NCBI RefSeq assembly: GCF_021246445.1
Contig: NZ_JAJQXW010000001.1
Span: 682,001-746,000, forward strand
DNA: 64,000 nt
Direction of reading: 5' to 3'
Source of the DNA: Rhabdothermincola salaria
Lineage (GTDB): Bacteria > Actinomycetota > Acidimicrobiia > Acidimicrobiales > Acidimicrobilacustridaceae
A program made the position numbers and the translations under genes. Positions 1 to 64,000 of the stretch are shown piece by piece. Below the pieces are notes generated by a model. The model ran no database searches. It was not told the DNA's origin and was given only the letters and a program-made list of their open reading frames with translations. Numbering within the stretch: the stretch's first letter is position 1; every line of letters begins with the position of its first letter.

Positions 1-1
1 C

Positions 2-1933
2 CAGCTCGCCGAGCGGCTCGACGCCGCCATCGCCGCCCTGGAGCAGGCCTCCGCCTTCGCCAAGGCGAGCCCCGCGCTGCGCGTGGCCGACGTCGCCCAC
101 CGGCTCATGAGCCACCCCGAAGGCCCCGAGCTCATCTACCGGCGGATCCAGCGGATGCAGGACGGCGGGGTGTTCGCCGGCACCGACTGGGACCATCCCG
201 AGACCCTCCAGCCCCGCCTGGCATCCGGCACGCTCGAGCACGGGTCGGCCGAGACCGCCAGCCTCGAGATGTTGAGCGAGCTGCGTCTGCTGGCGGTGGC
301 CCGCGGTGAGGCCTTCCACCTCGCGGTCTCCTCCGAGAGCGCCACGCACTTCCTGGCCCAGCTGCTGGCCTTCGAGCTCGACCACCTCTTCGGGCCCCGA
401 TCCGAAGCCGACCGCGCCGCGGGCAGCCACGGCGACGCGGTGCGCAACCACCTGTCGTTCGTCGCCGACGGCATCGGCTACGACCACGTGCTCGACAGCC
501 TGGTGGCCGAGATCGAGAGGATCCTGGCCCAGCGCCCGATCGCCGTCGACCACGTCAAGGTCATGATCGGCCGCATCGCCGCCAACCTCGACGACCCCGA
601 CCTGTCGGGCACCGGCTCCACGCTCGGTCTCAACCGGCTGGTGAGCGCCCTGTTCGGTCCCACCGCCAACTGCCGCGAGGACCCGGGGGTCGAGACCTAC
701 GCAGAACGGCTGACGTCGCTCGACGAGAGCGCGCTGTGGCAAGAGGCCCGCGAGTTCGCGTTGGCCATGCACTCCACGGGCCTGGTGTCGCCCTACCAGG
801 AAGTCTTCGTCCACCACGTCAACGGCACTCGCGACGACCTCCTCGGCCAGGTGCTGGGGCTGAGCCGCACCGGCATGGAGGCCCTGTCGTGCTACGCCCC
901 CCTCGTTCGTCGCCTCATCGAGGTGGCCATCACCCCGGGCACCACGCAGACCATCTACTCGCTGGCCCAGATGATCGAACGGGCCGTGCTGTTCGACCCC
1001 GCAGTCGCCCCGTCGTTGTGGGCCATGATCGGCCTGGTCCCGTCCCCGAGCGCCGAGCTGGCCCTCGCCGGGATCACCGGGGAAGAGACGGCGTCGACGG
1101 TCCTGCTGGCCGGCGTGATCGACGTGCTCGGCCAACCCCTCGGCATCGGGCAGGGCAACAACCCGACGTGCCAGGCGGCGCGGGCCATCTCCATGTGGTC
1201 GCTGGCCGCGCCCAGCTACGTGCTGCGCCTCGTGACCCGTGCGGCACGCGACGACGAGATCCGCCTGTTCTTCGAGGGCGATGCCATCTCCTCGGCCGAG
1301 GTCCCCGCGGGCACCTTCACCGCTCCGCTGGTGGACGTCGACCCGGTCTCCATGGTGCTGGTGCCCCATCTCGACCGGATCTACATCGAGATGGGCCGAC
1401 GGTGCGCGTCCCGCAGCGGCGATCCGCACGCCTGGATCAACCGCGAGATGCACGGCTGGTGGGTGGGACGGGAGACCGCACTGGCCGTCGACCTGGCCAG
1501 TGGCCATCTCGACGACTACCCGAGCTTCGTGCGCCGCTTCTACGCCCTGTACCACCCGCTGCACAACCGCGATCGGCCTGTGATCCACCCTCAGCCCGCC
1601 GGCATCGCCGTCACCGACGGCCTCGGTCGGTTCATCGGGTGGCATGCCATCTCCATCCTGCGCGTGGGCATGGATCCCTCCGAGGAGATGCGGGTGTACT
1701 TCTTCAACCCCAACAACGACGGCGGTCAGGACTGGGGTCAGGGCGTGGTGGTCTCCACCGAGGGCTGCGGCGAGCGGTTCGGCGAGTCCTCTCTGCCCAT
1801 CGCCGCGTTCACCTCGAGGCTGTACCTGTACCACTACGACCCCCCGGACGTGGGGGAGGTGGCTGCCGTCCCGGCCGAGGTCGCCGACGAGGTCGAGGCT
1901 CTCGCCCGGGCCAGCTGGGCCGCGGACCGCTGA
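2..1933 (+). CDS. Large hypothetical protein, 5' partial, with putative C-terminal papain/calpain-like cysteine protease domain
   Basis: Frame is open from window start (QLAERLDAAIAALEQ...). Motifs GQGNNPTCQ, IGWHAISILRVG and YFFNPNNDGGQDWGQG. Confidence 0.8.
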   Translation, partial: QLAERLDAAIAALEQASAFAKASPALRVADVAHRLMSHPEGPELIYRRIQRMQDGGVFAGTDWDHPETLQPRLASGTLEHGSAETASLEMLSELRLLAVARGEAFHLAVSSESATHFLAQLLAFELDHLFGPRSEADRAAGSHGDAVRNHLSFVADGIGYDHVLDSLVAEIERILAQRPIAVDHVKVMIGRIAANLDDPDLSGTGSTLGLNRLVSALFGPTANCREDPGVETYAERLTSLDESALWQEAREFALAMHSTGLVSPYQEVFVHHVNGTRDDLLGQVLGLSRTGMEALSCYAPLVRRLIEVAITPGTTQTIYSLAQMIERAVLFDPAVAPSLWAMIGLVPSPSAELALAGITGEETASTVLLAGVIDVLGQPLGIGQGNNPTCQAARAISMWSLAAPSYVLRLVTRAARDDEIRLFFEGDAISSAEVPAGTFTAPLVDVDPVSMVLVPHLDRIYIEMGRRCASRSGDPHAWINREMHGWWVGRETALAVDLASGHLDDYPSFVRRFYALYHPLHNRDRPVIHPQPAGIAVTDGLGRFIGWHAISILRVGMDPSEEMRVYFFNPNNDGGQDWGQGVVVSTEGCGERFGESSLPIAAFTSRLYLYHYDPPDVGEVAAVPAEVADEVEALARASWAADR

Positions 1934-2009
1934 CGGTGCGCCCCCGGCCTGACGGTTCGACCGCTCCGATGCTGGCGCCGGTGACGGACAGCCGGGCCGG
2001 TCGGCCATC

Positions 2010-2279
2010 ATGGACGACGTGACGTCGTCGGACCAACGGACCCGGACCAAGGTCGACAACTACACCGACGACCAGTACGAGCGGAAGCTCGCGGTCGCCC
2101 AAGACGGCCCGCTGCTGGTCGTGGTCTGCCTCGGTATCGGCGCCGCCATGCCCTTGGCGATCGGCGCCCGATGGGTCGCCCTCGTCGTGGTGGTCGTGGC
2201 CGCGCTGGTGCTCGGCGCCGTCGCCTGGGCCTTCCGGCGCCGGGTGCGAGCCAGGACCCTCGAGACCCCTGAGGGCTGA
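2010..2279 (+). CDS. Small membrane protein (two hydrophobic segments)
   Basis: 89-aa ORF with ATG start, two hydrophobic stretches and a basic C-terminus; fills the intergenic gap. Confidence 0.6.
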   Translation: MDDVTSSDQRTRTKVDNYTDDQYERKLAVAQDGPLLVVVCLGIGAAMPLAIGARWVALVVVVVAALVLGAVAWAFRRRVRARTLETPEG

Positions 2280-2339
2280 CAACGACCTGGCCTCGGTGGA
2301 CGCAGCCGACGGTCGCTCGAGCGAGCCGCGAGGTCCCGG

Positions 2340-3197
2340 TCAGCGGTGGGGACGCACCAGGGCCTCCTGGGCCACGGTGGCGACCAGGCGGCCGTCGGGA
2401 TCGTGCACCGAGCCCTGCACGAGAGCCCGCTGACCGGAGATGGTGACGATCGACTGGGTGTACAGGTGCCACCGCTCGAACCGCACCGGCCGATGGAACC
2501 AGACGGCGTGGTCGAGGCTCACCCCGGTGAGGGCGGCCACCCCGGGACCGTCGGGGTGCGACCGGTAGGCCATGTCGAGCAGGAAGTAGTCGCTGGCGTA
2601 GGCGAGGAGCGCCGCGTCGAGCACGGCGTCGTCGACCGGGCGGGCCAGGCGCATCCAGTGGGAACGGGGCCCCTGGCCCACCGGGCCACCGAAGAACGTG
2701 GGTGGCTCCGCCATGCGCATCTCCACCGCGGGGGGCACCTCCACCCAGCGCGACGTCATCGCCTGGTGCTCGGCGGGAGCGCGGCGCGCCCAGTCCTCGA
2801 GCGAGGGCAGCGTCTCGGGTGGGTCGGCCGGCGGGGGAGGGGCGGCCACGTCGACCCCGGGTGGGGTGTCGTGGAACGAGACGAGGGCGGCCAGCAGCTC
2901 CCGGCCGTCCTCGAGCACCGACACCCGACGGGTGGCGAACGAACGGCCGTCCCGCACCCGGTCGACCACCAGCTCGACCGCTGCACCGGGTGATCCGGCG
3001 GCCACGAACGAGGCGTGGATGGACTGGGGCACCTTCCCCGCGACGGTGGCGCCGGCGGCGGCCACCGCCTGGGCCACCAGCTGGCCGCCGAAGGCCCGGT
3101 CGAAGCGGCCCGGCTCTCCGGGCGCCGCGAAGCGGTCCTCGCCGATCGGTTCGAGCGTGAGCGCCCGCACCATGGCATCGAGGACGGCGACGCTCAC
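2340..3197 (-). CDS. Acyl-CoA thioesterase II (TesB family)
   Basis: FGGQLVAQA, VRDGRSFATRRV, LAYASD, SLDHAVWFHRP and VAQEAL motifs; GTG start overlaps the upstream TGA (GTGA). Confidence 0.9.
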   Translation of the reverse strand: MSVAVLDAMVRALTLEPIGEDRFAAPGEPGRFDRAFGGQLVAQAVAAAGATVAGKVPQSIHASFVAAGSPGAAVELVVDRVRDGRSFATRRVSVLEDGRELLAALVSFHDTPPGVDVAAPPPPADPPETLPSLEDWARRAPAEHQAMTSRWVEVPPAVEMRMAEPPTFFGGPVGQGPRSHWMRLARPVDDAVLDAALLAYASDYFLLDMAYRSHPDGPGVAALTGVSLDHAVWFHRPVRFERWHLYTQSIVTISGQRALVQGSVHDPDGRLVATVAQEALVRPHR

Positions 3198-4123
3198 GGT
3201 GCCGGGGCGAGGGCGGCGATGATCTCCTCGCCGTAGCGGGTGAGGTTGTCGATGACCTCGGCGCGGGTGCGTCCCGACGCGTTGCCCGCGATCCACGTCA
3301 CGCCGGCCTCGGCCAGCTCGTGCAGCGCCTCGAGATGCTGCTGCGGGTTCCAGTCCGGCGTCCCGGGGGCCCCGCCCTCGAAGCACATGTACATCACGTC
3401 GACCGGCGCGGTCCGCCCGACGGAGGCGGCGTGGTCGTGGAGGTACGCCAGCATGTCGCGCAGCTGCTCGGTGGTCTCGAGCGGCGGCGACCGGCGTCGC
3501 GCCGCCAGCTCGGCCGGGTTCGGCAACGGCATCCACCCCTGGCCCCACTCGGCGACGCGGCGACGGGTGAGCTTGGAGTTGCCGCCCAGCCACAGGGGCG
3601 GGTGGGGCTGGCGGGCCGGGGTGGGCTGCGAGGTGATGTCGCGGGCGGAGAAGTGCAGACCCTCGTACGTGACGGGCTCGCCGGTCCACGCCATGCGCAT
3701 CACGTCCACCGCTTCGTCGAACAGTGCGTTGCGTTCGTCGAAGTCGACCCCCAACGCGTGGTACTCACCCTTGAGGTAGCCGGTTCCCATGCCCAGGATC
3801 ACGCGCCCGTCCGAGACCCTGTCGAGGGTGGCCACCGCCTTGGCCAGCATGAAGGGGTTGCGGTACGGCACGACGGTGAGGTTCGTCAGCAGCTGCAGCT
3901 GCGAGGTGGCCGCCGCCGCGAACGACAGGGCGACGAACGGGTCGAGGGCGTCGTGGCCGCCGGTCTGACGCCAGCGTTCGGCCGGCGCAGGGTGCTCGGT
4001 GACGTAGACGGCGCCGAAGCCGGCCGCCTCGGCGGACGCGGCGAGCTCCATCAGGGCCTGCGCCGTCAAGAACTCCTCGATGGGCGGACAGGTCGTGAAC
4101 GGGTAGCCCCACGAGAACCTCAT
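3194..4123 (-). CDS. LLM-class F420-dependent oxidoreductase
   Basis: AEAAGF...TEHP, LDPFVALSFAAA, YRNPFMLAKAVATLDRVSDGRVILGMGTGY and PPLWLGG motifs. Confidence 0.9.
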   Translation of the reverse strand: MRFSWGYPFTTCPPIEEFLTAQALMELAASAEAAGFGAVYVTEHPAPAERWRQTGGHDALDPFVALSFAAAATSQLQLLTNLTVVPYRNPFMLAKAVATLDRVSDGRVILGMGTGYLKGEYHALGVDFDERNALFDEAVDVMRMAWTGEPVTYEGLHFSARDITSQPTPARQPHPPLWLGGNSKLTRRRVAEWGQGWMPLPNPAELAARRRSPPLETTEQLRDMLAYLHDHAASVGRTAPVDVMYMCFEGGAPGTPDWNPQQHLEALHELAEAGVTWIAGNASGRTRAEVIDNLTRYGEEIIAALAPAP

Positions 4124-4371
4124 GCTCCGCCGTCCTCGGCGCGCTCGGCGATGTCGCTGGGTGTCGGGTCCATTGGCGTGATGCTCCTGGGAGGTGAGCG
4201 GCGGTTCCCGGCGCTCGTCGGATGGCGAGAGGGTGGGCAGGCGGTGACGAGACCGTCGGGTGCGGCGGTCGGCCCGGACGTCGTCGGTGGCCCAATGCTC
4301 TCATCCCTCTCCTCCCAGGTTCGGACACGAGCATCGAGGGAGGGTCTTCGCGTCGGGCCATACTCTCCGGA

Positions 4372-5418
4372 ATGGCCGACCCGTCGAGCGACTCCGTGTC
4401 GCTGTCACCGCAACGGGACGGCGTGGTGGACGACTCGGGTTCGGTCGATCCCGTCTCTCCGCCCTCGGATGGCGACGAGCGGCGGCTGACGGCCCGATGG
4501 CGGGCGATCCTGCTCCTCGCGTTCGGGCTGCTCTGTGCCGTGGCGTTGGCCGGCCTCTACCTCGGTGCGGTCCGGACCCGCCCCGGTCAACGGGTGGACG
4601 AGGCCGCCATCGTCGGGCGAGGTGGCGGCCAGCTCATCCAGCTGACCTCGACGAGGGCGCTCGACACGATCAGCCTCTCCTCCCTCGCAGTGGCCGCCGC
4701 GGTGCTGCTGGTGTTCGCCGTGACCCGGCGGCGGCCTCGGTTGGCGCTCGGGGTCGCCGTGATGATCGCGGGGGCGAACGTCACGACGCAGGTGCTGAAG
4801 ACGGAGCTGTTGAGTCGGCCGGACCTGTTGGACCGGCCGGGGGCGGCCACCGTGCCGAGCTTCCCCAGCGGTCACGCGACCGTGGCCGTCTCACTCGCGC
4901 TGGCGCTGGTACTGGTGGTGCCGGCGCGCCTCAGGGTCATGGCCGGCCTGATCGGGATGGGCTATGCCGTGGCCGTCGGGGCGGCGACGCTCACGGCGGG
5001 ATGGCATCGCCCCAGCGACGTCATCGCCGCCTATCTGGTCGCCACGGTGTGGGTGACGGCAGTGCTGGCCGGGCTCCTCGCGTGGCGCGGGATCGGAACC
5101 TCCCCCATGCCCGAGATCTTCGGTCGAACCCTCTCGAGCTGGCGTCTGCTCGTGCTCGGGGTCGCGCTCGTCGCCGCCGCCGGCCTCGTGACGGGCACCG
5201 TGGTCGTCGTGCTCGACGGCCGTGACCTGGATGCTGGGCAGCTCGGACCCTCCTACGTGGGCGCCGTCGCGGCCATCGCCGGTGTCGCCATCGTGATCCT
5301 CAGCGTCCTGCTGTGGATCCTGCGCGGGGCGCGCATCGACCCACCGCGCGATCAGACCGACGAGCGCGTCGTGCCGTTCCCCGAGGCGTGGGGCCTGCCC
5401 GAGAGCGACGCTCGCTGA
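4372..5418 (+). CDS. PAP2-family membrane phosphatase
   Basis: K-x5-RP, SFPSGH and WHRPSDV motifs with multiple TM helices; start chosen at the ATG after TACTCT. Confidence 0.85.
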   Translation: MADPSSDSVSLSPQRDGVVDDSGSVDPVSPPSDGDERRLTARWRAILLLAFGLLCAVALAGLYLGAVRTRPGQRVDEAAIVGRGGGQLIQLTSTRALDTISLSSLAVAAAVLLVFAVTRRRPRLALGVAVMIAGANVTTQVLKTELLSRPDLLDRPGAATVPSFPSGHATVAVSLALALVLVVPARLRVMAGLIGMGYAVAVGAATLTAGWHRPSDVIAAYLVATVWVTAVLAGLLAWRGIGTSPMPEIFGRTLSSWRLLVLGVALVAAAGLVTGTVVVVLDGRDLDAGQLGPSYVGAVAAIAGVAIVILSVLLWILRGARIDPPRDQTDERVVPFPEAWGLPESDAR

Positions 5419-5701
5419 GCGCGCCATCTCGACGCCGACGACGACATGGAAGGGCCTCACCCGCGCTCCCGGCACCGACGCTCGCCCTGGTGGGGAGACC
5501 CCGGCCAGCGCGGCGGACCGCTCCACGGGTGCGAGGGCATCCGTGCCCCCGACGGCGGCTCCGCGCTCCCGCGACGGTGGCACCGGGGTCGTGGCTCGCA
5601 GCACGCGCCCAACTGGAACGGCCCAGGCCCTGAGGAAGCAGCACCCATGTCGACGGTCTCCCCGAGGTGTGCGGTAGCTCTGCGGAGGACCGGCAGATCG
5701 G

Positions 5702-5730
5702 TTGACACCGGGGGACCGCTCGGGGAGCCT
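5702..5730 (+). promoter_or_regulatory. Sigma70-type promoter for leaderless transcript
   Basis: TTGACA (5702-5707), 17-nt spacer, GAGCCT (5725-5730), then 7 nt to ATG 5738. Confidence 0.55.
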
Positions 5731-5737
5731 GACGGCC

Positions 5738-6787
5738 ATGACGGGGGAACTGAAGGCTGATGCTTGGGTCGCGACGGCGTTGGGGGATCCGACGAAGGTC
5801 CTCGAACGCCAACAGGTGGAGGTTCGCCCACCCGGTCCCAACGAGGTGCGCGTCCAGGTCTCGACCTTCTGCGTCAACTTCAACGACACCGACATCGTTC
5901 GGGGACGATGGTCCATCGTCCCCCTCCAGCCGCCCTTCACCCCGGGCATGGAGGCCATGGGCGTCGTCGAGAGCGCCGGGCCCGGCGCCGAACACCTCGT
6001 CGGGCGGCGCATCGTCGGCATCCCGGCCGGCGCCCACGGCGGGTTCGCCGAGTGGGCGGTCGTCGACGCCACCAGCGCCATGCTGATCCCGGACTGGATG
6101 GACGACGTCGACGGCGCCGCCCTCCACTACCCGTTCCACCTGAGCTGGTTCGCCCTGTTCGAGCGGGCACGGCTGCAGCCAGGAGAGACGGTGCTGGTGC
6201 ACGCCGGTGCGGGTGGCGTGGGCTCCGCCGCCATCCAGCTGGCCAAGCACCGCGGGGCCAAGGTCATCGCCACGGCCGGGTCCCCCGAGAAGCTCGACCT
6301 GTGCCGGGAGCTCGGCGCCGACGAGGTCGTGAACTATCGAGACGGCGGGTTCGCCCAGGCCGTGATGGACGCCACCTACCAGACCGGCGTCGACGTCGCC
6401 CTCGACTCGGTGGGCGGGGCCGTCACCACCGAGACCTTCGGGTCCATGGGGATGAACGGTCGCCACCTGATCGTCGGCTACGCGTCCGACATCACCAACG
6501 ACGGTCAGCCACTTCCCGTGCAACCGGCGATCTACGGCAACTTCTCGCTGTGCGGGGTGTGCCTCGCCTACGCCCCCGACCCGCTCGCCACCCGACTCAG
6601 CACCGGGCTCAACTGGCCGTCACGCTCCGAGGGTCTGGAATCCCATCGGCGCATCATCGAGCTCCTGCGCACAGGCGAGGTGCGTACGGTGGTCACCTCG
6701 ACGGTCGGCTTCGACGACCTCCCGGAGGCGATGGAACGCCAGGAACGACGCGAGACCATGGGCCGTACCGTCGTGCGGCTGCACTGA
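5738..6787 (+). CDS. NADPH:quinone oxidoreductase (MDR/zeta-crystallin family)
   Basis: PGPNEV, VNFND, PFTPGMEAMG, GETVLVHAGAGGVGSAAIQLAK and LGADEVVNY motifs. Confidence 0.9.
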   Translation: MTGELKADAWVATALGDPTKVLERQQVEVRPPGPNEVRVQVSTFCVNFNDTDIVRGRWSIVPLQPPFTPGMEAMGVVESAGPGAEHLVGRRIVGIPAGAHGGFAEWAVVDATSAMLIPDWMDDVDGAALHYPFHLSWFALFERARLQPGETVLVHAGAGGVGSAAIQLAKHRGAKVIATAGSPEKLDLCRELGADEVVNYRDGGFAQAVMDATYQTGVDVALDSVGGAVTTETFGSMGMNGRHLIVGYASDITNDGQPLPVQPAIYGNFSLCGVCLAYAPDPLATRLSTGLNWPSRSEGLESHRRIIELLRTGEVRTVVTSTVGFDDLPEAMERQERRETMGRTVVRLH

Positions 6788-6813
6788 CGAGCCACCCGAC
6801 GGCGGAAGGGACG

Positions 6814-6978
6814 ATGACCGACAGCAACGAGGGCGCAGAGGTGAAGCTGCTCTCCGGCGGGAACCCTCAGATCCCCAAAGGCGACGGCGACGAACCGGTG
6901 CAGGCCTACATCGCGGCGATGCCCGGATGGAAGGGCATCCACCAGGCGGCCGCGCTTCCGGGCGAGGAGACCTTCTGA
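6814..6978 (+). pseudogene. DUF1801 (YdhG-like) gene with apparent in-frame internal deletion
   Basis: 54 aa. Family-like N-terminus LLSGGNPQIPKGDGDEPVQAYIAAMPGWK is joined directly to the family-like C-terminus IHQAAALPG; RBS GGAAGGG upstream. Confidence 0.65.
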
Positions 6979-6987
6979 GCGCGAGGG

Positions 6988-7905
6988 TCAGCGCTCGACG
7001 GGATCGACCCGCCAGGTCCAGTCCTCGCCGTCGGGCGAGACCGACAGCTCCCAGGTCAGCTCGTCGCCCGCCGACACGGCCCGCCCCTCGGGGAGGGGGA
7101 GGAACCCGTGGGACCAGCTCGACTCCGTCCGCGGTGGCGTGTTGTCGACGGTGACGCCGGGGCACAGCAGCGAGTCGAACCAGCACGCCAGACCGTGGAG
7201 CGTGCCGTCGCGGTCCACCCCCAGCCGGCCCGCGGAGGTGATGGCCTCGTCGGACGCGGTCCTCAGGTCGACGTCTGCGGCCAGCTCGGGTTGGCCGAGC
7301 AGGTTGCCCGGCGTGAGGTCCGCGAACCACAGCATCCGCGCCGCCCGCCGGTGGGCCGCCGTGTAGTCGTAGGGGAGCGCGGTCTCCCACCAATCCGACA
7401 CCAGCGAGTGGTCGTCGAACGACTCGACGGCCGCGACCCACATGCGCAGCCGCTGAGGCACGAGCAGCGCACCGGGGCGGAGCAGCCGCTGCCGGGCATC
7501 GAAGGTCCAGGCCACGATCCCTTCGTCGAACCCCGCGTTGCCGATCGTCTCGGAGATGAGCACGTCCGCCGGTTCCGGGAGGCCGACCTTGATCGACCAG
7601 CCGTCGAGGAACTCGATCCGATCGGCGAAGCCGTTGTCGACGGCCAGCTCCCGGGCGAGCTCGATGACCGGTCCCCCTTCGATGGCGTAGACCTTCCGGG
7701 CGCCCGCCTCGCACGCCATGAACGACAGCACGCCGCTCCCGCAGCCGATGTCGACCACCACGTCGCCGGGCTGCACCGAGGCATCGATGGCCCGCCGGAA
7801 GGCGTCCATCCGTTCGGCGTCGTGCAGCATGCTCAGGTGGTAGTCGAGCACGGTGGCATGGGCGCTGTCGCGTTGCCAGACAGGGCTTCCGGGCAGGTGC
7901 GGCAT
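6988..7905 (-). CDS. PRMT-like (protein arginine methyltransferase-like) SAM-dependent methyltransferase
   Basis: HLSMLHDAER, VVDIGCGSGVLS, AGARKVYAIE, DVLISETIGNAGFDEG (double-E loop), LHGLACWFD and SSW at the THW-loop position. Confidence 0.85.
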   Translation of the reverse strand: MPHLPGSPVWQRDSAHATVLDYHLSMLHDAERMDAFRRAIDASVQPGDVVVDIGCGSGVLSFMACEAGARKVYAIEGGPVIELARELAVDNGFADRIEFLDGWSIKVGLPEPADVLISETIGNAGFDEGIVAWTFDARQRLLRPGALLVPQRLRMWVAAVESFDDHSLVSDWWETALPYDYTAAHRRAARMLWFADLTPGNLLGQPELAADVDLRTASDEAITSAGRLGVDRDGTLHGLACWFDSLLCPGVTVDNTPPRTESSWSHGFLPLPEGRAVSAGDELTWELSVSPDGEDWTWRVDPVER

Positions 7906-8042
7906 GGCGCCGAAGCTACGGGACCCCCGCACCAGCCGGTGACGAGGGGATGCAGGGACCGGGTCGGTCGGTCACGGACCATGGCGTCCCCACCACGGGG
8001 CGAGGGTTAGGGTCCTGCGAACCCACGAACGAAGGACAGACG

Positions 8043-8324
8043 TTGAGCGACCAGAACCTCGGCACACCGGCGGGCCAGACGAAGACCAACAGCAAGGCGA
8101 CCTGGTCGCTGGTGCTGGGCATCCTCAGCATCACCATCTGCGGGCTCATCGCCGGCATCCTGGCGATCATCATCGGCAAGCAGGCACAGCGCGAGATCAT
8201 CGCCTCGGGAGGCCTCCAAGGCGGCGAGGTCCGCGCCAAGTGGGGGATCATCCTCGGCTGGATCTCGATCGCGATCGCCGTGCTCGCCGGGATCATCGCC
8301 GCCATCGCCTACGCCGGCAACTAG
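8043..8324 (+). CDS. DUF4190-family small membrane protein
   Basis: TNSKATWSLVLGILS...AIIIG..A.REI...GE..AKWGIILGWI pattern; TTG start after GAAGGA. Confidence 0.85.
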   Translation: MSDQNLGTPAGQTKTNSKATWSLVLGILSITICGLIAGILAIIIGKQAQREIIASGGLQGGEVRAKWGIILGWISIAIAVLAGIIAAIAYAGN

Positions 8325-8346
8325 CAGCCGAACGACCAACGGGTAC

Positions 8347-8375
8347 CTCCGGCGCGGCTCATGGCCGCGCCGGAG
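8347..8375. terminator. GC-rich hairpin, probable terminator after DUF4190 gene
   Basis: ctccggcgcggc-tcatg-gccgcgccggag, a perfect 12-bp stem 22 nt after the stop. Confidence 0.6.
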
Positions 8376-8534
8376 CCGCGTCTCGGCCGGCTCGGAGCAC
8401 GACAGCGGCCGCCCGCGCCCGAGAGACGAGGCTCGAGAAGTGGAGCCCCGCAGCCGGGTTCCGAGCGGCGGGGGTGCTCACCGGTTGGTCTCCGTCCACT
8501 GTGGGGTGGAGATGCGACTCGCCCCAGCGACGCT

Positions 8535-8567
8535 GACGAACCCCAGGCCCGAGGCCTGGGGTTCGTC
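8535..8567. terminator. Perfect 15-bp hairpin, probable terminator of minus-strand micro-ORF
   Basis: gacgaaccccaggcc-cga-ggcctggggttcgtc. Confidence 0.65.
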
Positions 8568-8594
8568 CGTTCGCCGGCCGTGGTCACGACATGG

Positions 8595-8726
8595 TCAGGC
8601 GCCTCGGCGCCCCGCCTTCTTCTCGGGCGAGCGGCTCAGGCCGCGGCGCGCCAGCGAGCGCTTCGTGACGCGTTGGCGCGTCTTTCGTCGTGAACGTGAG
8701 TGGGATCGAGCAGTCATTGCCCCCAT
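8595..8726 (-). CDS. Putative small basic Arg/Lys-rich protein (43 aa; not in ORF track)
   Basis: MGAMTARSHSRSRRKTRQRVTKRSLARRGLSRSPEKKAGRRGA*; followed by a strong hairpin; GACAGT lies 6 nt upstream of the ATG. Confidence 0.5.
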   Translation of the reverse strand: MGAMTARSHSRSRRKTRQRVTKRSLARRGLSRSPEKKAGRRGA

Positions 8727-8793
8727 GGTCCCACTGTCCGAGCCCCCTTGTCGCCCGCGGGGGCAATCGGCAGGTACGGCGTAGCCTGAGGGT

Positions 8794-9159
8794 ATGGCCG
8801 ACTACGACATCAACTTCTCCGACAAGCGGCCGGACATGACCCGTGACGGGATGATCGTCACGGTCGAGGTGACGAGGGACGGCACCTACCTCGGTCAGAC
8901 GGCGGGGATCGTGGCGGGCAGCGACTACCGCCGCAAGTACAAGGAGGGTCGGCGGCTGACCCTGCTCTTCGACGGGGCGGCCCGGCACCTGGCCGAGCTC
9001 GTCGCCGACGACATCCGCGCCGGCGACTTCCGCGAGACCTGGCAGCTGGAGGCCCCCGTGGTGCCGCTGAGCGCCGAACGGGCCGGCGAGCTGGCCCAGT
9101 TCGACAGCATCCATGCGGCCCTCGCCGAGGGCGACCTGCTGCTTCGCGTCACGACCTGA
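8794..9159 (+). CDS. Hypothetical protein (121 aa)
   Basis: Strong GC3 codon bias, globular composition, TAGCCT 6 nt before the ATG. Confidence 0.75.
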   Translation: MADYDINFSDKRPDMTRDGMIVTVEVTRDGTYLGQTAGIVAGSDYRRKYKEGRRLTLLFDGAARHLAELVADDIRAGDFRETWQLEAPVVPLSAERAGELAQFDSIHAALAEGDLLLRVTT

Positions 9160-9180
9160 GGGGGTCGTGTCCAGAGTCGC

Positions 9181-9486
9181 CTAGTTCCAGAACGGGCTCT
9201 CGGCCATGAAGCGGTTGGCGGGCCCGACGATCGCCACGGCGCCTCGGCACCCGTTCTCCAGGTGGACCCGGAGCGCAGTCCCGATCCGGAAGTCCTGTTC
9301 CGCGAGCAACCGGCCCTGCGGGCGGGGCCTCTGGCAGCCGGAGCTGGGATCGAACCGCACGACGACGCTGGTGCTCCCGGTCGAGGTGTGTGCGATGGCC
9401 GGGTGTCCCTGCAGCTCCGCGGTGGCCTGCTCGCCGCCCTCCGGCTCCGTGCCACCACCCGGCGGCACCGCTTCAGTCGTCGTCAT
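9181..9486 (-). CDS. Hypothetical protein (~101 aa)
   Basis: ORF from MTTTEAV to ESPFWN with protein-like composition; fills the gap. Confidence 0.5.
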   Translation of the reverse strand: MTTTEAVPPGGGTEPEGGEQATAELQGHPAIAHTSTGSTSVVVRFDPSSGCQRPRPQGRLLAEQDFRIGTALRVHLENGCRGAVAIVGPANRFMAESPFWN

Positions 9487-9603
9487 AGCTGTGGATCGAC
9501 CGACTGCGCCGAGGTGGTTCGGGACCAAGGTCACGATCTCGTCGGCGAACGGCACTTCGGCACCCGGTCCCACCTGTGGGAGTCGCTCGGACCCGAGCGG
9601 CGC

Positions 9604-10614
9604 TCAGGGGCCGTCGGGGCCCGCGGGGTTGCGGTCGCCCAGCGCGCCGAGCACGGTCCACTGCGGGGGTGACGAGGTGGCCCAGTCGTACAAGCTGGCC
9701 CCGAGCACGCCGTCGCGGGCCTCGATGGCCTCGAGCATGCCCTGCACCTCGGCGACGGTGGCGCCGTCCGCGATGCCGCCGATGACGTGGATGGGGAGGT
9801 CGGGGTCGCCGGTGGCGGCGCGGATGCGGTCGATGTTCTCGCCCACGTACCGGTTCCCGTCCTGCCACTCGGGGAGGCGGATCGACCAGTAGGTCATGGG
9901 CAGGACCACGTCGTAGGTCTCGGCGATGTCGACCCACGGGAAGTCGGGCCAGAAGTCGGGGTTGACCTCCTGGACGTGGACTGCGGACAGGGTGATGCCC
10001 CCGAGGACCTGGTCGGGGAGCGCGGCGCGCAGCCCGTCGTTGAGCTCGGCGAGGCGGGCGTTGCGCTCGACCGGGTCCTCGATGGTCGTCGACTCGATGT
10101 CGACCGCCAGGCCGTCGACATCGAGCTCCGCCGACGCGAGGAGGCGTTCGAGGTCGACGTCGATGTCCTCCAGAGTGGGGAGGTACCAGGCCACGACCGA
10201 CAGGCCGTGCTCGTGGGCGGCGTCGATGAGCCCCTCGACCCGCTCCTGTTCGAGCACGGTCTGGTCGGGAACGCCCAGGTGCGAGGTCTGCAGGTACACG
10301 GTCTGGATGCCGAGGTCGGCCATGGCCGCGAGGTCGTCCTCGCCGACCACGGGCGTCTCGCCCCCCAGCGCCTGGGACCAGTCGAACGCGTCGACCCAGG
10401 CGCCCAGCCCCTGGTAGGGCTCGAGCGTCCACGGCTCGGCCGCCGGCCCCGTGGGACCGGAGTCCCGATCGAGCACCCACGCCACCCCGAACGCGAGCAG
10501 CGCCACGACGAGCAGTCCGGCGAGCACCAGCCCGCTGCGGCGCCTCGGTCGAGGTCCAGGGGTGGGTGCGTCGACTTCGCCGGTTGCGATCGGGGGAGCG
10601 TCATCGGCGGCCAT
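9604..10614 (-). CDS. Membrane-anchored glycoside hydrolase-like (GH18-like TIM barrel) protein
   Basis: N-terminal TM anchor; GLAVDIES (DxE-like) and VVLPMTYW motifs. Confidence 0.6.
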   Translation of the reverse strand: MAADDAPPIATGEVDAPTPGPRPRRRSGLVLAGLLVVALLAFGVAWVLDRDSGPTGPAAEPWTLEPYQGLGAWVDAFDWSQALGGETPVVGEDDLAAMADLGIQTVYLQTSHLGVPDQTVLEQERVEGLIDAAHEHGLSVVAWYLPTLEDIDVDLERLLASAELDVDGLAVDIESTTIEDPVERNARLAELNDGLRAALPDQVLGGITLSAVHVQEVNPDFWPDFPWVDIAETYDVVLPMTYWSIRLPEWQDGNRYVGENIDRIRAATGDPDLPIHVIGGIADGATVAEVQGMLEAIEARDGVLGASLYDWATSSPPQWTVLGALGDRNPAGPDGP

Positions 10615-10890
10615 ACGACCATCTCTACCCCGACTCCGGCCGCGGCCCGGCGTCGTGGGCGAGATCGTCGGGTGGGCGCCCCGACACCACCACCGACCGA
10701 CGCGGTCGGTTCTGCATCCGGGCCCGAGGAGGGTACGTTCCCCGACAGCGGTCCAAGGGGACGGGTTCGACACCGACCTACGGGCCATTCCGTCGGCCCC
10801 TCTCTGTGGCAACCGCCTGCCATGGATCGAGGGGCCGGCGCGACGCCCGCTGGAGTCCTGCGCCGGTCGGGCGGACGGCGGTAGCTGACG

Positions 10891-11733
10891 TCAGTTGGGC
10901 GGCTGGAGCCTGGCTCGCAGGTCGTCGAGGTCGAGGTCAGGATCCGGGTAGGCGAGCCCCATCGACTCGAGGGTCTCGACCAGCAGCGAGGCGATGGCCC
11001 AGTTGCGGTACCACTTGTGGTCCGAGGGGATGATGAACCAGGGCGCGTGATCGGTGCACGTCTGGCCGATGGCATCGCCGTAGGCCGCCTGGAACTCGTT
11101 CCACTGACGGCGGGTGTCCATGTCCGTGGGCGAGAACTTCCACCGCTTGTCGTCGCGCCGGAGGCGCCGCAAGAACCGTTCGCGTTGCTCGTCGAAGGAG
11201 ATGTGCAGCATGCACTTCACCACCACGGTGCCGTCGTCGGCGAGCTCGCGTTCGAAGGCGTTGATGTCGGCGATCCGCCCGGCGATCTCGTCGGGTTGGA
11301 GCGACCTCGTGGCCATGGGGACGATCACGTCCTCGTAGTGGGACCGATCGAACACGCCGAGCCGACCGCGCTCGGGCAGGGCGCGCCGGTGCCGCCAGAG
11401 GAAGTCGTGCTCGAGCTCTTCGTCCGTCGGCTTCGTGAACGATGCGGTCCGCACTCCGACCGGGTTGACTGCGGTGATCACGTGCTTGATCGTCCCGTTC
11501 TTCCCCGAGCAGTCCAACCCCTGGAGGACCAGGAGCACCTGCCGGGTCTCGGATGCGAACAGCAGCTCGTGGGCGTGGAAGAGCCGATCGCGAAGCTCTG
11601 ACTTCAGCTGGTCCTTCGCCGTCGACTTGGAGTCGACGAGAGGCGTCGAGCCGGCGTCGTAGCCGGCGAGGTTGACGGTCCCGTCGGCGGGGCGGGCGCG
11701 GAACTCCTGGTGGATCTGGCGTGGGTCGGGCAT
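10891..11733 (-). CDS. ppk2: Polyphosphate kinase 2 family protein
   Basis: LQGLDCSGKNGTI (Walker A), HDFLWR, FDRSHYEDV, KRWKFS and APWFIIPSDHKWYRN motifs. Confidence 0.93.
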   Translation of the reverse strand: MPDPRQIHQEFRARPADGTVNLAGYDAGSTPLVDSKSTAKDQLKSELRDRLFHAHELLFASETRQVLLVLQGLDCSGKNGTIKHVITAVNPVGVRTASFTKPTDEELEHDFLWRHRRALPERGRLGVFDRSHYEDVIVPMATRSLQPDEIAGRIADINAFERELADDGTVVVKCMLHISFDEQRERFLRRLRRDDKRWKFSPTDMDTRRQWNEFQAAYGDAIGQTCTDHAPWFIIPSDHKWYRNWAIASLLVETLESMGLAYPDPDLDLDDLRARLQPPN

Positions 11734-11887
11734 CTGACCTCCTCGGAGCCCCGACCTACCCGCCCGGTGCACCCCAGTCCCCTGCGCCGACGCGCCGGGC
11801 GTCTCACCGCGCCGACGGATCGGCATGGGTCCCCGACGGTGGCGCCCTCCTGCATGGGACCGCCCGTACGCGGGTAGGCGCCGCCCC

Positions 11888-14506
11888 ATGACGGCACGTG
11901 CCCTGGTCCGAACCGTGCTCCTGCTGGGCCTGGTCGCCCTCGTGGGCTGGTCCCGCCCCGCGGCGGCTCAGACCAGCGGTCTGCCCGACTTCACGGCCGA
12001 CGAGTTCGTCGCCTTCTACGACCAGCTCGACCTGCCGGGCACCCGACCGCTGACGGCGGCGCCGCGCATCACGGGCGTGCCTGGGGCCGACGATCGCATC
12101 GTGGACCTCGCCCGCCTCGCCGGCTACCAGCTGCGACCCGTCGCGTCGGTGCCCCTCACCGCCACCGGTGGCGTTTTGGTGCAGCCGGCGGCCGCCGCCC
12201 CCTTCGATCGCCTGGCCGCCGCCGCCTGGGCCGCCGGCAACCCGTTGGTGGCCGTCTCCGAGTTCCGCAGCGTCGACGAGCAACGGGAGATCTTCCTCGC
12301 CGAGCTGCGCGCGGAGGGGCGACAGCGGATCGGCCGGCCCTACACCACGTCCGAGATCGCCATCGGGTCCGCCGATGCGGCCATCCGTGAGGTGCTCCGA
12401 CTCCACTCGGTGCCCGGCTTCTCCCACCACCACTCGGGCCACGCCGTGGACGTCACGGTGCCGGGAAGCGGGCTCGGCGCCTTCGAGGGCAGCGCTGCCC
12501 AGGCCTGGCTCGCCGCCGACAACCACGCCAACGCCAAGATCCACGGGTTCATCCCGAGCTACCCCGAGGGGGCCACGGACATCGGACCCGTGCCCGAGCC
12601 GTGGCAGTACGTGTACGTCGGTGTGGACCGGCTCCGGTGCGCCCAGGACGTCATCGACCTGCAGGATCCCGACGCCCCGAGCCGCTGCCCCGTGGGCTTC
12701 CTCGACCGCGTGAGCGTGGACGGGACACGCGTCACGGTGGCGGGCTGGGCCGCCGATCCCGACGTCCCCACCGGGCCGATCGACGTGCACCTCTACGTCG
12801 ACGGCCAGGGGGCCGCCATCGTGCGGGCGGACGACCACCGCCCCGACGTGGCCGAGCAGACGCCGTTCGGACCCAACCACGGATTCCGCGCCACCCTCGT
12901 GCTCGGGCAGGGGACCCACGAGGTCTGCGCCTACGCCATCAACGACCGCCCCGGCGACGCCAACCGCCTCCTGGGCTGTCGCACCGTGGAGGTCTCCACC
13001 GCCGAGCCGGTCGGCAGCCTCGACGAGGTTCGCCCCCAGGGCACCGCGCTCCGGATCCGGGGCTGGGCCGCGGACCCCGACCTGCCTGAACGCGCCCTCG
13101 ACGTCCACGTCTACGTCGACGGTGTCGGATACGCCGTGCGCGCCGACGAGTACCGCTCCGACCTCCAGGCGGGCACCCCGTTCGGAGGCTTCCACGGGTT
13201 CAGCCTGACCGTCGACGTGCCCGCCGGGGGCCACACAGCCTGCGCCTACGCCATCGCCGCGCAGAGGGGCGAGAGCAACCAGCTGCTGGGCTGCGCCAGC
13301 GCCGCGGTGCTCGGCGACGAGCCCACCGGTGCCCTCGACGTCGTACGCACCGTCGGCGACGAGACCGTCCGGGTCCAGGGTTGGGCGGTGGACGCCGAGG
13401 TGCCCGACGAGGCCCTGCCGGTCCACGTCTACGCCAACGGTCGTGGCGTCGCCGTCACCACCGCCGACCGGGCTCGGTCGGACGTCGACCGGGCCTACGG
13501 CGTCGGCCGTGACCATGGGTTCGACGCTCGGTTCGGTCTCGATGTCGGACGCCACGACGTGTGCGCCTACGCCATCGCCGTGCAGCCCGGTGAGCCGAAC
13601 GTCCTCCTCGGGTGCCGCACCGTCACCGTCGTGGGCGAGCGCCCCGTGGGCGTGCTCGACGTCCTGCGCCTCGACGGCGACGCTGTCCTCGTCGCGGGGT
13701 GGGCCGCCGACCCGGACTGGCCCACCACGCCGATCGAGGTGCAGGTGAGCATCGACGGCGTCCCCGAGAGGTTGCTCGCCGACGGCTACCGTCCCGACGT
13801 GGCCTCCGCCACGATGTTCGGCCCCAACCACGGGTTCGGAGTTCGCCGTGGCCTCGCTCCCGGACCCCACGAGATCTGCGTCACGGCGCTACCCGCCGAC
13901 GCCGGCGAGGTGCCCACCGCCTTCGGCTGCGCCACCCTGACGGTCGCGTCGGCGCCGGGCGTCATCCACCTGACGTTCGACGACGGGCCCCATCCCACCT
14001 GGACGCCCGAGGTCCTCGACGTGCTCGACCGGTACGGCGCCGCCGCCACCTTCTTCCCGATCGGCAGCGCCGCGGAGCAGCAGCCGGGGCTCGTCGACGA
14101 GATCGCGGCCCTGGGCCACACCCTCGGCAACCAGACCTACGACCACGTGCGGCTGACGGAGGTCGACCTCGAGGAGTTCACCTACCAGGTCGAAACCGCC
14201 GAGGCAGCCATCAGCCCGCACGGCACCCAGTGCCTTCGCCCGCCCTACGGAGCGGTGGACGACACCGTTCGCGACCGGGCGGCCGCACTCGGGTACGAGG
14301 TGGTGCTCTGGTCCGTCGACACCGAGGACTGGAGGCTGCCGGGCGCCGACGTGATCGCCGATCGCATCGTCGCCGGCGCCGAGGACGGCGCGGTCGTCCT
14401 GCTGCACGACGGCGGCGATGAGCTCCGCAGCCAGACCGTCTCCGGCCTCGACGCCGCGCTCGACCGGCTCACCGACGAGGGTTGGCGCTTCGAGCCCGTC
14501 TGCTGA
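11888..14506 (+). CDS. Secreted multidomain protein: M15B (VanY-like) DD-carboxypeptidase domain, four beta-rich repeats, NodB polysaccharide deacetylase domain
   Basis: Signal peptide (..PAAA); FRS, PGFSHHHSGHAVD, EPWQY; repeats PxGxLD..V.GWA.DPD; LTFDDGP, RPPYG, WSVDTEDW and LLHDGG. Confidence 0.88.
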   Translation: MTARALVRTVLLLGLVALVGWSRPAAAQTSGLPDFTADEFVAFYDQLDLPGTRPLTAAPRITGVPGADDRIVDLARLAGYQLRPVASVPLTATGGVLVQPAAAAPFDRLAAAAWAAGNPLVAVSEFRSVDEQREIFLAELRAEGRQRIGRPYTTSEIAIGSADAAIREVLRLHSVPGFSHHHSGHAVDVTVPGSGLGAFEGSAAQAWLAADNHANAKIHGFIPSYPEGATDIGPVPEPWQYVYVGVDRLRCAQDVIDLQDPDAPSRCPVGFLDRVSVDGTRVTVAGWAADPDVPTGPIDVHLYVDGQGAAIVRADDHRPDVAEQTPFGPNHGFRATLVLGQGTHEVCAYAINDRPGDANRLLGCRTVEVSTAEPVGSLDEVRPQGTALRIRGWAADPDLPERALDVHVYVDGVGYAVRADEYRSDLQAGTPFGGFHGFSLTVDVPAGGHTACAYAIAAQRGESNQLLGCASAAVLGDEPTGALDVVRTVGDETVRVQGWAVDAEVPDEALPVHVYANGRGVAVTTADRARSDVDRAYGVGRDHGFDARFGLDVGRHDVCAYAIAVQPGEPNVLLGCRTVTVVGERPVGVLDVLRLDGDAVLVAGWAADPDWPTTPIEVQVSIDGVPERLLADGYRPDVASATMFGPNHGFGVRRGLAPGPHEICVTALPADAGEVPTAFGCATLTVASAPGVIHLTFDDGPHPTWTPEVLDVLDRYGAAATFFPIGSAAEQQPGLVDEIAALGHTLGNQTYDHVRLTEVDLEEFTYQVETAEAAISPHGTQCLRPPYGAVDDTVRDRAAALGYEVVLWSVDTEDWRLPGADVIADRIVAGAEDGAVVLLHDGGDELRSQTVSGLDAALDRLTDEGWRFEPVC
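12689..13945 (+). repeat. Four intragenic ~105-107-aa domain repeats
   Basis: Repeat starts PVGFLD (12689), PVGSLD (13007), PTGALD (13322) and PVGVLD (13643); each has GWA, HGF and a Cys pair. Confidence 0.85.
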
Positions 14507-14585
14507 GCGGCCCGTTCCCTCGGTGCGGCGGGTGGGCCGACTAGCTTGTCCTCGGCCACCGCAGCTCCGACGACGGGAGTGGTCC

Positions 14586-15536
14586 ATGAGCGAGGAGCAG
14601 GGCGCAGCCGGCGTGGCCATCGAGGTGGAGAACCTCACCAAGCGCTACGGCGACGCGAGCGTGGTCGACGACCTGACGTTCAGCGTGCGACCCGGGCGGG
14701 TCACCGGGTTCCTCGGGCCGAACGGTGCCGGCAAGTCCACGGCGATGCGCATGATCCTCGGACTGGCCGCACCGACCCGAGGTCGGGCCACGATCGGCGG
14801 TCGTCGCTACGCCGACCTCGACGCACCGGTGCGCACCGTGGGCGCCCTCCTCGAAGCCAACGCCTTCCACCCGGGCCGCAGCGGCCGCAACCACCTCCGG
14901 GTCCTCTGCGACGCCGCCGGGCTCCCGGCCTCGCGGGTGCACGAGGTCCTCGAGACGGTCGAGCTCACCGCCGCGGCCGACAAGCGGGTCGGCGCCTACT
15001 CGCTCGGCATGCGCCAACGCCTCGGCGTGGCCGGCGCCCTGCTCGGCGATCCGGCGGTCCTGGTCCTGGACGAGCCCGCCAACGGACTCGACCCACAGGG
15101 GATCCACACGATGCGCGACCTCCTGCGCGGCTACGCCGACCGAGGACGGACGGTGCTCGTCTCGAGCCACCTGCTCGCCGAGATGGAGCTCCTCGCCGAC
15201 GACCTCGTCGTCATCGCGGCGGGACGGCTGGTCGCCAGCGCCTCGCTCGCCGAGCTGCAACACGCGGAGATCGTCGTGCGGACCCCGTCGACGGAGATCC
15301 TGGCCGCTGCGCTGCGCCGGGTCGGCCCCGACGTGATGGTCGAGGAGACCCTCGAGGCCTCGGATCGCCTGCTCGTGCGAGGGCTGTCGATCGATGCGGT
15401 CGGCGAGTGCGCCCACCGGTGCGGGGTGGTCCTCCACGAGCTGTCGACGCACGTCGGATCGCTCGAGGAGCGCTTCCTCGCCTGGACCACCACGACGCCC
15501 ACCAGCGAGCCGGGCGACCCGAGCCGACCGGCATGA
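14586..15536 (+). CDS. ABC exporter ATP-binding protein
   Basis: GPNGAGKST, YSLGMRQRL, LVLDEP and SSH motifs. Confidence 0.93.
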   Translation: MSEEQGAAGVAIEVENLTKRYGDASVVDDLTFSVRPGRVTGFLGPNGAGKSTAMRMILGLAAPTRGRATIGGRRYADLDAPVRTVGALLEANAFHPGRSGRNHLRVLCDAAGLPASRVHEVLETVELTAAADKRVGAYSLGMRQRLGVAGALLGDPAVLVLDEPANGLDPQGIHTMRDLLRGYADRGRTVLVSSHLLAEMELLADDLVVIAAGRLVASASLAELQHAEIVVRTPSTEILAAALRRVGPDVMVEETLEASDRLLVRGLSIDAVGECAHRCGVVLHELSTHVGSLEERFLAWTTTTPTSEPGDPSRPA

Positions 15537-16279
15537 CGATGACCGGCCTGTTCCGATCGGAGCTGCGCAAGCTCACCACGACGGCGATGCCACTCGCCTT
15601 CGTCGCCGTGCTCGTCGTCCTCGCCGGCATCAACGCGGTGGCGGTCGCCTTCGGCACCGACGCCGACGGCTCCAAGGCGTTCGTCTCGACGGCGGCCGAC
15701 CAACGCTCCCTGGTCGCCTTCGCGGCCAACGCCACCATGCTCGCCGGCCTCTTCGGAGCCATCGCCGTCGCCCGGGAGTACGGCCACGGCACGGTGATCC
15801 ACACCTTCCTCGCCGCTCCCCGCCGCCACCGCGCCGTGCTCGCCCAGTTCGCCGCCGTCGGCCTCGGTGGGGCCCTGCTCGGGCTGCTCGGTGCCGCCCT
15901 GACGATCCTCGGCATGACGCTCGCCCTGCCCACCACCGACTTCGGGTTCCTCATCCCCGCCGACGGGGTGGCCCAGGTGCTCGCCGCGTCGACGCTGTGC
16001 GGTGCGGCCGGGGCCGTCCTCGGCGCCGGGATCGGGACCCTGGTGCGCAACACCGGCGGCGCCGTCACCGGTGCCGTGCTCGTCCTGCTGGTGGCGCCGC
16101 CGCTCGTCGTGCAGCTCGCCAGCGGCACGGCGTCGTGGATGCCGGCCACGCTCGCGTCGGTCCTGTCCGGCGTCACGACCGAGGTCGGCATCGCCTCGGC
16201 CGCGGCCGCCATCTGTGGCTGGGCCGCCGTGCCGGCCGCGCTGGCGATCCTGGCGGTCCGCCGGCGCGACGTGGTCTGA
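15533..16279 (+). CDS. ABC exporter permease
   Basis: ATGA overlap with the ATPase; SELRKL, EYGHGT, about 6 TM helices, C-terminal RRDV. Confidence 0.88.
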   Translation: MTMTGLFRSELRKLTTTAMPLAFVAVLVVLAGINAVAVAFGTDADGSKAFVSTAADQRSLVAFAANATMLAGLFGAIAVAREYGHGTVIHTFLAAPRRHRAVLAQFAAVGLGGALLGLLGAALTILGMTLALPTTDFGFLIPADGVAQVLAASTLCGAAGAVLGAGIGTLVRNTGGAVTGAVLVLLVAPPLVVQLASGTASWMPATLASVLSGVTTEVGIASAAAAICGWAAVPAALAILAVRRRDVV

Positions 16280-16445
16280 GCGCACCCGCCCCCTCTCGGT
16301 GCGAGGGTCGCGGCGACCCACCGGCACGGATCGCCGTCGGGAGGGGTTGGCCCCGACGCGGGGGTCGAGTCCGGTGAGAGGGCCTGGCCCCGGGGGGACC
16401 GACGGCCCTGTCGGGCCCGCGCCGGGATCCCTACCGTGAGTGACT

Positions 16446-17621
16446 GTGTCGGACGTGCTGTGGGTCGTCGTCGCCGTCTTCGTGGTGCTCGTCGGGGTGT
16501 GCCTCGTCGATCTGGCCCGCCACGACGCCCGCTACCTGCCCAAGTGGGCCTGGGCGCTGATCATCGTGCTCGTCTCGTTCCCGGTCGGCCCGATCGCCTG
16601 GTTCCTGGTCGGGCGGGTGCCGGCGGGGGAGGAGGCCGGACCGCAGACCGTGCCGCCACCGCCGTCCGCGACGGCGGCCCGCCCGATCCGTGCGGCAGCC
16701 TCCCAGCGCCCGGCACCAGGAGCAGGCCTCGACCCCACCCGCCCGGCGATGGTGCGCACGGAGGGACTGAGCAAGATCTATGGCGACACGGCCGCCCTGG
16801 ACCGCGTCGACCTCTGCGTTCCCACCGGCAGCACCTACGGTCTGATCGGCCCCAACGGGTCCGGCAAGACGACCATGCTCTCGGTGCTCGCCGGGCTCCG
16901 TCGCCCCACCTCGGGAGAGGTGGAGCTCGCCACCACCCGTCAGCGCATGGGGCTGCTGGTCGACACCCCCCTCTTCGAACCGTGGCTCACCGCCCGCGAG
17001 GTCGTCGACCTCGCCCGCCACCTCACCGCCCCGGAGGCACCCGCGGAGCGGGTGGACCAGGTGCTCGGCGATGTCGGGCTCGGCGATGCCGTGGACCGGC
17101 GTTGCGGCGGCTTCTCCCGGGGCATGCTGCAGCGCCTGGGTCTGGCCGGCTGCCTGGTCGGCGACCCGGATCTGGTCGTGCTCGACGAGCCGTCCTCGGC
17201 CCTCGACCCCGCCGGTCGTCGCGAGGTGCTCGACCTGGTCGGCCGCCTGGCCCACACCAAGACCGTGCTGCTGTCGACGCACATCCTCTCCGACGTGCAG
17301 CAGGTGTGCGACACGGTCGGGGTCATCGACCGGGGCCGCCTGCTCTTCCAGGGGCCGCTCTCCGACCTCCTCGCCCGCACGTCCACCTCCTACCTCCTGC
17401 AGGTCCGACCACCGGCGGATGACCTCGCCACGATGCTGGGCGCCCAGGAGTGGGCCGAGGAGGTCCACGAGTACGCGCCGGGGCGGATCCGCATGGTGGT
17501 CAGCGATGCCATCACCGCCGAGAAGGACGTCCCCGGGTTGCTGGCCGCCTGTCGGGCTCCGCTCGTCTCGTTCACACCGGCCACCGACCTGGAGAGCGCG
17601 TTCCTGGAGCTCACGTCATGA
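16446..17621 (+). CDS. ABC exporter ATP-binding protein with N-terminal PLDc_N-like membrane hairpin
   Basis: RYLPKWAWALIIV..PVGPIAWFLVGR at the N-terminus; GPNGSGKTT, FSRGMLQR and LDEP. Alternative start at 16440. Confidence 0.88.
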   Translation: MSDVLWVVVAVFVVLVGVCLVDLARHDARYLPKWAWALIIVLVSFPVGPIAWFLVGRVPAGEEAGPQTVPPPPSATAARPIRAAASQRPAPGAGLDPTRPAMVRTEGLSKIYGDTAALDRVDLCVPTGSTYGLIGPNGSGKTTMLSVLAGLRRPTSGEVELATTRQRMGLLVDTPLFEPWLTAREVVDLARHLTAPEAPAERVDQVLGDVGLGDAVDRRCGGFSRGMLQRLGLAGCLVGDPDLVVLDEPSSALDPAGRREVLDLVGRLAHTKTVLLSTHILSDVQQVCDTVGVIDRGRLLFQGPLSDLLARTSTSYLLQVRPPADDLATMLGAQEWAEEVHEYAPGRIRMVVSDAITAEKDVPGLLAACRAPLVSFTPATDLESAFLELTS

Positions 17622-18415
17622 CCACCGCCGGGCGCCCCGTCGCCGAGCCCCGTCGCCCCCGTCCCATGACCCTGTGGCGACTGGAGGTGCTGCGCACGCT
17701 CCGGACCCACCGTTGGATGCTCGTGGTCGGCGTCTACGCCTTCTTCGGCGTCACCGGGCCGCTGCTGGCGCGGTACCTCGAGGAGATCATCTCCAACTTC
17801 GGTGGGAGCGAGGTCGCGGTCACCGCCGGCGACCCCCGACCGGTCGACGGCATCATGCAGTTCGTCAGCAACGGCGGCCAGATCGGGCTGTTGGCCGTGA
17901 TCGTGCTGTCGGCCAGTGCGCTGGCGCTCGACGCCCACCGGGAGTTCGCCGCCTTCCTGCGCACCAAGGTCGCCCGCGTCGGAACCCTGCTCGTGCCCCG
18001 CTACGTGGTCGCCACCGTGACGTCGGTGGCGGCGCTGTGGGTGGGCACGGGCCTCGCCTGGGCGATGACGGTGCCGCTCCTGGGGGGCCTGCCGGTCGGG
18101 GCCATGGTGCTCGGCACCCTGCTCGGATCGCTCTACCTCGCGTTCGCGGTGGGCGTCGTGGCGGCGATGGCCGGCTTCGTCCGCAGCATCGCCGGCACCG
18201 TGTTCGCCAGCCTCGCCGTGCTGTTGGTGCTCCCCATCGTGTCGCTCGTGCCGGCGGTCTCGAGGTGGCTGCCCAGCGAGCTGCTGGCGGCCATCGGCGA
18301 CCTCCTCGAAGGGGCACCGGCGTCGGACTACATCGGGTCCGCCGTCGTCACGGTCCTGTTGACGGTCCTGCTGGTCCGTGTGGCCGCCTGGAGGGCCGAG
18401 CACCGCGAGCAGTAG
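17618..18415 (+). CDS. ABC-2 type permease
   Basis: ATGA overlap with the ATPase; LWRLEVLR start, about 6 TM helices. Confidence 0.85.
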   Translation: MTTAGRPVAEPRRPRPMTLWRLEVLRTLRTHRWMLVVGVYAFFGVTGPLLARYLEEIISNFGGSEVAVTAGDPRPVDGIMQFVSNGGQIGLLAVIVLSASALALDAHREFAAFLRTKVARVGTLLVPRYVVATVTSVAALWVGTGLAWAMTVPLLGGLPVGAMVLGTLLGSLYLAFAVGVVAAMAGFVRSIAGTVFASLAVLLVLPIVSLVPAVSRWLPSELLAAIGDLLEGAPASDYIGSAVVTVLLTVLLVRVAAWRAEHREQ

Positions 18416-18475
18416 GTGCGAGGGCAGGCCATGCGAGCTCAGGCCATGCGAGCTCAGGCCGGGCGGGCTCAGGCC
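18416..18475. repeat. Tandem repeat, 4 x 15 bp
   Basis: gtgcgagggcaggcc / atgcgagctcaggcc / atgcgagctcaggcc / gggcgggctcaggcc. Confidence 0.9.
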
Positions 18476-18912
18476 GTGGCGGCCAGACGGAAGCGCGGGA
18501 AGGTGAACGTGGTGCCGTCGGCGAGCTCGTGGTCCTCGAACCAGCACTCGACCGGCGCGCCGATGGCCACGTGGTCGACGTCGTCGGGTGGGAGGTCGGT
18601 GACCATCCGCACGCCTTCCTCGAGCTCGATCGTGACGACGGCGAAGGGCACCCGGTCGGCCCACGCCGGATGGAACGCCTGGTGGGTCACCGTGAACGTG
18701 TAGATCGTCCCGCGGCCCGACAGCGGCGTCCACGTCCACGAGTCGTCATGACACTCGGGGCACATCGGCTGGGGATAGTGCCGCAGCAGGCCGCAACCGT
18801 CGCAACGCTGCACGACGAGGCGATGCTGGCGGGCGGCCGCCCAGAAGCCCTCGGAGAAGACGCTGGGCGTCGGTCGGGGCCTGGCCGTCAGCTGGTCCAT
18901 GGGTTCGCTCAC
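18469..18912 (-). CDS. Zn-ribbon/OB-fold DUF35 (ChsH2 C-terminal-like) protein
   Basis: FWAAA..LVVQRCDGCG..YPQPMCPEC, SGRGTIYTFTV and IELEEGVRMVT; GTGA overlap with the thiolase stop. Confidence 0.92.
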   Translation of the reverse strand: MSEPMDQLTARPRPTPSVFSEGFWAAARQHRLVVQRCDGCGLLRHYPQPMCPECHDDSWTWTPLSGRGTIYTFTVTHQAFHPAWADRVPFAVVTIELEEGVRMVTDLPPDDVDHVAIGAPVECWFEDHELADGTTFTFPRFRLAATA

Positions 18913-20069
18913 CTCCGCAGCACCAGGGTCGAGCCCTCGAAGAAGTTGCCCTCCACCACCACACCGACGTGGCGGCACTCGGCCACCTGGCGAGCCGGCT
19001 CCACCGTGCCCCGCAGCTGGCGCACGGCCTCGATCACGTGGTTGATGCCTGATGCGTGGGCCTCCGACAGCGACCCGCCGTGGGTGTTCACCGGCAGCCG
19101 CCCCCCGAGGGCGATGTGGCCCTCTTCGACGAACGGACCGGCCTCGCCGGGCCCGACCGCGCCAATGGCCTCGAGCGCGGCGAGCACGTACCAGGTGAAC
19201 CCCTCGTGGATCTGCAGGCAGTCGAGCTCGTCGACGGTGATCCCCGCCATGGTGAAGGCCCGGGCCGACGCCTCGGTGAGGCTGCCCACCCGGGCCAGGT
19301 CCGGCTTCTGGGTCAACGACGTCGACGGGTACGAGTGCGCCTCGCCCACCCCGCCGATGAGCACCGCCACGGCATCGAGATCCCGGGCCCGTTCGACGCT
19401 GGTGACGACCACGGCGCCGGCGCCGTCGGACTCGAGCGAGCAGTCGAAGAGACGGAACGGCGTCGAGATCATCCGCGACGACTGGTGGTCGGCCATCGTC
19501 ATGGGCCGACCGTGCATGAGCGCCTGCGGGTTCAGGTTGGCGTTGGCCCGGCTGTTCACCGCCACATGTCCCAGCTGCTCGCTGGTCGAGCCGAACTCGT
19601 GCATGTGGCGCATGGCCGCCTGGGCGAACCACTGCACGGCGGCCACGTTTCCGTAGGGGCGTTCGAACTCGGTGGTGGAGTCCATCACGCCTTCGGGGAC
19701 CGACCGGCCCGTCGAGACGCGCTCACCCGAGTAGCCGCGCCGCCCGGCCGGGATGAGCACGCACGAGGCGACGCCGGAGGTGATGGCCATGCAGGCGTTC
19801 TGGACCGACGCGATCAGGCTGGCTCCGCCCATGTGCACCGTCGTGGAGAAGCGCAGGTTCCGCAGGCCGAGGTTCATGGCGAACTCCTCGGCGTGGCGCC
19901 CGGCCGTGGCGCTGGGCAGGACGGCGTCGACGTCGTCGGTCGACAGCCCGGCGTCGGCGAGGGCCCGCAGCGAGGCCTCGAGGTGCAGCTCGAGCGTCGA
20001 CCGGTCGGTGCCCCGGGTGTAGGCGGTGTTGCCCACGCCGACGATCGCGCACCGATCAGCCAGGCTCAC
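18909..20069 (-). CDS. Thiolase-superfamily (SCP2/Ltp-like) protein lacking the catalytic Cys
   Basis: AIVGVG, ANANLNPQA, DCSLESDGAGAVVV, LPVNTHGG and EAVRQLRG; RBS GGAGGA. Confidence 0.9.
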   Translation of the reverse strand: MSLADRCAIVGVGNTAYTRGTDRSTLELHLEASLRALADAGLSTDDVDAVLPSATAGRHAEEFAMNLGLRNLRFSTTVHMGGASLIASVQNACMAITSGVASCVLIPAGRRGYSGERVSTGRSVPEGVMDSTTEFERPYGNVAAVQWFAQAAMRHMHEFGSTSEQLGHVAVNSRANANLNPQALMHGRPMTMADHQSSRMISTPFRLFDCSLESDGAGAVVVTSVERARDLDAVAVLIGGVGEAHSYPSTSLTQKPDLARVGSLTEASARAFTMAGITVDELDCLQIHEGFTWYVLAALEAIGAVGPGEAGPFVEEGHIALGGRLPVNTHGGSLSEAHASGINHVIEAVRQLRGTVEPARQVAECRHVGVVVEGNFFEGSTLVLRR

Positions 20070-20160
20070 GGTCGTCCTCCCCACACGACGGCGGTGGGTC
20101 CCACCGTCTCGATCCCCGGTCATCTGAACCCAACGAGGCTGCAGTCGACAACTCGCGAGG

Positions 20161-21648
20161 TCAACCGGGTCGCGACAGGTCGGCGACGTCGGTGACGGTC
20201 CTGGTCGAGCCGGCCTCGGTCAGCTCCAGCGCCACCGTGCCGGTGCGCAGGTCGATCGTGGCCACGACCGAGTCGTCACCTCGCCACGCCAGGATCAGCT
20301 CGTGGTCGGCGCCCGGCTCCACCGAGAAGGCGCCCTGTTCGAACAGGGCGGCGGCCCCGCGCCGCCAGCGCAGCAGGGCGAGGAGGCGCTGCACCACCGG
20401 GCGCTCGACCGCGGCGGTGATCTCGGCGTCGGTGTAGTGGTGGCGGTTGATGTCGCGTCCCACGCCGGTGTGGGCCAGCAGCTCCATGTCGTTGGTCCCG
20501 GCCAGGGCGCCGACGTAGTAGATCTGCGGCACCCCGGGCACGAGCACCTGGATCAGCCGGGCGGCCAGGTAGCGGGCGTCGTCGCGACCCAAGGCGTCGT
20601 AGAAGCTGCAGTTGACCTGGTACACGTCGAGGTTGTCGGCTGCCTCGCCGGTGGCCAGCCGGCTGGCTCCACCGCTGCGCCGGTGGATCTCCTCCACGAG
20701 CCCGTCGATCTGCTCCTGGGTCAACAGGCCGGGGCGGGAGTGGTCGGACTGGTCACGACCGACGTCGATGACCCCGATCCCGTCGTGGGTGTCAAGCACC
20801 GTCACGGCGTTGGTGGGACGAACGGAGAGCCATCGCACGAGCCCTTCGTTGCTGCCACGGAACAGCGCGTCGAGCACCAGCGGGGGGAGGGCGAAGTCGT
20901 AGACCCAGTCGACGTGGCCGGCGATGTCGATCTGGGTCCGGTGGTGGCCGTGGACCTCGACGAGCATCTCGAGGCCACGAGCGCGGCACGCGTCGGCCAG
21001 CTGGTCGATGAAGACGAACGTCTCGGGGATCATGAACGACGAGGTTCCGGGGCCCTTGACGGCATAGCCCACGGCGTCGAGGCGGACCAGGCCCACCCCG
21101 CAGGCCGCGAAGCGGTCGAGGATGGCGTGGAGGTACTCACGGGTGGCCGGGTGCCCGACGTCGACGTCGACCTGCTCGGACGTGAAGGTCGTCCAGACCA
21201 GGCGACGCTCGCCGGCGACCCCCTTGACCGAGAAGCTCATGCCCGGGCGGGGCCGGTAGGTGGCCAGCAGGTCGGCCTCGGTGGCCCCCTCGGGGTACAC
21301 CGACTCGTACGTCAGGAACATGCCGTCGTAGGGCGACGACTCCCCCCGGGCGGCCCAGTCGAGGAACTGGGGGGAGCGGGCCGACACGTGGTTGACGATC
21401 AGGTCGGCCACCAGCTCACGGTCGGCACCGAGGGCGGCCACGTCGTCCCAGGTGCCCAGACGGGCATCGACCGTGGTGTGGTCGATCGGGTCGAACCCGG
21501 CGTCGGCCCCGTCGATCGGGTGGAAGAAGGGCAGGACGTGCACACCCCCGAACGCGCCCGCCAGCGGCCCGTCGAGCAACGACCCCAGCCCGGCGAGGTC
21601 CCCACCGAAGCGGTCCGCATAGGCGATCAGCTGTGGTTCGTTCCGCAT
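20161..21648 (-). CDS. gtfA: Sucrose phosphorylase (GH13_18)
   Basis: QLIAYADRFG, DAGFDP, YRPRP, RLDAVGY, LVEVH, LDTHDGIG and NLDVYQVN. Confidence 0.9.
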   Translation of the reverse strand: MRNEPQLIAYADRFGGDLAGLGSLLDGPLAGAFGGVHVLPFFHPIDGADAGFDPIDHTTVDARLGTWDDVAALGADRELVADLIVNHVSARSPQFLDWAARGESSPYDGMFLTYESVYPEGATEADLLATYRPRPGMSFSVKGVAGERRLVWTTFTSEQVDVDVGHPATREYLHAILDRFAACGVGLVRLDAVGYAVKGPGTSSFMIPETFVFIDQLADACRARGLEMLVEVHGHHRTQIDIAGHVDWVYDFALPPLVLDALFRGSNEGLVRWLSVRPTNAVTVLDTHDGIGVIDVGRDQSDHSRPGLLTQEQIDGLVEEIHRRSGGASRLATGEAADNLDVYQVNCSFYDALGRDDARYLAARLIQVLVPGVPQIYYVGALAGTNDMELLAHTGVGRDINRHHYTDAEITAAVERPVVQRLLALLRWRRGAAALFEQGAFSVEPGADHELILAWRGDDSVVATIDLRTGTVALELTEAGSTRTVTDVADLSRPG

Positions 21649-21801
21649 CTCGTCGGCGACGCTACCGCCGGGCGCGCCGCCTCGGAGGGCTCGACCGGGT
21701 GCGGGGGGGAGGGGAACATGATGCACGGCCCGCTGGGTAGCAGCCGTTCGTAGCGGACCACCAGGAGGACCCGGCATGCGGGAACCGACGTCCCGGCGCG
21801 A

Positions 21802-22062
21802 GCGCTCCTCGCCGTCGGCGACATCGTGGGTGGCAACACCTTCGACATCTTGTTCGTCGCCGTCGCCGACGTCCTCTACCGCGGCGGCAGCGTGTACCAC
21901 GCCATCGACGCCCAGACCGCCTTCCTGCTGGCGCTGACCGTGCTGCTCACCGCCGTCCTCGGGGCCGGCCTGGTCCATCGGGGCAAGCGCGGCATCGGCT
22001 TCGAAGGCATCGGCATCCTCGTGCTGTACGCCCTCGGCGTGGTGAGCCTGCTGCTGCGGTGA
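21802..22062 (+). pseudogene. 3' remnant of a CaCA (Na+/Ca2+ antiporter) family gene
   Basis: LAVGDIVGGNTFDIL (alpha-2 repeat-like) plus terminal TM helices; in-frame TAG upstream at 21751; no N-terminal half. Confidence 0.7.
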
Positions 22063-22111
22063 CGCCACGCCTACCCTGACCCCCAGCGGACAGCGGATCT
22101 CGGGGGCAGCC

Positions 22112-23359
22112 ATGGACGACAGCAGGGGTGGGGGACCGGCGACGCAGCGTCTGGACCTGATCGATCCGGGTCTCTACCTCGACGGTGTGCCCCGGGACTA
22201 CCTCCGATGGTTGCGCGACCACGAACCGGTCGCCTGGCACGACGAGGTCGACGGGCCCGGGTACTGGGTGCTCAGCCGGTACGACGATGTGGTGGACGCC
22301 AACCGGGACTGGCGTCGCTATTCCAACGCGGCCAAGGGCTCGTCCATCGAGGAGGCCCGCAGCGACGACGAGTTGGCGCTGCGCCGACTCATCTTCGTGA
22401 ACCAGGACCCACCCGAGCACACGCGGTACCGCAAGCTGGTGAGTTCGGCGTTCACGCCCGGGCACGTCCGGCGGCTCACCCCGCTCATCGAGGCGACGTG
22501 TGCCCGGCTCGTCGACGAGCTGTGCGACGGTCGACCCCACGACTTCGTCGCGACTGCCGAGGCGCTCTCGTTCCAGATGGTCGCCACCCTCTTCGGGGTG
22601 CCCGAGGCCGACTGGCCCTCGTTGCTGGAGATCACCCGGGCACTCGCCGACTTCCAGGACCCGGAGGTGAACCCGGACCTGGCCCCCCGTCCCGAGGTCC
22701 AGCAGGCCATGTTCGCCTACGCGGCCGACCTGATCGCCAGGGTCCGGTCCGACCCGGAGGCGCACACGGGGGTCGTCGTCGATCTGGTGAACGCCGAGAT
22801 CGAGGAGGACGGCGAGCGCCACCGCCTCGACGACCTGGGCCTGGCGGCGTTCTTCCCGGCGGTGCTGGTCGGGGGTCTCAGCACCACAGCTCATGTCATG
22901 ACCGAGGCGGTCAACAGCTGGATCGAGGACCCGTCCCTCTTCGACGAGTGGGCCGGCGCCGACTGTCCCGCCTCCGTCGTGGAGGAGCTCCTGCGATGGC
23001 GGGGGCCGGTGATGTCGTTCCGCCGGACCGCCACCGAGGACCACGAGCGCCACGGACGCACGATCCGCGCCGGTGACAAGGTGCTGTTGTCATACGCGTC
23101 GGCCAACCGCGACGAACGCCGCTTCGATGACCCGGACCGCTTCGACGGCCACCGGAACCCCAACGACCACGTGGCCTTCGGAGGCGGTGGCCCTCACTTC
23201 TGCATCGGCGCCCAGCTGGCCCGCCTCGACCTGCGCCTGGTCCTCGGAGAGCTGTTTCGCACCGTGGACCACTTCGAAGCGGCAGGCGAGCCGGTCCGTC
23301 TCCGTTCGAACCAGTTCGCCGGGTGGCTGCACTACCCGGTGGTGGCGGTCGCCCGCTGA
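22112..23359 (+). CDS. Cytochrome P450 (CYP124/125/142-like)
   Basis: DPPEHTRYRKLV, EELLR (ExxR), SANRDE and FGGGGPHFCIG heme motif. Confidence 0.95.
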   Translation: MDDSRGGGPATQRLDLIDPGLYLDGVPRDYLRWLRDHEPVAWHDEVDGPGYWVLSRYDDVVDANRDWRRYSNAAKGSSIEEARSDDELALRRLIFVNQDPPEHTRYRKLVSSAFTPGHVRRLTPLIEATCARLVDELCDGRPHDFVATAEALSFQMVATLFGVPEADWPSLLEITRALADFQDPEVNPDLAPRPEVQQAMFAYAADLIARVRSDPEAHTGVVVDLVNAEIEEDGERHRLDDLGLAAFFPAVLVGGLSTTAHVMTEAVNSWIEDPSLFDEWAGADCPASVVEELLRWRGPVMSFRRTATEDHERHGRTIRAGDKVLLSYASANRDERRFDDPDRFDGHRNPNDHVAFGGGGPHFCIGAQLARLDLRLVLGELFRTVDHFEAAGEPVRLRSNQFAGWLHYPVVAVAR

Positions 23360-23447
23360 GCGTGGGCCCCCGAGCGTGTGCTCGCCCAACGGTTCGCGCC
23401 CAGGCTGGCCAGGGCGGAACCGCCCGCCCCACCATGCGGGGAAACTA

Positions 23448-23477
23448 TTGACATCGAGCGTGCCAACTGTTTAGCGT
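23448..23477 (+). promoter_or_regulatory. Sigma70-type promoter
   Basis: TTGACA (23448-23453), 18-nt spacer, TAGCGT (23472-23477), upstream of RBS GAGGAG and GTG 23528. Confidence 0.55.
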
Positions 23478-23527
23478 CCGCCCTGCTGTTCGGCAGGACA
23501 GGCGTGGGCGACAGGTGAGGAGAGGTT

Positions 23528-25651
23528 GTGCGATCAAGAGCGCTGGCTGCGGTGTTCGGAGTGGTCCTGCTCGTGGTGCCGGTGGCCTCCGTCCCCATCC
23601 GCTCCGCTGATGCGTCGGCGGACACGGTCAGTGCGGACCCCACCGAAGAGCCTGCGACGAAGACGGTCCGTCGCTCATCGACACTGGCCACCACCGATCA
23701 ACCGATGTGGGGCGGTGCCTCCGTGCCGACGCGGACGATCGAGTGGTTCGACCTGGAATGGGACGAGAGCGAGGGGTTCGGCGGCACCACGCGGGAATGC
23801 GTGGGAGTCGACGGCATCGGGCGGGAGTGCGGCCGCTTCGGGCTGGAGGTCGACGCGTCGGTGCAGGGCGAGATGGGCATGGGCCTCGAGCTCGGGAGCT
23901 TCGGCGCGGAGGGCACCATCGACGTCACGTACCCGGTGACCGTCGAGTTCACGGCTCCCGCCGACAACTCCTTCGACCCGGGCGACACCGTGGAGATCGC
24001 GACGGCGATGACCGTCGACGAGGACGACGCGCGCATCAGCGGCCAGTTCCCGGACCTCGGCAGCATCGCCTGGACCGGGGACTTCCAGGCGAGCGCCGCG
24101 GCCGATGCCCGTCTGTGCTTCATCGATTGCGACAACCGCGAGCTGTTCGAGCTCCAAGGCGGTGACGGCGGCCACATCGTGCGACTGGAGGGCGACCAGC
24201 TGCGGGTCGGATGTTTCGACACCCTCCTCGGCGTCGCCACCATGATCACGCTGGGCATGGACCAGTACGACAGCGGTCGCTGCGACGGCGCGCCGTACCT
24301 GATGAACCCGACCGTCGACCTGACCACCCAGCTCGGCGCCGACGGGACGCTGTCCGCCAGCGGCACCGATCTGTACGCAGTGATCCCGGTGAGCGGGGTC
24401 ACCTGGGCCTTCCGCGGGGTGGGCGCCCCGCTCTGGGCGGTACCCAACCTGAACACCGTCAGCTATCGCGGCGCGAGCATCGGCTGGACCACCTTCAACG
24501 CCATCGTCACGGCGTTGGAGACCATGCGCCAGGACCTCGTCCTCGACCCCGACGTCGAGGTCACCCTGACCTGGGGGGACCAGCTCGACTACGAGGTCGT
24601 CGCGCCCGAGACCGGCGACGTCCTCGAGCAGGGCACGGGCACGTCGGCCACGCTCGCCGTCGGCGACACGCTGAGGTTGGTCACCCCTCAGGTCGGCAGC
24701 AAGGTGCTCTCGCTCCATCCGACGGTGGCGATGGCGTCGGCGAGCATGTCGAACCACACGCACAGCGTCACCTCCGGCAACATGGAGCTCAAGGCGCTGT
24801 CGTTCACGCTCGGGACCGATCGGCGGCGGGTGTGCTTCGCCGGCGAGTGCTTGACGCTGTGGCCGGGCACCAGCACCAATGTGGGTCCCGTCTACCAGCA
24901 GGGCTTCCCGTTGGGCTCGGGCGGCCCCACCACGCTGTTCGACGGATCGTTCCAGCTCGATGGCTTCGCCTCCATCGAGGTCGAACCGTTCGACCTGGTA
25001 CCCCGGCCGGTCATCGAGATCCGCAAGGCCGTGGTGCCGAGCATCGCCCCCGGCGTCTTCGATCTCCAGATCGACGGTGAGACGCTGGCCGCCGACGTCG
25101 GCGACGGCGGCACCACGGGTCGTCACGTGGTCGACCCCGGCACACGCCTGATCGGCGAGGTCGAGGGCAGCGACGCCGACCTGCGCTACTACGAGATCTC
25201 GATCACCTGCCGTGACCACGACACCGGTGCCATCCACACGGCGAGCGCCGGCCACGCCCTCGGTGCCGGTTCCAGCACGAGCCTGGACCTCAGCGGTGGT
25301 GAGGACCTGATCTGCACGGTCCAGAACCGGTTGCCGGTGCCGGCCGAATGCGACTCGATGACGTTCGACAACGTCATCCTCGGCACACCTGGCGCAGCCA
25401 CCGCTGATCGCCTCATCGGCACAAGAGACCGCGACCTCATCGTCGGCTACGACGGCGATGACCTCCTCATCGGGGGCGCGGGCGACGATTGCCTCGCCGG
25501 CGTCAGCGGCAACAACATCATCAACGGTGGGGGAGGGAACGACGTCATCGACGGCGGCACCGGTTCGAGCATCTGCACCGCAGGCGTCGTCATGCGCAAC
25601 TGCGTGGTCACCGGAGGACCCCAGCAGGACCGGAGCGGGCCGCAAGAGTAG
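23528..25651 (+). CDS. Secreted beta-rich protein with C-terminal RTX-like Ca-binding repeats
   Basis: Signal peptide; Cys pairs; GYDGDDLLIGGAGDDCLAG and INGGGGNDVIDGGTG nonapeptide repeats. Confidence 0.8.
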   Translation: MRSRALAAVFGVVLLVVPVASVPIRSADASADTVSADPTEEPATKTVRRSSTLATTDQPMWGGASVPTRTIEWFDLEWDESEGFGGTTRECVGVDGIGRECGRFGLEVDASVQGEMGMGLELGSFGAEGTIDVTYPVTVEFTAPADNSFDPGDTVEIATAMTVDEDDARISGQFPDLGSIAWTGDFQASAAADARLCFIDCDNRELFELQGGDGGHIVRLEGDQLRVGCFDTLLGVATMITLGMDQYDSGRCDGAPYLMNPTVDLTTQLGADGTLSASGTDLYAVIPVSGVTWAFRGVGAPLWAVPNLNTVSYRGASIGWTTFNAIVTALETMRQDLVLDPDVEVTLTWGDQLDYEVVAPETGDVLEQGTGTSATLAVGDTLRLVTPQVGSKVLSLHPTVAMASASMSNHTHSVTSGNMELKALSFTLGTDRRRVCFAGECLTLWPGTSTNVGPVYQQGFPLGSGGPTTLFDGSFQLDGFASIEVEPFDLVPRPVIEIRKAVVPSIAPGVFDLQIDGETLAADVGDGGTTGRHVVDPGTRLIGEVEGSDADLRYYEISITCRDHDTGAIHTASAGHALGAGSSTSLDLSGGEDLICTVQNRLPVPAECDSMTFDNVILGTPGAATADRLIGTRDRDLIVGYDGDDLLIGGAGDDCLAGVSGNNIINGGGGNDVIDGGTGSSICTAGVVMRNCVVTGGPQQDRSGPQE

Positions 25652-25705
25652 GCCTCCCTGTAGCGTCGGGTTCGTCCCGTCCGGCCACCGAGCGACCTGA
25701 CGCCG

Positions 25706-26344
25706 ATGTCGACCACTCCAACGGGCCCGATCCCGTCAGATGAGGAACCGGCATCCGTCGACGGTCGTCGGGCGCGTCGGGCGGCGAACCGCCGAGCCGT
25801 CGTGGACGCCATGATGTCGCTGTACTCCGACGGCCAGTACACCCCCACCGCAGCCGCGATCGCCGAGCGGGCCGGGGTCTCGGTGCGCTCGCTGTTTCGA
25901 TACTTCGACGACGTCGAGGACCTGGCCGCGGCCGTCATCGAACGGCAAGCGTCGCTCGTGTACCCCTTGCTCGCCGTCGACGTCGCGGCCGACGATCCCG
26001 TCGAGGTCCGGGTCGCCCAGCTCGTGGACGGCCGGGTACGCCAGTACGAGCTGCTGGCGCCGGCCGCCCGGGCTGCCCGTGCCGTGGCCCACCGCCGACC
26101 CCTGGTGGCGGCCAAGCTCGCCGAGATCAACGCCGCACGACGTGAGCAGATCCGCACACTGTTCTCCGAAGAGCTCGAGGCGATGGGCCCGCACGACGCC
26201 CGTCGGGTGCTCGGCGCAGCCGACGTTCTCTGCTCGTTCGAGACCTATCACCTCCTTCGCGAGGAGCATGGCCTCGAACCAGACGTGCTGGTGGCTGACC
26301 TCGCCCGCACGCTGCTCGTCCTGTTGCGCCGGGACCGCGACTGA
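25706..26344 (+). CDS. TetR/AcrR family regulator
   Basis: DGRRARR..IAERAGVSVRSLFRYFDD helix-turn-helix. Confidence 0.92.
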   Translation: MSTTPTGPIPSDEEPASVDGRRARRAANRRAVVDAMMSLYSDGQYTPTAAAIAERAGVSVRSLFRYFDDVEDLAAAVIERQASLVYPLLAVDVAADDPVEVRVAQLVDGRVRQYELLAPAARAARAVAHRRPLVAAKLAEINAARREQIRTLFSEELEAMGPHDARRVLGAADVLCSFETYHLLREEHGLEPDVLVADLARTLLVLLRRDRD

Positions 26345-26388
26345 TCCGACTTCACTCCCCGCCCGCCGGTGGTCGGCTGGGAGGTCGC

Positions 26389-27183
26389 TCAGCTCGGGTC
26401 GTTGTAGGGGGCGGCGACCTCGTCCACCAGCAGGGCGGCGGTGCACGTGCCCACGAACCCGTCGCGGTCGAACAGGTCGGCGCGGGAGAGACCGATGCCG
26501 TCGGTGCCGTACCAGGAGCGGGTGGCCACCCCGGTCCACTCGCCCCGCGGCGCGCGGGCCAGGCTGATGGTCAGATCGGCGTTGATGGCCGACCAACGGG
26601 CGAGATCGAGGTGGTTGGCGCTGTTGGCGGTGAAGTCCGATGCCCAGGCCAGGCGCACCGTCGGTGAGGCCTCCTCCCCGGCGATCACCGGTCGGGTGGC
26701 GCGGTACCAACTGGTGCCCGGGCTCCGGTCGCCGGCCTCTCTCACCTCGAGCGCACCGGTGAAGCCGTTGCGGCCCTCGAACTGCACCCGCTGGGGTCGC
26801 ACCGCCCCGAACGGCGGAGCGGTGATGGGGGCCTGGTCCGGGTCACTCCAGGTGTCGGGACCGGGGCCGGTGCGAAAGCGCAGCGCGGTGGCCCGGGCCA
26901 CCTCGGCTCCGTCGGCGGTGATGGTGGCCACCACGATCTGGAGGCGCTTGCCCTCGCGCACGATCTCGGTGCCGACGCCGAGGCGACCGAGGGGCACCGG
27001 ACGGTGCATGTCGACGGTGAGGCGGGCGATGCGCATAGGAACCAGCGTCGGGACCCGCTCGACCGCCCACGTGAGCAGGGCGGCGGGTGTGCCGCCGTAC
27101 TGGGCGTTGGGGTCCCACGGACCCTGGGTGAGCACGGTGGCGACGACTGCGTCGTCGCCGTCGGGGATGAACATGGCCTCCAC
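26389..27183 (-). CDS. Thioesterase family protein (double hotdog)
   Basis: GPWDPNAQYGG, ARLTVDMHRPVP, REGKRLQ, ASDF and INADLTI. Confidence 0.85.
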   Translation of the reverse strand: MEAMFIPDGDDAVVATVLTQGPWDPNAQYGGTPAALLTWAVERVPTLVPMRIARLTVDMHRPVPLGRLGVGTEIVREGKRLQIVVATITADGAEVARATALRFRTGPGPDTWSDPDQAPITAPPFGAVRPQRVQFEGRNGFTGALEVREAGDRSPGTSWYRATRPVIAGEEASPTVRLAWASDFTANSANHLDLARWSAINADLTISLARAPRGEWTGVATRSWYGTDGIGLSRADLFDRDGFVGTCTAALLVDEVAAPYNDPS

Positions 27184-27384
27184 CCCGCCTTCCTACTCGT
27201 CGGCCCGGGCACCCCGCCATGTGGCGTGGCGAGCGACGTCGACGACCCCGGACGACCACCCCGTGAGCGGCGCCCCGCCACTCCGTTGGGACACCTCAGC
27301 GGGGACGGCAGATGGCAGGGTCACGGTCGTCCGCAGCGCGCAGACCGTGCGAGGCCTGTCGCGCCCCGCTCGGCCTCGACCAGC

Positions 27385-28206
27385 TCAGATGGTGAAGGCC
27401 AGGTTGGTGGCCAGTCGCCGGGCCAGCTCGTCGTCACCCGACAGCACGATCTCTCGGCCCACGTGGGGACCGGCGTCACGGCGACCGGCGGTGAGCCGGA
27501 GGAAGAGCGGCGATGGCATCGTCAGCCCCACGGTCGCCTCGCCGTCGAAGCCGTCGACGAGGCGAGCCCGGTCGGTGACCTCCACCGAGTAGGTGCGAGC
27601 GGCGGGCCCGGTGAGCTCGATCCGCACCCGCTGGCCCTCGGGGATCCCCGCCCGGCGGCCGACCACGAAGCCGAGGGCGGTGGCCGTCTCGTCGAGGCAG
27701 GAGGCGACCGCAGCAGGGTCATCCCTGTCCGCTGCGCCCACCGCCTCGCGGGTGTCGTGCTCGTGGGTGAAGCTGTCGTAGTGGCGGATGCGCATGAACC
27801 GCCCGTAGGTCTCGTCGGGGCCGGCCGGCGTCCACGAGGGAGCGTCGAAGTCGGCCTGGGTCATTCCCTTCAGGGTCTCGAGCCGCTGGGCGGTCGCCCG
27901 CCGGAACACGTCGAGGACCTCACCGCCCGACAGGGCCCGCATCGACGCCACCCACCGCTCGTTCATCCCCCCGATCTCGTTGCGGACGTGCGCCACGCCG
28001 CCCACATCGACCTCGGGCACCGCTTCACCGGACAGGCTGAGCTCGGTGGCGGCGATGTGGGCCAACTGGTCGCGCACCGTCCACCCCGGGCAGCACGTGG
28101 GCCGGTCGTAGTCGACGTCGTCGAGGCCCGTGTAGAGCTCGTCGATGGCGGCCCAGGTGCTCTCGAGCAGGGCGACGATGGCGTCGTGGTCGACGATGGT
28201 GGGCAT
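27385..28206 (-). CDS. Mycothiol-dependent maleylpyruvate isomerase (MDMPI/DinB-like) family protein
   Basis: PTCCPGWTVRDQLAH and IRHYDSFTHEHD. Confidence 0.88.
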   Translation of the reverse strand: MPTIVDHDAIVALLESTWAAIDELYTGLDDVDYDRPTCCPGWTVRDQLAHIAATELSLSGEAVPEVDVGGVAHVRNEIGGMNERWVASMRALSGGEVLDVFRRATAQRLETLKGMTQADFDAPSWTPAGPDETYGRFMRIRHYDSFTHEHDTREAVGAADRDDPAAVASCLDETATALGFVVGRRAGIPEGQRVRIELTGPAARTYSVEVTDRARLVDGFDGEATVGLTMPSPLFLRLTAGRRDAGPHVGREIVLSGDDELARRLATNLAFTI

Positions 28207-28901
28207 CAGGGCGTCTCGTTTCGGATGGTGACCCAGTCACGGGCCTCGAGGTAGGGACGGAAGGCGGCGCCGATGGCGGCGATGTCGTCGGGCCCCTTGG
28301 GGCGCTGCAACTCGTACACGTGGGGGAACTCGATCCAGGCGGTCACGCTGTGCCAGAGGCGTACCGCCGCGTCGCCCGTAGGCGGGTCGATCAGCACCGG
28401 ACCGAACAGGGCCTGGTCCCTGCCGAACACGAGGGTGGGCACCCCCCACCCTCCGAGGGCCACGACGGCCTCGTGCTCGCGACGCACCTCGTCACCGGTC
28501 GTGGGGTCCGCGATCGCGGCGGCCACCCACGAGGGGTCGAGGCCCATCTCGGTGAGCAGCGCCTCGGCCACCTCGGGCCGGTGGGGCTTGCGGCCCTCGA
28601 CGTGCAGTGCCCGGCCGGCGGTGGCGTACCAGCGGTCGAGCAGGTCGGGATCGATGCGGCGCAGGTGGGCGCCGATGCGCATCATCGACCACCCGTAGGA
28701 CCACGGCCGCTCCCACGGGTGCTTCTTGCCCTCGACCCGGTTGACCTCCTCCAGGCTGAAGAACCGCCAGCGGACCTCGACCCCCGCCCGGTCGCGCACC
28801 TCGCGCATCCAGAGCGACGTCTGGTAGGCGTACGGGCACATCACGTCGAAGTGGAAGTCGACCGACGTGGGGGCGGCGGGTTCGGGCTCGGAGTCGGCCA
28901 C
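28206..28901 (-). CDS. DsbA-like/Rv2466c-like thioredoxin-fold protein (CPYA)
   Basis: [16 protein letters not shown] cis-Pro loop, FGPV and YELQR; TGATG overlap with MDMPI. Confidence 0.85.
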
Positions 28902-29056
28902 CGCGCGACCGTACCGCCCTGCCGTCCGACGAGCAGCGGGCATCCGGGTGGTGGACACCGGGTGCCGCCGCGACCAGCTGCGACCGGTGCGCCGTGGTGG
29001 CCCGGGCTCGGTGGGTCAGGTCGATGGACCACGCCAGGTCGGGGTAGGTCTGCACC

Positions 29057-29278
29057 ATGGACGATCCAAGCGACGACGAGACGGCTCGCGACCTCGACCG
29101 GGTGGTCGAGAGGTCCCACCTGCTCCCCGAGGAGGAGCGCGCCGGCAGCGACGACCCCGAGGCGCAGGCGGCGGCGATCCTGGCCGAGGGCGACGAGCGA
29201 ACAGAGGACCGAGACGCCGCCCCGGGCACGCGGGTCGAGCACCGCACCTCCGAGGAGACGACCCCACCCCCGGACTGA
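29057..29278 (+). CDS. Small acidic hypothetical protein (73 aa)
   Basis: LLPEEERAGSDDPEAQAAAILAEGDER..EHRTSEET; GC3-biased codons. Confidence 0.7.
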   Translation: MDDPSDDETARDLDRVVERSHLLPEEERAGSDDPEAQAAAILAEGDERTEDRDAAPGTRVEHRTSEETTPPPD

Positions 29279-29401
29279 CGCCCTGGCCGATCCGGACCGA
29301 TGTCACAGGCCTCCGGGGGGTGGGGCGACCCGTGACCGGGTAGACGCAGATCGAGGAGATGTTCCTCGGCGCTTCGTCGCGATGGCGCAGGAGGTGGCCC
29401 G

Positions 29402-30529
29402 ATGCGCGAGACCGTGAGTTTCGGCCGGCTCGCCGGCATCCGTGTGGGGGCCAACTGGAGCGTCTTGATCATCGGGTGGATCCTGGCCTTCGGTCTGGCG
29501 GCGGGGGTGCTCCCCGAGGCGGCGCCGGGTCACGCCACCGGGCTCTACTGGGTGGCCGGACTCCTGGCCACGGCCGTGTTCCTGGGCTCGCTGCTGGCCC
29601 ACGAGATGGCCCACGCCCTCGTGGCCCGAGCCAAGGGCCTCCCCGTGGAGGGCATCACCCTGTGGGCGCTCGGCGGCGTGTCGAAGCTGGGGGGCGACGC
29701 CTCCCGCGCTCGCGACGAGCTACGCATCGCCATCGCCGGCCCGGCCACCAGCCTGGTGCTCGGCGTCGCCTTCTTCGCCACCGCCGCCGGCCTGGCCGCG
29801 CTGGGCGCCGGCGACCTGGTGGTCACCACCGTCGTGTGGCTGGCCACCATCAACGTCGTGCTGGGGTTGTTCAACCTGGCCCCGGCGTTCCCCCTCGACG
29901 GCGGGAGGGTGGTGCGGGCCCTGCTCTGGGCCCGCCACGGCGACCGGCTCCAGGCCACCCGCTCGGCGGCGGCGGTGGGTCGGGCCTTCGGTTTCGGCCT
30001 CGTCGGGCTCGGGGTCATGGTCGTGTTCCTCGGCGCGGTGTTCCAAGGGGTCTGGTTCATGCTCCTCGGGTGGTTCGTGGTGAGCATGGGGCAGGCGGAG
30101 GCCACCGGGGTGGAACAACGCCGGCTGCTCGAGGACGTGACCGTGGACGAGGTCATGTCCGCGCCGGTGGCGTGCGTACCGGCGGACCTCACGGTCGACC
30201 GCCTGGTGGACGAGCACGTGCTGACCCACCGCTGGTCGGCCTATCCCGTCGTCGACGACGACGACCGCCTGCTCGGACTGGCCACCCTCGACACCGTGCG
30301 TCGTGTCCCGGCCGAGGAGCGGAGCAGCACGCGGGTCCTCGATGCCGGCTTCCCCGCCGCAGAGGTGCCCCAGGCCCCTCCGGGCGCATCCCTCGCCGAC
30401 CAGCTGGCCACGCTGTCGGCCTCCCCGGTGGGCCGACTGGTGGTCGTGGACCAGGGCCGCGTGGTCGGGCTGGTGTCACGCACCGACGTGGTGTCGTGCC
30501 TGCAGCGCCGCTCGCTCATGTCGAGCTGA
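29402..30529 (+). CDS. Site-2 protease (M50) with tandem CBS domains
   Basis: HEMAH, IAGP and FNLAPAFPLDGGR; C-terminal CBS pair; RBS AGGAGG. Confidence 0.93.
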   Translation: MRETVSFGRLAGIRVGANWSVLIIGWILAFGLAAGVLPEAAPGHATGLYWVAGLLATAVFLGSLLAHEMAHALVARAKGLPVEGITLWALGGVSKLGGDASRARDELRIAIAGPATSLVLGVAFFATAAGLAALGAGDLVVTTVVWLATINVVLGLFNLAPAFPLDGGRVVRALLWARHGDRLQATRSAAAVGRAFGFGLVGLGVMVVFLGAVFQGVWFMLLGWFVVSMGQAEATGVEQRRLLEDVTVDEVMSAPVACVPADLTVDRLVDEHVLTHRWSAYPVVDDDDRLLGLATLDTVRRVPAEERSSTRVLDAGFPAAEVPQAPPGASLADQLATLSASPVGRLVVVDQGRVVGLVSRTDVVSCLQRRSLMSS

Positions 30530-30642
30530 CAGCCCATCCCCGTCCCTGACGGGCTGTCGACGTCGGTCGGGACCGCTCCGAGCCGTCGCTGGTTAGGGTG
30601 GCCGGGCCGGGTCTCACCGCACGACACGGCGGATCGGTGATC

Positions 30643-31386
30643 GTGGACCTCCTCCTGCTGTCGAACTCCACGAACCACGGCGGGCAGATGTACGCCCACG
30701 CGGCAGAGGCGATGCGTGCCCTGGTGCGCGACCGCGCCGTCACCTTCGTCCCCTTCGCTCTCGCCGACTGGGACGACTACGCCTCGAGGGCACTCGGCGC
30801 GCTGCGGTCGATGGGACTGCGGGCCGACTCGGCCCATCGTGCCGAGGACCCGGCCCGGGCCATCCTCGACGCGGACGTGGTGATGATGGGAGGCGGCAAC
30901 TCCTTCCGCCTGCTCGACACGCTGTACGGCCTGGGCGTCGTCGACGCCCTGGCGGACCGGGTCCGCCGCGGTGCCGCCGGGTACATGGGCGCCTCCGCCG
31001 GGACCAACGTCGCCGCCCCCACGATCGCCACGACCAACGACATGCCCATCTGCCAGCCCCCGTCGTTCACCGCCCTGGGCCTGCTGCCGTTCCAGATCAA
31101 CCTGCACTACGTCGACCCGGACCCCGAGTCGACGTTCATGGGCGAGACCCGCGACGAGCGCATCGAGGAGTTCCTCGAGGAGAACGACTGCCCGGTGCTG
31201 GCCATGTACGAGGGGTCCTGGCTCCGGGTGGCCGGCGACGGGGCCTGGGTCGAGGGGCCCGCCAGGTTGTTCCGGCGCCAGGGGTGCGACCACTTCGCCG
31301 ATGGCCTCGACGTCTCGCACCTGCTCGATCTGACGCCCGTCTTCGGTGGCGGACGGCGGCCATGGGCCGATCCTGCGGTATCGTGA
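30643..31386 (+). CDS. pepE: Dipeptidase E (S51)
   Basis: LLLLSNS, GGGNSF, GASAG, TTNDMPI, INLHY and GETRDERIEEF. Confidence 0.93.
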   Translation: MDLLLLSNSTNHGGQMYAHAAEAMRALVRDRAVTFVPFALADWDDYASRALGALRSMGLRADSAHRAEDPARAILDADVVMMGGGNSFRLLDTLYGLGVVDALADRVRRGAAGYMGASAGTNVAAPTIATTNDMPICQPPSFTALGLLPFQINLHYVDPDPESTFMGETRDERIEEFLEENDCPVLAMYEGSWLRVAGDGAWVEGPARLFRRQGCDHFADGLDVSHLLDLTPVFGGGRRPWADPAVS

Positions 31387-31483
31387 GCCGTCCAACCGAC
31401 TCATTTGGGACCTCTCGCTGACACCCGGCCACACCGCCGGACCCGAGCCCGTCGCCTCCTCTGAGCCCGCCTCGAGGAGCTGC

Positions 31484-32587
31484 ATGTCCACCAGTGCGTC
31501 CGCACGACCGTCCGCCATCGTCTACTGCGAAGCCAACTTCGCCGAGATCGACGGCAAGACCGCCAACGGGCTGGTGCGCCACTCCGAGCGCTACCGGATC
31601 GCGTCCGTCATCGACAGCCGCCACGCCGGCGAGGACGCGGGCACGGTCCTCGACGACCGACCCAACGGCATCGCCATCCACCGCGACCTCGACGAGGCCC
31701 TGGCTGCGGTGACGCCGTCCGCCGAGGTCTTCATCTTCGGGATGGCGCCCTCCAGCGGGATGTTGTCGCCAGAGGAACGCCGGCTCGTGCTGCGAGCGAT
31801 GAGCCATGGACTCAACATCGTGAACGGCCTGCACGAGTTCTTGAACGACGACCCCGAACTCGCCTCAGCCGCCGCCACCCACGGCGTGACCATCGACGAC
31901 GTGCGCCGCCCTCGAGCCAAGAAGGACCTCCGCATGTTCAGCGGCCGCATCGCCGAGGTCACCTGCCCGGTGGTCGCGGTGCTCGGCACCGACGGGGCGA
32001 TCGGCAAGCGGACGACGGCCACCATCTTGACCCGGGCGCTGAACGAAGCCGGGCTGCGGGCGGTGATGATCGGCACCGGGCAGACCGGGCTGATCCAGGG
32101 CGCCCGCTACGGCATCGCCCTCGACGCCATCCCCTCCCAGTTCTGCTCGGGAGAGATGGAGTCGACGGTCCTCGAGGCGTTCGAGGCCGAACAGCCCGAC
32201 GTGATCATCGTGGAGGGCCAAGGCGCCCTCAGCCACCCGGCCTACCTGACGTCGACGTTCATCCTCCGCGGTGCCCGACCCGACGGGGTGGTGCTGCAGC
32301 ACGCTCCGGGCCGCACCCGGTTGGGCGACTTCGGCGACGTGACCATGCCGACCCCGGCGAGCGAGATCGAGCTGATCGAGACCTTCGCCGACACCAAGGT
32401 CATCGGCCTCACCCTCAACCACGAGAACATGACCGACGCCGAGGTCAGCGCCGCCATCACGCTCTACGAGGCGGCCCTCGGGATCCCCGCCACCGATGCC
32501 CTCACCCGTCCGACCGACCGACTGGTCGACATGGTGCTCACCGCGTTCCCCGGCCTCATGGAGCAGCGCACCGCGGCTGCGGGGTGA
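31484..32587 (+). CDS. DUF1611 family protein (DgcN-like, P-loop C-terminal domain)
   Basis: GKTANGL, NGLHEFL, GTDGAIGKRTT, TGQTG and VEGQGALSHPAY; RBS GAGGAG. Confidence 0.9.
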   Translation: MSTSASARPSAIVYCEANFAEIDGKTANGLVRHSERYRIASVIDSRHAGEDAGTVLDDRPNGIAIHRDLDEALAAVTPSAEVFIFGMAPSSGMLSPEERRLVLRAMSHGLNIVNGLHEFLNDDPELASAAATHGVTIDDVRRPRAKKDLRMFSGRIAEVTCPVVAVLGTDGAIGKRTTATILTRALNEAGLRAVMIGTGQTGLIQGARYGIALDAIPSQFCSGEMESTVLEAFEAEQPDVIIVEGQGALSHPAYLTSTFILRGARPDGVVLQHAPGRTRLGDFGDVTMPTPASEIELIETFADTKVIGLTLNHENMTDAEVSAAITLYEAALGIPATDALTRPTDRLVDMVLTAFPGLMEQRTAAAG

Positions 32588-33681
32588 GCGCGCCTCGCCT
32601 CGAGTTGGACCTGGCTGCGATCCACCACAACGCCGGGGTGCTGGTCTCCACCCTGGCGCCGCTCGGCATCGCCGTCACGGGGGTGACCAAGGCGGTCCTG
32701 GGGTCGCCGGCCGTGGCCGGCGCCATGCTCGACGCCGGGGTCGCCCGGCTGGGTGAGTCGCGCGTCGAGAACCTGGAACGCCTGCGGGGTGCCGGCATCA
32801 CGGCCGAGACCATGCTCATCCGCTCGCCGATGCGGTCGCAGGTGGACCGCGTCGTGGCGGTCGCCGACATCTCCTGCGTCACCGAGGCCAGCGTCGTGGA
32901 GGCCCTGTCGGCGGCGGCGATGGCCGCCGGGACGGTGCACCGGCTGGTCGTGATGGTCGACCTCGGCGACCGTCGCGAGGGCGTCCTCCCGGACGATCTC
33001 GTCGATGCCGCCCGACGGGTGCTGGAGCTGCCCGGCGTCCGCCTCCACGGGATCGGCACCAACCTGGCGTGCCAGAACGGGGTGTGCCCGGACCTGACGA
33101 ACATGGCCCAGCTGTCCGATCTCGCCGACCGCGTCGAGGCCGCGCTCGGGGTGGAGCTCGTGCTCGTCTCGGGCGGCAACTCCGCCAACCTCGAGTGGGC
33201 CCTGTCCGATCCGGCGGTCGGCGTGGGCCGCATCAACGATCTGCGCCTGGGCGAGTCCATCCTGCTCGGACGCGAGACGTTGCACCGCCACCCGGTGCCA
33301 GGCCTGCGAGTCGATGCCGCGTCGCTGTTCGCCGAGGTGATCGAGTCGAAGGTCAAACCCTCGACCCCGGTGGGCCGAATCGCCCAGACCGCGTTCGGCT
33401 GGGCGCCCCCGGGCCCGCTCGACGAGGCAGGGACGGCGAGGACGATCGTGGCGATCGGTCATCAGGACACGGACCCCGCCGGTCTGGACCCGCCGCTCGG
33501 CACCCGGATCGTCGGCGCCAGCAGCGACCACCTGGTCGTCTCGTCGCCGACGCCCCTCGAAGCAGGGGCCGAGATCCGCTTCGGCGTCGACTACTCGGCG
33601 CTCCTGCGGGCCATGACGTCGCCCTTCGTGGAGCACCTCGTCGAACCGAGAGCGGACGTCAGGGCCCCTGCGGCCGGCTGA
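32584..33681 (+). CDS. Alanine/ornithine racemase family PLP enzyme
   Basis: GVTK (PLP Lys), DLGDRREG, GTNLAC, SGGNS, LRLGESILLG and GASSDHL; GTGA overlap. Confidence 0.9.
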   Translation: MSAPRLELDLAAIHHNAGVLVSTLAPLGIAVTGVTKAVLGSPAVAGAMLDAGVARLGESRVENLERLRGAGITAETMLIRSPMRSQVDRVVAVADISCVTEASVVEALSAAAMAAGTVHRLVVMVDLGDRREGVLPDDLVDAARRVLELPGVRLHGIGTNLACQNGVCPDLTNMAQLSDLADRVEAALGVELVLVSGGNSANLEWALSDPAVGVGRINDLRLGESILLGRETLHRHPVPGLRVDAASLFAEVIESKVKPSTPVGRIAQTAFGWAPPGPLDEAGTARTIVAIGHQDTDPAGLDPPLGTRIVGASSDHLVVSSPTPLEAGAEIRFGVDYSALLRAMTSPFVEHLVEPRADVRAPAAG

Positions 33682-33743
33682 GCGCACCGCGCCTGCTGCG
33701 CGCGCCGTCCCGGTGGCCACCGCCGGTCGGCGGGGCCGAGCAG

Positions 33744-34082
33744 TCAGTCGGGGTCGGGGTGGTCCTCCGCCGAGAGGGCGGCCACCGTGTCGAGGTCCTC
33801 GGGGGAGGCGGTGGGCCCGAATCCGAGGTTCATCGACCCCTTCGCCCCGCAGTTGTCGCACGACACCTCGACGACGAGGAGCATGTCGTCGGGGTCCGAG
33901 GCACCCTCGGTGCGATTGTCGCCCTCGGCGGTGGCCTCGCTGGCGGGCACCCGGGAGTCGCAGGTCAGGCACCGGATGAAGCCGCCGAGCTCGGCTCGGA
34001 ACTGGTGCTCACGGTCACCCGGGAGGTCGGAGGCCACGTTGGTCGGCCGGCGGTCGACGGGGTTCACGGGATCGTTGCTCAT
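33744..34082 (-). CDS. Hypothetical Zn-ribbon protein
   Basis: CLTC...RTEGASDPDD...CDNCG, two CxxC pairs. Confidence 0.75.
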   Translation of the reverse strand: MSNDPVNPVDRRPTNVASDLPGDREHQFRAELGGFIRCLTCDSRVPASEATAEGDNRTEGASDPDDMLLVVEVSCDNCGAKGSMNLGFGPTASPEDLDTVAALSAEDHPDPD

Positions 34083-34222
34083 GACGGTCACCTTCCCAAT
34101 CCGGCGCCTCGCCAACCGTCGCCGCCCATCGTGGCCGCGGGCCACGAGGACGCGATCGGCGACGACCCCGATGGAGTGCCACCCGCAGCCCTCCCCGAGC
34201 GTGGGGAGGGCCCGGGCGTGGC

Positions 34223-35026
34223 TCAGGTGCCGGTGAACTTCGGCTCGCGCTTCTCGAGGAAGGCGCGGGGCCCCTCGGCGGCGTCCTTCGACGACATGAC
34301 CCGTCCGCCCTCGGCCATCTCGATCGTGAAGGCCTCCTCCTCCGGCATGGCCTCGGTCTGGCGGAGCGTGGCGAGGATGCCCTTCACGGCCAGAGGGCCG
34401 TTGCGGCCGATCCGGTCGGCGATCTCGAGGGCCTTGGTGAGGGCCTGGCCGTCGGGGACGACGTGGTTCACGAGCCCGAGCTCGTAGGCCCGCTGGGCGC
34501 TGATGTCGTCGCCGGCCAGCAGCATCTCGGCGGCGATGGCGTAGCTCACCTGGCGGCGCAGCCGCACGGCGGAGCCCGCCATCGGGAACAGGCCCCGCTG
34601 CACCTCGGTCACCCCGAACACGGCGGACTCGCCGGCCACGCGGATGTCGGTGCCCTGGAGGATCTCGGTGCCGCCGGCCCGGGCGAAGCCCTCGGCGGCG
34701 AGGATGACCGGCTTGGTGGGCCGGTAGGTCTTGAGCCAGCCGCCGAGGATGACCTCGGGCTGGTCCTTGAAGCGCTGCAGCCACTCGTTGTCGACGACGC
34801 CCTCGCGCAGGCGACCGATCTCGGCGAGGTCCATGCCGGCGCAGAACGTGTCGCCCTTGCCAGTGAGCACGGCGACACGCAGGTCGTCGTCGGTGTCGAG
34901 GCGCACCCACGCGTCGTAGAGGCGGCACAGCACCTCGGCGTTGGCGGCGTTCTTCTTCTCGGGTCGGTTGATGGTGACCACGAGGATCGGGCCGTCGGCC
35001 TCCACCAGCACCAGCGGTTCGGACAT
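34223..35026 (-). CDS. Enoyl-CoA hydratase/crotonase family protein
   Basis: NRPEKKNA, FCAGMDL, AGGTEI, FGVTEVQRG and AFLEKREPKF. Confidence 0.93.
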   Translation of the reverse strand: MSEPLVLVEADGPILVVTINRPEKKNAANAEVLCRLYDAWVRLDTDDDLRVAVLTGKGDTFCAGMDLAEIGRLREGVVDNEWLQRFKDQPEVILGGWLKTYRPTKPVILAAEGFARAGGTEILQGTDIRVAGESAVFGVTEVQRGLFPMAGSAVRLRRQVSYAIAAEMLLAGDDISAQRAYELGLVNHVVPDGQALTKALEIADRIGRNGPLAVKGILATLRQTEAMPEEEAFTIEMAEGGRVMSSKDAAEGPRAFLEKREPKFTGT

Positions 35027-35163
35027 CTGCGGTTCCCCCTCGGAGTTCGTCAGGACGCGACGACCGTACCGGGCCCACGCCGGGCCGGCGGACACGGGTC
35101 CCGGTCCGTCGAACGCCGGGCGCCGGGGACACGCCCCCACCAGGATGCCCGGGCGCCCGCCGA

Positions 35164-35179
35164 GGTGATCTGTGACACA
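35164..35179. promoter_or_regulatory. Possible CRP-family binding site in divergent intergenic region
   Basis: GGTGA-N6-ACACA versus the consensus TGTGA-N6-TCACA; TACGCT -10 at 35217-35222. Confidence 0.3.
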
Positions 35180-35276
35180 ACGTCGCCGGATTGTGGCGAA
35201 GTGACGCACGTGGGCCTACGCTGTGGCCACCGAGTGCCGTACCCGCGGCCGATCACGTCACCCCTGGGGGACAAAG

Positions 35277-36482
35277 ATGAGCGAAGACGCCACCCGCGAG
35301 CTGGGCTACCGGCCTTTCGACTGCGACAACCACTACTACGAGGCCGAGGACGCCTTCACCCGCCACCTCGACCCCAAGCTCGGCCCACGCGTCTACGAGT
35401 GGTGCCAGATCGGCAAGCGCAAGTACCCCGTCATCGGCGGCAAGGTGAACCGGGCCGTCACCAACCCCACCTTCGATCCGGTGTCACCGGCCGGCGCCAT
35501 GGCCGAGTACTTCCGGGGCAATCCGTCGGGCAAGACCCCGATGGAGTACCTCGGCAAGCCCGAGCCCATCCGCCCCTGCTACCGCGACCGCGACGCCCGC
35601 ATCGCCCAGCTCGACGAGCACGGCCTGCAGAAGATCTGGCTGTTCCCGACGCTCGGCATGATCTACGAAGAGCCGCTCAAGGACGACCCCGAGGCCGTCA
35701 CCCACCTCTTCACCGCGTTCAACCGGTGGCTGCTCGAGGACTGGGGCTTCAACTACCAGGACCGCATCTTCGCCGGTCCCTACATCTCCCTCGCCGACGT
35801 CGACTGGGCCGTCTCCGAGCTCGAGTGGGCGCTCGACAACGACGCCCGCACCATCGTGATGCGCCCGGCGCCCATCCACACCGCCGACGGTGTGCTCCCG
35901 CCGGCCGACCCCGCCTTCGATCCCTTCTGGGCCCGGGTCAACGAGTCGGGTGTCACTGTCGTCGTCCACGCCGGCGACACCGGCTACTCCCTGCAGGGCT
36001 ACGCCCCCGAGAAGGGCTTCTCGGCCAGCTTCTCCGGCGGCTTCCGTCCCAACCTCGGTGCGCTGCACATCGGCATCGAGCGGGCCATCTACGACTTCCT
36101 CGGCTCGATCATGGTCGACAAGATCTTCGAGCGGTTCCCCAACATCCGCCTGGCCTCGGTCGAGAACGGGTCCGGGTTCCTCGGCGACCTGTTCAAGAAG
36201 ATGCGCGGCGCCTCCAACAAGATGCCCGGCTACTTCGGCACCGACCCGGTCGAGCTGTTCCGCGAGAACGTCTGGATCAACCCCTTCTGGGAGGACGACG
36301 TGCGCGAGACCGTCGACCACATGGGCGCCGATCGCGTGATCTTCGGCTCGGACTGGCCCCACATCGAGGGCATGGAGAACCCCCTCGACTACCTCCCCGA
36401 GCTCAAGGTGTTCAGCGACGAGGACCGCAAGCGGATCCTCCTCGACAACGTCTCCGAGCTCAACGTGCGTCGCCCCGCCTGA
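35277..36482 (+). CDS. Amidohydrolase family protein (Amidohydro_2)
   Basis: FDCDNHYYE, FPTLG, FDPFWA..VVVH, SVENG and FGSDWPHIEG. Confidence 0.92.
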   Translation: MSEDATRELGYRPFDCDNHYYEAEDAFTRHLDPKLGPRVYEWCQIGKRKYPVIGGKVNRAVTNPTFDPVSPAGAMAEYFRGNPSGKTPMEYLGKPEPIRPCYRDRDARIAQLDEHGLQKIWLFPTLGMIYEEPLKDDPEAVTHLFTAFNRWLLEDWGFNYQDRIFAGPYISLADVDWAVSELEWALDNDARTIVMRPAPIHTADGVLPPADPAFDPFWARVNESGVTVVVHAGDTGYSLQGYAPEKGFSASFSGGFRPNLGALHIGIERAIYDFLGSIMVDKIFERFPNIRLASVENGSGFLGDLFKKMRGASNKMPGYFGTDPVELFRENVWINPFWEDDVRETVDHMGADRVIFGSDWPHIEGMENPLDYLPELKVFSDEDRKRILLDNVSELNVRRPA

Positions 36483-36508
36483 CCCGGGCACGCACCAGCA
36501 ACATCGCT

Positions 36509-36610
36509 CTCGGCCCCGGCCCTCCGCCGGGGCCGAGCCGCGTCCGGCCTTCCCTCCCGCTTCTTGCATGGGTTCGACGTCCTGGGGGACGTCGAACCCA
36601 TGCAAGAAGC
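36509..36610. repeat. Composite palindromic element copy 1 (hairpin A + hairpin B)
   Basis: A: ctcggccccggc-N5-gccggggccgag (36509-36537). B: perfect 24-bp arms gcttcttgcatgggttcgacgtcc-tggg-reverse complement (36559-36610). Confidence 0.9.
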
Positions 36611-36653
36611 CAGGGGTTAGGGGAGGCTGGACACCACCGGCCCGACCCTTTCG

Positions 36654-36706
36654 CGTACCTGTCGGCAACGTGCGCTGGAGGGGTGGCACGTCTTCCCGAC
36701 AGGTAC
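36654..36706. repeat. Second-type palindrome
   Basis: cgtacctgtcgg...ccgacaggtacg outer arms with inner acgtgc/gcacgt. Confidence 0.75.
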
Positions 36707-36770
36707 GTGGCCGGGAAGGGATTCGTCCGTCGGGACCGGGGCAGAAGTTCTCCGCCTCATGATCGGCGCC

Positions 36771-36859
36771 TGTTACGCTCCGCCCGACCCACCGCGGTCA
36801 GCAGGGCCGTCTCGAGCAGGCGGCTCCCCGAACCCAGGACGCGCGAAAGGCAAGAGCCG
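36771..36859 (+). promoter_or_regulatory. Extended -10 promoter and structured 5' leader of paralog A
   Basis: TGtTACGCT; hairpins gacc/ggtc and gggccgtct/aggcggctc; ccagga..gcgaaaggcaag shared with paralog B. Confidence 0.55.
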
Positions 36860-37363
36860 ATGAACACGACGAAGAAGGTCCGCCGAGGGGCGATGGCGGT
36901 CGTTGCCGCCGTCACGATGGCGGCGGGCGCGCTGGCCCTGACCCTGCCGGCCTCGGCTGGCGAGCCCTGGCCCGGCGAGGTCGTCGTCGAGGCCGGCTGC
37001 GTCGAGGGACAGGGCGTGGTCTACGTCGACATCTTCGACGACTTCAGCGCGGAGTACGACGTGGCCCTCCTCCTCGGCTCCGACATCATCGACCTCGTGG
37101 AGGCGACGACCGACACCGACGAGGGTGAGAACACGATCGAGTTCGGTCCGCTCGAGGACGGCACCTACACGGTCATCGTCGACTGGATCCAGGAGCAGAG
37201 CGACATCGGTTTCTTGCAGATCTTCGACGGTGACGTCACCGTCGACTGCGTGCCCGACGACACGACGACCACCAGCACCACCGCGGTGTCGCCGTCGTCC
37301 ACCAGCACCGCTGCCCCGGCCGCGGCGGCCGCCGCCGCGGCCACCCCGCGCTTCACCGGCTGA
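36860..37363 (+). CDS. Secreted acidic protein, paralog A, with Thr/Ser/Ala linker and C-terminal TPRFTG
   Basis: 167 aa; signal peptide ending ASA; two Cys; clear similarity to 37817-38287. Confidence 0.88.
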   Translation: MNTTKKVRRGAMAVVAAVTMAAGALALTLPASAGEPWPGEVVVEAGCVEGQGVVYVDIFDDFSAEYDVALLLGSDIIDLVEATTDTDEGENTIEFGPLEDGTYTVIVDWIQEQSDIGFLQIFDGDVTVDCVPDDTTTTSTTAVSPSSTSTAAPAAAAAAAATPRFTG

Positions 37364-37383
37364 TCTTCACCACATCTGCCACG

Positions 37384-37485
37384 CTCGGCCCCGGCGTCCT
37401 GCCGGGGCCGAGTCGCGTCCGGCGCACCCACTCCGCTTCTTGCATGGTTTCGACGTCGCCCAGGACGTCAAAACCATGCAAGAAG
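37384..37485. repeat. Composite palindromic element copy 2 (hairpin A + hairpin B)
   Basis: Hairpin A arms identical to copy 1 (37384-37412). B: cttcttgcatggtttcgacgtc-N6-gacgtcaaaaccatgcaagaag (37436-37485). Confidence 0.9.
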
Positions 37486-37535
37486 GCCGGGAGGGGAGGG
37501 AGGTCGGTCTTCGCTGGACGACCACCGGGGCGTCG

Positions 37536-37661
37536 TCAGGTGCCGGCCGCCCAGTGGCGGAGGACGTCGTGGGCCCCCAGGACCCGGTTGTAGACGGCCA
37601 CCTCGTCGATCGTGCCGGTGAAGGTGGTCGAGGCCGAGTCGCGCTCGAGGGGCCGGCGCCA
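37536..37661 (-). pseudogene. C-terminal remnant of a LamG/concanavalin A-like domain gene
   Basis: FTGTIDEVAVYNRVLGAHDVLRHWAAGT*; no start codon upstream of the motif and an in-frame stop at 37716-37718. Confidence 0.65.
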
Positions 37662-37727
37662 GATTGCAGCCGGCGGCGCACTCCGGTGGCCGCCGTCCTG
37701 GTGGTGCTCGCCCCATCATGAGCCGGC

Positions 37728-37816
37728 TGCTAATCTCCGGCCGACCTGTCGGGTCACCGCGAGCCGCCTCCGTCGGTCGGTTCGAGGGTCCAGGAACGTG
37801 CGAAAGGCAAGGGTCG
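37728..37816 (+). promoter_or_regulatory. Extended -10 promoter and structured 5' leader of paralog B
   Basis: TGcTAATCT; gacc/ggtc and gagccgcc/ggtcggttc hairpins; ccagga..gcgaaaggcaag. Confidence 0.55.
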
Positions 37817-38287
37817 ATGACGACGATGAAGGTTCGCCGCGGAGCGATGGCAGTGCTGGCCGTAGGTACGCTCGGGCTGGGCGCGATCGGGATGATGTCA
37901 CCGGTCTCCGCAGGCGAGACCTGGCCGGGTGAGGTCACCGTCAGTGCGGCGTGCGTCGACGGCGACGGTGTCGTGCTGGTCGACATCTTCGACGACTTCG
38001 GCGCCGGCTACAACGTGTTCCTCTTCCTCGGCGAGCAACTCGATCCCGTCGAGAGCGCCCTCGGGGTCGACGAGGGCGTCACCGATTTCGGCCCGCTGGT
38101 GGACGGCACCTACACCGTGGTCGTCGACTGGATCAACGAGGAGATCCAGGTCTTCGAGGGCGACGTGACCGTCGACTGCGTCCCCGACGACACGACCACC
38201 ACCACGGCCGCTCCGTCCTCCTCCACCACCACTGCGGCACCCGCGGCGGCCGCCGCCGCGGCTGCCACCCCCCGTTTCACCGGCTGA
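37817..38287 (+). CDS. Secreted acidic protein, paralog B, with Thr/Ser/Ala linker and C-terminal TPRFTG
   Basis: 156 aa; signal peptide ending VSA; shares WPGEV, VDIFDDF, FGPL.DGTYTV and GDVTVDCVPDD with paralog A. Confidence 0.88.
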   Translation: MTTMKVRRGAMAVLAVGTLGLGAIGMMSPVSAGETWPGEVTVSAACVDGDGVVLVDIFDDFGAGYNVFLFLGEQLDPVESALGVDEGVTDFGPLVDGTYTVVVDWINEEIQVFEGDVTVDCVPDDTTTTTAAPSSSTTTAAPAAAAAAAATPRFTG

Positions 38288-38397
38288 TCGCGTCGGGCGG
38301 CGGTTCGGATGCCTCTCCGGGCATCCTCGCCTCGGAGCCACCGCCGTCTGACCCGTCGCCGTGGTGCGCGGCGAGAGCGCCGAGACGCTCCGTCTTC

Positions 38398-38447
38398 GTT
38401 CTTGCATGGTTTCGTCGCACTCCACCGCGCCGAAACCATGCAAGAAC
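38398..38447. repeat. Palindromic element copy 3 (hairpin B only)
   Basis: gttcttgcatggtttcg-N16-cgaaaccatgcaagaac, perfect 17-bp arms. Confidence 0.9.
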
Positions 38448-38459
38448 CGCGTGTGTCGG

Positions 38460-39281
38460 TCAGGCGCGCAGGATGGTGCCGCCGTCGACGCAGAGGACCT
38501 GGCCGTTGATCCACTCGGCGTCGTCGGAGAGCAGGAAGGTCACCGCGGAGGCGATGTCGTCGGCCGTGCCGAGACGATGCGAACGCGACGCGCGCCGCAT
38601 GCGACGTTCGTTCTCCTCGCTGAGGCCGGCGAGCATCTCGGGGCCGGGCACCATGCCCGGCGCCACGGCGTTGGCCCGCACCCCGTCGCGACCCCAGCGG
38701 GAGGCGATGTGGCGCACGATGGCCGTCATCCCGGTCTTGGCCGAGGCGTAGGCGACCCTGACCGGCTCGCCGGCGTAGACGGCCCCCGACACCGTGACCA
38801 CGATCGACCCGCCGCCCCGCTCGAGCATCGACGGCAGGGCGTGGCGCGCCGCCAGCAAGAAGCCGGTCATCCCCACGTCCATGGTGCGCTGCCAGGCGTC
38901 GACAGGAAGCGTGAGCAGGTCGTGCTCGGAGTCGGTGCCGATGGCCCGCGCCGACATGTCCATGGCGTTGAAGTGCAGGCCGTCGATGCCCCCGTAGGTG
39001 TCGACTGCCTTGGCCATGAGCGCCGCCACCTGGTCGTCCTCGGCGGCGTCGAAGACGTGGGCCACCGCCTGCCCGCCGGCGGCCTCGATGACGTCCACGG
39101 TGCGCTGGGCGGCGGCACCGTCGATGTCGCCCACCACCACCTTGGCGCCCTCCTCGGCCAACCGGCGACAGGTGGCGCCTCCGATCGACGCCCTGTTGCT
39201 GCTCGCCGTCTCGGTGCCCCCACTGCTGGCACCGATGCCCCCGGCGGCCACCACGATCACGTTGTCCTGGAGTCCTCGCAT
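38460..39281 (-). CDS. SDR family oxidoreductase
   Basis: YASAK (YxxxK), VRANAVAPG and INGQVLCVDGG; glycine loop carries an insertion. Confidence 0.9.
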   Translation of the reverse strand: MRGLQDNVIVVAAGGIGASSGGTETASSNRASIGGATCRRLAEEGAKVVVGDIDGAAAQRTVDVIEAAGGQAVAHVFDAAEDDQVAALMAKAVDTYGGIDGLHFNAMDMSARAIGTDSEHDLLTLPVDAWQRTMDVGMTGFLLAARHALPSMLERGGGSIVVTVSGAVYAGEPVRVAYASAKTGMTAIVRHIASRWGRDGVRANAVAPGMVPGPEMLAGLSEENERRMRRASRSHRLGTADDIASAVTFLLSDDAEWINGQVLCVDGGTILRA

Positions 39282-39336
39282 GGCCGGGCACGGTAGTGCC
39301 CACCCGGACGCCGGGTCGCGACGGAGGGCGGGCTCG

Positions 39337-39762
39337 TCAGCGTCGCTGCAGCTCGAGGACGGGGATGGTGCGGTCGGTGGACTCCTCGTAGCCGCCGAAC
39401 TGCGGCCAGTCCGCCTTCTGGGCCTCCCAGACGCGGTCGCGGTCGGCGCCCTCGAGCTCCACCACGCGCACCGAGACGTCGGGGTCGGACCCGAACTCGA
39501 TGGTGGTCTCGGGGTGGGCCCTGAGGTTGTGGTACCAGTCGGGGTTGTCGGGGGCACCGGCCTTGGAGGCGAACACGTAGAGCTTGTCGCCGTCGACGCG
39601 GGCCATGAGCGGGGTGACGCGCTCGGTGCCGGTCTTGGCTCCCTTGTGGTGCAGCAGCACCATCGGTGCGCCTTCGAAGGCGCCGCCGACCTTGCCGTCG
39701 TTGGCCCGGAACTCGGCGATGACCTGCTCGTTCCAGTCGTTGGGATCGGGGGCGTCGCTCAT
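39337..39762 (-). CDS. Deazaflavin (F420H2)-dependent nitroreductase family (Ddn/FDOR-A)
   Basis: DWNEQVIAEFRANDG, GAKTG, FASKAGAPDNPDWYHNL and YEESTDRTIPV. Confidence 0.93.
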   Translation of the reverse strand: MSDAPDPNDWNEQVIAEFRANDGKVGGAFEGAPMVLLHHKGAKTGTERVTPLMARVDGDKLYVFASKAGAPDNPDWYHNLRAHPETTIEFGSDPDVSVRVVELEGADRDRVWEAQKADWPQFGGYEESTDRTIPVLELQRR

Positions 39763-39837
39763 GGTGACCTCCACGTGGTGTCGCGCACCTGTCGGGGTCA
39801 TGGTGGCGCAACGGCGCCCGCGGCGCTGGGGTGGCGG

Positions 39838-41502
39838 TCAGCTCCCGTCCAGGTCCCGGCGGCGGAAGCCGGTGAGCCCGAGCAGCATCGAGGCGGCGGC
39901 GACGGCCGAGAGGCCGATGGTCGGGGCCCACGCGAACGGCTCGAGGGGCAGTCGGGCGGCATGCTCGAAGGGAGAGAGCTCGACCACGACCGAGGGGAGG
40001 TCGAGGAGGGCGCCGAAGGTCCCGACGACCACCCCGAACACGATCAGCCCCCACACCGCGGGCACCGCACGCGGGAGCCAGCCGAAGCACGCCACCGCCA
40101 GGCCGAGCACCACCAGCACCCCGGGCACCTGGACGAGGTGGGCGACGGTCATCTCACCGACCGACGACCACTCGCCGGTGACGAGCGCAGCTCCGAACCC
40201 GGTGGCCACGCCGGTGGCGACCATGGCCAGCACCACCCCTGCCGCGGTGACCAGCAGGTTCGCGCCCAGCCAGGACCACCGGCTCACCGGCGTCGCCAGG
40301 ACCGGGGTCACCCGCCCGCCGGTCTCCTCGCCCCGCCAGGCGTGCACGGCCGCCACCGCGTACACGGCCGCGAGGTACGCCATGAACACGGCCATGTAGG
40401 CGAGGTAGCCGTCGATCATCTCGTCGCTGCCGAAGACGTCGCGGAAGACCTCGGGCATGTCCCCGGCCGTCTCACCCATGGCATCGGTGAAGGCCCCGAA
40501 GAGCGCTCCGCTCACCGCCAGGGCGGCCGTCCACCCCAGGATCGCTGCTCGTTGGAGCCGGACGGCGAGACCCAGCGAGCCCGTGAGGGCCCGGCTCGCG
40601 GTCGGCGGGCCCGGCCGGCCGGCGAGCAGCCCCGACCCGAGGTCGCGGTGTGCCGACAGGGTGACGCCGGCGATCGTCGTCGCCGCACCGAAGGCGAGGG
40701 GTAGGGCGAGGGGCCACCAGCGGTCGAGGACGAACGGTGCGCTCTGTTGCCCCCACCCGAGCGGCGAGAGCCACGACAGGGTCCCCCCGCCCGCCCGGCC
40801 CATGTCCCCGACGGCGCGCAGCACGAACGACGCCCCGAGTACGATGCCGGCGAGGCCGGAGGCGGTCCGGGCATACCGGGTCACCTGGGCGGTCATCGAG
40901 GCGACCCCGGTGAAGGCCAGTCCGACCGCGGCCACCGATGCCCCGGTGAGCGTGGAGCCCGCGAGACCGAAGCCAGCGGCGGCGACCAGCGTGGCGGCGA
41001 TGGCGAGGCCGGCCACGAGGTTGGCGCCGGCAGTCACGACCAGCGTGGCGGCGAGCGGCGCATGACGACCCACGACCGCGCTGCGGACCAGCTCGTAGCG
41101 CCCGGTCTGCTCCTCGAGGCGGGTGTGGCGGGTCACCGACAGGATGCTCATGATCGCGGCCATCAACATCAGGTAGAGGCCGTAGCCGTTGGCGACCACG
41201 CGCTCGTAGGACACGTCGTCGAAGCCGTAGCCCGGGCCCGTGAGCAGGCGGCCCATGGGGTCGGCGAGGAGCCCCAAAGCGCTCTGCAGATCGGTCTCGG
41301 TGGGATAGGCCACGGGCACGGCGACGCCGACGTAGAGGGCGAAGAGGGCGAAGCCGGCGATCCAGCCCGGGAGCTTCACCCGGTCCTGGCGCAAGGTGGC
41401 CCGGACCATCGCCCAGGTCCCCACCAGGGTGTGGCCCGGTGCCGTCGCCGCCGGCCCCGGACGCGCCGCGGTGGTGCGGGTATCGACATCGGCCACCGTC
41501 AT
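39838..41502 (-). CDS. Large ABC-2 type exporter permease (duplicated membrane domain)
   Basis: RHTRLEEQTGRYELV and EETGGR repeats, LSWLSPLGW, C-terminal FRRRDL; about 12 TM helices. Confidence 0.88.
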   Translation of the reverse strand: MTVADVDTRTTAARPGPAATAPGHTLVGTWAMVRATLRQDRVKLPGWIAGFALFALYVGVAVPVAYPTETDLQSALGLLADPMGRLLTGPGYGFDDVSYERVVANGYGLYLMLMAAIMSILSVTRHTRLEEQTGRYELVRSAVVGRHAPLAATLVVTAGANLVAGLAIAATLVAAAGFGLAGSTLTGASVAAVGLAFTGVASMTAQVTRYARTASGLAGIVLGASFVLRAVGDMGRAGGGTLSWLSPLGWGQQSAPFVLDRWWPLALPLAFGAATTIAGVTLSAHRDLGSGLLAGRPGPPTASRALTGSLGLAVRLQRAAILGWTAALAVSGALFGAFTDAMGETAGDMPEVFRDVFGSDEMIDGYLAYMAVFMAYLAAVYAVAAVHAWRGEETGGRVTPVLATPVSRWSWLGANLLVTAAGVVLAMVATGVATGFGAALVTGEWSSVGEMTVAHLVQVPGVLVVLGLAVACFGWLPRAVPAVWGLIVFGVVVGTFGALLDLPSVVVELSPFEHAARLPLEPFAWAPTIGLSAVAAASMLLGLTGFRRRDLDGS

Positions 41503-41621
41503 CGTGACCGCCGTGGGTCGCAGGGCACCATGGCGCGAGCATGTCGCCCTCGGTTGGCGGGCGCCACGGTCGGAGGTCCCGGCCGGAGGTGCCGGACGCG
41601 TCGCGGTGAGGAGCTGGAGGC

Positions 41622-41858
41622 GTGGACCAGGGTGTGCGGCGCCGTCGGGTGCGCGAGGACGTCGAGCGGGTGTGCCGGGCGGGGCTCGGCGTGACCACGT
41701 TCGCCGAACGCCTTCAGCACACCGTGGCCCGAGCGGTGCCCCACGACGCGGCGGGCGTGGTCACGCTCGACCCGGCGACCGGGTTGCTGACCGGCACCTA
41801 CGAGTTCGCTGGCGTCGTGGACCCCTCCGGCTGGTTCTCCGCCCCCTCGGCGTCCTGA
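41622..41858 (+). pseudogene. 5' fragment of a GAF-like/LuxR-type transcriptional regulator
   Basis: 78 aa with AVPHDAAGVVTLDPATGLLTG; RBS GGAGG; stops before any HTH. Confidence 0.55.
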
Positions 41859-41915
41859 GCAGCACGTCACGGGTGGCGTCGCCGCCCGGCACGCGCCGCG
41901 GCGCAGCTGGTGACC

Positions 41916-43463
41916 TCAGCGTCCGCCGTGGTGGCCGCCGGCAGCGTCGGGCTCGAAGGCCGGGATGATGAGGTTGTCGGGGTCGGCCACCGGGATGGCG
42001 TGGGGTCGGCCGGCGGTGTGGCGGGGGAGCAGGGGGTAGAGCACGAACTGGACCACGCACAGCCCGGCGGTCAGCCACATGGTGGCGCCCAGGCCGTCGA
42101 GGTAGGAGGCCTCGGTGTCGACGTCGCCGACCACCCCGAAGAAGACGATCCCGTAGACCGCGATGCCGACGGCACTGGCCAACTGCAACACGGTGGACTG
42201 CACCCCCGACGCGCTGCCGGCGCTCACCTCGGGCACGTCGGCGAGGGTGATGGCGACGGTGGCGGAGATCGAGATGCCCAGGGCGAAGCCCAACAGCACC
42301 AGCCCCGGGACCAGGTGGAACGGTTCGAGGACGTCCGAGCCGAAGCTGAGGGTGACGAGCACCACCACGGCGGCCACCGCCGTGAGCACCGCCCCGACGG
42401 CGATGGTGGTGCGGCCCATGGTGCGCAGGAGGGGAGCGGCGGCCAGGGAGCCGAACATGTTGGCGAAGGGGATGGGGGCGGTGAGGGCGGCGGCCTCGAG
42501 GGCGCTGCGATCGAAGCCGTACTGGATGGTGAGGGTCACGAACACGACCACGGCGAACGACAGCAGCCCGGTCACCACGCCGATGACGTTGCCCACCCGG
42601 AAGCTGCGCAGACCGAACAGCGCCGGGTCGACCAACGGTTCGGCCCCCCGGCGCACGAGCCGTCGCTCGACGGCGACGAAGGCGGCCAGCGCCGGCAGCG
42701 CGGCGACGAGCAGGCCGAGGAGCCAGAGCGGCCACCCGGCCGACTGGCCCTGGATGAGGGGGAACAGCACCAGGAGGCTGGCGACCGCCAGCACGACGGA
42801 TCCGACGACGTCGACCCGACCGCCGACGCGGACGGGGTCCGGCGGCAGCAACCGGCTGGCCAACGGCCAGGTGACGAACCCGAGGGGCAGGAAGGCGAGG
42901 AACGCCCACCGCCAGCCCCAGCCCAGGACGTCGCTGCTGATCAGGGCGCCGGAGACCAGTTGGCCGACCATGAACGCGCTGGCGGCCACGGTCATGAACA
43001 CGGCGAAGGCGCGCGTCCTCGTGTCGCCCACGAAGGTGCGCTGGATCACGGCGAGGAGCTGCGGGGAGGCGATGCCCCCGGCGATCCCCTGGACGAGCCG
43101 TGCGAGCAGGACCACCGCGATGTTGGGGGCGACGGCCCCGAGCACGGTGGCGCCGACGAAGAGCCCGAAGCCGATCAACAGCAGGCGCCTGGTGCCGAAG
43201 AGGTCGCCGAGGCGGCCACCGAGCACCAGGACCAGAGCGAACCCGAGCTGGAACAGTGCGGCGAACCACTGGATCTCGCCATCGGAGGCGTCCAGACCCT
43301 CCTGCACGGCCGGCAGGGCGATGCCCGCCGCGCCCATGGCGATGATCAGGGCGAACTGCAAGGCCACGACCACGAGGAAGGCTCGATGGCGCAAGGAGCT
43401 TCCGGTGTCCGTGGGTGCCGGCGGCACGACGATCGGATCGGTTGTCACCGTGGCATCCCCCAT
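41916..43463 (-). CDS. MFS transporter (DHA2-like, about 14 TM)
   Basis: GGRLGDLFGTRR motif A, ARLVQG, GWRWAF and PLVDPALF. Confidence 0.92.
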   Translation of the reverse strand: MGDATVTTDPIVVPPAPTDTGSSLRHRAFLVVVALQFALIIAMGAAGIALPAVQEGLDASDGEIQWFAALFQLGFALVLVLGGRLGDLFGTRRLLLIGFGLFVGATVLGAVAPNIAVVLLARLVQGIAGGIASPQLLAVIQRTFVGDTRTRAFAVFMTVAASAFMVGQLVSGALISSDVLGWGWRWAFLAFLPLGFVTWPLASRLLPPDPVRVGGRVDVVGSVVLAVASLLVLFPLIQGQSAGWPLWLLGLLVAALPALAAFVAVERRLVRRGAEPLVDPALFGLRSFRVGNVIGVVTGLLSFAVVVFVTLTIQYGFDRSALEAAALTAPIPFANMFGSLAAAPLLRTMGRTTIAVGAVLTAVAAVVVLVTLSFGSDVLEPFHLVPGLVLLGFALGISISATVAITLADVPEVSAGSASGVQSTVLQLASAVGIAVYGIVFFGVVGDVDTEASYLDGLGATMWLTAGLCVVQFVLYPLLPRHTAGRPHAIPVADPDNLIIPAFEPDAAGGHHGGR

Positions 43464-43643
43464 GAGCCGCACCCCGCTCCCGGAGCACCGCACTCTCTCT
43501 AGCGCCTCCCCGCGTGCGGCGTCGAACGGAGGAGCCGCGACCCCGGGCGGGAGCCACGCCGCGGGAGGTACCGTCTCGATCCGGAGCGCCGCCCCGCCGG
43601 CGCGACGGACCATGGACCACGAGACGGCGGACGGGTCGGTGAC

Positions 43644-44615
43644 GTGACCGAGACGATGATCAGGACCCGGGGTCTGCGCAAGACCTACGGCGACGTCGTG
43701 GCCCTCGACGGCCTCGACCTCGACGTGCCCAAGGGCACGGTGCTCGGTCTGCTCGGACCGAACGGGGCCGGCAAGACGACGTGCGTCCGGGTCCTCGCCA
43801 CGCTGTTGACGCCCGACGGGGGCACCGCCGAGATGGCGGGGATCGACGTGGTCGCCCATCCCGACGCGGTGCGGGCCCGGCTCGGTCTGTCCGGCCAGTA
43901 CGCCGCCGTCGACGAGTACCTGACCGGCTTCGAGAACCTGGTGATGGTGGGCCGCCTCTACGGCTTCCCGAGGGCCCGGGCCCGGAGCCGGGCCCGCGAG
44001 CTGCTCCAGCGGTTCGCCCTCAGCGACGCCGCCGACCGACCGTCGAAGACCTACTCGGGGGGTATGCGCCGCCGCCTCGACCTGGCCGGCGCCCTGGTGG
44101 CCGAGCCCGACGTTTTGATCCTCGACGAGCCCACCACCGGCCTCGACCCCCGCTCCCGCCTCGAGATGTGGGACGTGATCCGCGAACTGGTCGCCGGTGG
44201 GGCCACGTTGCTGTTGACCACCCAGTACCTCGAGGAGGCTGACCTGCTGGCCGACGAGATCGTGGTGATCGACCACGGCCACGCCATCGCCCGGGGGACG
44301 GCCGACGAGCTCAAGCGCCAGATCGGGGGTGAGCGCGTCGAGCTCGTCGTCCGCGACCAGGCCCGGCTGGCCGAGGCGAGTGCCGTGCTCGCCACCGTCG
44401 GCGACAGCGACGTGCAGACCGACACGGTCACCCGCACGCTCACCGCACCCGCGCCCGACGGCGCCCAGACGTTGATGGAGGTGCTGCGCCGACTCGACGC
44501 CCTCCAGATCGTCCTCGACGACGTCGGGCTGCGCCGACCCAGCCTCGACGACGTGTTCCTGACCCTCACCGGGCACGACACCCAGGACCCGAGCAGCACG
44601 GAGGTCGCCCCGTGA
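43644..44615 (+). CDS. DrrA-family ABC exporter ATP-binding protein
   Basis: GPNGAGKTT, YSGGMRRRLDLA, LDEPTTGLDP, TTQYLEEAD and PSLDDVFLTLTG. Confidence 0.93.
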   Translation: MTETMIRTRGLRKTYGDVVALDGLDLDVPKGTVLGLLGPNGAGKTTCVRVLATLLTPDGGTAEMAGIDVVAHPDAVRARLGLSGQYAAVDEYLTGFENLVMVGRLYGFPRARARSRARELLQRFALSDAADRPSKTYSGGMRRRLDLAGALVAEPDVLILDEPTTGLDPRSRLEMWDVIRELVAGGATLLLTTQYLEEADLLADEIVVIDHGHAIARGTADELKRQIGGERVELVVRDQARLAEASAVLATVGDSDVQTDTVTRTLTAPAPDGAQTLMEVLRRLDALQIVLDDVGLRRPSLDDVFLTLTGHDTQDPSSTEVAP

Positions 44616-45415
44616 GCTCGGCCCGCCGCGTCCTGGTCGACGGGTCGATCATCGCCAACCGCAACCTGATCAAGCTGAAGCGGGTCCCCGAGGTCCTCGT
44701 CTTCGTCCTGATCTCGCCGATCATGTTCGTGCTGCTCTTCGCCTACGTCTTCGGCGGGGCGATCGATCCCGGCGGCGAGGTGAGCTACCGGGAGTTCCTC
44801 ATCGGCGGGATCTTCGCCCAGACCGTCGTGTTCGGGGCCACCTTCACCGGGGCCGGCCTGGCCGAGGACATGCAGAAGGGGATCATCGACCGCTTCCGAT
44901 CGTTGCCGATGTCGCGATCCGCCGTCCTGGTCGGGCGCACCGCGTCGGACATCGCCTACAACCTGCTGTCCATCATCATCATGTCTCTCACCGGCCTCAT
45001 CATCGGCTGGCGCATCCACAACTCCCTGCTCGAAGCCCTGGGGGCGTTCGTGCTGCTCCTGGTGTTCGCCTACGCCTTCAGCTGGATCATGGCCTACGTC
45101 GGCCTCCTCGTCCCCAGCGTCGAGGTCATCAACAACGCCAGCTTCATCGTGATCATGCCGCTGACGTTCATCTCCAACGCCTTCGTCCCCATCGAGACCT
45201 TCCCGACGCCCCTGCAGTACTTCGCCGACTGGAACCCCGTCTCGGCGGTCACCCAGGCCACCCGGGAGCTCTTCGGCAACACCGACCCGTCGGTACCGAT
45301 CTCCGACGCCTGGTCCATGCAGAACCCGGTCGCCTACACCCTGATCTGGGTGGCCATCATCCTGGCGGTCTTCGTGCCGCTCTCGATCCGCCAGTTCCAG
45401 CGCACGTCACGCTGA
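44612..45415 (+). CDS. DrrB-like ABC-2 permease
   Basis: GIIDRFRSLPMSR and WNPVSAV; GTGA overlap. Confidence 0.93.
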   Translation: MSSARRVLVDGSIIANRNLIKLKRVPEVLVFVLISPIMFVLLFAYVFGGAIDPGGEVSYREFLIGGIFAQTVVFGATFTGAGLAEDMQKGIIDRFRSLPMSRSAVLVGRTASDIAYNLLSIIIMSLTGLIIGWRIHNSLLEALGAFVLLLVFAYAFSWIMAYVGLLVPSVEVINNASFIVIMPLTFISNAFVPIETFPTPLQYFADWNPVSAVTQATRELFGNTDPSVPISDAWSMQNPVAYTLIWVAIILAVFVPLSIRQFQRTSR

Positions 45416-45533
45416 GGGCCCTGGCGTCGGCGCCGCCGAGCACCACGATCCGCGTCCCGTCGGGCGCCGCGGGACCGGGCGGCGCGCCGGAGTCCGTGTG
45501 GCGAAGGGCCGGGCCTGGCAACATCGAACACCG

Positions 45534-47984
45534 ATGAACGCTGCCGCTCCCGACGCCGACGGGCACGTCGACGCATGGGTCGTCACCTTCTCGGGGCACC
45601 GACCGGACGACGTCGGGCTCCGAGAGGCCCTGTGCACCCTCGGCAACGGGTACTTCGCCACCAGAGGGGCCCTGCCGGAGTCCGCCTCCGACGGCACCCA
45701 CCACCCCGGCACCTACGTGGCCGGGGTGTACAACCGGCTGGTCACCGAGGTCGAGGGCCATCGGGTCGAGAACGAGAGCCTCGTCAACGTCCCCAACTGG
45801 CTGGCGCTGCGGTTCCGGGCCGCCGACGGACCCTGGTTCGGCTGCGACACCTGTGACGTCCTCGATCACCACCTCGAGCTCGAGCTCGACCGCGGGGCGC
45901 TGATCCGGCGGAGCCGGTTGCGAGACGACCAGGGGCGGATCGTCAGCGTCACCCAGCGGCGCTTCGTGAGCATGCGCCACCCGCACCTCGCCGGGCTCGA
46001 GACCACCCTCGTCGCCGAGAACTGGTCCGGTGCGCTCGAGGTGGTCTCGGCCCTCGACGGCACCGTTCGCAACGACGGCGTGGACCGCTACGCGGGGCTC
46101 GACGACCGCCACCTCGTCCCCGTCGGGGAGCACCACCACCCGCCCGACGTGATCTGCCTGGTGGCCGAGACCAGCCAGTCCCGGGTGCGCATCGGCGAGG
46201 CCGCCCGCACGAGGATGCGGCTGGACGGCCAGCGGATCGAGCCCCAGATCCGGTTCCGTTCCCGACCGGGCCACGCCGCGTCGGAGACGACGGTGGCGCT
46301 CGAGGAGGGCCAGGAGCTCACCATCGAGAAGATGGTGGCGTTGTTCACCTCGCGCGACAAGGGCATCACCGAGCCGGCCGAGGAGGCGTGCGACTGGGTC
46401 ACGCACATCGCGGGCGACTTCGACGAGGCCTTCGCCCGCCACCTGGTGAGCTGGCAGCACGTCTGGGGCCGGTTCCGCACCGACCTCGGCGTCGACGGGG
46501 GGCTGGCCCGGGCGCTGCACCTCAACCAGTTCCACATCGCCCAGACGGCGTCGAACAACACCGTCGACCTCGACGTCGGCGTGCCGGCCCGCGGCCTGCA
46601 CGGCGAGGCCTACCGGGGGCACATCTTCTGGGACGAGCTGTTCATCCTGCCCTACCTCAACGTCCGCCTCCCGCAGGTGTCGAGGTCGTTGCTGCGCTAT
46701 CGCTACCGGCGCCTCGAACAGGCCCGCCGGGCCGCTCGCGACGCGGGGTACGCCGGCGCCATGTACCCGTGGCAGAGCGCCAGCAACGGCCGCGAGGAGA
46801 CCCAGACCCGGCACCTCAACCCGGAGTCCGGGAGGTGGCTGCCCGACGCCAGCCATCTGCAACGCCACGTCAACGCCGCCGTCGCCTACAACGTGTGGAA
46901 CTACGTCCAGGCCACCGGCGACGACCAGTTCCTCCGCTTGTACGGCGGGGAGATGATCCTCGAGATCGCCCGGTTCTGGTCGAGCATCGCCACCTACGAC
47001 CACGCGCTCGACCGCTACGAGATCCTCGGGGTGATGGGCCCCGACGAGTACCACGAGGGCTATCCCGACCGCGAAGAACCCGGTCTCGACAACAACGCCT
47101 ACACGAACGTCATGGCGGTGTGGTGCCTGTGCCGGGCCCTCGACGTGTTGGACGCACTCCCGCCGGTCTCGGCGACCGAGCTCCGCGAGCGCCTCCGACT
47201 CACCGGCGAGGAGGTGGCCCGCTGGACCGATCTCACCCGCAAGATGAAGGTCTGCTTCCACGACGGGGTCATCAGCCAGTTCGAGGGCTTCGGCGAGCTC
47301 GAGGAGCTGGACTGGGCCGACTACTGGGACCGCTACGGCGACATCCACCGCCTCGACCGCATCCTCGAAGCCGAGGGCGACACCGCGGACCGCTACAAGC
47401 TCACCAAGCAGGCGGACGTGATGATGCTCTTCTACCTGCTGTCGCCGAACGAGGTCCGCGACCTGCTGGCCCGGCTCGGCTACGACACCGACCCCGGGTT
47501 GCTGGCCCGCTGCCACGCCTACTACGAGGCCCGCACCGCCCACGGCTCCACCCTGAGCCGGGTGGTGAGCGCGTGGAGCAGCGCCCGCCTCGACAGCCAA
47601 CGATCGTGGGGGCTGTTCTGCGAGGCCCTGCACAGCGATCTTGACGACGTACAGGGCGGCACCACGGCCGAAGGCATCCACCTAGGCGCCATGGCCGGTG
47701 CCGTCGACCTGCTCCAGCGGTGCTACACGGGCCTCGAGACGACGGGCGACGCCCTCCGGCTCGCCCCGGCGATCCCGGCGGCGCTGGGGTCCCTCGCGTT
47801 CCCGGTGCGCTACCGCGGCCACCTGGTCCACCTGCACTGCACCCCGACGAGCGCCTCGGTGCGGGTCGATCCCGACGAAGGGGGCCCCATGACCGTCGAG
47901 GTCGCCGGCGAGACCCACGTGCTCGAGCCGGGCCAGGCGGTCGACGTCGAGCTCGACGGGGGCCACCTGCGGCCGATGGCCTGA
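45534..47984 (+). CDS. Glycoside hydrolase family 65 (disaccharide phosphorylase-like)
   Basis: LGNGYFATRG, GEAYRGHIFWDE, GPDEYHE, KQAD, HGSTLS and GIHLGAMAG. Confidence 0.93.
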   Translation: MNAAAPDADGHVDAWVVTFSGHRPDDVGLREALCTLGNGYFATRGALPESASDGTHHPGTYVAGVYNRLVTEVEGHRVENESLVNVPNWLALRFRAADGPWFGCDTCDVLDHHLELELDRGALIRRSRLRDDQGRIVSVTQRRFVSMRHPHLAGLETTLVAENWSGALEVVSALDGTVRNDGVDRYAGLDDRHLVPVGEHHHPPDVICLVAETSQSRVRIGEAARTRMRLDGQRIEPQIRFRSRPGHAASETTVALEEGQELTIEKMVALFTSRDKGITEPAEEACDWVTHIAGDFDEAFARHLVSWQHVWGRFRTDLGVDGGLARALHLNQFHIAQTASNNTVDLDVGVPARGLHGEAYRGHIFWDELFILPYLNVRLPQVSRSLLRYRYRRLEQARRAARDAGYAGAMYPWQSASNGREETQTRHLNPESGRWLPDASHLQRHVNAAVAYNVWNYVQATGDDQFLRLYGGEMILEIARFWSSIATYDHALDRYEILGVMGPDEYHEGYPDREEPGLDNNAYTNVMAVWCLCRALDVLDALPPVSATELRERLRLTGEEVARWTDLTRKMKVCFHDGVISQFEGFGELEELDWADYWDRYGDIHRLDRILEAEGDTADRYKLTKQADVMMLFYLLSPNEVRDLLARLGYDTDPGLLARCHAYYEARTAHGSTLSRVVSAWSSARLDSQRSWGLFCEALHSDLDDVQGGTTAEGIHLGAMAGAVDLLQRCYTGLETTGDALRLAPAIPAALGSLAFPVRYRGHLVHLHCTPTSASVRVDPDEGGPMTVEVAGETHVLEPGQAVDVELDGGHLRPMA

Positions 47985-48071
47985 TCCCGGCCCCTCGGTT
48001 CGCGCCGGCGAGCCCGGCCCTGTCGCGCTGACCGCCCCCGGCTCGCCGTCCGGGGCCGCCGACCCGGTGGG

Positions 48072-50165
48072 TCACAGCGAGGTCTGGACCCGACGCAGCA
48101 GCTGGGCGTTCAGGGCGACGACGATGGTGGACAGGCTCATGAGGATGGCGCCGACGGCGGGGGAGAGCGTCACCCCCACCCCGGCCAGCACCCCCGCCGC
48201 GAGGGGCAGGGCGACGATGTTGTAGCCGGCCGCCCAGGCCAGGTTCTGCACCATCTTGCGGTACGTCGCCCGGGACAGGCGGATCACGCCCGACACACCC
48301 CGGGGGTCGCTCGAGGCGAGCACGACCCCGGCGGACTCGATCGCCACGTCGGTGCCGGCTCCGATGGCCAGGCCCACGTCGGCCCGGGCCAGCGCCGGGG
48401 CGTCGTTGACCCCGTCGCCCACCATGGCCACCGAGAGGCCTTGGCCCTGCAGTTCGACGACGGCGCCGTCCTTGTCCTCGGGGAGCACCTCGGCGTAGAC
48501 GCGATCGACGCCGAGGTCGGCGGCGACGGCATCGGCCACCTGTTGCGCGTCACCCGTGATCATCACCACCTCCAGACCCTGCTGGCGGAGCTCGGCGACC
48601 GCCTCGCGGGCCTCGGGCCGAACCTCGTCCTCGAGGGCGAAGACCCCGAGGACCTCGTCGCCCGCCAACAGGTGCAGCACGGCCGCACCGCGTGCGGTCC
48701 ACTCGGCCACCGTGGCGTCCAGATCATCGGGGACCTCGGCCCCGGCCTCGCGCAGCAGGGTGGGCCCGCCCACGGCGTAGCGGGTGCCGTCGACGGTCGC
48801 CTCCACGCCCCGTCCGGCGTGGGACCGGAAGTCGGAGGCCTCGGGCACCGACCCGACCTCGGCGGCGCGCTCGGTGATGGCCCGGGCCAGAGGATGCTCG
48901 CTGTCGCGCTCCACCGCCCCGGCGAGGGCCAGCACCTCGTCCTCGGTGCGGCCCCTGGCGGCCGCCACCCCGGTGACGACGTGGGCGCCCTTGGTGAGGG
49001 TGCCGGTCTTGTCGAAGAGGACCGCGTCGATCGAGCGCATGCGCTCGAGGGCCAGGCGGTCCTTGATCAAGATCCCGGAGCGGGCCGAGACCGCGGTGGA
49101 GATGGCGATCACCAGGGGGATCGCCAGCCCGAGGGCGTGAGGGCAGGCGATCACCAGCACGGTGACGGTGCGCACCACGGCGTCGTCGGCGTCGCCCAGC
49201 GCCCACCAGGTGAGGAAGGTGACGACCGCGGTGCCGGTGGCCACGTAGAAGAGGAGGGCGGCGAAGCGGTCGGCCAACACCTGGGCCCGGCTGCTGGAGG
49301 TCTGCGCCTCGGAGACCATGCGTTCGATGCCGGCCAGGGCGGTGTCGTCGCCGACGGCGGTGACGCGCACCCGGAGGGCGGCACCGGTGGCGATGGTGCC
49401 GGCCACCACCCGATCGCCGGGCGCCTTGGTGACGGGTCGGGACTCGCCGGTGATCATCGACTCGTCGACCTCGGCCTCGCCGTCGACGATCTCACCGTCG
49501 ACCGGCACCCGTGCGCCGGAGCGTACGAGCACGACGTCGTCGAGGCGCAGCTCGTCCAGCACCACCGTCTCGGTGCCGCCGTCGTCGAGAAGGCGTTCGG
49601 CGTCGTCGGGGAGCAGCTCGGCCAGGGCGGTGAGGGCGCCGCGAGCCTGGCCGATGGCCTTCATCTCCTGCCAGTGGCCCAGCAACATGATGGTGACGAG
49701 GGCGGCCAGCTCCCACCAGAAGTCGAGGTCGAAGAGCCCGACGCTGGTGGCCATCGAGGCCACGTAGGCGACGGTGATGGCCATGCCGATGAGCAGCATC
49801 ATGCCGGGCTGTCGGTCGCGGATCTCGCGCCCGGCGCCCACCAGGAACGGCCAGCCGCCCCAGAAGAACACCACCGAGCCGAGCGTCGGCCCCACCCACG
49901 ACAGGCCGGGGAAGGACAGCTCGTAGCCGAACCAGTCCATCACCATCTGGCTGGTCACCACGAGGGGTGCGGTGAGCACCAGCGAGACCCAGAACCGTCG
50001 GCGGAACATCTCCGGGTCGTGCCCGGCGTGCTTGTCGTGCCCGCCGTGCTGGTCGTGGCCGCCGTGCCCGCGCTGCTCGTCCTGCGAGCGGTGAGCGGCG
50101 GACGGCGCCTCGTCGGCGTGCCCGGTCTCGTCGACGGCGTCCCCGACCTCTGCGCTGTGGTCCAT
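48072..50165 (-). CDS. Copper-translocating P1B-type ATPase (CopB-like, CPH motif)
   Basis: His-rich N-terminus, TGES, CPHALGL, DKTGT, SEHP, GDGVNDAP, YN and MSLST. Confidence 0.93.
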   Translation of the reverse strand: MDHSAEVGDAVDETGHADEAPSAAHRSQDEQRGHGGHDQHGGHDKHAGHDPEMFRRRFWVSLVLTAPLVVTSQMVMDWFGYELSFPGLSWVGPTLGSVVFFWGGWPFLVGAGREIRDRQPGMMLLIGMAITVAYVASMATSVGLFDLDFWWELAALVTIMLLGHWQEMKAIGQARGALTALAELLPDDAERLLDDGGTETVVLDELRLDDVVLVRSGARVPVDGEIVDGEAEVDESMITGESRPVTKAPGDRVVAGTIATGAALRVRVTAVGDDTALAGIERMVSEAQTSSSRAQVLADRFAALLFYVATGTAVVTFLTWWALGDADDAVVRTVTVLVIACPHALGLAIPLVIAISTAVSARSGILIKDRLALERMRSIDAVLFDKTGTLTKGAHVVTGVAAARGRTEDEVLALAGAVERDSEHPLARAITERAAEVGSVPEASDFRSHAGRGVEATVDGTRYAVGGPTLLREAGAEVPDDLDATVAEWTARGAAVLHLLAGDEVLGVFALEDEVRPEAREAVAELRQQGLEVVMITGDAQQVADAVAADLGVDRVYAEVLPEDKDGAVVELQGQGLSVAMVGDGVNDAPALARADVGLAIGAGTDVAIESAGVVLASSDPRGVSGVIRLSRATYRKMVQNLAWAAGYNIVALPLAAGVLAGVGVTLSPAVGAILMSLSTIVVALNAQLLRRVQTSL

Positions 50166-50321
50166 CGTGGGTCCCCTCCCGGACGGTGGTCCGCCGCACC
50201 CGACCGTAGAGCAGTGCTGCGGCCGCCGTTCGGCCATCGCCGAACCCGGACCCGGCGGGGCGATCGACGGCGTCGGCGGCGTTCGGGGGGCTCGTCTCGG
50301 GAGCACTACCGTCACCCGGCG

Positions 50322-50882
50322 ATGGGACCGATGTGGGCCGCCCTGGGGCTGGTGTTCGTGGCCGAGCTGGGCGACAAGACCCAGCTGGTCGCCATGGGCC
50401 TGGGGGCACGTCACCGGCTGGCTCCCGTGCTCGTCGGGGTGGCCCTGGCCTACGCCGTCACCAACCTGTTGTCGGTCGTCGTCGGCGGGGTCCTCGGCGT
50501 GGCCCTGCCCACCCGCGCCCTCGGCATCGGGGGCGGCGTGCTGTTCCTCGGCTTCGCGGCGTGGAACCTGCGCGACGGCGGTGACGACGACGAGGCCGAG
50601 GCGCTCGCCCGGCCCGGCCACCACGTGGTGGCCTCGGTGGCGCTGGCCATGTTCGTCGCCGAGCTGGGCGACAAGACCATGCTCGCCACCGCCACCCTGG
50701 CGGCCCAGGGCGACCCGGCGCTGGTGTGGATCGGCGCCACCGTCGGCATCATCCTCAGCGGCTTCGTCGGGGTGCTGGTCGGCCGGGCCACGGGCGCGAG
50801 GCTCCCGCAGCGCGCCATCCGCATCGGCTCCTCCGTGCTCTTCGCCGTCTTCGGCGTGGGGCTGATCGCCACCAGCCTCTGA
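50322..50882 (+). CDS. GDT1/TMEM165 (UPF0016) cation transporter
   Basis: Two AELGDKT motifs, about 6 TM helices. Confidence 0.92.
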   Translation: MGPMWAALGLVFVAELGDKTQLVAMGLGARHRLAPVLVGVALAYAVTNLLSVVVGGVLGVALPTRALGIGGGVLFLGFAAWNLRDGGDDDEAEALARPGHHVVASVALAMFVAELGDKTMLATATLAAQGDPALVWIGATVGIILSGFVGVLVGRATGARLPQRAIRIGSSVLFAVFGVGLIATSL

Positions 50883-50954
50883 ACCCACGGAGCTCTCGGC
50901 GACGCACGTGACGGGGCCCGCCCCGGCGGACGAGACCACCTAAGGTCGGCGACC

Positions 50955-52073
50955 ATGCTGAGCCGATTCGACGAGTTCCCGATCCACCAGGTCCCCCAGC
51001 CGTTGGCCGTACCGGCCACCTCGGACCGCAACGCCTACGACCGCTACTGGATGGGCGCCTCCCATCGTGAGGGCCGCTTCCAGGTCGAGATCGCCTTCGG
51101 GCGCTACCCCAACCTGGCCGTGCAGGACACGTCGCTGTCGATCTCGGTCGACGGGGCCCAGCACTCCTTCCACGGCTCGCGTCGCGCCCCCGGCGACCCG
51201 TCGGACATGACCGTGGGCCCGCTGCGCCTCGAGATCGTCGAGCCCTTCCGCCAGCTGCGGGTGGTGCTCGACGACAACGACACCGGCATCTCGGCCGACC
51301 TGCGGTGGCGGGCCCGCACCGGGGCGCTGCTCGAGGACCACACGGTGATGCAGGACGGCATCCACGTCATGGTCGACATGTCCCGCTTCGTGCAGTTCGG
51401 CACGTGGGAGGGCACCGTCACGGTCGACGGCACCACACACGAGCTGCGCCACGACGAGGTCGTCGGCGTGCGGGACCGCTCGTGGGGGGTGCGGCCCGTG
51501 GGGGCGTCGGCCCCGGGCAAGCCGTCGTCCGCGCCACCTCGGGCCTGGCTGTGGGCCCCGACCCACTTCGACGACGGGTGCGTCGTCGCCGGCTGGTTCC
51601 AGGTGCCCGGCGGGGAGTTCTGGCGCCCGGACGGCCACCGCATCGAGGTCAGCGACCCGGTGCCCGAGACCGTCTCGCTGCAGGACGACGCCGTGTCGCG
51701 CCTCGACCCGGTGGGCCAACGCCTCGAGTTCCAGAAGGGCACCCGCTGGGTGACGGGAGCCGAGATCGACCTCGTCGACGGCGACGGGGGCACCCACACC
51801 ATGGTGCTCGAGCCGCTGATGCGCTTCGACATGCGGGGCCTGGGCTACATGCATCCCGAGTGGGGCCACGGCATGTGGCACGGCGAGCTCGAGATCGCTC
51901 GCGAGGACTGGCGCTTCGACGAGGTGTCGGCGCAGGACTACACGCACCAGCACGTCCACCACGTGACCCGGGTCCGGATGGGCGATCGGGTGGGGGTCGG
52001 GGTGTTCGAGCAGATCATCTTCGGTCCCCACACCCAGTTCGGGTTCTCGGACATCCTCGACGGTGCCCGGTGA
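50955..52073 (+). CDS. Conserved-looking hypothetical beta-rich protein
   Basis: 372 aa, strong GC3 bias; FPIHQ, YDRYW, RDRSWGVRP and HPEWGHG. Confidence 0.8.
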   Translation: MLSRFDEFPIHQVPQPLAVPATSDRNAYDRYWMGASHREGRFQVEIAFGRYPNLAVQDTSLSISVDGAQHSFHGSRRAPGDPSDMTVGPLRLEIVEPFRQLRVVLDDNDTGISADLRWRARTGALLEDHTVMQDGIHVMVDMSRFVQFGTWEGTVTVDGTTHELRHDEVVGVRDRSWGVRPVGASAPGKPSSAPPRAWLWAPTHFDDGCVVAGWFQVPGGEFWRPDGHRIEVSDPVPETVSLQDDAVSRLDPVGQRLEFQKGTRWVTGAEIDLVDGDGGTHTMVLEPLMRFDMRGLGYMHPEWGHGMWHGELEIAREDWRFDEVSAQDYTHQHVHHVTRVRMGDRVGVGVFEQIIFGPHTQFGFSDILDGAR

Positions 52074-52101
52074 CCTGAGGCACCACCTCGGCGGGGATCA
52101 G

Positions 52102-52132
52102 TAGTGGGAATCGTTCCCGGTTCTGGTATGGT
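52102..52132 (+). promoter_or_regulatory. Putative Zur/Fur-type operator overlapping leaderless promoter
   Basis: TAGTGGGAATCGTTCCCGGTT (GGGAA-N3-TTCCC inverted repeat) just upstream of TATGGT (52127-52132), 6 nt before the ATG. Confidence 0.6.
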
Positions 52133-52138
52133 GCCGGC

Positions 52139-53371
52139 ATGCGCTTCTCGCCGACGCCACGCAGCCGCCCCACGACCCACGCCTCCCCCTCCCGGAAGGG
52201 GGGCCGCCGGCGTGCCCTCATCGGGCTGGGCGCCGCCACCGCACTGTTGGCCGCGGCCTGTGGGTCCGACGACGGCGGGGCGGCCGGCGCTGCCGACGGG
52301 GCCGGCGGCGGGGGCGGGGGCGTGACGGTCGTGGCGACCACGACGATGCTGGGCGACGTCACGGGCGCCATCGTCGAGTGCGCGGGCGGCCAGGTGACCA
52401 CGCTGATGAGCCCGGGCGTCGACCCCCACGACTTCGCGGCGTCGTCGGCCCAGGTGGCGGAGCTGGTGCGGGCCGACCTGGTGGTGGCCAACGGCCTCGG
52501 CCTGGAAGGGGCCCTGCAGAACGCCATGGAAGGGGCCGAGGCCGACGGCGCGACGGTCTTCGAGGTGGCCCCGCTCGTCGACCCCATCGCCTACGACGAC
52601 CACGATGATCACGCCGACGACCACTCCGACGACCACTCCGACGAGGTCGCGGCGGGCGACGAGCACGATGATCACGCCGACGACCACGCCGACGAGCACG
52701 CCGACGAGGTCGCGGCGGGCGACGAGCACGATGATCACGCCGACGACCACGCCGAAGGGGTCGCGGGCGACGACCACGGCGAGGAGGTGCCGGTGGCCGA
52801 CGACGACCACGGGGACGAGGGCGACCACGACCACGGGGACGAGGATCCCCACTTCTGGCAGGACGTGGCCCGCATGGCCACCGCGGTCGAGCTCATCGGG
52901 GCCGAGCTGGCCGAGGTCAGCAACGACCCGGAGGCCTTCGTGGCCTGCGGCGAGCAGGTGGCCGAGGACCTCCGGGCGCTCGACGCCGAGGTGAGGGCGC
53001 TGCTCGAGACGGTCCCCGAGGATCAGCGGGTGCTCATCACCGACCACGACGCGTTCGGCTACCTGGCGGACGCCTACGGCTTCGAGATCGCCGGCGTGGT
53101 GGTCCCCGGTGGCTCCACGCAGGCCGCAGCCTCCTCCCAGGAGCTGGCCGATCTGGTCGAGGTGGTCTCGGCCGAGGGTGTCTCGGCCATCTTCTCCAAC
53201 GCCACGCTCTCGTCGAGCCTGGTCGACGCGCTCAGCGCCGAGGTGGGTGACGACGTGGATGTGGTGGAGCTCTACGTCGACTCGCTGGGGCCCGAGGGTT
53301 CCGGCGCGGACACGTATGCGGGCATGATGCGCACCAACGCCGAGCGCATCGCTGCGGCCCTCGGAGGCTGA
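52139..53371 (+). CDS. Zn/Mn ABC transporter substrate-binding lipoprotein (ZnuA/AztC-like)
   Basis: Lipobox LAAAC, DPHDF, DPHFW, HDAFGYL and VDSLG; His/Asp-rich loop. Confidence 0.93.
   Translation: MRFSPTPRSRPTTHASPSRKGGRRRALIGLGAATALLAAACGSDDGGAAGAADGAGGGGGGVTVVATTTMLGDVTGAIVECAGGQVTTLMSPGVDPHDFAASSAQVAELVRADLVVANGLGLEGALQNAMEGAEADGATVFEVAPLVDPIAYDDHDDHADDHSDDHSDEVAAGDEHDDHADDHADEHADEVAAGDEHDDHADDHAEGVAGDDHGEEVPVADDDHGDEGDHDHGDEDPHFWQDVARMATAVELIGAELAEVSNDPEAFVACGEQVAEDLRALDAEVRALLETVPEDQRVLITDHDAFGYLADAYGFEIAGVVVPGGSTQAAASSQELADLVEVVSAEGVSAIFSNATLSSSLVDALSAEVGDDVDVVELYVDSLGPEGSGADTYAGMMRTNAERIAAALGG
52595..52770 (+). repeat. 63-bp tandem repeat encoding His/Asp-rich loop
   Basis: Units start at 52595, 52658 and 52721 (last partial): DDHDDHADDHSDDHSDEVAAG. 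Confidence 0.9.
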
Positions 53372-53393
53372 CGCCCGTGACCCCGCCCCACCC

Positions 53394-54236
53394 ATGATCG
53401 ACTGGCTGATCGAACCGTTCGAGCTCGGCTTCCAGCAGCGCGCCCTCATGGGGGGCGCGCTGGCGGGGGTCATCTCGGCGGTCGTGGGTACGTGGCTGGT
53501 GCTGCGGGGCATGAGCTTCTTCGGGGACGCGTTCGTCCACGGGGTCGTGCCCGGGATCGCGGCGGCCGTGGTGCTCGATGTGAACCCGGTGCTGGGTGCC
53601 GTGGTCGCGGCGGCCGTGATGGTGGCCGGCATCGAGCTGGTCAACCGCCAGACCGCCCTACGGGAGGACACCGCCATCGGGCTGTTGTTCGTGGGGATGC
53701 TGGCGCTCGGCGTGGTCATCATCTCCAGCTCCAACGCCTACACGGGCGACCTCACCGCCATCCTCTTCGGTGATGCGCTCGGGGTCACCACGGGCGACCT
53801 GGTGGGCCAGGCCATCGCCGGCGTGGTGGTGCTCGCCGTGTCGCTGGTCCTCTATCGGCCGTTGCTGGCGCTGTGCTTCGACGGCCGCAAGGCCGAGTTG
53901 CTGGGGCTGCATCCCCGACGCGCTCACGGCGTGCTGCTGGTCATGATCGCCGCCGCGGTGATCGCCAGCTACCAGTCGGTCGGCACGCTGCTGGTGTTCG
54001 GCCTGTTGATCGGCCCACCGGCCACCGCCGCCCTCGTGGCTCGCACCGTGCGGTCGATGATGGCGTTGGCCACCGCCATCGCCCTCGTCTCCGTCTGGTT
54101 CGGGCTGGTCCTCAGCTACCACCTGGGCACCGCCGGATCGGCGACGATGGCGCTCGTGCCGATCGTGGTCTTCTTCGTCACCCTCTTCGTCACCCGGGTG
54201 CGGGCGGCGTGGCAGCGCCGGTCGGTGCGGGCATGA
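53394..54236 (+). CDS. Metal ABC transporter permease (ZnuB/AztB-like)
   Basis: LRGMSFFGDAFVHG, REDTAIG, ILFGD and PPATA. Confidence 0.93.
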   Translation: MIDWLIEPFELGFQQRALMGGALAGVISAVVGTWLVLRGMSFFGDAFVHGVVPGIAAAVVLDVNPVLGAVVAAAVMVAGIELVNRQTALREDTAIGLLFVGMLALGVVIISSSNAYTGDLTAILFGDALGVTTGDLVGQAIAGVVVLAVSLVLYRPLLALCFDGRKAELLGLHPRRAHGVLLVMIAAAVIASYQSVGTLLVFGLLIGPPATAALVARTVRSMMALATAIALVSVWFGLVLSYHLGTAGSATMALVPIVVFFVTLFVTRVRAAWQRRSVRA

Positions 54237-55000
54237 GCGAGGCGGTGGCGAGAGCCCACGAGCTGGTCGTCGCTTTCGGGGCGACCCGGGTGGTGGAGCC
54301 CTCCAGCTTCGAGATCCCCGTCGGTGGGGTGACCGCGGTGATCGGTCCCAACGGCTCGGGGAAGTCCACGCTGCTGGGGGCCATGGTCGGGCTCGTCGAG
54401 CCGGCCGGGGGCACCCTCGAGGTGCTGGGCACTTCGCCGCACCGCGCCCGACGGCGGATCAGCTACGTGCTGCAGTCCACCGAGGTGGCCCCCGGCAACC
54501 CCATCACCGTCCTCGACACCGTGCGCATGGCCCGCTACCCGGGGCTGGGCCTGCTGGGACGGCTCTCCCGGCACGACCACGAGCGGGTGGCCCAGGCCAT
54601 GGAGCTGCTCGACATCACCCACCTGGCGCGCCGCCACCTCACCGAGCTGTCCGGTGGCCAGCGCCAACGGGTGTTCGTGGCCCAGGGCATCGCCCAGGAC
54701 CACGACGCGTTGTTGCTCGACGAGCCGCTCGTCGGGCTCGACCTGGTGTCAGCGCGCACCATCGACGGCATCATCCACTCGGCGCGCGACCGGGGCGCGT
54801 CGGTCGTCATCACCACCCACGACCTCGACGAGGCCCGCGCCGCCGACCACGTCGTGCTCATGAGCGGTCGCGTCGTGGCCTCCGGCCCTCCGGCCGAGGT
54901 CTGCACCCGACGCAACCTCGAGGTCGCCTACGGGCTGGGTGCGCTGCACCCCTCGGGCGACTTCCTCGACGACCACGCCCACGGGCCCCACGAGCACTGA
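54233..55000 (+). CDS. Metal ABC transporter ATP-binding protein (ZnuC/AztA-like)
   Basis: GPNGSGKST, LSGGQRQR, LLDEP and THD; His-rich C-terminus; ATGA overlap. Confidence 0.93.
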   Translation: MSEAVARAHELVVAFGATRVVEPSSFEIPVGGVTAVIGPNGSGKSTLLGAMVGLVEPAGGTLEVLGTSPHRARRRISYVLQSTEVAPGNPITVLDTVRMARYPGLGLLGRLSRHDHERVAQAMELLDITHLARRHLTELSGGQRQRVFVAQGIAQDHDALLLDEPLVGLDLVSARTIDGIIHSARDRGASVVITTHDLDEARAADHVVLMSGRVVASGPPAEVCTRRNLEVAYGLGALHPSGDFLDDHAHGPHEH

Positions 55001-55045
55001 GGCCTCGGCCACCGGCCGACAGCGTCGCCGCCGGGGTCACGTCGG

Positions 55046-55438
55046 TCACTCGGCGAAGGTCACGACCGCCTCGCCGGCCCGGATGGTGAGCATGGTGAGG
55101 CCCTCTGGGCCGCAGGTGATGCCGTAGCGGGTGTCGGCCGAGATCGAGACGCTGTCGCGAGGGCCCATCTCGGTGGGGGCGGCGCCCTCGGCGCCGTCGA
55201 CCGTGCAGGACCCGCCCAGCACCACGATGACCTCGCCGTGGGAGTGGGTGTGGGGCTCGATGCGGTAGTCGGCCGGCAGATCGCTGTACTGCACGAACAG
55301 GCCGGTCTCGCCCTCGGCGAGCATCTTGCGTCGGGCGCCGGCGGCCATGGCGGCCAGGGCCACCTCCCGGTCGACCTTGGCCCGGGCCAACTCGTCGATC
55401 CAGTCGGTGCTCTCGAAGTGGTGGTGCAGGAGCGTCAT
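55046..55438 (-). CDS. Cupin domain protein
   Basis: PHTHSHGEVIVVLGG cupin motif 1; RBS GGAGG. Confidence 0.8.
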   Translation of the reverse strand: MTLLHHHFESTDWIDELARAKVDREVALAAMAAGARRKMLAEGETGLFVQYSDLPADYRIEPHTHSHGEVIVVLGGSCTVDGAEGAAPTEMGPRDSVSISADTRYGITCGPEGLTMLTIRAGEAVVTFAE

Positions 55439-55479
55439 GGTTCCTCCGGGGAATCGGGGCGGCGGGCGCCTCGGTGGGC

Positions 55480-55995
55480 TCAGGTGCGGTCGCGCCGGTC
55501 CTGTTCGAAGACGGCGACCAGGTGGCGCAAGGCGGTGTCGATACGTTCGATCTCGTCGTCGTCGAGGCCGGCCAGGATGCGTTGGCGACCGACGGCGTAG
55601 GCGTCGGACGCCCGCTGGCACAGGCGGCGGCCTCGGGGGGTGAGGCGCACCAGCACGCCTCGACGGTCGGTGGGGTCGGGCCCACGGGACACCACGCCGC
55701 GCCGTTCGAGGCGGTCGATGGTCTTGGTCATCCCTCCGGTCGTGCGCACCAGGATGTCGGCCAGGCGCGTGGGGGTGAGCGCCGCCTTCGGCCCTTCGTA
55801 CTCCAGGACCCGCAACACCGAGTAGTCGGCGAACGTGATGGCGAGCGGGGCCAGGCACTCCTCTTGCAGGGCATCGAGGAAGAGCGCGCTGCGGGTGAGA
55901 TGGGTGAAAAGGCCCATCGGTCCCGCGCCCCACATCTCGGTCACCTCGGTGGCGGACGGGGGGGCGGTCTCAGCCGGAACGGGGTCGGTCGACAC
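55480..55995 (-). CDS. MarR family regulator
   Basis: LTPTRLA, GGMTKTIDRLE and DPTDRRGVLVRLT. Confidence 0.92.
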   Translation of the reverse strand: MSTDPVPAETAPPSATEVTEMWGAGPMGLFTHLTRSALFLDALQEECLAPLAITFADYSVLRVLEYEGPKAALTPTRLADILVRTTGGMTKTIDRLERRGVVSRGPDPTDRRGVLVRLTPRGRRLCQRASDAYAVGRQRILAGLDDDEIERIDTALRHLVAVFEQDRRDRT

Positions 55996-56072
55996 AACGC
56001 CGAGGGTAGTCGCGTGGCCAGATGGCTGCCCGGGAAGTAATGTTCGGGGAAGCAGAACCGGGGGGACGACCG

Positions 56073-57812
56073 ATGGCCGAGGAAGAGTTCGATCTGATCG
56101 TGCGGGGAGGGATGCTGGTCGACGGCACCGGCACCTCCCGTCGCCGCGTCGACGTGGGCGTCCGGCACGGGAAGGTGGCCGAGATCGGCCGTCTCGACGG
56201 GCGCTCGGCTCGCGAGGAGATCGATGCCGAGGGGCTGGTGGTGGCGCCGGGCATCGTCGACGCCCACACCCACTACGACCCCCAGGTCACCTTCGATCCC
56301 GTGGCCGCCATGTCCTCCTACCACGGGGTCACCACCGTGCTCGCCGGCAACTGCGGCTTCTCGGTGGCCCCCACGCGGACGTCCGACCGGGCCTACGTCC
56401 AGGCCCTGTTCGCCAAGGTCGAGCAGATGCACCCGAGCGCCATGGACGCCATCGACTGGGACTTCGAGACCTTCGGCGAGTACCTGGCCGCCCGTGAGGG
56501 GCGCCTCGGGGTGAACCTGGCCTGCTACATCGGCCACTCCAACGTGCGCCGGTGGGTGATGGGCGACGACGGCTCGAGTCGGCCGGCCACCCCCGCCGAG
56601 GTCGAGGCCATGGCCCAGGTCGTGGCCGACGCCATGGCGGCCGGCGCCGCCGGGCTCTCCTCCTCGCACGCGCCCAGCCACCTCGACGGCGACGACCGGC
56701 CGGTCGCCTCCCGGCTGGCGGACCACGACGAGCTGCTGGCCCTGGCCGGGGCCGCCGGTCGGGCCGGCCCCGGCACCATCGCCTACCTGCCCGAGAGCGC
56801 GATCGGGGGGATCACGCCCGACGACGAGGACCTCCTCATCGAGCTCGGTCGGCGCAGCGGGCTGCCGGTGGTCATCCAGGGGCTCGGCGGCCGCAACAAG
56901 GTCGACGCGCCCACGGCCACCTGGGATCGGGCCCAGGCCTTCCTCCAGCGGGCCCGTGCCGCCGGCGCACCGGTGTACTCCATCCTCATCGCCCGGCCTC
57001 CCGACCGTCCCCTGCGCATCGACGAGAACTGCTTCCACTACCTCTCGGTGCCCTCGTGGGGGGCCATGCTGGCCCTGCCCCACGACGAACGGGTGGCCCT
57101 GCTGCGCGACCCTGCCGCCCGCGACGAGCTGCGCCACGCGGTCGAGAACTACAACCGCGACCCCGACCAGGGCACCACCACCCCGCCGCCGCTGTGGACC
57201 ACGGTCACCGTGGCCCACGTCGCCCTCCCCGAACACGAGAAGCTCGTCGGCCGCACCATCGCCGACCTGGCCGCCGAGTCGGGCGAGGCGCCCGCCGACG
57301 TCATGCTCGACCTGGCCCTGGCGGAAGACCTGGCCACGGAGTTCCGCTGGAGCTGGGAGACCGACGAGTGGGCGGCGGCGGTGGCCGAGGCCCAGCTCGA
57401 CCCCCACATGCTCATCGGCACCTCCGACGGCGGCGCCCACCTCGCCCGCGACGACGGCGCCGACTGGAGCTCGTGGTTCCTGCGCCACTGGGTGCTCGAC
57501 CGTGGGGTGTGGTCGCTCGAGGAGGGGATCCGCCAGATCACCGGCTACCCCGCCGCCCTGCTGGGCCTCGCCGACCGGGGCACGGTGGAGGTGGGCAAGT
57601 GGGCCGACCTGTTCCTCTTCGATCCCGACACCATCGACGCCGGTCGCAAGGAGTTCGTGCGCGACCTGCCCGGCGGCGCCGGCCGGTTCAAGGCCTGGCC
57701 AATCGGCGTGCGGGCCACCATCGTCAACGGGGTGCCGGTCATCGTCGACGACGTGCCCACCGGCGCCACGCCCGGGCAGGTGGCCCGGCCGTCACGGGAG
57801 GTGCCGGCATGA
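56073..57812 (+). CDS. N-acyl-D-amino-acid deacylase family amidohydrolase
   Basis: VDGTG, PGIVDAHTHYD, GVTTVLAGNCG, SDGGAH and GKWADLFLFD. Confidence 0.9.
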   Translation: MAEEEFDLIVRGGMLVDGTGTSRRRVDVGVRHGKVAEIGRLDGRSAREEIDAEGLVVAPGIVDAHTHYDPQVTFDPVAAMSSYHGVTTVLAGNCGFSVAPTRTSDRAYVQALFAKVEQMHPSAMDAIDWDFETFGEYLAAREGRLGVNLACYIGHSNVRRWVMGDDGSSRPATPAEVEAMAQVVADAMAAGAAGLSSSHAPSHLDGDDRPVASRLADHDELLALAGAAGRAGPGTIAYLPESAIGGITPDDEDLLIELGRRSGLPVVIQGLGGRNKVDAPTATWDRAQAFLQRARAAGAPVYSILIARPPDRPLRIDENCFHYLSVPSWGAMLALPHDERVALLRDPAARDELRHAVENYNRDPDQGTTTPPPLWTTVTVAHVALPEHEKLVGRTIADLAAESGEAPADVMLDLALAEDLATEFRWSWETDEWAAAVAEAQLDPHMLIGTSDGGAHLARDDGADWSSWFLRHWVLDRGVWSLEEGIRQITGYPAALLGLADRGTVEVGKWADLFLFDPDTIDAGRKEFVRDLPGGAGRFKAWPIGVRATIVNGVPVIVDDVPTGATPGQVARPSREVPA

Positions 57813-58636
57813 CCGAGCTCGAGGTGCGACCCCTCACCACCGCCATCGGCGCCGAGATCGGCGGCGTCGACCTCCGTGACGTCGACGACGCCACCGCGGC
57901 GGCCATCCGCACCGCCCTCGACGAGCACCTGGTCGTGTTCTTCCGCGACCAGCGCCTCGAGCCCGCCGACCACCTCCGCTTCGCCCAGCGCATGGGCACC
58001 ATCGACGTCGCCCCGTTCGGGCCCAAGCACCCCGACCACCCGGAGATCACCGTCCTCGACCAGGACGCCCCCCGAGGCCAAGGCGCCGACAGCTGGCACA
58101 CCGACAACACCTACCTGCCCGCGCCACCGCTCGGTTCCATCCTGCGGGCGGTGCAGCTCCCCGACCACGGTGGCGACACCCTCTGGGCCAGCATGTACGC
58201 CGCCTACGAAGGCCTCTCCCCACCCGTGCAGCAGCTGCTCGACGGGCTCACCGGCGTGCACGACCTCACCCGCATGCTGCGCATCGCCCACAGCAACGGC
58301 CAGGCGAGCGAGGCGCTCGACGCCATGCAGGCGCAGTACCCGCCCCAACGTCACCCGGTCGTGCGCACCAACCCCGTCACCGGCCGCAAGGCCCTCTTCG
58401 TGAGCCGCAACTGGGTGAGCCGCATCGAGGGCCTCACCGAGCGCGAGAACGAGGTGCTGTTGCCGTTCCTCTTCGAGCACGTGCGCGACCCGGCGTTCCA
58501 GGTCCGCTTCTCGTGGCGCCCCGGGTCGATGGCCATGTGGGACAACCGGTGGGTCCAGCACTACGCCGTGGCCGACTACACGGGCACGCGTCGCATCATG
58601 CACCGCATCACCCTCACCGGCGACGTGCCCGTCTGA
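57809..58636 (+). CDS. TauD/TfdA family Fe(II)/2OG dioxygenase
   Basis: WHTD, GGDTLW, HPVVR, WDNR..QHYA and MHRIT; ATGA overlap. Confidence 0.93.
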   Translation: MTELEVRPLTTAIGAEIGGVDLRDVDDATAAAIRTALDEHLVVFFRDQRLEPADHLRFAQRMGTIDVAPFGPKHPDHPEITVLDQDAPRGQGADSWHTDNTYLPAPPLGSILRAVQLPDHGGDTLWASMYAAYEGLSPPVQQLLDGLTGVHDLTRMLRIAHSNGQASEALDAMQAQYPPQRHPVVRTNPVTGRKALFVSRNWVSRIEGLTERENEVLLPFLFEHVRDPAFQVRFSWRPGSMAMWDNRWVQHYAVADYTGTRRIMHRITLTGDVPV

Positions 58637-58652
58637 CCACGCGCCGACGGCG

Positions 58653-59324
58653 TCAGACGTCGAGGGCCGACAGCTCCGTGCGTATGAAGATGCCCTCGCC
58701 ACGGGCGGTGACCTGCCCGGCGTGGCTGATCGTGCCCACGGTGAACACCTTGCGGCCCTCCACCCGGTCGATCCAGCCCTCGAGCTCCAGCTCGGTGCCG
58801 AGAGGCGTGGGGCGCTCGTAGCGGACGCTGAGGGTGCCGGTGAAGGCGCCGAGGCCGTTGATCACGTTGGTGACCCCGAGCAGCTCGTCGAAGATCAGGG
58901 CGATGTTGCCCCCGTGGACCATGTCGGGCGGACCGACGTAGGGCGCCCCGAGCACGGCGGTGCCCGTCGTGCGCTCGCCGTCGGAGGTCAGCACGATCGG
59001 CGGCGACAAGGGGTTCAACGGGCCCACCACGGGGCTGTACGGGAAGAAGCCGGCCGGGTCGCGCCCTGCTGGTCCGCCGCCGCCGAGCATGACCTCCGGA
59101 TAGAGGGCGCCCTGCATCCGCATGGCCTCCACCCGGTGGGGGGCGAGCAGGGCGGCGGCCTCGGCGGCCAGGCCGGCCACCTGCTCGAGCACCTCGGCCG
59201 GCGCGTCGGCCACCCGCAGGCCCTCGATGAGCGAGCGCACGGCCTGCGCCGCCCCCGCCGTGGCCTCGTGCTCGCCGACCTGGCCCGTGGCCGACCCGGC
59301 GTCGCGCCGCTCACCCGACGTCAT
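58653..59324 (-). CDS. PaaI family thioesterase
   Basis: SPVVGPLNPLSPP, GPPDMVHGG..FDE and TGTLSVRYERPTP. Confidence 0.88.
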   Translation of the reverse strand: MTSGERRDAGSATGQVGEHEATAGAAQAVRSLIEGLRVADAPAEVLEQVAGLAAEAAALLAPHRVEAMRMQGALYPEVMLGGGGPAGRDPAGFFPYSPVVGPLNPLSPPIVLTSDGERTTGTAVLGAPYVGPPDMVHGGNIALIFDELLGVTNVINGLGAFTGTLSVRYERPTPLGTELELEGWIDRVEGRKVFTVGTISHAGQVTARGEGIFIRTELSALDV

Positions 59325-59453
59325 GATCCATCCCCCTCGCGTCGGCACCGCTCCCACGGCAGGTGCCGGCGGCGAGCCTAGGTGGTGGCGCAGGGGGCTC
59401 GGGACGGGCCCGTCGGCGGCTCTGCGTACCCTGGGCCCGATGCCGCACCGTCG

Positions 59454-62024
59454 ATGTCGACCATGACCGGGGCCACGCTCGGCGAGCGGGTGCCCGCCCG
59501 CGACGACCCCGACGAGATCCTCGACGCCTTCACCGGCTGGGTGGCCGACCGCGGCCTGAGCCTGTACCCCGCCCAGGAGGAGGCGCTGCTGGAGATCCTC
59601 GGCGGCGCCCACGTGATCGTGAACACCCCCACCGGCTCGGGCAAGAGCCTGGTGGCCATCGCCGCCCACTTCGCCACCCTGGCCCGGCCCGGGGCCCGCA
59701 GCTTCTACACCGCCCCCATCAAGGCGCTGGTCTCGGAGAAGTTCTTCGACCTCTCCCACGTGTTCGGCGCCCGCAACGTGGGCATGCTCACCGGCGACGC
59801 GGCGGTGAACCACGACGCCCCGATCATCTGCTGCACCGCCGAGGTGCTGGCCAACATGGCCCTGCGCCACGGGCGCGACGCCCCCGTCGACCAGGTGGTG
59901 ATGGACGAGTTCCACTACTTCGCCGACCCCGACCGCGGCTGGGCCTGGCAGGTGCCGTTGCTCGAGCTCGTCGACGCCCAGCAGGTGCTGATGTCGGCCA
60001 CCCTCGGCGACGTCTCGGCCTTCGAGACCGACCTGCAACGGCGCACCGGGCGCCCCGTGGCCGTGGTGCGCTCCGCCACCCGGCCGGTGCCCCTCGTGCA
60101 CCACTACCGGGTCACCCCGCTCACCGAGACCATCACCGAGCTGCTCGAGACCCACCAGGCGCCCGTGTACCTCGTGCACTTCACCCAGGCGGGCGCGGTG
60201 GAGCAGGCGCAGTCGCTGATGAGCCTCAAGCTGTGCTCCCGCGAGGAGAAGGACGCCATCGCGGCGGCGATCGGGAGCTTCCGCTTCGCGGCCGGATTCG
60301 GTCGCACCCTGTCGAAGTACGTGCGCAACGGCATCGGGGTGCACCACGCCGGGATGCTCCCGAAGTACCGCCGGTTGGTGGAGCGCCTGGCCCAGGAGGG
60401 CCTGCTCAAGGTGATCTGCGGCACCGACACCCTCGGGGTGGGCATCAACGTCCCCATCCGCACCGTGGTCTTCACGTCGTTGTCCAAGTACGACGGCATC
60501 GACGTCCGCCTGCTGAGCGCCCGGGAGTTCCACCAGATCGGCGGCCGGGCCGGCCGCGCCGGGTACGACACCATGGGCACGGTGGTGGTCCAGGCCCCCG
60601 AGCACGCCATCGCCAACGCCAAGATGGTGGCCAAGGCCGCCGGCGATCCCCAGAAGCTGAAGCGGATGGTGAAGAAGAAGCCGCCGCCGGGCATGGTCTC
60701 GTGGGGTGAGCCCACGTTCACCCGGCTGGTCGACGCCGAGCCAGAGCCCCTCACGTCGAGCTTCGCGGTGAGTCACACCATGGTCCTCGACGTGCTCGAC
60801 CGGCCCGGCGACGGCCGGACCGCCCTCCACACCCTGCTGACCGACAACTACGAGCGCGACCGCGACCGCCAGGCCCACCTCGACCGGGCCGCCGAGATCG
60901 AGGCGTCACTGCTCGCCGGCGGGGTGATCGAGGAGCTCGCCGAGCCCGACGAGGACGGACGCACGGTGCGCGTCACCGTCGAGCTCCAGGACGACTTCGC
61001 CCTCAACCAGCCGCTGGCCCCGTTCGCCCTCGCCGCGCTCGAGCTGCTCGACCCCGACGACGTGGCCCACCCCCTCGACGTGGTGTCGGTGATCGAGTCG
61101 GTGCTCGACGACCCCCGCCAGGTGATCGCCGCCCAGCTCGACAAGGCCAGGGGCGAGGCGGTCGCCCGCATGAAGGCCGAGGGCATGGAGTACGACGAGC
61201 GCATGGCCGAGCTCGACCTCATCACGCATCCCCGGCCCCTCGCCGACCTCCTCGAACCGGCCTTCGACACCTACCGCGAGGCCCACCCGTGGGTGGCGGA
61301 CTCGCCCCTGCGCCCCAAGTCGGTGGTCCGCGACATGTACGAGCGGGCCATGGGCTTCGGCGACTATGTGGCCTTCTACCGTCTGGGACGGTCCGAGGGC
61401 ACCTTGCTGCGCTACCTCACCGACGCCTACCGCACCCTGGTCAAGACCGTGCCCGAGGATCTCAAGACCGAGGGGCTGGTGGACCTCACCGAATGGCTGG
61501 GGGAGCTGGTCCGCCAGGTCGACTCCAGCCTCCTCGACGAGTGGGAGGCCCTGCGCGACCCCGACCCGGAGCACGTCGTCGACGAGCTCGAGGTGCGCCG
61601 CGACGCCGAGCCTCCTCGGTTCAGCGAGAACCGGCGGGCGTTCACGGTCGCCGTCCGCAACGCCATGTTCCGCCGGGTGGAGCTGGCGTCGCGGCGCCAC
61701 TGGCAGCAGCTGGCCGGGCTCGGCCTCGAGGACGGGGAGGTCAACCGGGGCTGGCGGGCGGCCGACTGGGAGGAGGCCTTCGCTCCGTACTGGGCCGAGC
61801 ACGACGCCATCGTCACCGACGCCGATGCCCGCAACCCGACCTGGCTGGAGATCGCCGAGAGCCCCACCGAGTGGCGGGTGCGTCAGGTGCTGGCCGACCC
61901 AGAGGAGGACCGCGAGTGGGGCATCGACGCGACGGTCGACCTCGAGGCCTCCGACGAGGCGGGCGAGGTGGTCGTGCGGCCCGTCGGCGTCACCCGCCGG
62001 GGCGCACCGACGCCCCACGGGTGA
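59454..62024 (+). CDS. Ski2-like DEAD/DEAH-box RNA helicase with DUF3516-type C-terminus
   Basis: PTGSGKS, DEFH, SAT, HHAGMLP, TDTLGVGINVP and QIGGRAGR. Confidence 0.93.
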   Translation: MSTMTGATLGERVPARDDPDEILDAFTGWVADRGLSLYPAQEEALLEILGGAHVIVNTPTGSGKSLVAIAAHFATLARPGARSFYTAPIKALVSEKFFDLSHVFGARNVGMLTGDAAVNHDAPIICCTAEVLANMALRHGRDAPVDQVVMDEFHYFADPDRGWAWQVPLLELVDAQQVLMSATLGDVSAFETDLQRRTGRPVAVVRSATRPVPLVHHYRVTPLTETITELLETHQAPVYLVHFTQAGAVEQAQSLMSLKLCSREEKDAIAAAIGSFRFAAGFGRTLSKYVRNGIGVHHAGMLPKYRRLVERLAQEGLLKVICGTDTLGVGINVPIRTVVFTSLSKYDGIDVRLLSAREFHQIGGRAGRAGYDTMGTVVVQAPEHAIANAKMVAKAAGDPQKLKRMVKKKPPPGMVSWGEPTFTRLVDAEPEPLTSSFAVSHTMVLDVLDRPGDGRTALHTLLTDNYERDRDRQAHLDRAAEIEASLLAGGVIEELAEPDEDGRTVRVTVELQDDFALNQPLAPFALAALELLDPDDVAHPLDVVSVIESVLDDPRQVIAAQLDKARGEAVARMKAEGMEYDERMAELDLITHPRPLADLLEPAFDTYREAHPWVADSPLRPKSVVRDMYERAMGFGDYVAFYRLGRSEGTLLRYLTDAYRTLVKTVPEDLKTEGLVDLTEWLGELVRQVDSSLLDEWEALRDPDPEHVVDELEVRRDAEPPRFSENRRAFTVAVRNAMFRRVELASRRHWQQLAGLGLEDGEVNRGWRAADWEEAFAPYWAEHDAIVTDADARNPTWLEIAESPTEWRVRQVLADPEEDREWGIDATVDLEASDEAGEVVVRPVGVTRRGAPTPHG

Positions 62025-62034
62025 CCGGGGCCGG

Positions 62035-63282
62035 TCAGGCCCAGGGGCCCACCGTGCGGAAGGCGAAGGGGCTGGCACCGGCCGGGACGGCCTCGAGGGG
62101 CCGGGTCAACTCGTCGTGGGTCGGGGCGCCGATGGCCGAGGCGACGCCGGCCAGGGCGCTGGCGTCGAGCCCGTACACCTCGATGGCGGTGCCCCCCACC
62201 ATGGCCCGCACGACGTCCTCGGGGAGGTCGGCGAAGGTGTGGCGCAGCGACAGCAGGCTGTAGGGGGTGTCGCCCACCTGGAACGTGCTCTCCATGTGCG
62301 GGTAGTCCGAGCCCCACATGACCCGATCGGCGTAGCCGTCACGCACCGCCCCGTGGGCCTCGGCCCGGGACAGGAAGCTGGCACCGATGAACACGTTGCG
62401 GTGCAGGTACTCCGACGGCCGCTTCGGGACCTGGCGGGCCAGGGCCCCTCCGTAGCTGGTGTTGGCCATGTGCACGGTGTCGAGCTCGGTGACCAGGTAG
62501 GGCCACCACTCCCCGGGCTGCTCGGTGAGCACCAGCTTGAGATCGGGATGGCGCTCGAAGACGCCGGCGAACACGAGCAGGTGGGCGGCGCGGCGGCTGA
62601 ACCACCCGCCGCTCTCGATGGACATGAGCGCCACCAGCTCGGGGCCCTGGAACACCGCCGGGTCGCCGGCCCCCGAATGGGTGGTCAGCGGCATCGACAG
62701 CTCCTCGGCCGCCTCCCACAGAGGCTCCCAGGCCCGATCGTTGTAGGGACGCAGCCAGGTTCGAGGGGCAGGGAAGTTGATCCCCCGCAACCCGGCCTCG
62801 GCGGCCCAACGCACCTCGGCGACGGCGGCGTCGACGTCCCACATCGGCAGGTGGGCCAGGCCGATGTGGCGAGGGGCGCCGGCGGCGCACATCTCGGCCA
62901 GCCAGGTGTTGTAGATGCGGATGCCGACGGCGGCCAGCTCGGGATCGTCGGGGGGCCCGAGCATCGAGGTCTGGAACGGGATGGGCTGGTTGTTCTGGCT
63001 CCCGTGGAAGACCACCTCGGCGGCGATGCCCTCGAAGTCGAGGTCGCGCCGGCGGGCGTCGGGGTCGTGGTGACCCGGTGTCCACTGGTTGCGCCACGGC
63101 GACAACGGGTCGTCGTTGCTGGGGTCGTGCTCGACGTAGCGGCCCCGGCTGCGCTCGCCGTCGGCCACGTAGGCGTCGAAGGCGGCGAGGTGCTCGGGTG
63201 GGCACAGTGGGCGCAGGTCCTCTTCGAGTCTCGGGCCGATGTGGCAGTCGGCCGAGACGATCACCACCGGGTCGTCGCTCAT
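62035..63282 (-). CDS. Amidohydrolase family protein (Amidohydro_2)
   Basis: IVSADCH, WEPLWEA..PLTTH, GVFERHP and WGSDYPHMEST. Confidence 0.92.
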   Translation of the reverse strand: MSDDPVVIVSADCHIGPRLEEDLRPLCPPEHLAAFDAYVADGERSRGRYVEHDPSNDDPLSPWRNQWTPGHHDPDARRRDLDFEGIAAEVVFHGSQNNQPIPFQTSMLGPPDDPELAAVGIRIYNTWLAEMCAAGAPRHIGLAHLPMWDVDAAVAEVRWAAEAGLRGINFPAPRTWLRPYNDRAWEPLWEAAEELSMPLTTHSGAGDPAVFQGPELVALMSIESGGWFSRRAAHLLVFAGVFERHPDLKLVLTEQPGEWWPYLVTELDTVHMANTSYGGALARQVPKRPSEYLHRNVFIGASFLSRAEAHGAVRDGYADRVMWGSDYPHMESTFQVGDTPYSLLSLRHTFADLPEDVVRAMVGGTAIEVYGLDASALAGVASAIGAPTHDELTRPLEAVPAGASPFAFRTVGPWA

Positions 63283-63347
63283 GGTTCCCCCTCCAAGGTC
63301 TCGCCGCACCTTAGTGAGCCGGGTCGCCCGGGCTCGGGCGCCGGAGC

Positions 63348-64000
63348 TCAGTCCAGGGCGTCGGGGTCGCGTCGGGGGCGCCACCCCTGCAGCAGCCGGG
63401 TGTAGTTGACCCGCTCGAAGGCGTGGGGGTCGGCCACGTTGTCGAACGCAGTGGCCCCACGCGCTTCGTCGACCGTGCGGTAGCCACCCTCGTCGAGCCA
63501 GGCGACCAGCTCGTCGCGGATCGAGGCCAGGCCCGGCGCCCCGCCGACCAACAGCGCGGACGCCACCTGTACGGCGGAGGCGCCGCACAGGATGGCCTTG
63601 GCCGCGTCGTGGCCACGGTGCACCCCGCCGGTGGAGCCGAGGGAGAGGTCCACCCGCCCGTGCAGCAGGGCCAGGGCGTGGAGGCGCAGGGGCAGCTCGT
63701 CGGGAGAGGACAGGGTGAGGTGGCGATCGACGTCGAGGGTGTCGAGGTCGATGCCCGGTTGGTAGAAGCGGTTGAAGACGGTGACACCGGCGGCGCCGGC
63801 CGCGGCCAGACGGACCACGAACGCCGGCAGCGCGGTGTAGAAGGGCGAGAGCTTCACGGCCACCGGCACGTCGACGGCGGCGACCACTTCCTCCACCACG
63901 GTGATCTGGCGGCCCTCCACCTCGGCGCTCGACTCGTCGGTGGCGGTCACCACGTCGTAGAGGTTGAGTTCGATGGCGTCGGCGCCGGCGTCGGCCATCT
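63348..64000 (-). CDS. Dihydroorotate dehydrogenase-like FMN protein, 5' partial
   Basis: ADAIELN, PVAVKLSPFY, FNRFYQP, TGGVH and FERVNY; frame runs off the window end. Confidence 0.88.
   Translation of the reverse strand, partial: MADAGADAIELNLYDVVTATDESSAEVEGRQITVVEEVVAAVDVPVAVKLSPFYTALPAFVVRLAAAGAAGVTVFNRFYQPGIDLDTLDVDRHLTLSSPDELPLRLHALALLHGRVDLSLGSTGGVHRGHDAAKAILCGASAVQVASALLVGGAPGLASIRDELVAWLDEGGYRTVDEARGATAFDNVADPHAFERVNYTRLLQGWRPRRDPDALD

Follow-up and report, generated by a model that had tools for sequence, protein, structure and literature searches.

The pentapeptide P-x-[FY]-T-G, ending in a free carboxylate, is a real, modular and lineage-specific C-terminal tail, and it co-occurs and is syntenic with one subfamily of YkuD-type L,D-transpeptidases, in which the catalytic domain is joined to a bacterial SH3 (SH3b) domain. 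We are highly confident, as far as its status as a signal is concerned, that P-x-[FY]-T-G-COOH is a genuine modular and lineage-restricted sorting signal of Sec-exported proteins. As to its use, the explanation we prefer, a tentative one that as a whole falls a little short of an even chance, is that the tail is a sorting signal most likely read by a lipoprotein SH3b-YkuD L,D-transpeptidase, with the protein serving as donor and becoming linked to the wall through its Thr. On the same tentative explanation, two proteins encoded in the 64-kb window, that is, the whole stretch of DNA analyzed here, would be ordinary small cargo of this system, each a beta-sandwich on a flexible stalk. A full-text literature search, with subscription journals outside its coverage, found no description of the tail.

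Both window genes lie on the forward strand. Paralog A (36860-37363, +) encodes 167 amino acids followed by TGA and consists of a signal peptide, a small beta-sandwich, a Thr/Ser stalk, an Ala run and the PRFTG end; paralog B (37817-38287, +), with 156 amino acids counted from the first ATG and then TGA, has the same architecture and shares 60-68% identity with A. The signal peptide of A comprises residues 1-33 (36860-36958, +), with a cleavage site (...LPASA|GEP) judged by eye instead of by a trained predictor. Its body, residues 40-128 (36977-37243, +), was modeled by AlphaFold2 from a 10-sequence alignment as a seven-strand, Ig/FN3-like beta-sandwich with pLDDT values mostly of about 90 over this block, and the Thr/Ser stalk and tail are disordered in the same model. 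Of the two Cys residues found in each mature paralog, those of A are C47, within the body, and C130, just past its end; Asp and Glu together number 27 or 22. The tail AAPAAAAAAAATPRFTG covers residues 151-167 of A (37310-37360, +), with the core P-R-F-T-G at 37346-37360 and the stop codon at 37361-37363, and it recurs in B (38234-38284, +; core 38270-38284; stop codon 38285-38287), so that AAPAAAAAAAATPRFTG followed by TGA is the end common to both proteins. In the tail region the DNA of A and B is 79% identical and the peptide is identical, the Pro-Arg codons differing synonymously (ccg cgc versus ccc cgt), and the tail Arg is the sole Lys/Arg/His of each mature protein (R131 of 134 in A and R121 of 124 in B). 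The original prediction had described a signal peptide, a two-Cys acidic beta-rich domain and a Thr/Ser stalk shared by the two proteins, an identical free tail kept through synonymous change, and an Arg that is the only basic residue; each of these points was confirmed, the beta-rich domain by the structural model.

The body of the paralogs matched no family in a Pfam scan, and a fold search with it returned generic weak FN3/C2-like matches, none at E<=0.001. A tblastn search with paralog A against the genome contigs revealed no relatives. Among 5.8 billion proteins, 10 members of the paralog family were found, and all 10 end in A[TAS]P[RT][FY]TG-stop. No hydrophobic segment was found beyond the tail in any of the 10; the homologs do not run on into a transmembrane (TM) helix. 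A palindromic repeat was also observed shortly 3' of both paralogs and of one other tail carrier, beginning 70-110 nt past the stop codon; an Rfam search of the flanking hairpins gave miRNA-hairpin matches below threshold only.

The tail extends far beyond this pair. In the 3.9-Mb source genome, P-x-F-T-G-stop ends 23 of the 25,240 stop-to-stop ORFs of at least 80 amino acids, compared with 0.09 expected from the frequency of the motif inside ORFs, and chance is thus excluded. All 23 carriers have a signal-peptide-like N-terminus according to a crude hydrophobicity score, used in place of a trained predictor. None of them departs from the core P, F, T and G, and Gly is always followed directly by the stop codon, as it is in the 10 members of the paralog family, while the x position (-4) is occupied by R in 14, A in five and T in four; the wider motif reads [TRV]-P-x-F-T-G. 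Ahead of the tail there is usually a Thr/Ser/Pro stalk and a short stretch rich in Ala and Val. Lys is absent from the tail, and 15 of the 23 carriers have no Lys at all beyond residue 30. Relatives place A, S, N, T, E, G, K, D or H at x and end their tails with any of the three stop codons. The tail sits on unrelated N-terminal domains, a point that the original prediction had proposed to check: among the 20 carriers scanned, 12 matched eight unrelated Pfam family types over the cut-off, seven matched nothing and one gave sub-threshold matches only. The body types are an M28 peptidase, a trypsin, an alpha/beta hydrolase, an NHL propeller, a cadherin-like domain, fn3, DUF4397 and a glycine-rich domain, and no Pfam or NCBIfam model covers the C-terminus of the 22 carriers searched. 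When 120 homologs of the glycine-rich carrier were inspected by regular expression, 24 ended in P.[FY]TG, and four LAxTG-type anchors and six other anchors with a TM helix and basic residues were found in the same place. The M28 carrier, used as a query, found 80 loci in other Actinomycetota, and the tail was present on none of the 79 readable C-termini.

Enrichment of the tail is limited to a few families of a single class, probably the Acidimicrobiia. Among 301 genomes of the class, at least nine pattern hits (against 0-2 for the control) were found only in family f1 (10/10 genomes), in family f35 (12/18), in G026, in G283 and in one unpublished genome, and the rest of the class is at background. 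The paralog pair is not the only bearer of the tail, either within the source genome or in related families, where there are 9-39 pattern hits per genome. The 277 other genomes of the phylum are likewise at background, each with nine hits or fewer; the phylum genome with nine hits and four borderline genomes of the class proved on inspection to be noise.

The original prediction had proposed that the distribution of the tail be compared with those of sortase-like and L,D-transpeptidase genes, and one L,D-transpeptidase subfamily was indeed found to co-occur with the tail and to be its repeated gene neighbor. At the level of Pfam, YkuD is present in 53 of 55 genomes, a level too broad to discriminate. 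When the subfamily was defined by similarity to the tail-adjacent YkuD protein of G009 at E<=1e-8, which is a single-query definition and not a clade, it was present in 27/27 tail-rich and 8/28 tail-poor genomes of a chosen set; related genomes inflate these and all our other counts, and the co-occurrence rests on few independent lineages. Across the class, 114 of the 301 genomes have it, including all 24 published tail-rich ones, and so do 90 of the 277 genomes of the class without tail enrichment (for example, 33/40 in f30 and 6/6 in f32). The subfamily is therefore at best necessary, and not sufficient, for the tail, and it surely also performs ordinary 3-3 cross-linking. The candidate enzymes possess a lipobox, an SH3_3 domain and a YkuD domain with a conserved HG...SHGC[VI]R motif; they match PF03734 with 78.4 and 65.3 bits (cut-off 23.4), and 13 sequences all keep residues H229, G244, C245 and R247.

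Complete hit lists compared with enzyme coordinates revealed, in 11 of 25 genomes, a subfamily enzyme gene and a P.FTG-stop gene no more than about 1.5 kb apart. In the first 20 genomes, nine such pairs were observed versus 0.66 expected, and in the 16 tail-poor genomes among these, seven versus 0.13. Among the matches listed, further pairs were seen in G009, G010, G014, G026 and G288, the last with the only hit in its genome, and the pairs cover nine families. In genomes with one to four pattern hits, it is the genuine tail that adjoins the enzyme (G288, G044, G014, G160, G216, G232, G247, G183 and G210). The cargo beside the enzymes is of several kinds: one is a small acidic protein with a Cys-x6-Cys motif, another is Ice_binding-like, and others are unrelated proteins with lengths of 199, 359 and at least 127 amino acids. 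In a phylogenetic tree of 93 YkuD sequences, the tail-adjacent enzymes fell within several well-supported clades of the subfamily, forcing at least five changes of the label 'adjacent', and the enzyme of the source genome (G000:C1:1684357-1685163) grouped with the tail-adjacent enzyme of G288 (SH-aLRT 98). No tail carrier adjoins a YkuD gene in the source genome or in the tail-rich G038 and G142. The YkuD and sortase genes of the source genome all lie outside the 64-kb window, so the statement that the window holds no candidate enzyme was correct. Around the tail-gene clusters of G010, G032 and G048, ORFs were called with a GC3-based caller that performs poorly at 57-60% GC. In the source genome, a single LytR_cpsA_psr gene was seen to adjoin one DUF4397 carrier.

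We consider it about an even call that the SH3b-YkuD subfamily is the reader of the tail. If so, the reader would be a membrane-tethered lipoprotein with a lipobox, a bacterial SH3 domain and a YkuD domain bearing the His...Cys motif, and the free L-Thr-Gly-COOH end may imitate the L-diaminopimelate-D-Ala-COOH end of the tetrapeptide stem of peptidoglycan, the normal donor of L,D-transpeptidases, whose role the tail would take. The catalytic Cys would attack the Thr carbonyl and Gly would leave; the amine on the side chain of a stem peptide in the wall would then resolve the thioester, giving a protein joined to peptidoglycan through its C-terminal Thr, the same product as that of a sortase. 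We infer enzyme binding, cleavage at T|G and wall attachment. Because the terminal Thr-Gly is the only reactive feature of the tail, the protein would have to be the donor, and we know of no precedent for a protein in that role with an L,D-transpeptidase. A complex model of the G009 enzyme (residues 75-269; 13 alignment rows) with the last 40 residues of its neighbor (nine rows), run without controls, scored 0.04 and 0.06 against a mark of 0.32, which counts neither for nor against their interaction.

The fuller scenario, which we put forward as possible though rather doubtful, is that a lipoprotein L,D-transpeptidase serves some Acidimicrobiia-like actinobacteria as a second anchoring enzyme for surface proteins, independent of sortase, with P-x-F/Y-T-G-COOH acting as a stem-mimicking acyl donor from which Gly is expelled and Thr is ligated to the wall. 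The pair of an acidic Cys-x6-Cys protein and its enzyme would be the ancestral core, and in two lineages the tail would later have been acquired by dozens of other proteins, enzymes as well as adhesin-like ones. The cell envelope of the Acidimicrobiia, which are abundant in waters, soils and wastewater, is almost unstudied, and the tail provides an immediate annotation rule for their surface proteome. C-terminal sorting signals decide which exported proteins stay on the bacterial cell, and those described to date, to our knowledge, all need a segment that spans the membrane for retention and a membrane enzyme dedicated to them. If it is truly a sorting signal, the free pentapeptide would be the smallest known and the first without a membrane-retention segment. 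Were an L,D-transpeptidase its reader, this would be the first case of a protein donor for that widespread, drug-relevant family, widening its known chemistry, and the tail might serve as a compact sortase-like ligation tag.

The Thr-Gly pair is the scissile bond of sortases, and the source genome does encode one sortase along with 11 classical substrates, whose motif, LP[YF]TG or LAYTG, has the last three residues [FY]-T-G in common with the tail. The housekeeping sortase might thus handle the tail as a truncated LPXTG-type signal, cutting between Thr and Gly and anchoring as usual. However, compared with LPXTG, the tail has its Pro one position farther from Gly and lacks the Leu, the TM helix and the basic end. 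Both tail-rich and tail-poor genomes have full-length orthologs of this sortase (42-72% identity), 30 of 31 relatives have a sortase by Pfam whatever their tail count, and no match was found in the tail-rich G199 and G224, although both are incomplete (94% and 92%). In these comparisons sortase presence did not follow the tail. Together with the unrelated N-terminal domains, the carriers outside the pair, the homologs that lack a TM helix after the tail and the co-occurring L,D-transpeptidase subfamily, this supports the proposal of an undescribed sorting or anchoring tag with a reader other than a classical sortase, its covalent attachment being conjectural. In addition, the bodies of tail cargo and LPXTG cargo in the source genome showed no homology at E<=1e-5, and no tail gene was seen to adjoin a sortase gene, all of which makes handling by the sortase improbable. 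The strictness of the last three residues, the obligatory terminal Gly (23/23 and 10/10) and a Thr-Gly pair like that cut by sortases also point to a catalytic site more than to a surface patch. They weigh against the proposal, which we judge rather unlikely, that the tail docks or retains its protein non-covalently by binding a wall polymer, a protein of the surface layer or the neighboring enzyme's SH3b domain, in which case the A/V stretch would be beta-prone and nothing would be cleaved. Such docking would be in keeping with a short tail after a flexible stalk and with the bacterial SH3 domain of the adjacent enzymes, a module known to bind walls and peptides, but the non-covalent wall-binding modules known to us so far are folded domains and not pentapeptides.

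The adjacency could also reflect nothing more than shared envelope regulation, the tail being a signal for another route of processing by a C-terminal protease, a PDZ protein or an enzyme of glycosylation or lipidation. Many tail-rich genomes, including the source genome, do lack the adjacency, the enzyme subfamily is far wider than the tail, and the commonest neighbor is one small acidic family whose pairing could descend from a single ancestral operon. Nevertheless, at least four other unrelated cargo types adjoin enzymes of different clades, in genomes with few pattern hits it is the genuine tail that neighbors the enzyme, and Pfam found no other enzyme family recurring among the 129 ORFs that flank carriers in the source genome, so we regard this route as unlikely. 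It is hardly credible that there is no signal at all and that the shared end stems from a repeated DNA element, stop-codon read-through or chance. The palindromic repeat 3' of three carriers might point to such an element, but it begins well past the stop codon and was not found near 20 of the 23 carriers, and the tail codons vary synonymously. Read-through or recoding was rejected, since tails of lower-GC relatives end in any of the three stop codons and neither the downstream frame nor the sequence 3' of the stop is conserved between the paralogs; a by-product reading is refuted by the same excess of 23 tails that speaks against chance.

A close known parallel to the tail is the LPXTG-type signal read by sortases (classes A-F), which is likewise found at the C-terminus of Sec-exported surface proteins, follows a stalk of Thr/Ser/Pro, contains Thr-Gly and is modular over unrelated cargo. 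LAxTG anchors with a TM helix take the place of the tail in homologous glycine-rich proteins, and the predicted product, with the Thr carboxyl joined to a wall amine, would be alike. The tail differs in having neither the L-P-x-T-G pentapeptide (LAxTG for class E) nor a TM helix and basic cluster: there is no Leu, Pro stands at -4 from Gly and not at -3, and Gly is the last residue. In the genomes compared, sortase did not co-vary with the tail, and the source genome keeps its 11 LP[YF]TG-type substrates separately.

The candidate enzyme belongs to the same YkuD family as the enzymes that tether Lpp, the outcome would again be a covalent link between protein and peptidoglycan, and specialized paralogs would again be the ones that attach proteins. 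In the documented cases, as given in a 2025 review (PMC12729407), namely Lpp with LdtA/B/C and outer-membrane beta-barrels of Alphaproteobacteria, the setting is Gram-negative, and the protein is the acceptor, through a Lys side chain or its N-terminus, with the stem peptide as donor. The same review states that loss of the terminal residue of the donor pays for the new bond. In contrast, the tail has no acceptor Lys, its x position tolerates A/T/S/N and its host is an actinobacterium. The tail resembles the tetrapeptide stem (L-Ala-D-iGlu-mDAP-D-Ala-COOH) in presenting an L-residue and then a single small residue that ends the chain in a free carboxylate, whereas its ribosomal Phe-Thr-Gly replaces D-iGlu-mDAP-D-Ala; acceptance of such an end by the enzyme is hypothetical.

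The PEP-CTERM/exosortase, PGF-CTERM/archaeosortase, GlyGly-CTERM/rhombosortase and MYXO-CTERM/myxosortase systems are similar to the tail in that a short motif marks many unrelated exported proteins of a restricted lineage. In these tripartite domains the motif is followed by a TM helix and an Arg-rich end, and the readers are polytopic membrane enzymes; the tail has no TM helix, and none of their models matches it. The C-terminal domain of T9SS cargo is a folded beta-sandwich of about 70-100 amino acids, whereas the last approximately 40 residues here are a low-complexity stalk with a tail of 5-12 residues, predicted to be disordered. Several carrier bodies bear a weak resemblance to families in which tripartite anchors are found elsewhere, with sub-threshold NCBIfam matches to PEP-CTERM ScyF, rhombotarget A and a MYXO-CTERM family.

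Paralogs A and B, the two small exported proteins of the window (C1:682001-746000 of the R. salaria genome G000; 71% GC, 3.9 Mb, 7 contigs), are encoded on the forward strand by ORFs at 36860-37363 and 37817-38287, spaced 453 nt apart, and each ends in AAPAAAAAAAATPRFTG followed by TGA. Both begin with a basic, hydrophobic N-terminus (..SA|GE at its end), followed by an acidic two-Cys body, a Thr/Ser-rich stalk and the tail. As first noticed, the tail is identical in the two proteins through synonymous changes in its Pro and Arg codons, and its Arg is the sole Lys, Arg or His of either mature protein. In an AlphaFold2 model of A (10-row alignment), residues 40-128 form a seven-strand beta-sandwich at high confidence, and the stalk and tail are disordered. 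A Foldseek search with this model revealed generic FN3/C2-like similarity only, with no match at E<=0.001, and neither protein belonged to a Pfam or NCBIfam family, the sole match being a sub-threshold DUF2538 for B. The flanking genes are metabolic, with an amidohydrolase_2 gene upstream and, downstream on the other strand, genes for a short-chain dehydrogenase and an F420H2-dependent reductase. The paralog family is tiny, comprising 10 proteins among 5.8 billion, 8 of the 10 from other sources. The C-terminus is A[TAS]P[RT][FY]TG in all 10, and in no case does it extend into the hydrophobic segment that the original prediction had weighed as the mark of a truncated sortase signal.

We scanned G000 in six frames for stop-to-stop ORFs of at least 80 aa. 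Among the 25,240 ORFs, 25 ended in FTG and 23 in P.FTG, against 1.5 and 0.09 expected from the internal frequencies of these motifs in G000; the tail is therefore not confined to the paralog pair. Once Arg-rich out-of-frame noise was set aside, PRFTG (14 occurrences) was the commonest C-terminal pentapeptide. By a crude score, all 23 carriers possess a signal-peptide-like N-terminus. Their Pro, Phe, Thr and Gly are invariant and the variable position holds Arg (14), Ala (5) or Thr (4); the pentapeptide follows [TRV], V/A and V/A, often with a Thr/Ser/Pro/Ala stalk further upstream. Twenty carriers were scanned against Pfam, the window paralogs being scanned separately and C5:147261-147809 left out. 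The families over cut-off are unrelated to one another, a point for which the original prediction had proposed a test: M28 peptidase, trypsin, alpha/beta hydrolase with a TAP-like domain, NHL/SBBP propeller, Big_9/cadherin-like (2), fn3, DUF4397 (2) and the ALK_LTK glycine-rich domain (3). Seven of the 20 had no family and one had sub-threshold matches only. NCBIfam, which holds curated sorting-domain models, gave no match to any carrier tail, and none of the curated models of Pfam or NCBIfam covers it. A full-text literature search, spanning matches screened by listing and passages of one review (PMC12729407), returned no description of the tail. These results indicate that PxFTG is a genome-wide tag. 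The carriers also stand out strikingly as acidic and poor in Lys: beyond residue 30, 15 of 23 lack Lys altogether, compared with 11% of 2,265 genes called by GC3 and 25% of 64 secreted non-carriers that were defined crudely.

Genomes were searched with P-x-F-T-G back-translated into DNA and extended by TRR; because TRR also admits TGG, 0-7 matches per genome were regarded as background. The nearest homologs are labelled by their sources as Acidimicrobiales, Acidimicrobiia and Acidimicrobiaceae MAGs, and the class name of the sampled genomes is taken solely from these labels. Among 31 relatives, 17 of the 19 genomes of the window's family (f1), including G000, had 9-36 matches versus 0-2 for a reversed-pattern control, the exceptions being G012 (7) and G014 (3); in sister families, G027 had 25 matches and G021 and G026 had 10 each. 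Across 301 class genomes at least 85% complete, unpublished ones included, at least 9 matches occurred in 10 of 10 f1 genomes, 12 of 18 from f35 (another order), G026, G283 and one unpublished genome. The large families f7 (35 genomes), f14, f30 (40), f33 (26), f38 and f39 had 0-5, with isolated genomes at 6-7, and 277 published and unpublished genomes outside the class had 0-9. None of the conclusions depends on the unpublished genomes in these tallies. The top outlier of this phylum sample, G382 (9), and four borderline class genomes (6-7) were rejected as noise, since about half of their matches were TGG and the rest were spurious ORFs of short length or the ends of cytosolic enzymes, crotonase-like ones for example. 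In lower-GC f1 genomes, TGA, TAA and TAG are all used after the Gly, illustrating that the stop is real. Three identical matches in G099 less than 200 nt from contig starts (C9:155-172, C16:32-49, C41:60-77) probably reflect a contig-end repeat and not tail genes.

G000 encodes one sortase (C3:326519-327511) and 11 classical substrates that combine LP[YF]TG or LAYTG with a TM helix and an Arg cluster, and these LPXTG-type proteins have [FY]-T-G in common with the tail. However, the Pro of the tail is out of register with the LPXTG-type signal. Pfam sortase was present in 30 of the 31 relatives irrespective of tail count. Full-length orthologs of the G000 enzyme occurred in tail-rich and tail-poor genomes alike and gave no match in the tail-rich MAGs G199 (94% complete) and G224 (92% complete). 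In G000, tail cargo and LPXTG cargo had no homologous bodies in common. A sortase is thus an unlikely reader of the tail, in line with the original prediction of a different system. Separately, a divergent sortase-like family matching only the first ~85 positions of the Pfam model (G010:C1:34811-35098, G001:C26:80028-80783, G048:C1:1218409-1218711 and others) was observed in several tail-rich and tail-poor relatives and was not found in G000.

L,D-transpeptidases were the other enzyme type that the original prediction had suggested profiling. Pfam YkuD is near universal (53 of 55 chosen genomes), but comparison of coordinates showed that in G009, G010, G014 and G026 a YkuD gene has a P.FTG-stop gene as its immediate neighbour. 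With the G009 neighbour as query (E<=1e-8), a subfamily was delimited that tracks the tail, being present in 27 of 27 tail-rich versus 8 of 28 tail-poor chosen genomes. It was found in 114 of 301 class genomes, unpublished ones included, among them 24 of 24 published tail-rich ones, and also in the tail-less families f30 (33/40) and f32 (6/6); the same search found none in f7 (0/35), f33 (0/26) or f37 (0/11). For 25 genomes, complete tail-match lists were compared with enzyme coordinates, counting as pairs those within ~1.5 kb. Pairs were present in at least 11 (G001, G027, G044, G247, G092, G216, G232, G160, G275, G183, G210), and none was seen among the enzyme matches listed for G038, G142, G322, G246, G088, G313, G052, G108, G068, G301, G111, G248, G223 and G250. 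With shared ancestry ignored, 9 pairs were observed versus 0.66 expected by chance in the first 20 genomes, and 7 versus 0.13 in the 16 genomes with at most 7 matches. The tail gene mostly lies immediately upstream on the same strand, 10-300 nt away; the pairs of G275 and G210 are divergent, that of G183 is convergent, and the tail gene is downstream in G092. In G288, the single pattern match lies 1.5 kb downstream of the enzyme. Including five opportunistic cases, G288 among them, the pairs come from f1, f9, f10, f21, f23, f27, f29, f38 and f47.

The paired enzymes are predicted lipoproteins (L-x-A-C lipobox) with a bacterial SH3 domain and a YkuD domain in which His229, Gly244, Cys245 and Arg247 are invariant. 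Their commonest partner is small, exported, acidic and rich in Pro, carries one to three Cys-x6-9-Cys motifs and ends in P[TND]FTG. The G000 member of this family (C5:248368-248718) adjoins a sigma-70-region-2 gene, a neighbour common to G000 and G010; the enzyme gene in between is missing in G000. Unrelated partners are an Ice_binding-like protein (G092), a 199-aa protein (G275), a 359-aa protein (G026) and a Thr-rich ORF (G288). A quick maximum-likelihood analysis of 93 YkuD sequences, with SH-aLRT as the only support measure, separated the subfamily from the YkuDs of subfamily-free genomes (support 95), except for one misplaced long-branch row. Tail-adjacent enzymes fell into several supported clades, and the starred branches force at least five changes of the adjacent label. 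The tail-free f30 enzymes formed a separate clade (99) marked by an SLGC motif, and the G000 lipoprotein enzyme (L137:3364-4170) grouped with the tail-adjacent G288 enzyme (98). Most tail-adjacent enzymes have the catalytic motif SHGC[VI]R; variants are SNGCPH in one f35 clade (L183, L186, L222) and SLGCVR in the f30 clade (L208-L213).

According to a review (PMC12729407), the donor of L,D-transpeptidases is a stem tetrapeptide, the enzyme Cys attacks the carbonyl of the diaminopimelate L-centre with expulsion of the terminal D-Ala, and the proteins known to be tethered in this way act as acceptors. The PxFTG tail has no amine to offer; like the donor, it ends in an L-residue and then a single small residue that is achiral and has a free carboxylate. 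It is therefore proposed as a donor mimic for the enzyme, whereby Gly would leave, a Thr-thioester would form and a wall amine would resolve it. Such mimicry would explain the obligatory terminal Gly, the long flexible stalk and perhaps the Lys poverty of carriers, and a membrane-retention segment would be dispensable because the enzyme itself is tethered at the membrane surface. Several points speak against this reading: no tail gene adjoined an enzyme of the subfamily in G000 or in the f35 tail-rich genomes that were compared, the subfamily reaches far beyond the tail, few independent lineages are involved, and no biochemical precedent is known.

Of 120 listed homologs of the glycine-rich carrier, 24 have a P.[FY]TG end, one has RFTG but lacks the Pro, and 85 have other C-termini; by regular expressions, four have an LAxTG/LPxTG-like motif with a TM helix and basic end and six a different TM and basic end. 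The tail thus appears to occupy the position of known anchors. M28 aminopeptidase homologs from many other Actinomycetota (L025-L104) share a different conserved end, roughly [FY]-x-[YF]-[KS]-G-x-x-[AL]-[IV]-R-stop, perhaps a pro-peptide signal or a C-terminal motif specific to that family.

The window contains three copies of a hairpin element (36557-36615, 37433-37491 and 38395-38453), in which the outer stem (TTCTTGCATGG ... CCATGCAAGAA) is conserved and the inner stem varies by compensating substitutions; elsewhere in G000 it occurs at C1:239583, 407980, 487392, 1734956 and 1933679 and C3:434145. Of these nine full copies, three flank the paralogs and one lies 74 nt past another carrier. 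The element matched no Rfam family at gathering score; it might form a terminator-like structure in RNA or serve as a palindromic site bound by a protein. A second, GC-rich hairpin (CTCGGCCCCGGC..GCCGGGGCCGAG; 36509-36548 and 37384-37423) directly precedes the first two copies, so that the upstream gene and paralog A are each followed by a conserved double hairpin. Besides the window pair, tandem arrays of paralogous carriers are frequent, including three genes of ~350 aa in G010 (L127, C1:3435844-3439108), two carriers in G000 (C5:146381-147809) and, from match coordinates alone, three matches ~700 nt apart in G067 (C11:41051-42478). A LytR_cpsA_psr (LCP) gene (L116:3394-4887; G000:C3:288394-289887), the only wall-polymer-attachment gene among 129 carrier neighbours, adjoins a DUF4397 carrier.
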